DNA from: Eledone cirrhosa
Lineage: Eukaryota
DNA: 64,000 nucleotides
NCBI GenBank assembly: GCA_964016885.1
Contig: OZ024742.1
Span: forward strand, 74,090,001-74,154,000
Reading direction: 5' to 3'
The translations under genes were made by a program, and so were the position numbers. The number at the start of each line of letters is the position of its first letter. The first letter of the stretch is position 1. Shown here in pieces: positions 1 through 64,000 of the stretch. The notes below the pieces were generated by a model. The model had not been told where the DNA came from, did not search any database, and saw only the letters and a program-made list of their open reading frames with translations.

Positions 1-299
1 CTCCCTGAGAATTAAGTTAAGAATACATCTATCTGTGGAATGCTCGGCCACTTACACCTTAATTTCATAAGCTGGCTATTTCGTTTATTAAACCACTGGA
101 ACACTGTTCGTCGGAACCGATTCAGTTCGATGTTGATCATATTATAATCCAATTGTTCCAGGTTCAATAAGTCGTCAGAAAATCAGAAAGCAAACCAGAG
201 TTTTTAGGATGAATAACGATTTCTCTCCTTTCATGGAAACCATGTCTTGAGTGTGAGGAGAGAGTTGGAGGGAGATAAGTCATCAAATGAGACAGAGGG

Positions 300-655
300 G
301 GGAGAGGAAAGAGGGAAATAAGACATGAGTGAGAGGCAGAGAGGGGGAAGTAAGACATAGAATGAGAGAGGAGAGGCAGAGAGAATGAAGTAAAACATAG
401 AATAAGGGAGAGAGAGGGAGAAACAGAGAGAAGGAAGGAAAATATAGAATGTGAGAGAGAGGGACAAACAGAGAGAGTGATATAAAATATAGAATGAGGA
501 AGAGAGGGAGAGAGAGTGAAGTAAAATATAGAATGAGGGAGAGAGGGAGAAGGAAGTAAAACATAGAATGAGGGGGAGGGAGAAACAGGGAGAAGGAAGT
601 AAAATATAGATTGCGAGGGTTGGAGGGGGATAAGTATGACATAGAATGATTGAGA
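300..655. repeat. Purine-rich degenerate minisatellite (~40 bp unit)
   Basis: Recurring gaagtaaaa(c/t)atagaatgag(ga)n unit about 8 times. Confidence 0.75.
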
Positions 656-884
656 GAGAACTACTATAAAACGTCTAAGTTTTCTACATGAGTGAACCAG
701 TAAAATCGATAGTTAAACCCCCACTTCCATCCTACGCCCTTTACTTCAGTCATCATCGAGATCAAAGTCAATCTATAGGGATTAAATAAACTAACACTTT
801 CCTACATAAATCTATGTCATACGATCACTTCTTTCATTTTCTTTTTAATAATCGTTTCAGATTGACCAGTTTCAAAACCTTTCA

Positions 885-1805
885 GTTGTGTATATATATG
901 TATATAAGTGTGAGATGGTGTGTGAGTGTGTGTCACAGAATGTGTGTATGTGTGATGGTGTGTGAGTGAGTGTCGCGGGATGTATGTATGCCGTGGTGTG
1001 AGTGTCACGGGATGTGTGTATGTGTGATGGTGCGTGAGTGTCTGTCACGGGATGTGTGTATGTGTGATGGAGTGTCAGTGTATCAGTCACATGATGTGTG
1101 ACAGAGTGTGAGTGTCATGGGATGTGTGTATGTGTGATGGAGTGTGTGTCAGTCACATGATGTGTGACAGAGTGTGAGTGTCATGGGGTGTGTATGTGTG
1201 ATGGAGTGTGAGTGCGTCAGTCACGGGATGTGTGTATGTGTAATGGAATGTGTGTGTGTCTGTCACATGGTGTGTATGTGTGATAGAGTGTCAGTGTGTC
1301 AGTCACATGATGTGTGACGGAGTGTGAGTGTGTCTGTCACAGGATGTGACACAGTGTGAGTGTATCACAGGATGTTTGTGTGATTGAGTGTCAGTGTGAG
1401 TGTATCACAGGATGTTTGTGTGATGGAGTGTCAGTGTGAGTGTGTCACAGGATGTTTGTGTGATGGAGTGTCAGTGTGAGTGTGTCACAGGATGTTTGTG
1501 TGATGGAGTGTCAGTGTGAGTGTGTCACAGGATGTTTGTGTGATGGAGTGTCAGTGTGAGTGTGTCACAGGATGTTTGTGTGATGGAGTGTCAGTGTGAG
1601 TGTGTCACAGGATGTGTTATGTATGACGGAGTGTCAGTGTGTTACAGAATGTGTGTCTGTCACAGGATGTGTGTGTGTGTATGTATGACAAAGTGTGAGT
1701 GTGTCTGTCACAGGATGTGTATGTGTGAGTGTGTGTCACAGGATGTGTGTATGTGTGTTATTGCATGTGATAGTATAAGTATTTATGGTGTGTATGTGTG
1801 TGTAT
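885..1805. repeat. GT-rich minisatellite with 40-bp core unit
   Basis: tgatggagtgtcagtgtgagtgtgtcacaggatgtttgtg repeated near-exactly at 1381-1615, degenerate on both sides. Confidence 0.9.
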
Positions 1806-2349
1806 TGAGGGGGTGAGGGGGTTGAAACAGGCCATGTATCTGTTATGGAGACACACAAGCGAGGAGGAAGAGGGAGATAATTCAAGACTCTAAATATTAC
1901 AGTCGAAAGTTTATTGGAATTAAAATGTGCTTTTCTGGCTGAGCTGTTTACTTCACGCTATTTCTGTTTTGTTCAAAGTTATTGATTTTATTTCTCTACA
2001 AGAAGCTTGTTTATTTGTTTATTTATATATTTATTCAGTCTCTGAAATAATTTATTTGGTTGTGAAAGATCAGGACTCTCAGCATTGTAGTAGTAGATTC
2101 ATCAAGGTAATACTTTCAGAGCTTAATTGTATCTTTTTCCTTATGTGTTGATCTCTATATTGGCAAATAACCAACCAACAATGGAACCACTACCTGACAT
2201 TCGATCATTCAATTTACCATGATCAATCAGCCCTCTGAAACGATTGTAAAACAATAAAATACTCTTAACAACCTATATCTGACTTTTGTTTTATTTTCAT
2301 TGTTCAAAATACACATTTTTTATTTAGAGAGCTACTTCCATTGTTGACC

Positions 2350-2822
2350 ATAAAAGGGTGACTGTATGACGCCTGTGTGCAAAGTGCAAAGCTGTATGGT
2401 AGTGAAACATGGCCAATGACTGCAGAGGACATGCATAAACTGGAGAGAAATAAAGCAGCCATATTCTGTTGGATGTGCATTGTAAGTGTGAGAGAAAGGC
2501 AGAGCTTGGATGAGTTCATGTAGAAGTTAAATTTTAGAGGAATCTGAGGTGGTATGCAGGAGAGAATACTGCATTGATATGGACATGTGTTGCGCATGGA
2601 CAATGATCACTGGGTGAAGAAGTGCCAGGAAATGCAAGTGGAGGGAAATCACAGTAGAGGTAGACCAAGAAAGATCTGGAAAGAAGTTGAGAGAGTTGAA
2701 CTCAAATGACAGACTCACAAAGGATATGAGAAAGGAATGCGACGAGTAAAGAGATGCCATGTTGAGAAGGACTCATCCAATCCATGAATGCATGGAAAAA
2801 CGGACATAAATACGATGATGAT
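2350..2822 (+). mobile_element. RTE-type LINE 3' fragment (decayed)
   Basis: Translates to LYDAC..LYGSETWPMT, GHVLRMD and RGRPRK motifs with stops; ends in catggaaaaacggac..(gat)n tail. Confidence 0.8.
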
Positions 2823-3189
2823 TATATATATATATTATATATTTTAAAGGATCGATCAACTTTCGTCAAATCGGACCGAGGAAGCAATGTTTCCGTCGGT
2901 CTTTCCAGTTGCTAGTACTATCTATCGGTCGCAACTCCAGGTAACGCATCGCCCGGTCCACGAATCGAACTCACAACCTCAAGATTGTGAATCCAATTCT
3001 CTAACCCCTCAGCCACACGCCATATTATATATATATATATATATAAACTGAGTTCAATTCTCAGATCGGGTGATGTGTTGTTTCCTTGAGCAAGACACTT
3101 TATTTCACATTGCTCCAGTTTACTCAGCTGTAGAAATGAGATGATAGGGACCCCAGTCCCTATCATTCCACTGCAAAGTGGTCGTGGAG

Positions 3190-3374
3190 GTGCCACGGCA
3201 AAAAAAGCACCCAGTCACACTGTAAAGTGGTCGTGTAGGCGCCACGGCAAAAACGCACCCAGCACTCACTGTAAATGAGGTTGGTGTTAGGAAGGGCATC
3301 CAGCTGTAGAAATCAAGCCAGAATCAGTTCCCGTCCCATCCTTGCAAGCAGGGAAAAAGCGGACGTAAAATGAA

Positions 3375-3404
<30 letters not shown>
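3190..3404 (+). mobile_element. SINE fragment with RTE-like tail
   Basis: aaaagcacccag..ctgtaaagtgg..ttaggaagggcatccagctgtagaaa, ending in ggacgtaaa..(gat)n like the RTE tail at ~2800. Confidence 0.6.
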
Positions 3405-3406
<2 letters not shown>

Positions 3407-3628
3407 ACATGAAGGACAAGTCAACAGGCTATAATTAACTTTATTCATAATCACTGTTATATATATTTTAGCGATAACTGTTATGCAACAGCTATGACCT
3501 CATCAGACAGCTAGAATTTAAACCGATAAACAAAAAGATGAAATAAAGCTTACTTCTGTTGTTTCGATCCATTGATATGTTCCGGGCTGAAATTTGGTGT
3601 TGCTTTCTCAAAGCTCCGGTAGCATATA

Positions 3629-4007
3629 TACGAGGGCAATCCCAAAAGTAAGGTCTCCTTCCGATATTGCAACTTTTCCATTAAAATCATGTGGATGGTG
3701 CTTCGGGAAACCTCAGGAACCAAAATGCAGAGAGCATCCAGAGTGATCCGCCGATCTTTACGCATGTTTTCCTCGGAAGGAGACCTTACTTTTGGGATTG
3801 CCCTCGTATATAATAACTGCGCAAAATTCGCACTTGGCGGTAGCGTTCAACGGGAGCTCCATTCTCAACGGCTGCCAAGCCAAGATTGCGCATGCTTGTT
3901 TGGGAGTGAAGGAAGCACCAATCACAACAGTGTTGCCAACAGCCGTACGAACAGTTTCTCTGCATCCCCATCGCTTTGGAGACCTTACTTTTGGGATTAC
4001 CATCGTA
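3629..4007 (-). mobile_element. Rearranged mariner remnant with three TIR copies
   Basis: TA-cgagggcaatcccaaaagtaaggtctcc at 3629-3658, inverted copies at 3779-3808 and 3978-4007; transposase pieces MELPLNATAKCEFCAVI and RKDRRITLDAL..VSRSTIHMILMEKLQYRK. Confidence 0.8.
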
Positions 4008-5551
4008 TATACTGTATATACTCAAATATAAGCTGACCCCTATTTTATATCTGAGAAATGTGCAAAAATTCAAACCTCATTTATAAGCGGAGGCAGCTAA
4101 TCAACACATGTTTAGAGAGTGTGGTTTTGAAATTCTCATGAGTATAAAATATATTTAGGAAGTTTTAATATTTTGATGTTTAAAATGTTTTAAGTGTCGT
4201 TTAGAATATAGTTTTTGTTTCACAACTCCATTACATAATGCTTTTTTTTGCCATTTCATCCATTTTATAAATTTCAATAAGTTTCTTGAATTTTTGTTTA
4301 CCTCTGGCTACTTTCATGCTGGGAGAAGTTGAAAGCAAAAGATTGAATAAGAGTAGAAGAGGGGGGCGGGAGACAGCAAGTGAGAGAGAGGGGAGGCAGA
4401 GCAGAAAAAAAGAGAGGGCGAGGGGAGAGAGAGTGAGAGCAATAAAACACAAGTCAGAAGTAAAATTGAAAGAAAAAGTATTATCAAGTCAAAGAAAGAC
4501 CATCAGCATACATGTATGTATGTGTGCCTGTGTGGATGCATGTATATGTATGGGATATTTATGTATTAAAAAGTTCAATTATAAAAATTTGTTGGAAATA
4601 TTTTCAAGGGAATGCATAAATAACATCAACAATGATGTAGTAAATGTAAAAAAAACAGTGTTTCATTGGTAGGCAAAGTGTTTGAAAAAGTTATATCTGT
4701 ATAAATACAGAGTATGTAACTCAGACGACACCAACCACAAGTAAACACCTATATTAGATATTGTATATATTTATACATATTGGTACAGTCTTAGTTACAC
4801 TCTGTATTTATACAGCTATAACTTTATCATATATATATAAGAGACTATCTTGTCCACTGCATCTTTATTTTTTTAATTTAAGATTCTAGGGTGTAGTTTG
4901 AAGGAGATTTGCCTGTTGTTTCTATCTTGTTAAGCAACTGATATAAATTTATCATACACTTCGGTTACTAGCACACTTCTTAATATGTATCTTAATTAAT
5001 TACCAATACAAGCACTAATTATATGTAAAATAGTATGGCCATTTCAGAATAATACTAAGAGTGAATGGGTATATATACCCATCAAAATACATGTTTCCTT
5101 GTGGTTGAAAGATGATATACATGTCTTTTGATGAGGGTCCAATAAAATCCAAAAATCGATTAACAATGTTTATCACTTTTTTTAATTTACAGGGAAATTC
5201 GTATTTTCTGGCATGTTTACATGCCTATATATTTGATATGTTGGTGCAGTCTGTTTCACACTCTATATTTATACAGATATAACTTTATCATATATATATA
5301 TATATATAAAATATATATTCTTCAGTCTGGCTAACTTTCTTTTGCAATATAAATACAGATATGTTGGTATCTGTTTCATCATATATATTACTCATATATA
5401 TTACTTTTATACACGGCTCAGGAATATTTCCTTTCGAGCTAATTCCATTGTAAAAGAATTCCTTACACTTAATATATATATATATATATATATATATAAG
5501 AGACTATCTTGTCCACTGCATCTTTATTTTTTTTAATTTAAGACTCTAGGG

Positions 5552-5884
5552 CAGCATTTCTCAACCTTTTTACCCTTGTGGAACCCTTGAAATAGGTTCA
5601 TGTCTCAGGGAACCCCTACATAAAAATTATTATATACCATTATTAATATCTATCTCTTATATTGACCTAGTTTTAAATAATATAAGAAGTTGAAGCCTTT
5701 CTTAAAATAAACAAGGATTTTCCGACAATATGCCGTAAATGCATAGTAAAATTACGAATATAAAATTAAACAAGAATTAACTTTTAAGAAATACATTAGT
5801 TTATTTATCACTGGTTCTCATGGAACCCCTAGCGACCTCTTGCGGAATCCTAGGGTTCCGGGGAACACCGGTTGAGAAACGCTG
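5552..5884. mobile_element. hAT (Charlie-like) MITE with 8-bp TSD
   Basis: TIRs cagcatttctcaacc / ggttgagaaacgctg; TSD ctctaggg at 5544-5551 and 5885-5892; empty-site copy near 4884-4895. Confidence 0.92.
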
Positions 5885-7115
5885 CTCTAGGGTGTAGTTT
5901 GAAGGAGATTTGGCTGTTGTTTCTATCTTGTTAAGCAACTGCATAGAGAGGCTCAAAACCTGTGTATCTTGGCTCCAGATTAGTTCATTTCAGAAGACTT
6001 GGTCAGCTCTTTAGCTTCAATGATAATCAACCATTGCTATTTCTACCAGGTTAAGCAGTGGATGCACTGTTCCTCTCCTTGTGTGGTAGAGCAACAGAGT
6101 GCATAAATTACATTTCAGTGCCTTTGGCAAAGTCCATTCTGTTGCAAGCATTGGAGGGAGGTTTCTTCCTTTCTCATCAGTCATGGAAGCTTTATAAAAA
6201 GGGTCACGGGTGTAGTCTTTACTCCCTTGATTAGACCATAACAAACAAACAAAAATTAAAAAATTAAAAAAGATAAAATGTTATGAAAAACATCTAATAA
6301 TTCCTGCAGAAATCTGAAGAAAACTTGAATGTGGAAGATTAAACAGTTGGAAACTGATATTTATAATCCAATATCTACCAACCACTGGAAACTTTTCACA
6401 ATAACATCATTATCATTATTACTACCACCACCACTACCACCATCATCATCATCATTATTGTCTTAATGTCTGCTTTTTTCATACTGGCATAGGTTGAGGG
6501 ACTGTTTCATGGCCAGATACTTTTCTTGGTGCCAACCACTTTAGTCAGCCCTTAAACACACTTACCTGTTCTAAAACACACCTCTTACAACACACAGGTA
6601 TATGATTTACTTGTTCTAAAACACACCTCATAGCATACAGGTATATGATTTACCTGTTCTAAAACCTGAGATGCACACATTAACAGAAACAAACAAAAAT
6701 TAATTTGAAATTATTTTAAAACCTTATAAGTTAAAACCACCAAAATACTCAGATATGCTTTTATTGTTAGCATTATAATTCAATGGTCCAGGTTTGATAA
6801 GTTTTGGTTCCTTGGAATAACAATAGGCATGGCTGAGGGGTTAAGAAGTTCACTTTACAATTATGATGTTCTGCATAGCATCTTGGGCAAATGAATTTTA
6901 GCATAGCCTTTCAATCAAACTCTTCCAGACACTTTCATAATTTGGTCCATCAGTTTTAGGTTGGCCTCTTCTAGAACACCAATTTTTCCTTTCTAACAAA
7001 TTCTGTGAGTAAACCTAGGTAGAGAAAAACTGTGTAAAAGCCTTTCAGGTAGTTTGAATTTGTAATTCAAAGGTCTAGCCTTGTTACATAGTACTTCTAC
7101 TATAATCTAACATAA

Positions 7116-7298
7116 TTGTTTCTACTTTTGGCACAAGGCCAGCAATTATCCCAGTGTATTACTGGTACTTTATTTTATCGACCCCCGTAAGGATGAAAGG
7201 CAAAGTTAACCTCGGCGGGATTTGAACTCAGACCATAAAGGGCCGTAACTCTTTGCTGAAAAGCATGGCGTCCGTCCCTCTACCGATACTGCCAATCC
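7116..7298 (-). mobile_element. tRNA-derived SINE, family A
   Basis: Reverse complement of the 22914-23130 element (gagttcaaatccc B-box, gcctttcatcc..gtcgataaaataaagtaccag core). Confidence 0.85.
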
Positions 7299-8509
7299 AA
7301 ACATAATGATGTTACTCCTTATAATATAGCTTAGTATCATAAAACTAGGGGTGTTTTAGTAACAAATGGGTTAAGGGCACATGTGACTGTACAATACTTA
7401 TTCACTTATGTGTTAATTTAATGAGAAGAACATTTAGTTAATTGAACAACTAAATTGTTAAAATAATAATAAACTATGATAGAAATCAAGAATGAATTTA
7501 ATGAGTAAAATAGTTTTAGTAATTAACATAAGAAAAGGAAATTATTTCTGAGATCCTCTTATAGTATCTTGAAGATTTTTTTCATTCAGGGAGTTCTAAA
7601 GATAAACCATAGGAAAGTGGAAGCTCAAGTCGGACCACTGGACCTACAACACTCAACCATGACAAGATATAATTCCTGAAAAATAAATAAATAAATGTTA
7701 ATGTTCATATTAACAATACTTTTAACCCTTTTAATACCAAACTACCTAAAACCACCCATGGTTCTAATATCATATCTTTGATCTGTAACTCCTACCTAAT
7801 GGAATTATGGCGTTTCTTGGGCATTGTTTAAGCCTGACAGAGCCCATCTCCTCTCCAGGTCTGAATACAACAGATTTCTTCCAGAAAAGGCCATAGAGAG
7901 TGAGAGAGAAGTGAGAAAGAGATATAGAAAGGGAATTGACCCCAGTATTAGACTGGTACATTTTTTATCGCCCTTGAAAGGATTAAAGGCAAAGTTGACC
8001 TCGGTGGGATTTGAACTCAGAGATTAGAAAGTCAGAATAAACATTGCAAAGCATTCTATCTGACTTGCTAATGACTGTGGTTCTTTTGCACAAAATCTAT
8101 TTATTGCAAAGTGTTTATATTTATCTAATAACCTGCCATCATAATTTAATGTAAGAACTTTTATTCAGTTATGTTCCAAATACCAGCTTAATAATAAAAG
8201 AATTAGTTTTATTACTAAATCACTCCAATGTTTTTTTAATATTTTCCAAATTATTTAAAAATCATAAGCAGTGTCTTTCGTATGGTAATGAAAAGGTGTA
8301 CACTTTTGTCACTGTATTTCCAATGAAATACAGTGTATTTGTATAAATTAATGAAGAATTGAGGAATTTACTAAAATATCACACATTTGGTATGACATGG
8401 AATCAAATTTATTGTCAGGATACTCTACATAATACTAAACTTTTGGCATGCCATAGCATCAAACGTATTGATGTTCTTCTCTACAACCTCTCATTTGAAT
8501 TCTTTGTTG

Positions 8510-8640
8510 TACACACAGACCATCCCAACTTTTCTCTAATTCAGACACAAACTATCCCAACTTTCCTCTAATTCAGACACAAACCATCTCAACTTTCCTC
8601 TAATTCAGACACAGACCATTCCAACTTTTCTCTGATTCAT
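8510..8640. repeat. ~32-bp tandem repeat, 4 copies
   Basis: cagacacaaaccatcccaactttcctctaatt-like unit. Confidence 0.8.
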
Positions 8641-8691
8641 CTGAATTTTTCACCTCTTGAGAAGCTAATTCAGTATTTCATACATTCTGCT

Positions 8692-8725
<34 letters not shown>

Positions 8726-9981
8726 GGGGGGGGGGGTTAGTATTAACCCTTCAGACTCCAAATCACTTGAAGCTACCTCTAGTTCTAAAATTCAAAGTGT
8801 TCATACTAAAATTCAAACATTCCATCATAACTTTATGAAAAGAAGTTTTTATTAAGTTATATTTCAAACACTCCCTTAAAAATGAAATAGTTAATTATTT
8901 TACGATAGTTAATTATTTTACGAAATCTTTAAAAATCCTTGGTTATTTTCAAAATTTAAACTTTCTGTCATAATGATATGTAAAAAAAACATTCATTCAA
9001 TTATGTTTCAAACTTCACCTAAAAAATGAAAAAAGTTAATTATTTTCAAATCATAGAAACTTTGCAATCTTACTTCCTCCCTCTCTCCTCTAAGATACAG
9101 TAATGGATCAGTGAAAGGAAATTCTAATTGATGAAAGTAAAACACAAATGTGTTTTATTCAGCAGCACCAATTCAATTCAGTGGACCAAATATAGTTTTA
9201 TTCTTCTACTAAATTACTACGTTGTCACTGAATTGTCATGGAGAAAAATATGATTTTACTCGTTGATGGTTTAGCAGAAAATATTTAAAAATAAGTTTAT
9301 TAATTCAAATGTTTCTAATATCTTTCTTAATGGACAGATCATTGTGAAAATTTGCAGTAGTAGATGTTATATGTCATTGTGCTGCTTTGTACTTTTCATG
9401 AATGTCTTGCTAATGTGGTTTCATGCTGTACAGGGTGTGTGGTTTGGTTTCATAGAACCACAGCTATTTTTGGTTAAATTGGTATCAAAAGGGTTAATAT
9501 AGTTGGCAAATTGGCAGAGTTTATAGATCATCGGGTAGAATGCCTTACAGAGTTCATTCTGGCTGTCTTTACTCTAAGTTCAAATTCTGCTTTGTCTTTT
9601 AGGATTGATAAATATAGCACCAGTCCATTATTGGGTTTGATTCTAAGAGAAATCTATGTTCAGACATGGAGGGGAATGAGTGCTAACAAGTTTAGATGCT
9701 GAAGATATGCCATTTGTCATGATAGCATCCATATGACTTGATCAGGAATTGAGGGCCTAAGGCAAGTATTTAGAATTTTGTCTCAGTGCTAGAAATAGCT
9801 GCACAGTTTTCTCAGAGACTTTCTGAAATTAGAATATTTCTGTATTTTCAGCTCTGTTGGTTTGGCCTGTGAATTCATTCAATCCAATGATGATGATGAT
9901 GATGGTGCAAATAGAACAGCACATGCTATTTTATCTTTTTGAAATATTTACATCTGAAGATTTATATCAGCTTCTTATTTG

Positions 9982-10230
9982 TTAACCCCTATGATAGCAA
10001 CCTACTTAAAATAGCCCCTGGTTCTATTATACTGCCCATTTTAAAGTGTTCAGACTTATATAAAACCTTCCACCAAAATTTTATGTAAGAAATTTTGCTG
10101 AGCTATAAACCAAATAACAGTTTAGTAAAAGTTATTTTACTAAATTCTAACAAATTTGGGATTATTTTCGAAATGAATTGAAACACATTGGGGGTATTTT
10201 TCATTAGAAATATGGTGATAAAAGGGTTAT
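9982..10230. mobile_element. piggyBac-like MITE (degenerate)
   Basis: ttaacccc..gata start and taaaagggtta end; related ends near 7722, 9496, 19125 and 27940. Confidence 0.5.
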
Positions 10231-11587
10231 TATACTCACTTTTTACTTTGAAGTTCAATATTCTTCATCAAATCTGCTGTGTGGCAGGGATGAAGGTAGA
10301 AATATGGTCGGTGAAGAATAGGGTGTTCCTAACAAACATAAATATACCAATATTGATGTTTCTATTGAAGATTGTAATTAACTAAATATAATTTAGATGT
10401 GTACATGTGTTAACAATAATTAGCCGAACATCAGTCAACACTTAATGGTGAAATGTGCAGTCAACTGCTAATGAACTGCACTGTGAATGCAATGACTAGA
10501 TGTATTGTAACTTTTTATCTCTTAAACTGTATATAATGAAGGATGAAGTAAATTTAATTGATATGTAAACCTAATGTCAATCTAATATAAGGCTAATGAT
10601 GAGTTTTATAATTGAAGATGAATACAAAAAGCTAAAATATATGTTGTGGTGAGGGGGGATAGAGTGTGTGGTGTTGAGGTATATTATCTCTTAAAATCTT
10701 GTAATGATTTAGAAAAATATATATATTTAAAAAATGGGTTTGTTTATTCAAATATTTATATCACAGTACTGTCTTATGCTTTTCTAGGTGTCTTGCTAAT
10801 GTGGTTTCATGCATTACAGACATTAAGAGTTAAAGTATTACTACAATAAATAAAAAAAATAAAACTAGTAGAAATGGAATCAATGAGGTGAAAGATCTTC
10901 TAAAGTATTCCATTATAGAGTTAGAGGTAACATTTCCAAACCCATGCAAGCGTGGAAGATGGACGTTAAACGATGATTATGATGATGATGATGATGATTA
11001 CCTGTTGTGTTACAAAAGTCCACCGCTCTGCTAAGAATCTTTCTTTATAGTGGAACGGAATTAAAGACCAAACATCATCCAAACTCAGAAGACTGCCATC
11101 TGTAAGAAATTGAAAATCATTATTCTTTTCGTGGTTTCATTCATTGGGCTACAGCCATACAGGTCACTGGCTTGAATGGTTTTACCAAATAATATCAACC
11201 TTTGTACATGTATGGAACTTAATTTATTGATCACTATTTTGTCAACTCATTAAGTTACATTTTCATATAAAGGATCACAGCTCAACATACCAATTTTTAC
11301 AGGTAAATCTAAACACACACACATGGAACAAACTACTTGCATCAGTTGTTAACTGTTGAGACACTGCATCCTTCAAAACTTCCATGTTATCTGAAATTTG
11401 CCAACACTACACCTGATATTCCCCCTCCATACATAAGCATGCATGTATCTATCTGTATATCATGACTCATACACTGTTCACTTTCCTGACATTTTTACAT
11501 TATTCTATGTACTATAAAGGCACCTTTGATGAGTTGTAGTGCACCTGAACACTGTACACAATAATTCTCATTATTATTATTTATACT

Positions 11588-11623
<36 letters not shown>

Positions 11624-12006
11624 CAGTCTGAAGAGGCACCATCAAATCTTAGGATACTTTGTGGAAATCACAAGGTTAACAGTAAAAGAATCATAACATG
11701 GTGTTTGTGTGTAGATGAATTGTATAAAAGTTGGACAGATTAACTGTATGGCATGTAATGTGGAAGCAAGAAAGATATGCTGAAGAGGTGAGTAAAAAAT
11801 TTAGAGAGAGTAATAGATAATCATAGTAAGCTATCATAGTCAAGTGACATAGCCAGGAGTGACTGAGTTAACCACAGCCAACTCTGCTGGTATCAGAAAT
11901 CTTTTATAGGCACAACCAATCACCAACTACGTTTAGTAATTTTGGGGTTATTTTTGTGCTAAAATTAGTTGTTTAAGATGCCAATATGAAAATAGTCATA
12001 GTTTCA

Positions 12007-12206
12007 NNNNNNNNNNNNNNNNNNNNNNNNNNNNNNNNNNNNNNNNNNNNNNNNNNNNNNNNNNNNNNNNNNNNNNNNNNNNNNNNNNNNNNNNNNNNNN
12101 NNNNNNNNNNNNNNNNNNNNNNNNNNNNNNNNNNNNNNNNNNNNNNNNNNNNNNNNNNNNNNNNNNNNNNNNNNNNNNNNNNNNNNNNNNNNNNNNNNNN
12201 NNNNNN
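12007..12206. other. Assembly gap (200 N)
   Basis: Run of n. Confidence 1.
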
Positions 12207-12318
12207 GAAGGGCTTAAGCCCGATACGTCGAACTTTCTTTCCTCTTTCCAATATAAAGCGTGAAACTAATAAGACATTTTGTATCTCTGTTTGTCGTCTC
12301 CTTGAACTATATATATAT

Positions 12319-12901
12319 TGACGGACGCCTTATCTTCTGTTCAAATTTTATTCATATGTATCCCATTCGCAACAACGCAGCACGCCATTTTTCTTTTATA
12401 TTTTTCCCTCCGCTGTGACCTGTCTATTTCTTTCTTACTGCTATCACCTTCATTTCACCCCCTCTGCCAGCCACTCTCTCTCAGCTGGCCTCTTCCTCAC
12501 ACTTTCACTCACTCACTCTCTGCTACTCCCCTCTCTCACTTCCTCCCGTCTGACCTGTGTGGATTCTGCTTCTGGCTTACATCTCACATGGCTCGGACGC
12601 GTCTATGTCTTTCGTCCGTGATTTGATCGAACTTAAGTTCACAGATATCACGGACTTGTTTCTCCTCTTCCTCTCTTTCCGTTGCATTACCATCTCTGTT
12701 TGTTTACATGTCTCGCTCGCTTCACCCTATTCTACGTGTCCCAATAACTTTTCTTAGTTATTGCTCGCACCAGCCAGAGGTATATGATCTTTAATGCGGT
12801 GATATACAAACGACGGCTGGAAGATCACTGATGACGGACGCCTTATCTTCTGTTCGAATGTTATTCATATGTATCCCATTTGCCACAACGCAGCACGCCA
12901 T
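12319..12901 (+). mobile_element. Non-coding ~513-bp monomer with ~70-bp terminal redundancy (pLTR/retrozyme-like), degenerate HHR core
   Basis: tgacggacgccttatcttctgttc..gcagcacgccatt at both 12319 and 12832; ctgatga near 12828; homologous to 33413-34132. Confidence 0.7.
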
Positions 12902-13139
12902 TATTCAAAATATTAATAAATGAATACATTCACATAATAAAAATATATGTTTTATTATATATATTGCTGTTTTTTCAGTACGTCCTCATCAGATAAAATA
13001 CATAAATTGATGTATGACATACCTCAACTGTGCTGATGGTTCAATTCCAGTCTTGGCAGAAAACTTCTTTGTTGAGTGCTTTTAATCTATTGTAAAACTA
13101 TATTCATTGAATAATCAATGAACTTTGTTTAACATTTGG

Positions 13140-13273
<134 letters not shown>

Positions 13274-14759
13274 TGTCACGGGTAAATCTGCAGATATGAA
13301 GGATATGGAACGCAAACCACCAGCATAGTTATAGCGTCACAATCGGAAATAGCTACACCATGAAACCCACCGTCATTTCATCCAAATCAAATTGACTTCT
13401 CGTTCTTCTCACTCGGTTGCTCTCTGGCATGATTATCAGCCAACAACCGGCTGTAGGGGTCACCGATCATTAAGACAATGCTGCTGCTAGGTCAATGAAC
13501 CTGTCGTGCACCAGTCGTGCACCAGTCAATGTCTTCACACATTCACTCACAAATTCCAGCATATCCCAACAAAATGGTCGAATCTGCGAATGAAACACTC
13601 CATTATATGAAACCTTTTACATATTCTGGCTGTTATATTTTGCTACATGATGTCATTTGGTTTACTGTTTTGGTTTGTCTCAATTCATCGTAATCCTTAT
13701 TGTTATTCAACTATATCAATCAACACGTACAACAAACGACTAAACATCGACCATCGTTTCATCAGCTTCAACAAACATAACACTTCAAAACCCCAATGAG
13801 TAACTAAATAACCACTAAAATGACAACCACCAGCACCACAAAAATTTCTACTAAATATATAGTGGTCGGTTCTAGTTTACTTAGTTGATAATTTAATATG
13901 ATGTTCAATAGGATTTATTACCTTTAAACATATTTTAAATTACCGGCCAAGTTTTTATTTTAGGCGGCACTCTAGTGTTACTACTTTTTGAAAAAATTGC
14001 GCTATATTTTATAAAACTGATCTGGCAACCCAGTTTCCATAAACCAAATCTATCAATTGAACAACTTAAAGCAATTGTCCCTGTCAGTCAACGCCTCCCA
14101 TATATTCTGATACCATAGTTTCTTATATTAACAGGATCACATTAACGATAGAAAAAATTAATGGCCAGGAATATATCAGGTTGTAACTAAAGTTCTGTCC
14201 ATTTAAAAAAAATAAATCTTGAGTTAGATTTAAGGCTGTCTAACTTCTCAATTATCTTTGGAATATGCTGAAACCACTGCTTCATTTTAATTCAAATTTT
14301 GTGGTTTTGGCTCTGTGTTCGCTCCAAGTAAAGAACACATTGGACATGTCATTTTTATAAATTTAAAAAGCCTAATAGTGTAAGTGCAGCGCAGCAGTAA
14401 AATTACTCCATAACACTTATGGAGAAAGCGTAGTGACTGAAAGAAAATGCAGGAGATGGTTTTCACGATTCAGAAAAGGGGACTAAGGCCTGCAGGATGA
14501 ATCAAGAAACCTGAGGCCGAGTGGATGCACTTTATTTCTCTCTCTCTCTCTCTAACCTGTCTGTCTGTCTATCTAATCTGTTCGTTCCTCACACACGCAC
14601 CATATCAACAGAGATATTTATTTCTCCATTGTACGACCGTCTATTTTACGTGGTACTTTTAGTTAAATCAACGAAACCACAGGTGGTCAAAATCTGACGA
14701 GAGTATTTAAATGTTTGTGTCCATTTTATTCCCTTTTCTCTTTTCTACCTATCTCTTCT

Positions 14760-16436
14760 GTGGGACAACACACTTCTAGCCGCTGATTGTCATTACTTAG
14801 GTGCCTTTCCAGAGATCCAGGTCTCCCGGCACTCACGAGACAGCCAGAGAATACCTTCTCTATTTAAGGCTTTTAACATTTCGGGCCGGATTTCATCTTC
14901 CCCAGCGGCCTTGCCACATTTAAGCTCTAAGAGATTATTCACCACTCCCAGATGCACCTTGTGTACACCAGAAGATGCTGTTGTGATCGGGTTTATGAGA
15001 TCAGCAAAGTATTCTCTCCATCTCGTGAGGAAGCACGTCTCTGAAGAGAGGAGAACCTCAGGCGCGTTCTTAATAGCAGGTGTGGAAGAGGGTTTCTTAT
15101 TACGAAGTCGGTGGATGGCCTGCCAGAACATTTTATTTGCTGATCTGAAGTCAGATTCCAACTAAACCCCAAGGTCCTCTCATATCTTAACTTTGGACTC
15201 ATTACTGTCTCTGTTTCGATTCTTCATGCCTGCTTGTACTGCAAGTGCAAGAAGGAGGACTTATTTTTAAACCAAGCTTTGTAAGCCTTCTTCTTTGCTC
15301 GGATGGCAACTTTGATTGAACCAAGGGGTCCTCCTGCCACCTGCCGCCATACCAAGCCTCCTTCGCCTGCAGCTTCTAACATCTGAAGCAGAAACTGCTG
15401 AGCTGAACAATCTCCACTTTGACTCAACGTCTTTGGTTTGCTCAGGGAGTTCTCTGAATTTGGATACAATAGTATCTGCATACTTGGCCCTGACTTCCTT
15501 ATCCACCAATATTTCCCACTTCATCCTGTAGGTCGCCCAGGATCTGTCAGTTTTGTAGTCTTCTTTGGCTTTAAATAGTCTCAAGTTACAAATAACTAGA
15601 TGGTGATCAGTTGACAGCTCAGCTCCTCTCTTAACACAAACATCCATCACAGAATCAAAGAGATCAGAGACCATTACAAAATCAATTAATGATCTCTGTC
15701 CCTGATTCCCCTTATACCATGTATATTTGTGGATGTCTGTGCTGGAAGAAGGTGTTCATAATATAGATCCTTTTACCAGAACAGAAGTCTAGTAAGGCCT
15801 CTCCATTCGTATTTAGATCGGGGCCGCCATTCCTTTCAATCGCCATTCCTTTCAATCCTTTTCAGGTAATCAGTGCCAACATGTGCATTGAAGTCTCCCA
15901 TCAAGATATGACTCAGTCTTAACTACATCTGACGCTGCAGTGACTTCATCAAGGAAGGACCTGTATTCGGACTCCTTGTTCGGTGCATAAACTTGCACCA
16001 CCCTCACAGACCAATCTTTCAGTCCATAGCACATTCTGACAGGAATGTCCATCCTCCATCTAAATCTACAGTATCAGAGCCACAGAACTTTGTTGAGGAA
16101 ACCCCGACTATATCTACCTGGTAGCATCTAGCCTCCTCGAGTTCCTGTTCCTTACCTGTAAAGGTTGTGATATTCGAGGTTCCAATTGTCAAGGTTTGCT
16201 CCCTTCCGGACCTTCTTTGGGGTCTCAGGATACACAATCTTTGTGTGTTCATCCCACCACGCCTCACAAAACTGGTCGCAGGCCCATCACGAGTTTTTGT
16301 GGCATGAAATGGAAACTAATATATTTTTGAACAGGCTCCTCTATCCAAGGCCTGAACGCGTCCCTTGTTAACCCGCGCGGAGGACGATGCGGTATGGTTC
16401 TTTTTTTCTTTTCCTCATCATATTGCGGTTAACAAG
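14760..16436 (-). mobile_element. RTE-type LINE 5' portion (APE endonuclease to RT start), frameshifted
   Basis: ORF pieces VVQVYAPN, RGAELSTDHHLV and GKAAGEDEIRPEMLKAL are typical APE/RT LINE motifs. Confidence 0.9.
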
Positions 16437-16567
16437 TTAACGAGTAAAATATAGGAATATGTATATGTATGTGTGTATATGTGTGCATAGGGAAGTATAT
16501 TTATATGTATATGAGAGTGAGAGAGACGTTACTGCCATATGTGTGTGTATGTGTGTGTGTGTGTGTG

Positions 16568-16607
<40 letters not shown>

Positions 16608-16633
16608 CGTGTGTACATACACACACACACACG

Positions 16634-16685
<52 letters not shown>

Positions 16686-16739
16686 AATATATTATACATG
16701 TGTATACATGTATATATATGTATACATATATATATATAA

Positions 16740-17025
16740 CCATGGGATTTGTATCCCCAAGGCACAAGTCCAGGCAAGATTGTTTGTGGAATACCAGCAG
16801 TCGCCCATACATACCAGTCTTCTCCCTCCACACCACTGGAAAGGCAAAGGCCGATACAGCTTGGCATCAGTGACGTCACAACTCATTTATACAGCGGAGT
16901 GGACTGAAGCAACGTGAAATAAAGTATCTTGCTCAAGGAGACAACACATCACCTTGTCCAAGAATTGAACCCAAAACCTTCCGGTTGCAAGCCTACCGCT
17001 CAAACTACTAAGCCATGCGCCTTCA
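16740..17025 (-). mobile_element. tRNA-derived SINE, family B
   Basis: Minus strand reads gaaggcgcatggcttagtag..gggttcaattc..tccttgagcaagatactttatttcacgttgc; relatives near 17878, 41810 and 49900. Confidence 0.8.
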
Positions 17026-17069
<44 letters not shown>

Positions 17070-17111
17070 GGCGCCGCGGTCAAGATTATACCCCTCTCTC
17101 TCTCTCTTTCC

Positions 17112-17199
<88 letters not shown>

Positions 17200-17559
17200 G
17201 GCGGTCACACACACATTTAATTCTACATACAATCATTTCTCTTTTCACCAGAGCCTCTCTCTCTTTTTTTTTAAATTCCTCCTATCTCTGTTTGCAACAT
17301 ATTTAATCTGGCGGAGAGAAGTGAGGTCGTTGTCCTACTTTCCATAACTTGTCTTCTTACCTTTGCTTATTTCCACATGTATACTCTTCGTGGTCAATAA
17401 AATAAGTACCAGACAAATTAATGTTATCGATGAAATTGGAATAGCCACCATGCCGACGGTGCCTCAACATGCCCGCAGTCCATCAATAAAAGCAAACATA
17501 CGTGTGTGTGTGTACACAAACACATACATATATGGAAAAAAATATAAATCTGATAACAA

Positions 17560-18880
17560 TACTCAATATGTATTGCTAGTTTCCAATACAATTTCTCTCT
17601 GTATTACATTACTATACCATTTTGTAATAGTAATACACTAATACAACATAGTATAATACAGTAGCACAACAGGATAATCGATTACTCGAGTATAACACCT
17701 ACTCCAGTATTACGATAGCTTACTATTAAACTATCATAAAGATATTATTCAATACAACACTGGTATAACCGAGTATTATACTAAGACAATACAGTATTAC
17801 ATTAGTATAATCAAATATTCATTAACATAACGCAGTGTTACGCGAATATGATACGTAGTCCAGTACTACTATTAGTGAAGGCGCGTAGCTTAGTGGTTAG
17901 AGAATTGGATTCGAGTTCGATTCCAGGACAAGGCGATACGTTATGTCCTTGAGCAAGTCACTTTATTTCACGTTACTCCTTCTGCTAGGAATTGTGACCG
18001 GTAGATAGTATTAGCAATTGGAATGACCAATGGAAAAATTGTTTCCTTGGTCGGATTTGATGAGTTCGACCCCACTCTAAGCGTATGACAACGATATAAC
18101 CTAATACAACACTAGTGTAATCCAGTATTATACTAGTATAATACAGCATTACATTAGTATATTTCACGAGTATAACTTATTATACTTACAATATCTAATC
18201 TAGGGTTTCTATAGTCTACTAATAGACTGACACGATATAATCCAGGACTACACTAGCATAACCAGTGTTACGTGGGTATAAACCAGTATTACGCTAGTAT
18301 CATACAATATCTCACTAATATCACACAATGTTACGCAAGTATAACCCAATATTACGCGAGTATAACCTATTATTATATAATAACTTGTTATAATATCTAC
18401 TCCAGTATTACTATATGACGTATTTTACTGCAGCACCACGGTGGAGAAATTTAGTCGATCATATTGACTCCAGTATTTATTTTTTTCAAGTCTGGTACTT
18501 ATTTTATCGATCTCTCTTTGTCGAATCGCTAATGTTGGAATGTAAACACGCACGACGGGCTTCCGCACAGTTTTCGTCTCCTAAATTTCCCTCACAAGGT
18601 AAACTCGAGGCTATAGTATAAGACGCTTGTCCAAGGTGCCACATAGTGGGACTGAACTCGAAACGAGATCTTTAAACACACAGTTATGTCTGTGTCTATT
18701 ATCTAAATTAACATTATCGCAGCAATATATATAGCCCAGTATTACATGAGTATAATTAAATATTACATGATTTTAACACCATACTTCGTATTAATATTGT
18801 CTAGTATTATTCTGTATATTCTAGCAGAACAGTATATACGTCTGTGTACTCCAGTATTACAATAGTGTAATACATTATAA
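17560..18880. repeat. Degenerate ~20-bp minisatellite interrupted by SINEs
   Basis: Recurring ccagtattacactagtataa-like unit. Confidence 0.65.
17878..17985 (+). mobile_element. tRNA-derived SINE, family B (5' part)
   Basis: A-box tagcttagtgg and B-box gagttcgattcc, then tccttgagcaagtcactttatttcacg. Confidence 0.75.
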
Positions 18881-20191
18881 GGTAGTGTTAAGTTAGCACA
18901 TGTTTAATGTTCAAACCCGCCAAAACCGGCCAGAATTCTCTACCTCTTTCTGTTGAAACTGGCTGTAACTGGTCACTCAAACTGATGATAAGGTATTGTT
19001 CTCAAAATAAATACTTTCAAAATCTCATAGATTCGATATTATGTGAGATAATTATGCGAGGAAAAGCCTTTACCATGAAAATATATAATAGTATATATAG
19101 AGTAATGTGAATGTTAAAGGGTTAAAACAGTATTACACATGAGATGTAATTCCTCCTGTATTGCCATATAATAAAAGCTCAGCTCTAGATTCAACCAAGC
19201 TACACTCACTCTTTGTTCTTAACACACACGCACACTGTATCACAAATTTCCCTATTTTTTCTTTATTTTATGCTTTTCTTTTCTTTCTCTCATCTCCACC
19301 AACAACTTCCTACTCACCCTCTTTGCTTTTTTTTAATATATATTTCAGCCATCATCATCATCAGCACAATCACCAACACCACCATCCCCTCTCCTCATTC
19401 GCCTAGCTTTTCTCTTCCTTATCTCTCTCTAATTCCTCCTTTTATATTCACATTTCCATCTCTATTTGGCCTTTTTTTAAATCGGGTTTTTACACCGCTA
19501 TTCTATTGATATTACTCCCTCCCTGCGATAACTCTATTATCCCCCACCTTTCCATTCTCTATATTCACTTTAGTCTTCTCTCTCTTCTCTGCAACATATT
19601 TAACCTAATCGTTTTACGGAGGGAAGTGAGGTCGTTCTCCTATTCCTACTACCTTAATCTTCTTACCTCTGCCTATTCCTACGGCTTTCCTCTCATATCT
19701 CTTTCTCCTCTCTTCCTCTCTCCCTTTAGCCTTTGTCTACGCTCTTCTATTATTCAAACACACCCCCACACTCTCAGTTTATGTTCCGGTATAATTTTTC
19801 TTCCGTTTCACTCTTGCTTCTTCTTTCTCTCTACATCACTTCCCACCATCTTCTACTACTACCCCACCACCGCACATAGTGCCTAAATTTTCACCCCCCT
19901 TTAATGTTAGTTCTTTCTTCGTCTTACCTCCAGCTACTACTCTTTATCTGTTTATCTCCTCCCTCCTACAGAAACTACGTCCTTCTCCTGCCTCCGCCAA
20001 ACACTTTTCTCTTAATCCTGCTCCCTCCTCCTCCTACCTTGTCCGCACTCGTTTATTAACATCCGGGCATTCACCATTTCATTCTCTCTAACCTACTTCT
20101 TTCTTTACATCATTCTTCATTTTTCTGGCTTTTTATTCTTTTACTTCTTCAACTTTATTCTTTCGAAAGAGAGGGAAAACTACACACACGC

Positions 20192-20262
<71 letters not shown>

Positions 20263-20302
20263 AGAATACATATAATCTATATCTATCTATCTATATATAT
20301 GA

Positions 20303-20441
<139 letters not shown>

Positions 20442-21454
20442 TATATACACTATATAAATATATATATTATCAATAAGAGACTACAGCTTTATAGAGAGGG
20501 TGAGGGAGGTTGTTATTTTTCAACCATGTGGATCGCCGTTCCATCTACCGAGAACGCCCCTGCTGCATAACGGCTTTTACCTCCCACACATCCCCTATCT
20601 AACCTTACTCCTACACTAATCTTTGCTTAACCCCCCCCCCCTCTCTGCTTCTCCTTACACCGCTACCCTTACTTATCCACTTGCTCCGGCTCTTACAAGA
20701 ATTTCATCACACCCGTTATTTTTATTCCAAATCATATAACCTGAGTTTCAGAACATTCTGAATATATATATATTATATATACCTGTGTGTACATTTATCT
20801 TACACATACGTAGATGCATATACATCTACGTTTATATGCATATGTATCTCTCACTCTCTCTTATATATATACATGGATGTTTATATCTATATATTCTTTC
20901 TGTGTGTTGTGCACCCACCTCGTCTGGCCTTCCCTCATACTTCTCCGCCGTCATTTTACCTCCTCTCTTTATAGTTCTACATTTTCTATCTCTCACTCTC
21001 TCTTATTACCAGCCAGCTGGTTTCTCCTCTACTTCCCTCTCCTCCTTCTCTTTCATACGCTTTTGTCAAGCCCTCTCTCTCTCTATCACATCTACCACCC
21101 TTATTTTATTACACTCTCTCTCTTTAAATTCTTTCTCTCCCACTACTTTAATGTTTCATTATTCTCCCCTCAACCACTCTAACTCCACTCAACTCTACAC
21201 CCTTCCCTCAACTGCTTACTAATCGCTGTGCTAGATTCCCCTCTCACTAACCCCCTCCTACTACAGCTATTTTCCTCCTTCTTCCCCCTCTCTTGCTTCC
21301 TCCTCCTCTCGCTCTCTTGCTTCCTTCTCTCCCCCCTCCTATATCTCAACTTTCTGTTCACCTAAAAAAACTAAAAAATGTAACAAAAACAAAACATTTC
21401 TCAGCCTTCGTTGCTTTTTTAAAAACATTTTTTCTTTTTCTTTTTCTTTTTCTA

Positions 21455-21549
21455 ATACCACCGCCACCGCCACCACCACCACCAAAACACCACCACCTCC
21501 AGCACACTACGACAACGACCATCACCCCAGCACCACTATCACTACTACA

Positions 21550-21581
<32 letters not shown>

Positions 21582-21724
21582 CACTACCACTACTACTACT
21601 GCTGCTGCTTCTGCTGCCACTACCATTACTGCTACCACAACAACACTACCATTACTACTGTCGTTACCACCATTTCTACTAGCACCAGCACCACCACTGT
21701 CATAACATCACATATTACTAGTTG

Positions 21725-21761
<37 letters not shown>

Positions 21762-22325
21762 GCTACTACTACTATGATACCCCACCACCATCACTACCTC
21801 CCTCATGGTGTAACCGTCACCACCACTACCACTACTCCCTCTTTCATACCCCACCACCATCACCTCCACAACCTAAGCCATACCACCATGTCGACCACTA
21901 CTACCACTACCACTACCACTACCACCACGGCTACTACTACTACTACTACTACTATTACTACTACTACTACTACTACTACTACCACTACGACTACTACCAC
22001 TGCCACTACTACTACTACCACTACTACCGCGACTACTACCACTACGACTACTACCACTACTCCTACCACCACCACTACTACCACTACGACTACTACCACT
22101 ACTACCACCACCACTACTACCACTACGACTACTACCACTGCCGCTACTACTACTACCACTACGACTACTACCACTGCCGCTACTACTACCACTACTACCA
22201 CCACCACTACTACCACTACCACTACGACTACTACCACTGCCGCTACTACTACCACTACTACCACCACCACTACTACCACTACCACTACTACCACTGCCGC
22301 TACTATTACCACTACTCCTACTCCT
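21455..22325. repeat. (CTA/CCA)n trinucleotide low-complexity tract
   Basis: Direct reading; gives rise to spurious poly-T/Y/H ORFs. Confidence 0.95.
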
Positions 22326-22506
22326 ACTTTAGACTTTCCAGCTATTTGTTTACCATTTTTTGTATTTATTTCGCGCGCTATTTTGCTCTCTCATTCCTTA
22401 CGCTTTTACTTTGCTATTTACTGTCTCACTGTATCTCTCTCTCCCTTTCTCTCATAAACACACACAGACTGAACACGTAACGTTAAATGTATATATATAA
22501 ATATAA

Positions 22507-22548
<42 letters not shown>

Positions 22549-22913
22549 TTATCTATCTATATGTGTATGTGCGTGTGTGTCTGTGTGGGTGTATGCGTGT
22601 GTACATATGCGAATTGGCAGAGTCGTTAGAACGTCGGATAGAATGCTTTGTGATATTCGTTCTGGCTCTCTGCGTTTTGAGTTCAAATCGGGCAGAGGTC
22701 TCCTTTTTAGGTCGATAAAAGAAGTACCAGTCCAGAACCGGAATCAATTTTTTTTATATCACTTCCTCTCTGTTATACTTTTTTTCTTTCTCTGGGAGAA
22801 ATCGATGGTGTTTAGACCAAAAGAGTGGATGGGCTCCGCCAGGTTTCAAATGCTAAGAAACGCCGTATGTTACTACAACGCCGTTACGACAGCACTATGA
22901 TTTACTAAGTCTG

Positions 22914-23130
22914 AGGGCGGTGGATTGGCAGTATCGGTAGAGGGTCGGACGCCATGCTTTGCAGCATAGAGTTACGGCCCTTCATGATCTGAGTTCAAAT
23001 CCCACCGAGGTTAACTTTGCCTTTCATCCTTACGAGGGCGATAAAATAAAGTACCAGTCACGCACTGGGGTCGATATAATCGACTTTCTCCTCCCCCAAA
23101 ATTGCTGGCCTTGTGCCTATATAAGAAACC
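22914..23130 (+). mobile_element. tRNA-derived SINE, family A (full length)
   Basis: tggcagtatcgg A-box, gagttcaaatccc B-box and conserved core; flanked by repeated cactatgatttactaagtctg (TSD-like). Confidence 0.9.
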
Positions 23131-23179
23131 ACTATGATTTACTAAGTCTGTCTCTCGCCTGGAGGTTCATCTGGCCAGC

Positions 23180-23525
23180 ACACGACAAAGACAATGGGAA
23201 AAACAATGGAAAGATGGACAGTCCCATCTCCTCAGTCAACCTCTGGTAATCACGACGAATTTAATATTGATATCGTTCATTCCTGTTCACATTGGGACGC
23301 AAAAATACAGGTAGAGACAAGTTATGCGTCAACTGACAAAGAAGGGAGAGAACAGTGCGCAAGGGCTTAGCCAAAGGAGAAAAACATAGAAAGGAGAGAA
23401 ATTGTAAAAGAGAAGGGAATAATAAGAACTGTAGTCCACCGTGCGGGCAAAGAAGAATGACACCGAGGCGTAGAAAAGGTAAGAAGGGAGAACAGAGGAA
23501 AACAGATCAGGTGGCGTGATGTCTA
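23180..23525. repeat. Dispersed non-coding repeat, also at 37340-37670
   Basis: Shared ggacagtcccatc..agtcaacctc and gtagtccaccgtgc..aaggtaagaagggagaacagaggaaaac blocks, next to (TA)n. Confidence 0.8.
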
Positions 23526-23637
23526 TATATATATAGAATTTGCCGCCGCCCTTAAGGTAGATAAGAAGCTACAATCTCTAGCTAAGCGGGAGGCGTTCCT
23601 CACCCAAAAACCCTGTTCCGTTTAACCATGTCCATTA

Positions 23638-23675
23638 CGAGCTGAGGATCCGCTAAGGTGAAACAATTGTTCTCG
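23638..23675 (+). ncRNA. Minimal type I hammerhead ribozyme motif
   Basis: cgag-CTGAGGA-t-cc-gctaa-gg-t-GAAA-caattg-tt-ctcg: stem I cgag/ctcg, palindromic stem III, GUU site; stem II is weak. Confidence 0.65.
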
Positions 23676-24890
23676 GTATGGTGAACTAACTGTTGTGTAA
23701 CCACTTCTCTATATATATATATATATATGAAGGTCGTCTACTCCATACAAAGCTTGACCACTTCTTGCACTTTATGTCTGTTCCTTCCTGGAATGCGATC
23801 TCAAATGGCTTTGGGATCCTGCAAGCCCGTGAAACACCCGTCCACAAATAATCCAATGATGTCGTATTTAGTTCTTGTTTCCACTTTGGGTTTGCTTATT
23901 GTGTATGTCACTTCAATTCGCCACCTGATTTGCAAATTTGGAAACTGGAACTGATTCTCTGCAATGAAGTTTGAATAGTCAACTAGGACTTGATAAAATA
24001 TGCAAAGCTCAAATGAATGTAGAGAATTAAATATGAGAGTATATAACTGCCACGTTGTTTCAGAATTAGCTCAATGTGTTTACATATTATATTGGTTGAA
24101 AGAAGAAGTAGATTGTTTTTAGTAGACTTGGAAAGGCAGATATAAATACAAAGCAAACATAGTGCCATCAATGGGAATATTTCAAATTCTCCCGAAAGTT
24201 TTAATTCTTTCTCTAACCGAAAATGTAATTGTAGAGTTCCCAGTAATTATATACATGTACTATACGAATACAACACTCTATTAGCTCCTATATTGGAGCC
24301 ACAGCAAATTCATTTAAAACCCGATATAATTCTCATTTAAACTTATTTAAAAACGATAAAATTAAAAACACTACCTCCTTAGCAAGGTATATAACTAGTC
24401 TAATTGAGTCTAAACATAGCTATAATTTCCAATGGGAAATATTGGACAAATCTATTCCGTACAAAGACAATAAGAAGTCTTGTCGGTTATGTCTCTCGGG
24501 AGCACATTTTTGTCGGTTATGTCTATCGGGAGCATATTTTTTCACAATGTCGACCCCAAAACCTTGTGAATAGTAGAAATAAATTAGTAATTAATTATCC
24601 ACCTAGTGGTTCCTCTGGTTTCTTTTAAAAAAAAAAAAAATTTGTTGATGTGTGTGTGTATATCTAGGATGCATATATATCTGTGTGTGTGTGTATATCT
24701 ATGTATATGGGAGTGTATGTGTACGTATATACACATACGTGTATGTATGTATATATATATATATTGATCCAAGTATATGAATATGTACATGTGTACGTAT
24801 GCATGTAACTGTTCGTCTATATGATATTTTTATAAGTGTATCCTCTGTATCGTCATATTTGACTGGATGTCTCCAATTCCGTGAAAAGTA

Positions 24891-24936
<46 letters not shown>

Positions 24937-25532
24937 AAATAATGAATAAAACAATGAAACAGTTCCTTATATTAAACAAAAAAAGTTCATTATTTAACGA
25001 TCGTTTCTAGGATATATATGTGTTAGAATTGGCATGCATATTCAACAGATCTATGTACAAAATTATACAAAATTATACAAACTATCAAAATTAAATATAC
25101 ATACCAAACACATATATATGCCGTCTTCAGAAATAATATATATATATAGTCCTCCGCTGTTTGTTGTTTTGATATTCAAAACAACAAACAGCGGAGGACG
25201 CGTTTCGCACTTTCCGACAGACAATCTTTCCCCCGCCCCGGAAAAAAACCCCAGTTGATGGATGTGAATCCGAAATATATACGGACAATTAAATCTCTCC
25301 CAAGGTAACTCTCTCTCTCGTGTTGTTATTTTAATTTTATCCTTTATACTCTTTCCTTCATTCTTCTACACGTCTTATACACACCACGCATCTCAACGTA
25401 CACCCACTTACATCTCTCTCTCCACCACCGGATCTTGTTACCCGGAGATTTACCCATTTGCATTGTCGAGGCTTCCAAACGACTTAAAGATATTTACCTA
25501 TTATTCCACAATGCTTCAAGCAAACTTCAATA

Positions 25533-25626
<94 letters not shown>

Positions 25627-25914
25627 CAAATAACGAAACGAAATTAAATTTCGTTTCGTTTGTAACTCACTTTTGTATGACTGACGCTTAAACAATTAAG
25701 TTAAAAATGTACATCCACATATGTATACTGAAATACTAGTATGCATATGAATACACACACGTATACATATGTAGATGTACCGACTTTTTCACTGGTCACG
25801 TTACTGTGAGTGTCCAGCTATTCTGTATGTAAACACACAGACAAACCGGTTTTTAGAGTCATACTGGTTTTTGAGGAAACACCTTTCCTCTATTCTTCAG
25901 AAAGCCAGACAAGG

Positions 25915-25959
25915 AATATTGAACTAGTCTCGTTGTTGTTACAACTCATCAGCAATATT
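25915..25959 (-). ncRNA. Hammerhead ribozyme copy with GAAA>GAGA core change (probably inactive)
   Basis: Reverse complement of 26350-26394 except caacGAGActag. Confidence 0.8.
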
Positions 25960-26349
25960 TACCTATCTTCCAGCCTTTCTAGAGAATCGTAAAAGCACAT
26001 ATCGTTATATGCTTTTTCTATGAAAATTAGTAGTGGGCAGACTAATTTGCATAGAGCGTGAGTACGTACCGGTTCAACGGAGACGATAAAAACAAATAAC
26101 GAAACGAAATTTCAGTATACATATGTGGATGTACATTTTTAACTTAATTGTTTAAGCGTCAGTCATACAAAAGTGAGTTACAAACGAAACGAAATTTAAT
26201 TTCGTTTCGTTATTTGTTTTTATCGTCTCCGTTGAACCGGTACGTACTCACGCTCTATGCAAATTAGTCTGCCCACTACTAATTTTCATAGAAAAAGCAT
26301 ATAACGATATGTGCTTTTACGATTCTCTAGAAAGGCCGGAAGATAGGTA

Positions 26350-26394
26350 AATATTGCTGATGAGTTGTAACAACAACGAAACTAGTTCAATATT
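26350..26394 (+). ncRNA. Intact minimal type I hammerhead ribozyme
   Basis: aatattg-CTGATGA-gttgt-aaca-acaac-GAAA-ctag-tt-caatatt: 7-bp stem I, 5-bp stem II with G10.1-C11.1, palindromic stem III, GUU site. Confidence 0.9.
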
Positions 26395-26608
26395 CCTTGT
26401 CTGGCTTTCTGGAGAATAGAGGAAAGGTGTTTCCTCAAAAACCAGTATGACTCTAAAAACCGGTTTGTCTGTGTGTTTACATACAGAATAGCTGGACACT
26501 CACAGTAAAGTGACCAGTGAAAAACTCGGTACATCTACATATGTATACGTGTGTGTATTCATATGCATACTAGTATTTCAGTATACATATGTGGATGTAC
26601 ATTTTTAA

Positions 26609-26653
<45 letters not shown>

Positions 26654-26830
26654 TGATATCTGTATGCGGGTGCATAGCTGTCTGTTTATATGCATATATG
26701 TATATGTGTGTTTGAGGATGAGTGTTTTTATTTTAGATGTACTCCGATATTTAATACTAAAACTGTTGACGTCAAAGTGTACTTCTGTATAGATGGATGT
26801 ATCTATATTTGTATATATCTATGTGTGGGA

Positions 26831-26969
<139 letters not shown>

Positions 26970-27507
26970 CGCGTGTGTGTGTATATATGTGTAGGTGTAT
27001 GTGAGTCTATATGAGTATATGTATATGTGTATACATGTAAATGTATCCCTATATATACGTATTTATATGAGGATAAATGTTATTTATTTTCATTTTTTAA
27101 TACAATTCTATGATAATACACAATCTGAGGAGTTATTTCCCTTGAAGTATAAGTGTGAATCCCTTAGTAAGAAATGTTTTTGTTTTTGTTTTTGAATCCT
27201 TTTTTTGTTTTTTTAACACTAGGAAAAGTAGCATCGTTAAAGTGACGTATTAACCGTTATTTTTCATATTTTAATCACTCACTATGCCAATGGATAGATT
27301 TGAGACGGTCCCCATCCAGTCTAAGAATGAATTTCGGATACATTTTGCTCCAATTTAATTTTTTTATGCCTCTGAAGATGATATATTATTGTGTATAAAA
27401 AGAACTTGATTAAACGAATTTTCACCTAATATTACTCGAATAATTTGATGTACAATTTTCTCGCAACATGTGTAAGGATGTAAGAATGATTTTCATCTAT
27501 ATATTTG

Positions 27508-27561
<54 letters not shown>

Positions 27562-28484
27562 CCATCGTCCCGTGTTCCCCCTTCTATCGGTAGGTTTACT
27601 TCTTTTTTTCCTTTTTTCTTTTCTTTCTCTCTCTCATGGCCTTTTGATAGATAAAAGGATATGGGCGCACTACGGATAGATGTATAGTTTATAATGCGCC
27701 GAAACATCCGTGACGCGTAGTAAACTATTGACGAAGGGAGACTGTCCATCTCTTGTTTGTGTCGCCTTACCTTCTGACACTATATTATATATATATATAT
27801 GCCTTATAATAGTGTGAATTTATCACATTTGCATATATTAGTATTTATATACGTCATATTATTCTTATATAGCTTTTATTTACTGAGATCTATGTAAACT
27901 GTACATATGTGTGTGTATGTGCGTATATGTGTGTGTACATAACCCTTTTGATAATAAACTACATGAAACCATTGTTTTGAAGAGTTTACATTCATCTTAA
28001 GTCTCTCCATCATAATTTATTGTAGGAACCTTTGTTAAGTCACGTTCCAACGAAAATCATAGACACTTATTCACCGCCACCCCCAAAGACTTTTCGTTAT
28101 CAACTTTTTCTATTACTTCATTCTGATATTCTTCCATTCCATTATTCATTTCTCTCATTTCATCGATCTGTAATAATCTACACGCTGATAGAAGGGAGGC
28201 GTAACCATTTCTCATTTCAGCTGGTTTATACTTTCCACCCGTTTTATTTACAAGAATCTTCATCTAACCTACTTCATTTATCACACACACGCGCACACAC
28301 ACCATATCACACACATACACACATATATCTATCTAATTTCTCACTGATGAAGGACTAGCGTTAAGACCCTCTTCCTGCTATTTCAAGCGTTAACCTAATA
28401 TATTCCTTCCATATACTGTACCTATTGTGTTGTTATTTCTGTTTACTTTTTACATACATACATACATACATGCGTACCCCCCCC

Positions 28485-28534
<50 letters not shown>

Positions 28535-28584
28535 ATGATATTAAATAAATGGAAACTATATTTATAAAACCATATTTATTCTAT

Positions 28585-28632
28585 TGTATATATTTCAAGG
28601 GTACCAAAACTTTGGTACGCTCTCATCAGATA
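28585..28632 (-). ncRNA. Hammerhead ribozyme motif (stem I imperfect)
   Basis: Minus strand: CTGATGA-gagcgtaccaa-agtt-ttggtaccctt-GAAA-tata-ta; deleted relative near 12965-12995. Confidence 0.55.
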
Positions 28633-28800
28633 AAATACAAAGTTTGTTTTATAAATATTGACATAACCAGGAAGAAGATCTTAACGGTTCAAGTTTTTTC
28701 TGGATAGTGATATTATACTCCAGAAAACCTATCGAGTGCTTCGAATCAGTTATAAACATATATATTTGTTGAATTACCAACAAATTAAATATCCCTTTTG

Positions 28801-28865
<65 letters not shown>

Positions 28866-28959
28866 GTCGTCGACTCGAATCTGAGCAAAATCACTTTCTT
28901 GTCGGAGTAATCAGCCTATGTAAGTTGTTTTTCTACCATAAAAACCCTTAGACAACTGC

Positions 28960-30505
28960 TGAGTTCAGACTTTGTCTTGAAGTTTTCATGACAGATGTAT
29001 CATGGAATTTTTACAGATACTCCTCCAACGGATGCTGTATACTAGTGAATTAGAGGAACATGGATTTTCAACTGAGTGGCACACGTCTACACCTTTAAAC
29101 ATGGAGGACAACAGTTCTCAATCGTGGCTAATGAAATTGCATGCAACTAAAGATCTTGCCTTGTGCTTCTGACATGTATTTTCTCGTGGTTGACAAAATG
29201 GTGCAGGTGAGATCATCCCTGGCTCCTCTACCTCATAGGAGATCAACAACCTTCGCCTTTCATGCATTTCACTTTATCATTTGACGTGCAATTGTTTTTT
29301 TTTTTCCAATTGCAGACACCAACTTGCCATACTCTACTATTCACCCGTAATGCTAATGATATTCAAGGAGGAATGTTGTCTTTTATGATTATGAAATCTC
29401 TTATGTGTTTGTGCTGGGAGTGCTTAGCAAAAGAATGGTCACTGTTTCTGAAGCCTGAAATCATCAAGCTGTATGAGGTGACTAACTCAGCATAGGTGAT
29501 ACCTAATGAGGCGAATCTCCATACTCAGATAACGTTTCCTTTCCAATTCTTCAGTGTCAGGTGTAAGAGAAGATTTCCAGCAGATGTTAAAATTATGCCT
29601 CAGACACCTCAGATGGAATCTTTCGAGGATCTGGATATGTTGTAGATATGGTGTCCATGTCTCAGACGCGTTTTGCAGTAATGTAATGACATATGCTTCA
29701 TAGATACATCAAAAACTCAATAGAAGTCTTAATGACTCCCAAGTCGTTATCAGTGTCTAGAGATCCATATTCAGAAACAGAGCTGCCAATATACACAAAC
29801 GAGTCAACATCATGCCTGGCTCCCTGAACAAATATATTTGGTTTCACATAAGGCTCTCTCGGGGCAGATAAAAACATCTTAGTTTTCTTCTGGCTCGTTG
29901 TAAGTCCAGCCATCAACATACAGCAGATCGTAAATTAGAGCCATAAGGGTTTTCAACTTCGCTTTGAGACGGTGCAAGTTAAATAATTTACCTGTTGCAC
30001 AACAGACAAAGGTACCTAACGCACAGTCTCGAAATGAATCGTAAATTACACTTACGAAAAATATTGAAAACAAAGTTAGTTCAGGTGAGTCTCCCTGCTT
30101 TTCCCCATTGTCAACAGGAATCGGTTTTGATTGTACAGCGTTAAAGTTGAGGTAGGTCTTCATACCAGTGTAAAGTTGGACAAATGTAGGCGAGCATCTA
30201 AATTTCTATAGGATTCTCCACTGTATTTCTGTTCAACATATTAAAGGCTTTTGTTAGATAAAAAAAATACTTGTGAACAGCAACCGGTCACAATAAATGT
30301 GAACAGCAACCGGTCACGATAAATGATCACCTTTTGAAGCTGGACATTTTGAGGACACCTTTTCTAGTATCTTTCCGGTAACTTTAGGAAGCAGTGCTGT
30401 CCTTAAATATGACTGTTCAGAGACAGATGATTCCATCCAATACTTTTCTCTGCCTGGATCGAAGATGTTAAGATAAATCCCTGCTGTCTAACATATATTT
30501 TTGTG
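28960..30505 (-). mobile_element. RTE/BovB-type LINE RT region, heavily decayed
   Basis: NGEKQGD..TLFSIFF, GKLFNLHRLKAK..DLLYVD and VDSFVYIGS motifs. Confidence 0.85.
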
Positions 30506-30665
30506 GCTATACACTTACAGCGTACCCATCATCAAGGACTTTGAAAAAACCAACAAGGATAAAACTGTATATATATATATATATATATATATGAGCGGAA
30601 CAAGCAAACATTAAACAATCTTTTAAATAAATTAAAATACAATTTAAATATTTACCTCTTCTAGT

Positions 30666-30745
30666 GCCATGACCGACGGTTTCGCTTATCAAAAGATTGG
30701 AAATTCAGAGAATTTCCAATGGAAAGATATAGCTCTTCAGATAGC
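30666..30745 (-). ncRNA. Type I hammerhead ribozyme with extended stem II
   Basis: Minus strand: gctat-CTGAAGA-gctatatc..attggaaattc-tct-gaatttccaat..gataagc-GAAA-ccg-t-cgg-TC-atggc; GUC site; stem I gctat/atggc. Confidence 0.8.
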
Positions 30746-30925
30746 TTTTCCAAATCTACTAGACATAAGTCCGTATAGATGTAGATATATCACCCTCTGC
30801 CCAGTGCATGAATCAAGACGTTAAAATGACCCACACACTTATTGGACCGTTAGAAAAAGCGGGAATTATAGACTCGCTAATTATAGACTTCCTGGGTACC
30901 TAGTACCTACTGGGATATCTATATC

Positions 30926-30967
<42 letters not shown>

Positions 30968-32129
30968 TTAATAAAAGAACAAAGAATCAGTGTTGCAGCA
31001 AATACATATTTATTACATATTACATATGTTTCACTGTCGATCAGCTCGAGGAACGATCTATTAATGATTGAACCTGACTCTGGTAACATCTATATTTATA
31101 TATATATATATTGGTGGGGTTGGGGGGAGGGCGTATAGCATAATCAAATATTGCAGTGTTAAGTAGTGTTAATTACAAGAGGTATGATGTTCTGTGGTAT
31201 TTGAAAGTATTTGTATATTGTAGATATTTTAGTGATAAGCACTTGTACATCGGGAACAACACTCTGTAAATATTAGCTACCACAGCTCAGTGACAAGAAA
31301 ACATGAAGATGACTGGTGGAAGCACCAATAGATTTCAGTCTCCTAGCTAGATATTCTGACTAGAACTAAAGGCCCATCACTCCAAGTGATCTTAATCAAT
31401 GCTCGGTTACGAGATCGAGTACTTCTATATACTCGTACTGGATGGTAGACTCCGTTGACCCATTGCGGGTTTCTTTTTTTTTCTTGCTGGGTTTCTAGCA
31501 ACTCATCCTCACTAGACAAGTCTAGTGAGGATGCCTGTTTAGTCATCGACGATCTGACCATACATCAAGTTGTACAACACACATACACACACACACATAC
31601 ACACATACACACACACACACATACACACACACACACACACATATATATATATCGAAATTTAGTCGCCACCATGCAGATAACTATAATAATAGTTGATATC
31701 TATAAATAATATGTAAATAAATGGGGTAAAATACCGTCGGAAAAAGAAAAACGTGAATAGAGATGACTATGAGGACTCGAACAACGCACATCTCGGTTGC
31801 CCGGCGAACACGTTTATCCAGTATGCCAAAACGCCAATTTAAACAAATAATAGTATTTTTTAGAAGATTTAAGCGTGTAACAAGAAATACAAACAAGATT
31901 TGTTGATTTACGAAGCATTCGGAAATTTAGACACTTATTATGCAACAGTCTTTATTACCACTACCGGATTATAACCATCAGTCCAAAACACACACACACA
32001 CACCGCGCGCGCGCGCGCATATGTTTGTTATAGTTCAATTCATTTATTTATTGTTTACAACTCTGTCTTTGCTTTCTCATGGCTTGTTCATTTTTTAAAA
32101 ATTTGGATAAGTGCCAACGTGTTCCTTGT

Positions 32130-32985
32130 GAACAGTCAGGACAAGCTTACCCCCTCTTTGATGTGACGTCACATATCACTGAAAGTCGAGGTGACTACTA
32201 CACTCGCCGATGTCCACAGGTGTGGTATAGTGGATAGCTAATCAGACCTCTCCGTTCCAGGGAGGCTAATCTCCGCTGAAGACCTGATTCCAGCCACTTA
32301 CGTAATGTTTATTTAACATTACCTAATTTCTGCGCACGATAGTTCCATTCGGACTACCGCTAGTAAATCGGAATCACAGAAACTAATGTATTGGTCCGGA
32401 GCCAATTAAAACTTGAAATATCAAAACTTTGCTCTATCTAAAAGAAAATGACAACCAATTTGAAAGATGAACAATCCTCGTGGCTCAAGAACTGGCTAGA
32501 ACTGGGTGAGACAAAACTTCCAGAAGAAAATAAAATTGAAGAATCCTGTTAAAGGAAAGGAAGAAGGCTAACATCACTCTCTTGAAGTTGGTTTTGCTGT
32601 GAAGACAAGGCTGGTTAAGGACTATCATCCGAACTCGCCAACAGCCATAATTCTTCGTTTCTCACTCTCCTGAGACAGCTTCGTCACTTTAATCTCCACC
32701 TATGCAACTATTCTTGATGGCGATGAAGATGTTAAGTAGCAGGAAAACGGTCCTCACCAAAGTACCACATAAAGACAAGCTGATCTTGCTTGGTGATTCT
32801 AATGCCAGGTTTAGAAAGAAATATTATTGTAAAAAAACGTCATGGGAAAACTAGGTATCGGAAATTTCCATGCAAACGGCCAGTTACTACTTGGACACTT
32901 CACAGGGGATGAACTTTTCATTATCAACACTTAGTCCGGCTCCAAAACCGCTTTAAAACTATACTATTACTCAATAAGGTGTTCC
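32130..32985 (+). mobile_element. RTE-type LINE 5' end / endonuclease remnant
   Basis: ISTYA.., DKLILLGDSNAR and GNFHANG motifs with frameshifts. Confidence 0.7.
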
Positions 32986-33134
32986 GGCCGGTAGGCTGAG
33001 GACATATTAGGACATTTTGTTCGTTTCGTTTCGTTGCGAAAAAATGTATTTTTCTATCTTTATATATTTCTTCATATACACCTCTATTATGTTTAATGGC
33101 TGTTTTAGTGTTACCGCCAATTATGTATATATGT

Positions 33135-33335
33135 GAGAAAAACCACAGACCCTCCATCTCAACTCTACTTTTGAAAAGCAGAAGAACTGCGAAACCGGTA
33201 AAGGAACCAAATAAATATATATATTTAAAAAAAAAATAAGACTCCAGTTGCATTTTCGATTTCATCTCTTTTTCTTTATACTTTCACTCGTGTAGGACAC
33301 CTCGGTTATTTTTCAATTTGTAAAAAAAACGTCAC

Positions 33336-33342
<7 letters not shown>
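33135..33342 (+). mobile_element. Short TA-flanked repeat carrying an HHR 3' half; also at 47903-48212
   Basis: ctgc-GAAA-ccgg-ta at 33187-33200; near identity to 48015-48212. Confidence 0.7.
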
Positions 33343-33377
<35 letters not shown>

Positions 33378-33412
33378 GGATATATATATATGTGCTTATA
33401 TATATACATATA

Positions 33413-34132
33413 TTTAAAGCGATGAAATGCCTATGATGGTTGGAAGATCACTGATGAAGGACAAACTTTTTCATATGTAACCCTTTACAACGCCGCAGCT
33501 CCATTATTATCATATTTACACATATATTTTTTCCTCTGCTGCTACCCGTCTGTTTCGTTCTTTGTATCTTTACCCTTTCTAGCAGTCTCTCTCTCTGTTA
33601 GCCTCTTCCTCACCCTTCACTCACTCATTCTCTGTCACTACCTCTCCTCCTCCTCTTTCTTCCCGTTTGACCTGTGTGTGATTCTTTTCTCTCGCACGCT
33701 GGCCAAGCTGGTATGAATTTTTTTTCTCTCTCTCGTCTACGATTTCACAGAACTTATGTTTACCGAATTCGCAGACCAGACCCCTTCTTCCCCCCGTTAG
33801 ACCTGTGCGAAATTCCTTCCTTGCTCACATTTCAACCAGGTTTGATGGTCTTTATTCTCTCGTTCACGATTTCACCGAATTTAAATTCATAGAAATCTGG
33901 GACTTGTCTCTTTCTTCATCACTTTCTGTTGCTTAAACCATTTTGTTTGTTTACCCTCGCGTCCCCTTTATTTACGTGTCCCAACGACCTTTTTTAGCCG
34001 TTGCTCGCACCAACCGGAGGTATATGGTCTTTAAAGCGATGAAATGCCTATGATGGTTGGAAGATCACTGATGAAGGACAAACTTTTTCATATGTAACCC
34101 ATTTGCAACGCCGCAGCTCCCTTATTATCATA
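33413..34132 (+). mobile_element. ~617-bp monomer with ~100-bp terminal redundancy (pLTR/retrozyme-like)
   Basis: tttaaagcgatgaaatgcc..ctgatgaaggac..ttattatcatat at both 33413 and 34030; flanked by (TA)n. Confidence 0.75.
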
Positions 34133-34363
34133 TATATATATATATATATATAAGCTATAAGCACACATACATACATGTGTGTGTGTATATACGACGGCTA
34201 TTTCTGGACTGAATAGTCCAGAAATAGCCGTCGAAACGGCTTGAGCTCTGCCGTCGGGGTCAAAGATTTTCCTATTACCCACTCTACTACCCTAAGTATT
34301 GAGTACTCTGGTGCGTTATGGTCCATCTGGTTCCTTACCACACCTCCTTCGCTATATATATAT

Positions 34364-34496
34364 ATTTATTAAAATAACAGATTAAAGTTTAAGCAAAGAA
34401 TCGCTGCTTTCACCCTTAACGGGAGTTTCAGAAGATCCCGTTAAGGGTGAAAGCAGCGATTCTTTGCTTAAACTTTAATCTGTTATTTTAATAAAT
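34364..34496. repeat. ~61-bp-arm palindrome centred on an HHR-like motif
   Basis: Arms 34364-34424 and 34436-34496; loop plus right arm read cAGAAGA-t-ccc-gttaa-ggg-t-GAAA-gcagc. Confidence 0.85.
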
Positions 34497-34837
34497 GTTT
34501 GCTCTACGGTTCTTATATATTTGATATATATTTATCCTTATCGAGCCCTCTTTGGATTTTAGTCTTCAAATTTATTATATTACTATATATATATATATAT
34601 ATATATATATGAATAAAGTTAATATGTCTAAGGGTACTAGGTACCCCCAGAAATACATAGCTTGTCTATGATTCAAGGTGGTTCGATGGTATTAATTTGA
34701 TATACCAGAACTTAATATCAAGATAAGCAGAACAAGTAAAATTCAACCAATTTTTCAAAATAAATCAAAATTAATTTAAAATCAAAATTAATCAAAATTA
34801 AAAAAATATAATATAAATATTTACCTATTCAGATGGA

Positions 34838-34913
34838 CCTTACTGTACAGTTTCACTTTGAAAAACATTAGATATCGTATGGATATTAATGGAAAAACAA
34901 AGATCATCAGAGA
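34838..34913 (-). ncRNA. Type I hammerhead ribozyme motif
   Basis: Minus strand: tct-CTGATGA-t-ctttg..cattaatatc..gatatctaatg..caaag-t-GAAA-ctgtacag-TA-agg. Confidence 0.75.
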
Positions 34914-35404
34914 AGCATTTTCCTTTCCTAGGGTTAAAAACCCAGGAACGATAAAATATATGACCTCTTCGCCAGCTAACACAGGCCTTAAAGGTCGTAA
35001 AAGTTACCCGTATGTACGCCGGACGGAAGTGAAGGCGGGAAACCATAGACTTGTTGTCTATAGTTGCTACTAAAAGAGAGGAAGGACAAGGAAGCCTAAA
35101 AATATATATAAATAAATAATAAAAAGATGGAGCATGTTAGCAGGTTTTAGATGGGTGTACCTAGTACCCTTAGACATATTAACTTTATTCATTATTCTCC
35201 GTTATGTAGAGAACAAATCTGTTGTTCTATTTAGCTTCTATTTTTTTAGTAGCAACTATAGACAACAAGTCTATGGTTTCCCACCTTCACTTCAGTCCGG
35301 CGTACATACGGGTCACTTTTACGACCTTTCAGGCCTGTGTTAGCTGGCGAAGAGGTCATATATTTTATCGTTCCTGGGTTTTTAACCCTAGGAAAGGAAA
35401 ATGC

Positions 35405-35482
35405 TTCTCTGATGATCTTTGTTTTTCCATTAATATCCATAGGATATCTAATGTTTTGCAGAGTGAAACTGTACAGTAAGGG
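35405..35482 (+). ncRNA. Type I hammerhead ribozyme motif
   Basis: ttct-CTGATGA-t-ctttg..cagag-t-GAAA-ctgtacag-TA-aggg; palindromic stem III, GUA site. Confidence 0.75.
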
Positions 35483-35580
35483 CCATCTGAATAGGTAAAT
35501 ATTTATATTATATTTTTTAATTTTGATTAATTTTGATTTATTTTGAAAAATTGGTTGAATTTTACTTGTTCTGCTTATCT

Positions 35581-35617
<37 letters not shown>

Positions 35618-36066
35618 TAAAAGGATGATTAACACGGATAAGCGATATGATAGGGTTTTGTTCCAAGCATTAACATATGTTTCATTGCATAATAAGCAAT
35701 TAATTAATTTCTTGAAACCGCTATCATCAATAGTTGATTGGCTATTGTGAAATTCGATTTTAACTGCAGTCACTAGGTGAATTATCAAAATACTGATCAT
35801 GGATTTAACCTCACTGCGGTTTTATACCAAATAACATAAGCATCAAAATGAAAAATAAAATAAACTGAGAGAAAATTACATAATTGAGGGGGTGGGGAGA
35901 TAGGAAGGACAAGGAAGCCTAAAAATATATATAAATAAATAATAAAAAAGATGGAGCATGTTAGCAGGTTTTAGATAGGTGTGGCTAGAAGCGGTCAGTG
36001 TCACTTACAGCTGATTGGTCAAGCGTTCTAGTTCATTTCGGCCAGTCATTGCATAGTACTGTATGT

Positions 36067-36104
<38 letters not shown>

Positions 36105-36159
36105 ATGGAAAAAATGAAAAAATGAAATTTCATTTCTCATATATATATATATATATACA

Positions 36160-36219
<60 letters not shown>

Positions 36220-36439
36220 GGGTCTTTGAAAAGGGTATGTCTTGCTAATAACTGTTTTTACGGAGGTACCTGGTCTTTCTACTACCTTAATATTGAGTTT
36301 ATGTTTATCTAGGGCCCTTCTAAATTTGTAAGCTAATTCACCTCTAGGGGTTGTATCGATGAACATTACACTCTGGTATTTATTGTTATCATACCATGAG
36401 TTTATTCTATTAGCCTTATTCCTAGTTCTTTCTATTCTA

Positions 36440-36844
36440 TTCCAAAGACCCCCCCCCCCCTGTATAGATAAGAAATGTATAACCTGTAAATTAAGCCCCC
36501 ATATTAACTGTAAAACTAGAAATGTAGTATATAGCATAAGATGTACTGAAGGACAATGTAGAGATAAAAATATAGTGTACATAGGTGAGACAGCTCGTAG
36601 CGTAGGGGAACGGATAAATGAACACTGGCGAGACCGTCAAGATAGTAAAGAATCATCTGTACTCTACCAACATGCTAAAATAGAACATAAGGGTAAATTA
36701 GAAAACATAGAAATAAAAATAGAATCTACACACAGAAAAGACGCAATGTTTAGACAAATCACAGAGGCAATAAACATAAAAGAATTACGACCAAAATTAA
36801 ATAGAAAACATGAGTGGAACAGCAACATCACAACTTACAATTAA
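36440..36844 (+). pseudogene. GIY-YIG endonuclease domain of a Penelope-like element (5'-truncated)
   Basis: CITC..CKTRNVVYSIRC..C..VYIGETARSVGERINEH..H..RQITEAINIK..PKLNRK, open to the stop codon. Confidence 0.9.
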
Positions 36845-37045
36845 GGACAAAATGAAAACACACACGCACATAGAACAAACAACCAACCTGTAACATATAA
36901 ATAAACAAATAAATAAATGAATATAAACACACACAGACACCCGGATGTGGCGCATGCGCAGACTGAGCGCACAACACACACACAGAAACAAGATGGCGTC
37001 GGACAGAACAAAGGAGAGGCACAAAAACAAAGAAAAGAACCCCCA

Positions 37046-37088
37046 GTCACTGAAGAGGTCACAGAATGTGTGACGAAAGAACTTTGAC
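37046..37088 (+). ncRNA. Minimal hammerhead ribozyme in the Penelope 3' pLTR
   Basis: gtca-CTGAAGA-g-gtcaca-gaatg-tgtgac-GAAA-gaac-tt-tgac, about 200 nt after the GIY-YIG stop. Confidence 0.75.
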
Positions 37089-37234
37089 AATATATAAACA
37101 ACCATCTGGTTGTGGAACCAACCAACCAACCGGAAATTTATAAATTCCTAAATTTATAAATTTATTATAATAAATTGAAGTGAAAGCAACTGGTGCGTGT
37201 GTTTCTTATTGGCAACATGACCCTCCCAAAGTAT

Positions 37235-37319
<85 letters not shown>

Positions 37320-37954
37320 TAAATTCAAAATAGGGTCGCACAGGACAAAAACAACGGAAAGACGGACAGTCCCATCCCCTAGTCAACCTCCGGAAACGAC
37401 AAGGGCCTCGTTGCATCAAGGCTGAAACTGCTCATTCCAGTGCACATTGGAACACAACAAAACAGATAGAGACAAATTATGCCTTTAGGCAAAACAACAC
37501 AAATATAAAATGCGCAGGGAGTAAAACATATAGAAAGAAGAGAAATAGTAAAACAGAGGAAAATAATAAGGACAGTAGTCCACCGTGCAGACAAAGAAGA
37601 ATGACATCGAGGTGTAGAAAAGGTAAGAAGGGAGAACAGAGGAAAACGGACCGGGTGGCGTGGTGTCTATTATAAAATGGTTAAAAAAAAAAGTCTTTAG
37701 AATATAAATTCAAGTCAACCTTCGGAAACCACCACGGTCTCTGTGCATCAAGGCCAATACTGCTCACATATATATATATACACTATAGTACAAGTTTGGT
37801 AGAAATGTCCAAGGGTAAGAGCACTCAGTCCATAGGACGAATTAAGTATAATTAGTTGCAACAGTGACAGATACGGGTACGAAAGTTCTGTTGAATTATA
37901 TAAAAGTTATACAACCCAACGAAACTTACGAACCTGTATCTGTCACTGTTGTAA

Positions 37955-38005
<51 letters not shown>

Positions 38006-38291
38006 TTATCCCCGGTTCAATCCGGGGTAACCACAGTAAGTAAGGTACTCAATACATAGTACAGAGTATAAATATTTAATATAGAAATGTCTTCTACAGG
38101 ACTAGAACTGTTTTATTCGGGCTTTCATGATGATTAATCCCGAATGAAACAGTTCTAGTCCTGTAGAAGCCGTTTCTAGATATCTCTCTCTCTCTCTATA
38201 TATATATATATACGTTTAAAGGGCTTTGCAAATTGAAGATCGCGACCGGTAATTCAGCCGCGGGGACCGTAGCAAAGAATGAACTGACTCG

Positions 38292-38326
<35 letters not shown>

Positions 38327-38598
38327 AGAACAAAATGTTGATTTAAAACTGCACTATCCAGCACTATCCACAAGTGTTTTTTAACCTTCATATCATGTCT
38401 TCCTGTTTTATCTGATGAAAACACAAATATTATTGCATGATGATATTTGTTTTTGAAATGCGCATAATAAAATACATGGAACTCTTTTAACCATCTTTTG
38501 TTCTTATATATTATGTATACTCCAGTCCTACAAACTGTAGAGTGCTTCTTATCCGATATCTGCATTGCTTTATTGTACTACAATAAAACTCACCTCCT

Positions 38599-38660
<62 letters not shown>

Positions 38661-38899
38661 ATATCAACAGAGTTAACGGTTATAATCAATACATCGGTCG
38701 GAAGATATACTATAGACACAAATACTTAACTATGTTCAATATATATATATTTTCCTTTTTTCCTTTTTATTTCATTCTATTTTATTATATCCTATCATTA
38801 GTATGATTTGACTGCTGTACTGAAACGATTGTAAGGTAATACATGTGTTAAGAAATCTATTCCATCAGCTGAATTTGAATCTGTTACATGTATACATAC

Positions 38900-38978
<79 letters not shown>

Positions 38979-39039
38979 AAACTTGGACGGCAACAGTACA
39001 AATAAGAGTTTATTAGGTTCACGCTTTTGTTGAGAGAGT

Positions 39040-39070
<31 letters not shown>

Positions 39071-39073
39071 GGG

Positions 39074-39103
39074 CGTTTCGGGCAGAAGCCCTTCATCAGG
39101 AGA
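39074..39103 (-). ncRNA. Hammerhead core whose 3' part is replaced by a C-run
   Basis: Minus strand: CTGATGA-a-gggc-ttct-gccc-GAAA-cg. Confidence 0.65.
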
Positions 39104-39743
39104 AAAGTGGATAGGAAGAGAGTTCCGAGGGTGTGTGGGGGAGTGGTGGAAAGACATTTACAAAAAGGGGGTGGGGGAGGAAAACCGATGGAAGGAGTAC
39201 AAATAAAAATAAAAATAAACATAAAAATAAACATAAAAATAAACAAGTGGTGGAAGGGTGTGAGGCGTGTAGGGGTGGCGGCAGGTGGAGTTGGGAAAGG
39301 GAGGTTGGGGGTGAAGGTGGTGTTTGTGTATGTGTGTAGGTGTATGTGTGCGTGTGTGTGCGTGTGTATGTGAATGCGAGAGTTGGGCGAAGAACGAGGT
39401 TCCATGTTCAGGAAAAGGTGTGTGCGAGGGGTGGGGTGTTAATCGGTGTGTGCGTGTGTGTGGATGGAGAGGGATGAGAGGGATGGGGGAGGGGGCGTGT
39501 GGATTCTGATGGCTGAGTGTGTATATGTGGAGGTACGCACGTGTGTGTTTGTGTTTATACGTGATGTGGATGTAGGTGGCGTGGTTCTAAAAAAATGTGA
39601 ATGTATGTTCGTGGGAAAGTTCCTAAGGTAGTGTCGTGGAGTGTGCGATGAGATGCTGGATAGTTTTCATGTTATGGAGTGGATAGCTGAAACGATGACC
39701 GGTGGTGTGGAATCCATATATATATATATATATATATATATAT

Positions 39744-40060
39744 GCTTTCACTGTATTTTTGACTAAAGAAATTTTTTTTTAGCCTGATAGTGGGGTTTAG
39801 AACCCTCAGAGAAATGGAAAAAGATGAGTATTGACGTACATGGGAGTCGAACCCACGGGTGATGTGTTGGTGTAATGGTAGCACAGTGGTCTGGATAACC
39901 AAAGATATGGGTTCGACTCCCATGTACGTCAATACTCATCTTTTTCCATTTCTCTGAGGGTTCTAAACCCCACTATCAGGCTAAAAAAATTTCTTTAGTC
40001 AAAAATACCGTGAAAGCTTATATTTCTAATTTCAAACTCGTTCACTGTTTCAAAACATAC
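39744..40060 (+). mobile_element. tRNA-headed short element with inverted partial duplicate, inside (TA)n
   Basis: 39744-39855 is the reverse complement of ~39908-40017; cloverleaf at 39861-39931. Confidence 0.75.
39861..39931 (+). tRNA. tRNA-like cloverleaf (SINE head or pseudo-tRNA; GGA in anticodon position)
   Basis: Acceptor gatgtgt/gtacgtc, D arm gtgt-aatggta-gcac, anticodon arm tggt-ctggata-acca, T arm atggg-ttcgact-cccat. Confidence 0.5.
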
Positions 40061-40061
40061 T

Positions 40062-40162
<101 letters not shown>

Positions 40163-40375
40163 GTGTGAGTGTGGAGAGAGAGAGAGAGAGTCTGCGGTGC
40201 TGAGAACGGTAAGATCATTAATCATGTGAATACTCGATACATGGGGAGATACAGAGTGGGTATAAAGGTATGTAAAATCTCGACGGCGATACCAAGCGGT
40301 TTCGGCTTGCGTGTCAAGGGTTGAAATGGTTGAATACACAAGCCGAAACCGCTAGGTGTCGCGGTCGAATTTTTC

Positions 40376-40417
<42 letters not shown>

Positions 40418-40804
40418 GTACTATTATTTATTGTGTATTTATTGCCTTTCATCCTTACGGGGTCGATAAAATAAAGTACCAGTAATGCACTAGGTAATAG
40501 CTGGCCTTGTGCCTAAAGTAGAAACAATTATTTATTGTGTTCGTCTTTCCTTCCGGTACATCATGGCTATCTCGTTACCATTTGCTCCTGCCTTTTACTG
40601 ATTTTACGTCATTAACAGATAAAAATATTTCATCACCAACACCACCACCACCACTACCACCACCACCACACCACAACCATCACCAACAACGACAACAACA
40701 CCAATAAACGAATGCGTGTTAACGAAAGAGGGCTTTATACGGTCGCAGAACCTACTAAACATAGTAGCCAGATTCCCTTCACATCAAATCATACCGCATA
40801 ATAA

Positions 40805-41227
40805 TGGTTTCTGATATAGGCACAAGGCTAGCAATTTGGGAGTAGGGGAAAGTCAATTAAATTGACCTCAGTGCGTGACTGGTACTTTATTTTATCGACC
40901 GTAAGGATGAAAGGCAAAGTTAACCTCTGTGGGATTTGAACTCAGATTTATAAAGGGCCGTAACTCTATGCTGCAAAGCATGGCGTCCGACCCGCTACCG
41001 AAACTGCCAATCCACTGCCCTCATCATGCCGCATAATAATTGTTTCTACTTTAGGCACAAGGCCAGCAATTACCCAGTGCATTACTGGTACTTTATTTTA
41101 TCGGCCCCGTAAGGATGAAAGGCAAAGTCAACCTCGGCGGGATTTGAACTCAGATCGTAAAGGGACGTAACTATGCTGGGGAGCATGGCGTCCGACCCTC
41201 TACTGATACTGCCAATCTACTGCCCTC
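40805..41227 (-). mobile_element. Two tandem family A SINEs
   Basis: Copies at ~40805-41022 and ~41039-41227, bounded by three ccgcataataat copies. Confidence 0.85.
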
Positions 41228-42629
41228 ATCATGCCGCATAATAATGAAAGATACACTTGATAATGTATGTCTAAAAAAAGATAAAAAGCAAAAAAAAAAA
41301 AATAGGCGGTGTCCCGGATCGAAATTCTTTTATCCTAGGTCGGTTTGACGGTGGCTAATTTGGAATAACCATCGACTCTCGCGTCTCGAATAATCATCCT
41401 CCCCGTTTATTAATTTTTCACACCCCCTCCCGTTATTATTCTCCCACACCCCGCTTATTAAATTCTTTTTCTAATCTAAATTTTATTTATACTTAAAAAA
41501 AACATTTTACACAACAAAAAAAGGACATTACCAGAAATCCCATGTTATAAAATAAATAGGATGGGTTGGGGGGGTCTCAATATGTAAACTAAACGACTAA
41601 TTCTGGTTTTCCAAAAACCTAGTAAAATTACCCCCCCCGCGCTTATCCCGCCTCCGCTTATTCCAGCCCCTCCCTTATTCCACACCCCTATTATTTGGGA
41701 CCCAATGAGGCAGTTGCTATGTAGTATCTCCTCCTACTAGACATAGCAACCAAATCTTCCACAAATTATACTCTACAGTCAAATTAGGAAATGATGCATT
41801 GGATAACGCGAAGGCGCACAACTTAGTCATGAGAGTGTTGGGCTCACGATCGTAATGTCTTGAGTTCTATTCCCGGACTTCTGACGATGCATTGTTCTCA
41901 TGAGCAATGACATCTCATCTCACGTTGCTCCAGTCCACTCAACTAGAAACGCATTACTACAAGCAACAGTAGAGAAAAGCTTTCGTCAGTGAGGACTCTG
42001 ATACCAAGTTCTATCGGTTCTTCATGCGGACAACACCGGTGATGTGGAAAGGGGAAAACGTTATTCGATAGAGTGCGTAGCTCGGAGATCAGAGAGTCAC
42101 TCCAGGTAGAGCCGCTACTTTTCCGAATTGACAGATCACAGCTCTGATACTATGGGTATGTGGTTAGAAATGATAGAAATTTGCTTGCTATACTTAGCAG
42201 GTCAAGTAGAGACTCTTTTGTTGAGTCAGAAATACTGTAGTTGTGGCCGCTGCTGCTGATGTTGTTTAAGCGTGGACGCAGCATGGCCGAATGGTTAAGA
42301 AGTTCGCTTCGTATTCATAAGGAAATGGGTTCGATTCCATTGTATGGAACCTTGGGCACATGTCATTTACCATAACTTCGGCTTGACCCATATTTTGTGA
42401 ATGAAATTGGATAAAAGGAAACTTTGGAAAAGTCGAATTGACTGTACCTCTTATTCAAAAGGCCAGCCCTTGTCACACTGTCACGCCGAACCTCCTTGAG
42501 AATTACCCGTATCTGTAGAATGCTTAGCCACTTTCGCGTTATTTCAAATCGAACAACTGGAATATTCATCGTCGAAATCGATGCTCCATTTCGTCCTGTC
42601 CCAGGGTTTCGATCCGTCAGCTCTACCAA

Positions 42630-42825
42630 GGTCGATTGAAAAGTGCATAAGCTGACCATGATATTTGCATGAAATGACCAAATGAGATTTATTTTCCAAC
42701 ATAGTCTCTGGAAAGAAACAATGCATTTATTAATAAGAAGAATTGAAATTAAAGCATGCAAGATTTCACAGCTCTAGCATCACACCTTCATAATCAGCCA
42801 ATGAACTTTTCAGCCGACCCTCGTA
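42630..42825. mobile_element. Mariner-type MITE, same family as 58131-58323
   Basis: gattgaaaagtgcataagctga .. tcagccaatgaactttttcagccgaccctcgta. Confidence 0.65.
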
Positions 42826-43004
42826 ATAAATCAGACTTATGATTAACACCATTTCAACCGTGCCCTTGCTGTTTGTTTATCAATAACAGTTTATTTAGGA
42901 TCACATCTGATGTTGTTACTGTTACGACAATGGTGTGGGATTTGAGGAAGACTTGGCTGCTATTTCTAGCAGGTGGGATAACCACGTAGTTATTACTTTA
43001 TTAG

Positions 43005-44380
43005 TTTGCTGCTGCTGTTGTTGTTGTTGTTGTTGCTGTTGTTGTTGTTGTTGTTGTTATTGCCGTTACTGCTGTTATTGTTATCGTTGCTGCTGTTGCT
43101 GTTGTTGATACCGTTACTGCTGCTGTAGCTGCTGTTGCTACTACTGCTGTTGTTATTGTTACTGATATTGTTGTTGTTGCCGCTACTGCTGTTGTTGTTA
43201 TTGTTGCTGCTGCTGTAGCTGCTGTTGCTACTGCTGTTGTTGTTGTTGCTGCTGATGTTGTTGTTATTGTTGTTGATGAAGTTGTTGTTGATGCCGTTAC
43301 TGCTGCTGTTGCTACTGTGGTGTTGTTATTGTTGCTGTTGTTTTTCTGTTGCTGTTGTTGCTACTGCTACTACTGCTGTTGCTACTGTTGCTACTGCTGT
43401 TGTTTCTTCTGTTGCTGCTGTTGTTGTTGTTGTTATTGCTGCTGTTGCTCTTGTTACTTCTGTTGCTAAAGTTACTACTGCTACTGTTGCTGCTGTTTCT
43501 TCTGTTGGTGTTGTTACTACTGCTGCTGCTGTTGTTGCTGCTGCTGTCATCAATTATGCTGCTGCCAATGCTGCTGTTGTCCTGCTGATGTTGCTGTTGC
43601 TGTTGCTGTTGATGTTGATGTTATTGCGGCTGTTGCTGTTGATGTTATTGCTGCTGTTGCTGTTGATGTTGATGTTATTGCTGCTGTTGATGTTGATGGT
43701 ATTGCTGCTGTTGCTGTTGCTGTTGCTGTTGATGTTACTGCTGCTGTTGCTGTTGTTGCTACCGCTGTCGATGTTACTGCTGCTGTTGATGTTGCTGTTG
43801 ATGTCACTGCTGCTGTTGATGTTACTGCTGTGTTGCTACCGCTGTCGATGTCACTGCTGCTGTTGCTGTTGATGTTGATGTTACTGCTGCTGTTGATGTT
43901 ACTGCTGTGTTGCTACTGCTGTTGATGTCACTGCTGCTATTGCTGTTGATGTTACTGCTGCTGTTGATGTTACTGCTGCTGTTGCTGTTGCTGTTGTTGC
44001 TACCGCTGTCGATGTTACTGCTGCTGTTGATGTTGCTGTTGATGTTACCGCTGTGTTGCTACCGCTGTTGATGTTACCGCAGCTGTTGCTGTTGATGTTA
44101 CTGCTGTTGATGCTACCGCTGTTGATGTCACTGCTGCTGTTGCTGTTACTGCTGCTGTTGCTGTTGCTGTTGATGTCACTGCTGCTGTTGATGTTACTGC
44201 TGTTGATGTTACAGCTGCTGTTGATGTTACAGCTGCTGTTGATGTCACTGCTGCTGTTGATGCTACCGCTGTTGATGTTACTGTTGCTGTTACAGCTGCT
44301 GTTGCTGTTACCGTTGTGTTGCTACCGCTGCTGTTGCTACCGTTACTGTTGCTACCGCTGATGATGTTATTGTTGCTGCC
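43005..44380. repeat. (GTT/GCT/GAT)n trinucleotide low-complexity tract
   Basis: Direct reading; gives rise to spurious poly-L and TSTA ORFs. Confidence 0.95.
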
Positions 44381-44869
44381 ATTCTTCTATACTATATATT
44401 ACTATCTACATACAGTGTTCAACTTTCCTAAGCCTCCCCACTCCGCTAAATATAACTAATAGAGTCATTCTTCTCACAATATCCTCGTTTTCTTTAAGAC
44501 AGTTTCATAGAAATTAAAATATCAACGTTGTTCGTCGGCTGAAATCAGACACCACATTTTCTCTTCTTGGCTCCTGCAAACATTAAAGGCGTGCCAACGA
44601 GGGAGTTTCAACGTATTTTTAGAGAGATTAGTCTGCTATCGTTAGCAGGTTGAACGACCATGTAGAGGTCCCCACGTCGGCTCGCTAGGTGGTGCTGTTA
44701 TACTGGAGTTGTTTTAGAACTACTACTGCTCATTCGGCTCGCTAGGTGGTGCTGTTAAACAGGAGTTGTTTTGAGCCCACTGTTCATCCTTTTATCATTG
44801 AACCACTTTAGCATTTGTTGTCTATATATATATTGTGTTTATTATATATTGTGTTTATCGTGTCTTCAG

Positions 44870-45240
44870 GGACAATAAGCAGAATTGGGATGCGACTCGT
44901 TCTCTGCCTCCAACATAGCTACTTCGGCCACAAACACGTGCTCCACTACCCGCAATGCAGAGGAGGGGAAGAAAATCAAATACCGGGTACTGACAGACCA
45001 CTTTCTCTTTGCACCGGTCTCCGTCGAGACCTCTGGCGTCCTTGGTCGATACACTGCTGATTTCCCCCGTAAAGTCGGAACAACAGCAACCTGCTTGAGG
45101 AGGAAGCCCCGTGAAATGGGCTGGCTGCTGCAGCGGCGGGTGTCTCTGGTCATTCTCCGCGGTAATGCTTTTGCCGTTTTTCCGCGGGGCGCAGCTGAGG
45201 CACAGCTCAGGGTGGGGTCTTGTGTTTGTCCCTCGCCCTC
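44870..45240 (+). mobile_element. CRE-clade non-LTR retrotransposon 3' fragment (restriction-like endonuclease)
   Basis: AEEGKKIKY..FAPVSVETSGVLG..LQRRVSLVILRGNA motif pattern. Confidence 0.75.
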
Positions 45241-46322
45241 CCTTTCATTTCTCGCTTGATCCTTGTTGCTTTCTCTCTTCTTCATTTTCTTTCTTCTTTC
45301 ATTTCTCTTCCCTTTAATAAACAGAATTATCTTAGCTAAGTATTTCATCCTTGAAATCTCACTATCAGAATTGTACTTCTACTGTCAACGTTATTGTTGT
45401 TGTTATTGTTACACAGATACAGGATCAAAATTCAGTCATGATGACACTGTACTTTTTTGTTTTACTTATAACATACATTGGACCACATTAACTAATGTTT
45501 TCTTTTATAAGACTCCATGGTATAGTTGCTATAAGACTCCATGGTATAGTTATAGGGACCTTTGGCTGTTATTTCTAGCAGGTGGACCGATCACCTAAAG
45601 TGGATCCCTAGAAAAAAATATAAATTAAAATTAGGATGGTAGGGATTGTCCATGAAATATAGGTAAGGGTTCTGAGAGTTTTGGAAAACCGTATATAGAT
45701 TTCGAAAAAAAATATAGTTGCAGGAGGTAAAGTTGGGGTGGAGTGAAGGGGAGGTGGTGGAGGTGAAGCTGAGGTTGAGTGAAGGAGAATTGGTGGAGGT
45801 AAAGTTGGTGGAGGTAAAGTGGAGTCAATGGAGGTACAGGTGAGGTAGAGTCAATGAGAAGAATTTAAAAATTTTAACAATACTTGGGGAAAAGAATTAG
45901 GTAACAAAATACTTTAGGATGGATTACCCTTGTAAAATTAGCGGGAAGTAAAAATATGGTGTGAGTCATTTAATAAATAGGGAGTGATGCAACAGAGATG
46001 TTTTTGTAGGGTTTACTATCTCAGCAAGGAGGGGCATTAGTGAATATTTAGCAACAAAGGGGTCCAGGGTGAAAGTATAAACTATTCTCTGAACCACCCA
46101 ATATAAAGTGTAGAAGTAAGGGACTAGCAAAAATAAAAAGTAAGGGGCGGAGAGTGGGAGAATTGATGAGGTGGCGAGGAAAGTGAAATGGAACGAAATT
46201 AGGAGACGGCGCTTTATTTAAAAACTAAAAAAAGTGGTGGGTAGAGGAGTAAAGATTTTCCCCTAGCTACACACTTAGTTAGAATATACGATAGAGAGAG
46301 AGAGAGAGAGGGGAGAGAGAGA

Positions 46323-46387
<65 letters not shown>

Positions 46388-46473
46388 GGGGAGGGGACGA
46401 GCGAGGGCAAGGGACCAGAGATATAAAGTTTGAAAAAAGTCAATGAGGAGAGAAGGAAAATTGGAAGGCAAAA

Positions 46474-46540
<67 letters not shown>

Positions 46541-47659
46541 TGTATGGGTTAGATGGGGTGGATGTGTGCACTACATAAAGTACAAGAGACCAGCTAAACA
46601 GAGAACAGGTTGACACAACTGCTGATATCAGTCAGATTATAACCGTCTCCATATTTTGTTTCTAATTAATCATTTAATTAAAAGTATAAGCATCAACATT
46701 TCTATGAAAAGAGGGGGATAATTTATGGTGTTCATGATTTTCCCTAAACATTTAGCAGTTTTTACCGGGAATGGAAACCAGCTCTATTTGCAAGAGAGTT
46801 CTTGTAGTCCATATACTTCTTTGATGAGGTGCAATAAAACATAAATATCTCCACTAACAAACATTAAATTTTTCTTTGATCATGACAATTAATTAAAAAA
46901 AAATTCTTAACTTAATGAAATTATCGCCTCGTTTTTTGTGAGTCGCAAACGAATGCTACTAAGATTTTGTCTACTAGCCCTACTGGCTACCACACACATC
47001 AACTAGCGAGAACACATTGCGCTTGCCACCTTCTACTCTCATCCCTTCTCAAGAGATGTGGATCACATCCTTATGCTGACATATTCTTGTGAGGTGACAG
47101 TCAAAATACCAAAATTCCTACAACATTGATATTTACACGTATATTGAAGAGGATCACCTAGGGGCAATACCGAATCCCTTTTCCTGCTTGATTTCTAATT
47201 CAAAATCACACGGAAGGGCTCTGACACCACCAGATTTTTTGAGAAAGTGGTATACAGGGGCATATTTGTGTACAATAAATGTATCCTACGCACCAGACCC
47301 CATGACACCCTACGTACCGAATGATTATATTCCACACTTTCTTGGTTAATTATCCAACTTTCGCACACATACTGAACCTGCCATTGGTTTTAACACCCTA
47401 CTCTTTGTTCTCTGTGACATTCCTTTATCTTTCATAATTTTCTGTAGCCCCAAAAAGGCAGCCATTTCAAGAGAGATTATTTTTCCATTTCTTTCAAACT
47501 GAATTCAGGAAAAGTAATCTTATTCGATATTTCCACCGTCTCATCTCAAATCTTAAATGCATTTAAACTTGAAATTGGCTTATCTTTAGTTTAATTGTTT
47601 CACTCCAGTTTTTGGACTTGTTTCTCTTCTCCTTTCCAACATTTTCGCTAGGTTTGCTT

Positions 47660-47790
47660 CTATTTTCTGCTATCAAGGCTGTGTTATCCGTGCATCTCAG
47701 ATTGCTAATTGTCTGGGTTCCTATTTCAGCTTCTTTCATCTCACCTACTTCTGTTTTCTTCGCGATATTTTCGCTCTGCATGTTGCAAAA
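47660..47790 (-). mobile_element. LINE RT fragment
   Basis: IGTQTISNLRCTDNTALIAE resembles a decayed NLRYADD motif. Confidence 0.55.
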
Positions 47791-47819
47791 TATAGAGAGT
47801 AGTTTGCAGTGTTGTTTAA

Positions 47820-47902
<83 letters not shown>

Positions 47903-47906
<4 letters not shown>

Positions 47907-48206
47907 AAACAAGATGAAATCGAAAATGAAACTGGAGTCTTTTTTTTTTAAATATATTTATTTGGTTCCTTTACCGGTTTCGCAGATGGAGGGTTTGTGG
48001 TTTTTCTCACATCTGAGAAAAACGCCAAACCCTCCATCTCAATTCTACTTTTGAAAAGCACAAGAACTGCGAAACCGGTAAAGGAACCAAATAAATATAT
48101 TTAAAAAAAAAAGACTCCAGTTCCATTTTCGATTTCATCTTTTTCCATATACTTTCACTCGTGTAGGACACCTCGTTTTTTTTTTCATTTTGTAAAAAAT
48201 CCTCAC

Positions 48207-48212
<6 letters not shown>
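47903..48212. mobile_element. Fold-back TA-flanked repeat with an HHR 3' half on both arms
   Basis: 47903-47984 is the reverse complement of ~48067-48148; GAAA-ccgg-ta at 48071-48080; internal hairpin. Confidence 0.75.
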
Positions 48213-48259
<47 letters not shown>

Positions 48260-48730
48260 TAAGTGTGAAGAGCAAATAATCAAAAACGTGATATGAAAGT
48301 AAAAAAGAGAAAGCAGGATGAAGTCAAGAAGATGTTTGAGAAAGTAGTTTTTGAAAGTTTGTCATCCAGCTCGGCTATTAGTGATGATGATGGGATCTTC
48401 AAATCAGTACCGCCCCGAAAATCGCCGCGATTAAAGCCGACTTTCGACGCCTCTCTTGTTGCCACATGGGAACGGGAGAAACTACCGGTATGACAAGCAA
48501 GTACTTCTTACATCGCAATTGCAAAGAATCTTGGTCATGATGTGTCTGAATTCTCGGTTTCCGCCTCAACAGTTTATCAAACAAGAGCCAGTCACTGTGA
48601 GTTATCCACTTTCCCACCTGAAGCTAGATCCTGGATAGTCCTCCACTGGGATGGAAAATTATTATCATCGGCCTCCCAATCCAGCAGACCCGAAGTTTGG
48701 ATTGCAGTTTTTTTCATTTCACGCGAATAG
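48260..48730 (+). mobile_element. DNA transposon transposase remnant (possibly hATm-like)
   Basis: LVATWEREK and IVLHWDGKLL motifs in broken frames. Confidence 0.45.
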
Positions 48731-49264
48731 AGTAATTATTCTACTTAACTGCGTGTTTTAAGCTGTAGATAACTCCCAAGAAACTGGAACCAAAAGTATA
48801 GTTGGTATTGGATTATGTTTTCTCACAGCTCCAGAATAAATCGACTTTTTTTTAATTTATTGAACATCCAACGCTGATCGTTGTGTCCAGATGTTAACAA
48901 ATAACCTGTTCATTTTACATTTCTTCAAGGTAACTCATACATATTTTAGAAAGATGGGTCCCAACCTTATTTTGCAAACAAAACATCGTTAAATGAGCAT
49001 TTAACTGACCGCTGAATAAGATCGCAAAGAACATCTATGAGTCTCTTTTAAGATATTCTGACTTGACCATGTCTATCAAGTAAAAGCGAGAGTTACAACA
49101 TGGCGTTACGGATAAGTAAAAGCGAGAGTTACAACATGGCGTTAATGATAAGTTATCACCACCTCCAAACTTACAAAATTCTTTTTACTGTACTGCCTTT
49201 TTTTTAAAGCTGAGATGCTGAGATAGTTGTATATACATTGAAGATAATTATTTTCAAAGTCAAA

Positions 49265-49530
49265 TTCCTGTTGTGAAAGGTTCTGCAGAAGTATGAGATC
49301 GATGGAGAGCTTCCTGTTGCACTGATGTCTCTATATGAATGCCCTAGTATTTGTTTGGAGAAATGGCGTTGAGACGAAACCTTTCAATGCAAGGGTGCGT
49401 ACTGTCAATTCTCCTGTTCATTATTTTTATGAACTGGATTGACATACGCAGCCAGGTTGGAAGTGATATCAAGACTGGTGGGTGTAGGATCATTCGGCTG
49501 GAATTTGCGGACGACATGGTACTACTTAAC
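49265..49530 (+). mobile_element. LINE RT fragment
   Basis: QGCVLSILLFIIFMNWID..LEFADDMVLL. Confidence 0.8.
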
Positions 49531-49899
49531 TTTAACCATTTTAAAGTTTTTAATGAACACTTGTGCTTTTCTTAGTTTACACTTGCATTGTAGACAACTT
49601 TATTCAGTCATAAACCACTTCTAGCTTAGATGGAAGTTGTTTTGTTATTTCCTCTGCTGGCTCAATGTTATTGTTGTAAAAGTCAAGCAACAAATGTTGC
49701 GCTTCCTTCTCAAAAATTAAATATCCCCGGAGTATTAGGAAACACTTTGTTACATCTTCATTTGAAGTGTCAATTGTTACTGAAAAGTTCAAACCATGTT
49801 CTTTCATATATTTCACATATCTTCGTATAAAATATGACATTAGAATATTTATCTTCACGGAGAGATTATGCTTTAATTTTTTTTTGCTGTATATGTCTT

Positions 49900-50172
49900 T
49901 GTCACGAATGACTATGATTTTGCTACTGGATAGTTCCCCTTTGAGGAACATGCCTGGGCAAGGTGTGTTTGTGGAAGACCAGCAGTTACCCATGCCCCTC
50001 CCCTCTCTCCACGCCACCAACGTTGTTCAAGGGAAAGGCAATGGCCGATACAGCTGAGTGAACTGGAGTAACGTGAAATATAGTGACACAAACTCATCAC
50101 TCGGTCCGGGTATCGAACTCACAACCTTACGATTATGAGTTCAACGTTCAAACCACTAAGCCACGTGCCTTC
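49900..50172 (-). mobile_element. tRNA-derived SINE, family B
   Basis: Minus strand: gaaggcacgtggcttagtgg..gagttcgatacccgg; shares aaggc..ggccgatacag with the 16740 copy. Confidence 0.75.
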
Positions 50173-52518
50173 ACATTTTTACACCACAATCAACATTTCA
50201 GTATGACTGATGAGGCTTCACATAATATACTTTATATAGTTTTACTGTTAATATTTTTCACTTTGAACTTTGGAAGAAAAATTACGACAACGACGACGTA
50301 CCGGTAATATGAGTCATAATTTTATGTTGTTGTTCTTCTTTAGCCCCAGGCTAGTCCTTACTAAACAAACATAAGAACCAAAGCATTCTAGCCGCCATCC
50401 TACCGTCTTTTTCCTATGTCCAATATGTCCTTTTTAAGATAGTAAGATCTGATTTGGGGTATATCTAGCCTGCTGTTTCTTGCAGACTAATCACGTAGAG
50501 GGCTACGTCATTGGCATCGGTGGTAGCGTATCATTTAGCTGGTCTCCAGTCGGATCAATTAGAGACGGCTACCTGACAAGATCTGGAAGACGTGCTTGAG
50601 GACTCTACCCCCCACGACATTCCAGGGAATAAGTAGACGAAGAAGAAGCAAAGAGCTACCCCAATGGCATCTATAGTAGCATGTCATTTAGCTGTACTTT
50701 TTCTATTACAGCCAACGCCATAGAGCACAGAAAACGTGAAAAGATCTGGGTTTTTTTAGCGATAAATCCAAATCCATTGATCCATTTATGGATATATTTA
50801 GGATCACATTAGCCAGTTCGTCCTTCATTTTAATAGACATTAGTGTGGGATTTGAGGGACATTTGATTGCTATTTCTAGCAGATCTTTAGCTCGATATAT
50901 TTACAATTGAGCAGACAAGTGGAAATTATTGATATTAAAAACGTCACACCTTACACAAATATCACGAGCAAGCTGAAACACTATTCATCGTTTGATTAGG
51001 TCATGGTCATAATTTCTTTGTTGATAACCAAGTTATAAGTTAGTAAACATCCCTGCTATAAAGAAACAACTTGACCTGGTTTTCATATTCATGGAATTTA
51101 ACTAAAATAATGTTTTTTTCTATTTGATTAGAGAATGAGGTAGAATTACAAGTTTTCCATGTCATATTAGCACCGATGGAACATCCATTTCTCTTTTACC
51201 ACCAGAGCAAGAACACTAAAATGTCAAGATTAATAAAATTATATAAATATATTCTGGGGTAATGGTGTCTATCAAAGATCCACAAACAACAAAATCATTT
51301 CATATACACTTATTTTAAAGAAAGCTATTGAGAGCTACGAATTGGCAGTATTTAGAACACCGGGTCGTATGCTTCATGGTATTCGTTCTGATTCTCTGCA
51401 TTTTGAGTTTAAATCCCGCCTAAGTCAATTTTGTTTTTTTATCCTTTCGAGATCGATAAATAAATTAAGAATATGTCCTTCGTTTTTTAAGATATCACGG
51501 CGTGATTTAATGTGGATTTGGCCATTTTTTCTAGCAGGCCGAGCGATCATGTAGAGGAAGTCTGAGAAACAGACACATTCACTATACTGGAAGAGAAAGC
51601 TATCTTGAACTAAGGGCCTATATTATAAAGCAAAGATGATTAGACGAAGACACTCGCATAAGCATATACATCAAACAAACTCATACACATTCACACGCAA
51701 ACGCAATCACACACAAACATACACTCACACATACACGTAATCACAACCTATGAACGCCTGATCACCAACTGCAAATGTATCTCGATTAGAAATTGTTATA
51801 TTTTGAGTGAACCATTGCCGTCAAAATTGAGGGATATTCGCATATATATTAAGTCATTGCTATGCATGACGTATACGAAGGAATGAGAAAAAACACCCCG
51901 AAGTTTGAAGCTCTGGCAATCGATGAATTGAAATGGAAGAGAAAAGAGTTTTCCAAGATGGATGAATAATAACTGACCATTAGAAAACGTCTAAATATGT
52001 CATGAGGAAAATCAGAGACCATTATTGTATTAATGCATATCGGCATATTACTTACGTTCGCAGTAAATATCATATATAAAACTTAATACAATAGAAATAT
52101 AAGGGTTGTCTCTTTTAATGTAAACATTGCTAAGCAACATAGTTAATGGTGGTTCAAATTTTAAATAGACCACTTTTTCTACTTTACCTTCTGTACTACT
52201 CTTTCCCGGTGCCTCTCTAATTCTGCCTATGTTTCTCTTTTTCTATTCACCTTTCTCTCAAACGCGCATAATATTTGAGACGTCAAACTCTGTTTCTCGC
52301 TCTCTCTTTCTCTCACTCTCGCTCCCTCCTCTCTCTCCTCTCTCTCTCTCCTTCTCTTTGATTTGCAAATCGTATTCTATTAAGCATCATCTCATATTCT
52401 CTCCTCTTTCTCAGCGCAACAGCAAAATCGTCTATGAGGAGTAGGAAGAGAAGATGTGTTAGTAAACTAGTAAGAATGAGAAAGAGGCGGGTGGGAGATA
52501 AAGAAGGGAAATAGATGG

Positions 52519-52687
<169 letters not shown>

Positions 52688-52792
52688 GGAAAACTTTGAA
52701 CAGGGACAAAACAGAGAGGCAGTACAACGAATGTTTATTAATTTCACGCTCTGGAGAGTGAGATTTTTTTTCTGCTCAAGCTCTGGCCTCAT

Positions 52793-52937
<145 letters not shown>

Positions 52938-53199
52938 TATAGAGATGAATGAGGCCAGAGCTTGAGCATAAAAAAAATGGGATTGAAGATTTTTCGTGGC
53001 ATTGCAAGCTGGTGTTACTGGTTTATGAAATGCAACGGATTATCAATGAGGACCCACACCAGAAATTTCTAGAAAATGCCTAGACAAAATCATTGAATCT
53101 CATAGGCTTTCAATTAATGTAAAATAAAATGAAATAAAATAAAACCACATACGAGTTTAGCAGAATTAGAAATATGAACACGATCCCTCTCATTTTTGA

Positions 53200-53700
53200 T
53201 GTTCCTTCTATCGGGAATGCTACTTTGTTTGGTTATAGAAGTGTGACTATTATAACATCATGTAATAAAAAGCAGCAAATTATTATACTGCAGTTTTGTC
53301 ATGTTGTGTCGATGGCACAAACTTACCTTCAATTTTGATCATTAAAAGAAAAACTATGCCAATGGACAAAATTCCAGTAGGAATTATTCACAATCACCAA
53401 AAATAGCTGGATTGCTTTGGTTGGATAATGTTTAATCAAGTTGACTAGATGGCTTACTGAAGAAACCAGTTTTATTGGTTGTGGGACCAATTCACTGTTG
53501 ATAAAACTGTAGCGACAAAGGTAGAACAATTAAAAATCACAATCTATTGAAATTCCTAGAGGTCTCACTTTTCAACTACAACCTTTGGATGTAATAATTA
53601 ACAAACTCTTCAAAGATTTTACGAGGAGGGAAGAATGGGATAACTGAAGGAAAATTCCATATGATCTTACACTGACCGGAAGAATGAAAAACAGCAATAT
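53200..53700 (+). mobile_element. pogo/Tigger-type DDE transposase remnant
   Basis: EIPRGLTFQLQPLDVIINKLFKD at ~53549-53617. Confidence 0.75.
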
Positions 53701-53712
53701 ATATATATATAT

Positions 53713-54497
53713 CTAGGGCGGGTAAAATTCCCGAGATCCATGGACGAGTTCTCTCCAGCGGTCTCTGTCCCTCATTATTGCTGCCATGTCCTGCGTCTCC
53801 AACAGACCAGTGTCTGTCCTTAGGGCATCAACATACGTTAACCTTGGTCTTCCTCTTCCAGTGTGTCCATGTAGGGGCACCCACAGGAGCACTGAGTGCA
53901 ATGTCAACTCTGGATGTCGGTGAACATGTCCAGCTAACCTCAGTCTCCTCTGTGTCACTTTTGAGCTGACTTTTGGGAGACTCCCCATACAGCTCTGAGT
54001 TTTTCATCCTCAGTGTATACTGATTAATGTTCAGAGAGTTAAGGCGAAAAAGATATCGGATGCTGAATTTGCCGACGACATAGTTTTGGTGACAAATACA
54101 GTGAAGGAGGCAGAGAATTTGATGCAGGAGGTTGAGACTGTGTCGATGAGTGTGGGGCTGAGAATGAATGAGACTAAAACAAAATATCTGGTAGAGAATG
54201 TTGAGAAGCCAGAGGAGATCACTAATGTAGGCGGGAAGCCGCTAGAATTGGTTGAGGACTTCCTGTATTTGGGAGCAAAGATTGGGAATACGGAAGATGA
54301 TGTGGTTGAGAGGAAGAGCAAAGCCTGGGCGGCGTGCCACAGCTTGAGATCGGTGTGGAAGTCGGAACTTCGTAAAGACCTGAAAATCCGCCTCTTCATT
54401 GCTGTAGTGTAGTCTGTGCTGCTGTACGGGTCTGAGACTTGCATACTGACCAGGAAACTCACTCAGATGATGGATGGGTGCTACACGAGAATGCTGA

Positions 54498-54500
<3 letters not shown>
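53713..54500. mobile_element. RTE-type LINE 3' fragment with 5' inversion, inside (TA)n
   Basis: Plus 54031-54500: EFADD..YLG..YGSET..CYTRMLR; minus 54030-53713: RRLRLAGHVHRH..RGRPRLTY..RDRWR. Confidence 0.9.
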
Positions 54501-54531
<31 letters not shown>

Positions 54532-55991
54532 AAAACCAAATTTATTACACGGATTTGCCAAATGGTGAAAATTTCATGAAAGAAAGTGAAAACCAAAGTC
54601 CTTTAAGAAATGTGTTATAAGTAATGTTTTAAATGGAATAGAAGAGTACCTTCTCTATGAAGAAAGTGATAGTCCACAGTCTGATATAGATGACCCAATA
54701 GTGTGAATGCAGTGAATAACTCTGAAAGTGATCGTCAAAAGATCAAAACAGTGATTTTTCTGGTACTTCAGATGACAGTAGTGAATTTTCGGAATTTGAA
54801 GATGAATAAAATTATAAAATTTATTTTTTCTTCAATATTTCTGATGACTGTGGTTTGTAAATAAATTTGTAAATAAATTTAACGTAACATGACTACGATC
54901 TAGGCAATAAAAAGTAATCTATTTACCATACACGGTATTGCAAATGTGAATAGAATGTTGTCTATTTATTCATACTATAGATATGAATTTTGAATAGATT
55001 TATTTTCAAAAAATAATTGTACCAGTTAATGTGTCCGAAGTCACAATTGAAAGAACAAGTTGAGACAGACTAGTGTTTGCTACCGGTGCTAGAAAAACAC
55101 GTCTCATAATAAAAATAATGTTTTCATCACACGCTGAGTGGTGTTTGTGGCTGTAGAGTTTTAGCCAACATATAAATCAAATGTAACCAATTTTATGTCA
55201 GAATTAACACATTGGTAAATTTTACAAAACACAAATTGAAAATTTGTAGAAAACCCCACCCCTCTCCTTGATTTCAATGGGAAACATTTTTTTTTTCTGA
55301 CATTCAAGATGCTCGCAATCGACTTTGACTTTTTTCCTCGGAAAACGGAAACGTTAACCCTAAATCTAACTCGAGCCCCAACCCAAGCCCCAGCCTTAAA
55401 TCCAACCCTAGCTCTAACCCTAACTCTAATCCGGTAAAAAAAAGGTCGATTGTGAGCCTCTTGGAGGTTGGATTAGTTGATAGCACACTAAAACACCGAA
55501 GATAAATAATTATTTCCCACCAAACGCCAGGGATGTGTAGATTTGCGAAACTCCAATGGTCTTTCCGTCCCTTGTCGCCCTCCCTTTTTTCCTCAGCTAG
55601 TCGTTTTCGACTGGTTTATAACACGCGAAAAAAAAATTCCTAGAGAAAACTCCGAGGATAATGAGGAGGAACGGGGGGGGGGGGGGGGGGGCAGCCATCC
55701 CAACCCCTCTGTTTTACTGGAAAAAAAGTTGATTGCGAGTATCTTGGAAGTAAGATTAGTTGATAGGACACGAAAAAAACCTCCCCAAAAAGTCCCCCCC
55801 CCCCCCCCCCCCAAAAAAAAAAAACACAAAAAAAAAAACACACACACAAAGAAAAAACATTTTTTTTCCTACTGAAATCGTAGTGGGTGTTCTATTTTAC
55901 TAAACGTAAAATATTACTTGTGGTGAATTTGGGCAGTTTGATGAGGATTCAAAGCTAAAATAAATTAGGTATCAGTGAAGAACGTATTATT

Positions 55992-56180
55992 TCGGTGGAT
56001 TGGTAGTATCGGTAGAAGGTCGGACACCATGCTTTGACGCATAGAGTTGCGGCCCTTGCGATTCTGAGTTCAAATCCCGCCGAGGTTAACTTTGCCTTTC
56101 ATCCTTACGGGGTCGATAAAATAAAGTACCAGTAATGCACTGGGTAATTGCTGGCCATGTGCCAAAAGTAGAAACAATTA
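55992..56180 (+). mobile_element. tRNA-derived SINE, family A
   Basis: Near-identical to the reverse complement of the 41039-41227 copy. Confidence 0.88.
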
Positions 56181-56294
56181 TTTCGTATTAGGCATTGGAC
56201 TTTGTTTTTTGATTAAGTTTTAAATTGGGAGGCGTCTTATGCATCGGGTCGTCTTCTACGTAAGCCATGAAATACTATATACATATATATATAT

Positions 56295-57052
56295 ATATAT
56301 CCAAAATTAAATTAAGGGTTGTCATGTCTGAGAGACATGCGCCATATCCACTGCAGAATAAGCTCAAAGATTCCAATGAATAGATCCGAGCATTTCATAT
56401 CAACTAGAAATAGATTGACATATATATAAAATAAACATGGAACAATCACAGGGAATAATTTGTAAAGTATGTAAGCACAGATAGCTAGGTAGGTAACCAA
56501 TTAAAGTTTAACTAGAACTTCAAATATTTTAAAAATGATTAATCTCTTTTGTATATATTTCTTTAAATAAAAATATATATTTCACCAATTAATCAGTAAA
56601 TCACAGTAGTCAAATCCTGGATGGTCACCAAAGGAGAAGAAATAACTATCTGCGTTTACAAAGAAAATGCAAATCTGTGAATGACTCGAACCACGTGTTG
56701 CATTTTTTAAAAATACACACATCGCACAGCATCATCCCAGTGGCGTGAATAGGATTATCGACAGCTAGAAATAGCAGCCGAGTCCATTCCACTGAGTTAG
56801 CTCTACAATTAAGGGGCCGTATATATATCCAAAATTAAATTAAGGGTTATCATATCTGAGAGACATGCGCCATATTTAAAGAAATATATACAAAAGAGAT
56901 TAATCATTTTAAAAGGCATCTATATTTGAAGTTCTAGTTAAACTTTAATTGGTTACCTACCTAGCTATGTGTACTTACACACTTTACAAATTATTCCCTG
57001 TGATTGTTCCATATGTTTATTTTATATATACATATGTGAATCTATTTCTAGT

Positions 57053-57056
<4 letters not shown>
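56295..57056. mobile_element. ~528-bp monomer with terminal redundancy plus inverted partial copy, inside (TA)n
   Basis: ccaaaattaaattaagggtt..gagagacatgcgccatat at both 56301 and 56829; 56875-57056 is the reverse complement of ~56397-56568. Confidence 0.75.
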
Positions 57057-57102
<46 letters not shown>

Positions 57103-57509
57103 TGAACCTAATATAATGTAATTTTGCCTCCTTGTGTTTTGGTTTGTTTCATTTCTTAACGTACATCAATCTTCCACGATCAATCGACTCTCTGAAACGA
57201 TCGTAAAACAATGAACTAATTAACTATCTACGTCTGACTTCTGTCTTTTTTCATTGTTCTATGCACACACACACACATATATAGGGCATGTGAATCAGTG
57301 GATTACTGGTGGTGGTACCAATATGAACACTGGATGCACATACAGAGTGTGTCATCATCATCATCATCATCGTTTAACGTCCATCTTCCACGCTAGCATG
57401 GGTTTGCGTGTATATATATATACTCACACTCTCACTCTCACACACGCATATATATAATATATAGGTTGAAGACAAAAAAGACAAGGTTCAGAGCTCAATT
57501 AATCCATTG

Positions 57510-57696
57510 ATTTCTGATTAACGAGTGAAATGAAACTAGATATTATCGATATATTGATTAATCGATAGTAGTTATATAACTGTAGCGAGATGAGCATGTT
57601 TTGTTGAGACTAATGCTAAGAAGCTACATAACTGCTATCGATTAGTCAAAACATCGATATCATGGTTCATTCCACCCTTTGAAACGACGGTAAAAC
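57510..57696 (+). ncRNA. Degenerate hammerhead with ~160-nt stem II hairpin
   Basis: CTGATTA at 57514, long imperfect hairpin (ttgattaatcgatagtagttat/ataactgctatcgattagtcaa), then GAAA-cgacgg-TA at 57681. Confidence 0.45.
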
Positions 57697-57788
57697 ATTG
57701 AATTATTTAAGCACAGAATCTCATCTTTTTTGTTTACATTGTTCAACCTAGTATATATTTGACTATAGTTCTATGAATAGTCAACATG

Positions 57789-57982
57789 TCAGACCTGCCA
57801 ACCTCTAAAAACCCAAATGGGGAGTACGATGAAAAAAATGCCCCGAAACGGGGCGAAATGAGGCAAAATGGGGAAATTTTACAAAATGGAAGCTACACCC
57901 ATTTTTACAAGAGAAGACATCTCACATCCACCCCAATGGCTATTGCAAATCTCCCCGTCGGACGGGGAGATTTGACAGGCCT
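57789..57982. mobile_element. MITE with short TIRs
   Basis: cagacctgccaac .. tttgacaggcctg. Confidence 0.5.
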
Positions 57983-58130
57983 GACTTTTAAGATACAACT
58001 TTTCTACAAAAACAGATTTCACTCTGCTTCAATGAAATATTCATATCTACACTACATTGAGTTCTAACAGTGTTATAGGTTCTACCTCAGTTAGGGGGAA
58101 TATTACTGTCTATATAGTCACACACACACA

Positions 58131-58323
58131 TAGGGTTGGCTAAAAAGTTCATAGGCTGACTATGAAGGAATGATGCTAAAGCTATGAAATCTTGCATGCA
58201 TAAATTTCTACTCCTCTTCTTAATAACTAGATTGTTTCTTTCAAGAGACTATGTTTAAAAAATAAACCTCATTGAGTATGAGAGTATCTTGGTCAGTCTA
58301 TTAACTTTTCAGCCGACCCCCAT
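58131..58323. mobile_element. Mariner-type MITE
   Basis: TIRs gggttggctaaaaagttcataggctgac / gtcagtctattaacttttcagccgaccc, TA-flanked. Confidence 0.8.
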
Positions 58324-59637
58324 ATAATGATTTAGATATCATTTCACTTGATTATGCAACACATTGCAACAACTTTGACCTTTAAAAATTAGTCTTTACA
58401 ATACATCAACAAAAACATTTTAACTACACCAAACCATAGATATAATCTATTTGTGTCAGAGTCTAAATATGACAGTTATTTCTTAATTCCCTACTGATTT
58501 AACCACTGCATTGCAGTCTGAATCAGTCTGAATTTCAAAGGAAAAAAAACAAAAAAAAATAGAAAGAAAAAAAACAATACAAAAAAAAAAAAAATAATAC
58601 AAAACAAAAAAAAAAACAAAAAAAAGAATAAACACAACGTGCAAAAACCAACAAAACAAAATAAACAAGAACAGCAAAATAAACAGACAAAATATTTAGC
58701 AGTTGGTTTACTACTGAAGAGGTTGAAAAGAAACTAAACGTCTCAAGTTTTTTTTGTTCTACTCTACCACTCCACTCAGCACTAGACAAACTTCTCTAAC
58801 TTCATAGTTAGGTCATTCATATTTAACTATGAAGGTATGATGGCGTCCCAGTTGTTGTCGGATGTTAGTATGTATGTATGTATGTATGTATGTATGTATG
58901 TATGTATGTATGTATGTATGTATGTATGTATGTATGTATGTATGTATGTATGTCAGGTCACCAGTTGGTGCTACTGGTAACATGTATCCCAGTACAACCT
59001 GTCTCATGGTCGGGTCGTGGGCGACTAAACTGGCAAACCCACCAAGGTTTCTTGGTGAGGAGGGTGACTTTGGACATCCTGCAGGACTAAAAATAAAACC
59101 TGTCAAAGGGCAAAGGAGCTCTTAAGAGTCAATGGCCATCCAAAATCACCGGGAGAGATGACCCCTTAGCCTTTGTCAAGGCAGAATTCTAGGAGAAGGA
59201 AAACTCTGATATAACACCTGCAACCCTGATGGTATCCAATGATGTTGACTTGTTCTTCTTTTTGGCAAATATCATCTTGGTTAAGAGAGTGGGACTGGCT
59301 TTGTGCAGTGCCTTTGCTCACTATAAAAGCTTCACGGCACAGGCATTGCTTTATATCTGGAGATCTCTCTGCACTTGTCGTCACATGGTACCATGGGCCC
59401 AGCACTATGTGTCAATAATTGTCACAAGTGTAGTGTTTGTGCCAGAGTTTTCAAGTCGCTGGCTGGACTAAAAAGTCACACTCGTTCAGCGCATCGGTAG
59501 GGGTTCTCCTACATGGATATAAAGTAGTAGCCGTACTCGAAAACGAGTTGGCAGCCACCATGTATGTATGTATGTATGTATGTATGTATGTATGTATGTA
59601 TGTATGTATGTATGTATGTATGTATGTATGTATGTAT

Positions 59638-62000
59638 GTTCTTCTGGTTTTATAATTTCACAAAGTTTTACCAATAGAGAGAGAGAGTCGGTTTCTAACA
59701 TAGACACAAGACTCTCTCATTGGAATTTACACAACATCAACTAGGTAGATATGTATGTATGCATGCATGTGTAGATATGGATGTTATTGTATGTGTGGAT
59801 GTGTATGTTTTGAGTTGTATGTGTGCATGTGTATATGCTTTGTATCTGTACATGTGTATATGCAGTTATTAGATGCAAATTTTTGGAATGTTTTACATAT
59901 TTTTACTGTTCCATTAATGGATTGTACTTGTAATTTCCTAACTAGTTGTGTTCTTTCTGTTCCTGTGAAGCCTAGCTTCTCAAGATTTCTATTGAGGTAG
60001 TTACTAACATATCCCAGTGCCCCAATAATCACAGTGCCCCAATAATCTGAAGGTGTAATCAGGCTGGAGTATCTGCAGATTTCTCATCAGTTCTGCATAA
60101 ATATTCTCCTTTTCACTAATCTTTGATATTATATTGGCATCTGCTGGACAGCTAATTTCCACTACTGTGCATGTTTTCTTCTCCTTCTCCCATATTATAA
60201 TATCTGGTCTGTTATGTCTGCATTTTTGGGGGTTTTCACTGGAACATTCCACCAGTACCCTTTCATATTATGTACATGGATGTCTTTCACATTGTTGTAG
60301 CTTTTAATGTGTTTATTATCGGGGTTATTTTTTTTACGAACTGCATTGTACAGTATTTTGGCCACTACATCATGCCTCATAGGTAGATAGTACCGCGATG
60401 ACATCTTTGGACAGCTGCTGATGACATGGGTGATATCCTCGATGTTAGTTCTGCAGAGTCTGCACTTGTTACCACATCTATGTGTTTTGCCTGCATCCCT
60501 ATCTCTTTTGTGAATCAGGTATTTCGTGCTAATCTCCTGTTCCTGGATTTCAAAAGCGTATCCTTCAAAGTGGGAGCCAATATAGCGGTTGTTGGTCCAA
60601 GATAGACTATTTTCCTTATCTATATTACTTTCACTCTGGAGCTTCCTGGCAACATATCCATGCATGATCTTTTGCTGATAGGCATGCAGTTTTTCATCCA
60701 TGGATTCACTGCGATACTGCTGAGCGACTTCCCTGGGTGTGAGTTTTTGATTATCTCACAGGGAATATCTCTCAAGGAGTTCCTTCCCAACTCTCATGAT
60801 CTTATCTGTTTCATGCAGATAGACTTGCTCGAGAAATGGGCTCCTACGCTTCGAGGTTCGTAGATGTTGGAGAGATATGATGCAACATTCAAATGTTGTC
60901 TGGACTGATGTTAGGCCTCTGCCTCCCTGCTTACGTTTCAAGTAAAGGCGGTCTATGTCACTGTTGATGTGGAAGTTTCCGGTGTTGTTCAGTATTTTTC
61001 GAGTTCCAACATCAACTGCTCGGATTTCGTCTATCGTCCAATTGAGTATTCCAAACATTGGTGTTAGGACAGGCACAGCAAACACATTGTGAGCCACTGT
61101 TTTGTTTGGCGCAGAGAGTTTCTTAATCGGGTGTAGTATTCCCTGGTTACGCGTTCTTTATTACAGATACCATTATAGGATATGTTCTCATCTATCCCCA
61201 GGTATCTGTAGCAGTCCTCATCAGATATCGGTGAAAGAGTTAGGCCATTGATGACAATGTTGCTAGATTGGGTTGTTGTTTTTCCCCGCTTTACAGTCAT
61301 GTATGAGCATTTATCTTGGCCAAACTCCATTCCTATATCCTTTGAGAACGTTGTAACCAGGTCAAGTTTTTTCTTCATCCCATCCATGTTCTTGGCATAG
61401 AGTTTCAGATCGTCCACAAAGAAATTATGGGTTAGGTTCGTATTTCTGTCCTCCTGTGAGCCAATGATGTATCCCTCACATTTCTTGAGCAGAAAGGACA
61501 AGGGGTTTAATGACAAGATGAACAATATCACAGAGAGACTGTCCCCCTGAAATATACCCCTGCAATATTTTATTTTATCAGTGAAAATAGAGTCCTCCCT
61601 CTCTGTCTTTAACCTTAGGATAGTAGCCCAAGAAGAAGACAGCTCTCTATGGCTCTGACAATAATGTCTGGGACTTTAGCAAGTTGGAGGGCCTTTATCA
61701 TCCAAGAGTGGGGAACAGAATCGAAAGCTTTCCTGTAGTCCAGCCAGACTGTAGTCATATTCCTCCTAAGTTGTCGCACCTCCGACATCGCAGTTTTGTT
61801 GATTAGGAGTTGTTCAGCACATCCCCAAACCCCTTTCTTTCCAGCTGCTTGTTCATCTGTGATGATGTTATTATTTTCACAGTGATCTTGAAGGAATAGA
61901 TTCAGGCAGGCTGTATACATCTTATACATCAGGTTCTGGCATGCAATGGGTCGGTAGTTTTTTGCCAAGTGGGTGTCATTGTTCTTGGGGACCAGTAACG
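59638..62000 (-). mobile_element. R4/Dong-type non-LTR retrotransposon (RT plus restriction-like endonuclease), 5'-truncated and frameshifted
   Basis: NYRPIAC, WLDYRKAFDSVPH, FVDDLKLY, YRYLG, LYLKRKQGGRGL, CRLC..HVISSC, RHD and RPDII..VEISCP; both ends in (TATG)n. Confidence 0.92.
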
Positions 62001-62091
62001 TATGTATGTATGTATGTATGTATGTATGTATGTATGTATGTATGTATGTATGTATGTATGTATGTATGTATGTATGTGTGAGTGTATGTAT

Positions 62092-62143
<52 letters not shown>

Positions 62144-62144
<1 letters not shown>

Positions 62145-62903
62145 GTTCAAATTCATCTACGGAGCGGGTTTTGATTTTGAAATTTAGATTTGTCCAGGAA
62201 TCACGGCCTTTGCCAATATAAGCTTGTCTTTATTGACTTATATCGAGACAGACAAATTGTATTCACTTTAATTAGTTTATTTCATTAATAGCTAACTTTG
62301 TCTGTTACAATGCAAATACGTTTTGTGTTTATCATATATATTAATGTATTTAACTGCTCGGAAATGCCCCTTTCTTGGAGCTGATTTATTGTAAACGACT
62401 GAGAGTTTAATCTCAAATTATAATATAGTATATTGCTCCTTAACTGTAGAGCTGATCTTTAATCCCGCATAAACGGCTGTTATTTCTAGCACCGGGAATG
62501 CGGGACGGCTAGTTTGGCCTGGCTAGACACACGTGTAGTCAGACCTGCAAAATTTTTTATGGTGAAATGTACTAATTTTACTGGGTTCCTGTTGATAAGC
62601 ACAGAAGATTTGGATATTTCACTTTTTATTTCAATTCCATTTCGATTCTCTTTATTTTTCAATTCATGTACCATCGTTGCGAAACATATTTAGGTTTCGA
62701 AGTTCAAATTCATCTACGGAGCGGGTTTGGATTTTGAAATTTAGATTTGTCCAGGAATCACGGCCTTTGCCAATATAAGCTTGTCTTTATTGACTTATAT
62801 CGAGACAGACAAATTGTATTCACTTTAATTAGTTTATTTCATTAATAGCTAACTTTGTCTGTTACAATGCAAACACGTTTTGTGTTTATCATATATATTA
62901 ATG

Positions 62904-62906
<3 letters not shown>
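62144..62906. mobile_element. 557-bp monomer with ~205-bp terminal direct repeat, inside (TA)n
   Basis: agttcaaattcatctacggagcgg..atcatatatattaatgtat at both 62144 and 62701. Confidence 0.75.
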
Positions 62907-62942
<36 letters not shown>

Positions 62943-63262
62943 TGAGTTAGAAACTCATTAAGGTCCATTACAATTAAAATTAGCTCAAGGAAAAAAAAAA
63001 TTTCCGGGTCGTGTAATATAATTCAATAAAGAGAGAAGAACACACCTGTATTCAGATTAACAAATCTGCTAGGTTGAACGGCATACTAACTAAACAAAAC
63101 GGTCAGCCAGACTCAATTTAAAGAAAAATTAAGAAAAAACAAACCGTTTGTGACAACTATCGAGAACATCCAGACAGTATATGGTAAATTGTTTCGCATT
63201 CATTGAAGGGTATTACCAATTCTTCTGCTCGTCAGTGGATGTAAGAAATTAGTAAACCCCTC

Positions 63263-63406
<144 letters not shown>

Positions 63407-63452
63407 CAAATAACAGGAGGCTGGACTGGTGTACTTCCTTGAAAGGTTTATT

Positions 63453-63510
63453 ATACCATGATCATTTCAATGACAGGGTTCAGTATGAATCCGGTGACAT
63501 CATCAGGTAT
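63453..63510 (-). ncRNA. Hammerhead motif with G at the cleavage position (probably inactive)
   Basis: Minus strand: atac-CTGATGA-t-gtcaccggattca-tac-tgaaccctgtcat-t-GAAA-tgatca-tg-gtat. Confidence 0.55.
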
Positions 63511-64000
63511 TTGAAATATAACAAAGGAATACAATAGACAAAATTCATGGGGCTGAAAAATCAGAGACATGCGGGCGACCGAACCTTCAGCATCTTCTAC
63601 CCTGGACTGCCGACCTCAAGTGTTGATTATCAAGCTTACCTATGTCCATCTGGTGAAGGGGTCATGTGCTACCACCCCTCGCCAAAGACAGAGGCTAACA
63701 CTGAGATCAGGTTACAATCAAGCTGGTCATGCGTGCTAGTAAGTGCTGCGAAAAACATTATTTCAAAGAACACATATCTCTCCAACAAAGCTACATATAG
63801 TAATATTAAGATGAAATTAGAAAAATAAGGTTTAAGTATAAAATTATGAGATTAACCTAAAGGAATTTACAGAACGAGGCTTTTATGAAAAAGTTTAAGT
63901 GTATTATAGATAGTCACGATAAAGTTTCAAGGTAGAATATAGAGTAAAGATTAAGCCCATGCTTAGCGGTAAAAAAATCAGCGACGTTACGGATCTCCCG

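Follow-up and report, generated by a model that had tools for sequence, protein, structure and literature searches.

Here we describe a young and genuine insertion of a hammerhead retrozyme, non-autonomous and of Penelope type, found in a window of 64,000 nucleotides (the whole stretch of DNA analysed) from Eledone cirrhosa. Its family is an abundant, young, non-coding 466-nt hammerhead repeat and represents a new addition to the animal non-LTR retrozymes, which are non-autonomous Penelope-like elements. Our results suggest that the family is inserted by a Penelope-like RT-endonuclease from both nicked target strands, probably by copying round a predicted RNA circle made by the ribozyme, a reading to which we give a probability of about 0.6. 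The value of the data lies in family-wide footprints that constrain the Penelope insertion mechanism, rather than in the single locus.

Architecture of the insertion

Two arms lie back to back in (TA)n, and each is longer than the 466-nt unit (492 and 504 nt), as the sequence-only reading had proposed. With phase 1 of the 466-nt unit set at position 26109, the features of the locus are:

25538..25622, no strand: left (TA)n target microsatellite (TRF)
25620..26111, minus strand: left arm, 492 nt, 1.06 units, phases 90-581 (90-466 then 1-115), 'long' 3' end
25620..25696, minus strand: Penelope-type 'tail', phases 39-115, at the left-arm end only
25632-25660: 13-bp hairpin inside the left-arm tail
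25915..25959, minus strand: type I hammerhead whose core has a private change, GAAA>GAGA at 25929
26086..26111, minus strand: left-arm read-through overlap, 26 nt, repeated at 25620-25645, spacing 466
26109..26111, no strand: back-to-back junction, 3-nt microhomology ATT common to both arms
26109..26612, plus strand: right arm, 504 nt, 1.08 units, phases 1-504 (1-466 then 1-38), 'short' 3' end
26350..26394, plus strand: intact type I hammerhead (7-bp stem I, CUGAUGA, stem II GUUG/CAAC, GAAA, palindromic ACUAGU stem III, GUU)
26575..26612, plus strand: right-arm read-through overlap, 38 nt, repeated at 26109-26146, spacing 466
26611..26645, no strand: right (TA)n target microsatellite (TRF)

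The terminal repeats at a spacing of 466 were recovered one base away from where they had been placed (25620/26086 and 26109/26575), and both 3' ends adjoin the (TA)n tracts delimited by TRF, as read before. Where about five substitutions between the arms had been estimated, exactly five were counted (25784, 25800, 25897, 25929 and 25972); all five set the left arm against the family majority and none falls on the right arm (chance about 0.06). The gaaatttc micro-palindrome noticed earlier does mark the place where the arms meet; it amounts to a 3-nt ATT overlap of two arms with different phases. The earlier statement that there is no meaningful ORF also stands: the longest ATG ORF inside the 466-nt unit has 50 aa, and no RT plus GIY-YIG ORF was found there. 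The unit is predicted to fold at -165 kcal/mol (z = -11.3 against 100 shuffles). Rfam microRNA matches around the locus were rejected as microsatellite noise.

The window locus has one hammerhead per strand and no two consecutive hammerheads on one strand. It could therefore not release a monomer, and is a product of the cycle rather than a source of circles, an ordinary and probably inert member of the family.

Conservation of the hammerhead ribozyme

One hammerhead per arm had been called, and Rfam Hammerhead_HH9 matches were found on both strands, at 26339-26410 (plus strand, 37.7 bits, E 3.8e-7) in the right arm and at 25899-25970 (minus strand, 34.3 bits) in the left arm, both scoring under the gathering score of 52. 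The GUU of the right arm ends at 26387, as noted earlier, and cleavage is predicted directly after this position. The motif had been called 'minimal'; by the definitions in the available text of PMC4209133 it belongs instead to the canonical metazoan type I hammerheads, and its stem III, short and palindromic, is of the kind described there as typical of metazoan type I motifs. In the folding model, the cross-paired dimer comes to -12.4 kcal/mol, versus +2.2 kcal/mol for a monomer with stem III closed. The unit hammerheads are thus predicted to be dimer-competent, with stem III closure costing energy in the monomer and being favourable in the dimer.

The G at the GAGA site (25929), also read correctly before, occurs in 1 of 43 arms covering this site. 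This change affects A14 and presumably inactivates the left-arm ribozyme. Across the family, the ribozyme core is conserved among inherited variants: these occupy 0 of 15 core and stem III sites and 109 of 427 other sites (p 0.028), a selection test that rests on 15 sites. Private mutations strike both core/stem III sites and other sites. At the stem II pair 257/268, a compensatory swap is present in 19-20 of 44 loci.

Copies of the unit in the genome

We searched the 3.0-Gb assembly and counted copies by sequence patterns. A 30-nt hammerhead pattern gave 5,173 exact matches genome-wide against 0 for the control, an undercount because a second common stem II haplotype escapes the pattern. Many of these matches stand in runs, minus-strand units being followed by plus-strand units. 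The long-end pattern adjoining TA gave 2,269 matches. The short-end pattern gave 817 forward and 2,210 reverse matches, which were not taken as copy number because its variable gap inflates the count. Together with the tandem non-coding unit and the type I hammerhead, the thousands of copies bear out the earlier description of a retrozyme-like element.

Loci were mapped around the first 100 hammerhead matches, in 80 end-pattern stretches and in 20 rare-variant stretches, most of the loci lying within the first 118 Mb of contig C1. Overlapping duplicate loci, L124 (a duplicate of L123) and the unmapped junctions of L137 and L151 were excluded before counting, and the analysis of 5' ends leaves out arms with cut or odd ends. 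L123 and L124 (G000:C1:55967300-55990000) contain the same insertion twice, 17.7 kb apart, and represent a segmental or assembly duplicate. The repeat is tandem with a period of 466-468 nt, in arrays of up to about 69 units. In the longest of these (G000:C1:81847000-81880300), one arm spans 33 kb in about 69 units, whose periods are a mixture of 464-469 nt, and the opposite arm has 2 units; the locus is a satellite forming out of a single insertion.

Two fixed 3' ends and the pairing rule

The 3' ends of the family lie at phase 113-116 ('long') or at phase 36-47 ('short'), and nearly all mapped 3' ends adjoin (TA)n or TA-rich repeats. Long and short ends are paired in 66 of 70 complete two-armed loci, and long/long or short/short loci number 0; short/short loci would be invisible in most of the sample, because those loci were picked by the long end. 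The 73 two-armed loci comprise 65 classed as long/short, L139 (115/41), four with one odd end and three cut by the fetch; 56 of them were fetched via the end pattern (55 via the long end). In the set picked by the hammerhead alone, 16 of 17 loci are long/short, the window included. In 55 of 77 long-end loci there is a partner arm with a length of at least about 40 nt, and 8 of the remaining 22 have a short-end mini-arm. As a test for target-site duplication, flank pairs were compared, and direct matches occurred in 12 of 73, within intrinsically repetitive DNA.

The extra stretch carried by one arm only is a Penelope 'tail', and the arm phases reflect two fixed start sites combined with scattered 5' truncation. 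The phase mapping of copies that the sequence-only reading had called for thus gave, in the sampled loci, two fixed 3' phases and scattered 5' ends. That the window arms differ in phase was correct; the free choice of phase that this had implied was not, since with two fixed 3' sites, one per arm, the priming point is not freely chosen. The pairing is in line with the earlier proposal that both target strands primed cDNA, as they appear to have done.

Junctions between the arms

Among 71 mapped junctions, 41 have no extra bases and 30 have extra bases, often copied from nearby; the latter figure is an upper bound, because exact extension halts at mutations. Arms overlap by at least 3 nt in 13 of the 41 junctions without extra bases, compared with 6% in simulation (p 5e-7). 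The 5' phases of the two arms are independent, lying within 10 nt of each other in 3 of 71 loci against 3.2 expected. Independent 5' phases and overlaps together fit two separately ended cDNAs united by end-joining, and do not fit fold-back.

We looked for a pile-up of arm 5' ends at the cut site and rejected it, as phases 276-284 contain 4 ends against 2.4 expected. An excess was seen at phases 286-306 (13 against 5.9 expected, in a range picked after looking), which also fits stalling at the base of the long hairpin. At L177:770-839, about 70 nt of GC-rich foreign sequence is caught between the arms; this insert has no credible match in Rfam.

RT-GIY-YIG elements in the same genome

A GIY-YIG search of the genome returned 10,597 candidates, 150 of which were scored. 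The genome contains ORFs of 635-1,096 aa that combine RT with GIY-YIG; a Pfam scan of three long-ORF proteins detected RT in all three and GIY-YIG in two. The long-ORF proteins have a cysteine linker resembling that of the Neptune and Nematis clades as described in the available text of PMC8557442. Two-armed (TA)n insertion with a one-arm tail of 33-63 nt was found in 5 of 10 ORF-bearing loci, with 2 more plausible and 3 ambiguous. The two-armed footprint is not special to circular or small RNAs.

At L081 the copy spans the 4,979 nt between two successive hammerheads and continues into the tail; it is a large version of the more-than-unit-length arm. L081, L082, L086, L089, L090 and L093 form a young RT-GIY-YIG family, about 97% identical, with ORFs of up to 938 aa. 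The L081/L082 family hammerhead has U3-A8 and an ACCGGT palindrome, and its protein is a candidate enzyme. A partner search by BLAST and DNA profile returned only the sister retrozyme described below and TA-rich noise, and among 50 GIY-YIG loci of about six families no autonomous element had sequence in common with the unit.

Circular or linear template

The earlier claim that copying ran beyond the unit junction holds across the family: 77 of 134 arms exceed one unit, 105 pass the cut site and 45 pass two cut sites. An indel accompanies 2 of 458 cut-site passes. Since so many arms pass one or two cut sites, passes rarely carry an indel and 5' ends do not pile up there, a cleaved linear monomer is not the usual template.

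Haplotypes bear on what the template was. In 59 of 62 loci both arms differ at no more than 5% of 68 common variable sites, against a between-locus mean of 35%. The both-arm haplotypes of 44 loci number 41 and are mostly 1-2 changes apart, as expected with repeated isolation of single units. In 42 multi-unit loci, 208 variants are confined to a single unit, 28 occur in several units of one arm and 7 are cross-arm. Young arrays of 20 and about 27 units contain 0 and 2 variant units over both arms. Clear mixing of haplotypes was seen in 2 loci among 206 arms. L013 carries different haplotypes on its two arms, and in L188 (G000:C5:63087300-63097200) successive units of each arm alternate between two haplotypes, which suggests a dimeric circle or a higher-order source array. 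Because of these two loci, a single monomer circle was not always the template. In one case, the array at L199:1265-6306 (small contig C744), two subfamily haplotypes switch within phases 279-349, cut site included.

Two candidate arguments were rejected. Array length has no value by itself as proof of rolling-circle copying, because arms duplicate after insertion, as is evident at L043, L047, L103, L139 and L152. Locus-private variants do not serve as proof of a monomer template either, because all four rare variants tested recur at other loci (45, 288, 69 and 75 matches). The lengths of the two arms are uncorrelated (rho 0.11, p 0.38, n 68), as are arm length and divergence (age). A 496-nt contig (466+30) in the public run X6 fits a circle and a tandem array equally. 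No RNA run with the unit was listed among 6 public runs, which carries no information on expression. On the junction phases, the single-haplotype arms and the conserved ribozyme core, we favour a circular template at somewhat better than even odds and place a linear read-through RNA second.

This second reading keeps the two-strand Penelope-type insertion and takes as template a linear read-through transcript of a tandem array, with the hammerhead serving 5' processing or protein binding and the arrays being regenerated by local duplication after insertion. We regard it as unlikely, yet as a serious contender. It would accommodate the homogeneous arrays of 17-29 units, the rare haplotypes common to several long homogeneous arrays (possible linear sources), the real expansion after insertion and the A/B alternation of L188 on both arms, and unprocessed RNA is the dominant in vitro substrate in the available text of PMC11167929. 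However, old arrays are heterogeneous, yet cross-arm unit variants make up 7 of 243, and both the scarcity of haplotype mixing and the 41 haplotypes in 44 loci speak against copying from such arrays. Linear templates of up to 8 kb would also have to survive 17 dimer-competent hammerheads, and the cut site lacks a 5'-end pile-up.

The other explanations are all improbable. An inverted arm produced by self-priming (fold-back) on one nascent strand or antisense template was proposed for rotifer Penelope elements from junction palindromes (PMC3846280, available text). It agrees with L039, where both arms meet at phase 21 in an 8-nt palindromic junction, and with the enrichment of 5' ends near the tail hairpin (16 against 8.7 expected, phases 61-90). 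We consider it very improbable, as the arms end in different fixed 3' sites, their lengths are unrelated and their 5' phases are independent. The idea that the arms belong to an ordinary autonomous Penelope-like element, as the truncated ends of its pLTRs, has, by our estimate, a marginally smaller chance. The footprint is like that of autonomous elements, whose insertions are mostly 5'-truncated according to the available text of PMC8557442. The sequence-only reading had named fixed ends attached to a Penelope ORF as the mark of an ordinary pLTR; the ends are indeed fixed, but no fetched copy is joined to such an ORF. In the mapped loci, arms pass into flank, into an inverted arm or into more units, of which as many as 17 were fully mapped, and never into an ORF; the unit is a repeat or pLTR of an autonomous element in 0 of 50 GIY-YIG loci (about six families), and copies of the unit or its sister close to an ORF are insertions of their own in (TA)n. 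A chimera of the library or, as raised earlier, of the assembly is hardly credible. The junction of the window locus is bridged by no contig listed from four public runs (contig kind unspecified); the arms, however, differ at five sites, end at two different conserved sites and follow the pairing rule of the family. Contigs from the public runs show both fixed ends adjoining TA and 10 other left-to-right arm joints (9 in X1 and 1 in X5, with sides of just 25-30 letters).

A model for two-strand insertion

We then propose a model for insertion round a circle, our preferred reading. A locus with at least two same-strand hammerheads would be transcribed, cut by hammerhead dimers and ligated into a 466-nt circle. 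A Penelope-like protein would bind this RNA and nick both strands of (TA)n, whereupon cDNA synthesis would begin at phase 115 from one 3'-OH and at phase 36-47 from the other. Each cDNA would continue beyond the unit junction and end independently, and the two cDNA ends would be united by end-joining. Some arms may later grow through local duplication.

More tentatively, at a little less than even odds, the insertions may be a record of rolling-circle reverse transcription of a viroid-like circle by a protein dimer, with one start site per active site and strand. If this is true, the Penelope tail and the inverted pLTR would be explained by a dimer with strand-committed start sites, and animal retrozyme circles would be true transposition intermediates. 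Both the origin of the Penelope inverted repeats and one-sided tail and the use of retrozyme circles as insertion templates are open in the papers cited here. The family leaves countable footprints: strict long and short pairing, independent junction phases, single-haplotype arrays and a conserved core. It also offers a small substrate of 466 nt on which two start sites are mapped, and the genome that carries it encodes intact candidate enzymes; together these make the question of circle versus linear template testable in vitro.

Comparison with known systems

In LINE-1 twin priming, primers from the two target strands are used and the inversion is joined via microhomology. As the second LINE-1 primer anneals upstream, different parts of one RNA are copied into the two arms. 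The present family differs in that the start points of its arms are some 70 nt from each other and the sequence copied is the same.

Animal non-LTR retrozymes, as described in the available text of PMC7229834 and 10.64898/2026.07.22.740005, share with the 466-nt family a non-coding tandem unit with one type I hammerhead, low GC, a strong fold, thousands of copies and Penelope-like elements in the genome. Both sources propose mobilisation by Penelope-like elements, and PMC7229834 proposes that a circular template gives tandem cDNA. The unit of 466 nt is larger than the 170-400 nt given in PMC7229834 and inside the 51-972 bp given in 10.64898/2026.07.22.740005. Expression and circles are demonstrated for published retrozymes, whereas the present data on the 466-nt family are genomic. 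Homology of pLTRs to a partner was shown for Xenopus (10.64898/2026.07.22.740005), in contrast to the result at the 50 GIY-YIG loci; 8 of 9 retrozyme dimers in the Xenopus study gave no cleavage. The available texts of PMC7229834 and 10.64898/2026.07.22.740005 contain no insertion-end maps or two-armed arrays, and the word 'inverted' occurs 0 times in the former and once in the latter. The available text of the Octopus vulgaris repeat annotation (PMC13282606) makes no mention of ribozymes.

EN+ Penelope-like elements, in the available texts of PMC8557442, PMC3846280 and PMC4209133, resemble our family in their partial tandem, inverted 5'-truncated copy, one-end tail, microsatellite targets and hammerhead in the repeat. 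PMC4209133, from 2014, reported hammerhead pairs on opposite strands, 100-700 bp apart, in Schistosoma and put forward a circle as the template for copying more than one unit. The 466-nt family is unlike these elements in having no ORF, a tail of 69-77 nt rather than 30-40 and multi-unit arms; its tailed arm is strictly paired with a tailless arm, whereas the tail of EN+ elements is described as optional. Its junction phases misfit the self-priming model of PMC3846280.

Poseidon PAc (PMC11167929, available text) nicks and extends both strands of AT-rich DNA in vitro, as proposed here, and begins reverse transcription inside the RNA at two sites bounding the tail. It uses the same start sites on both strands, while the 466-nt family has one site per strand. 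Hammerhead cleavage is dispensable for Poseidon PAc in vitro, in contrast to the core conservation in the inherited variants of our family. Chlamys MRC1 (PMC8557442, available text) is likewise a non-autonomous Penelope-like element with pLTRs and multicopy head-to-tail insertions; by the same text, the Naiad/Chlamys group is without canonical hammerheads and MRC1-type elements resemble the 3' end of their autonomous partners.

The sequence-only reading had taken the twin-primed, permuted architecture as undescribed, which does not stand: the inverted arm and one-sided tail (PMC8557442, PMC3846280), two-strand, two-site priming (PMC11167929), opposite-strand hammerhead pairs and the circle-to-tandem idea of more-than-unit copying (PMC4209133, PMC7229834) are already in print in the texts available. 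No retrozyme insertion-end map or strict long and short pairing was found in the literature searched, mostly open-access texts without supplements. What the family adds is junction phases that speak against fold-back, one haplotype on both arms (59/62) and conservation of the core.

Related hammerhead repeats

A sister hammerhead repeat, about 65-70% alike, is present at L091:7702-9920, L093:3090-3665 and L075:2692-3234, and also at L016, L047, L153 and L180. It is tandem and lies in (TA)n, its stems I and II differ from those of the 466-nt unit, and it ends at the two homologous sites. Other hammerhead families have a long palindromic stem III (e.g. around the TATATATA palindrome), some of them as opposite-strand pairs (L032:2913, L033:6506, L084:993, L175:3341-3567, L144:140-307 and L086:333). 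Within the window, the stretch at 33342-34191 matches L090, L135, L048 and L192 in both orientations and represents another repeat family with an inverted structure. Upstream of the arms, a near-perfect hairpin of about 60 nt (25132-25211) directly follows a (TA)n run; a different family may have inserted there as two very short arms.
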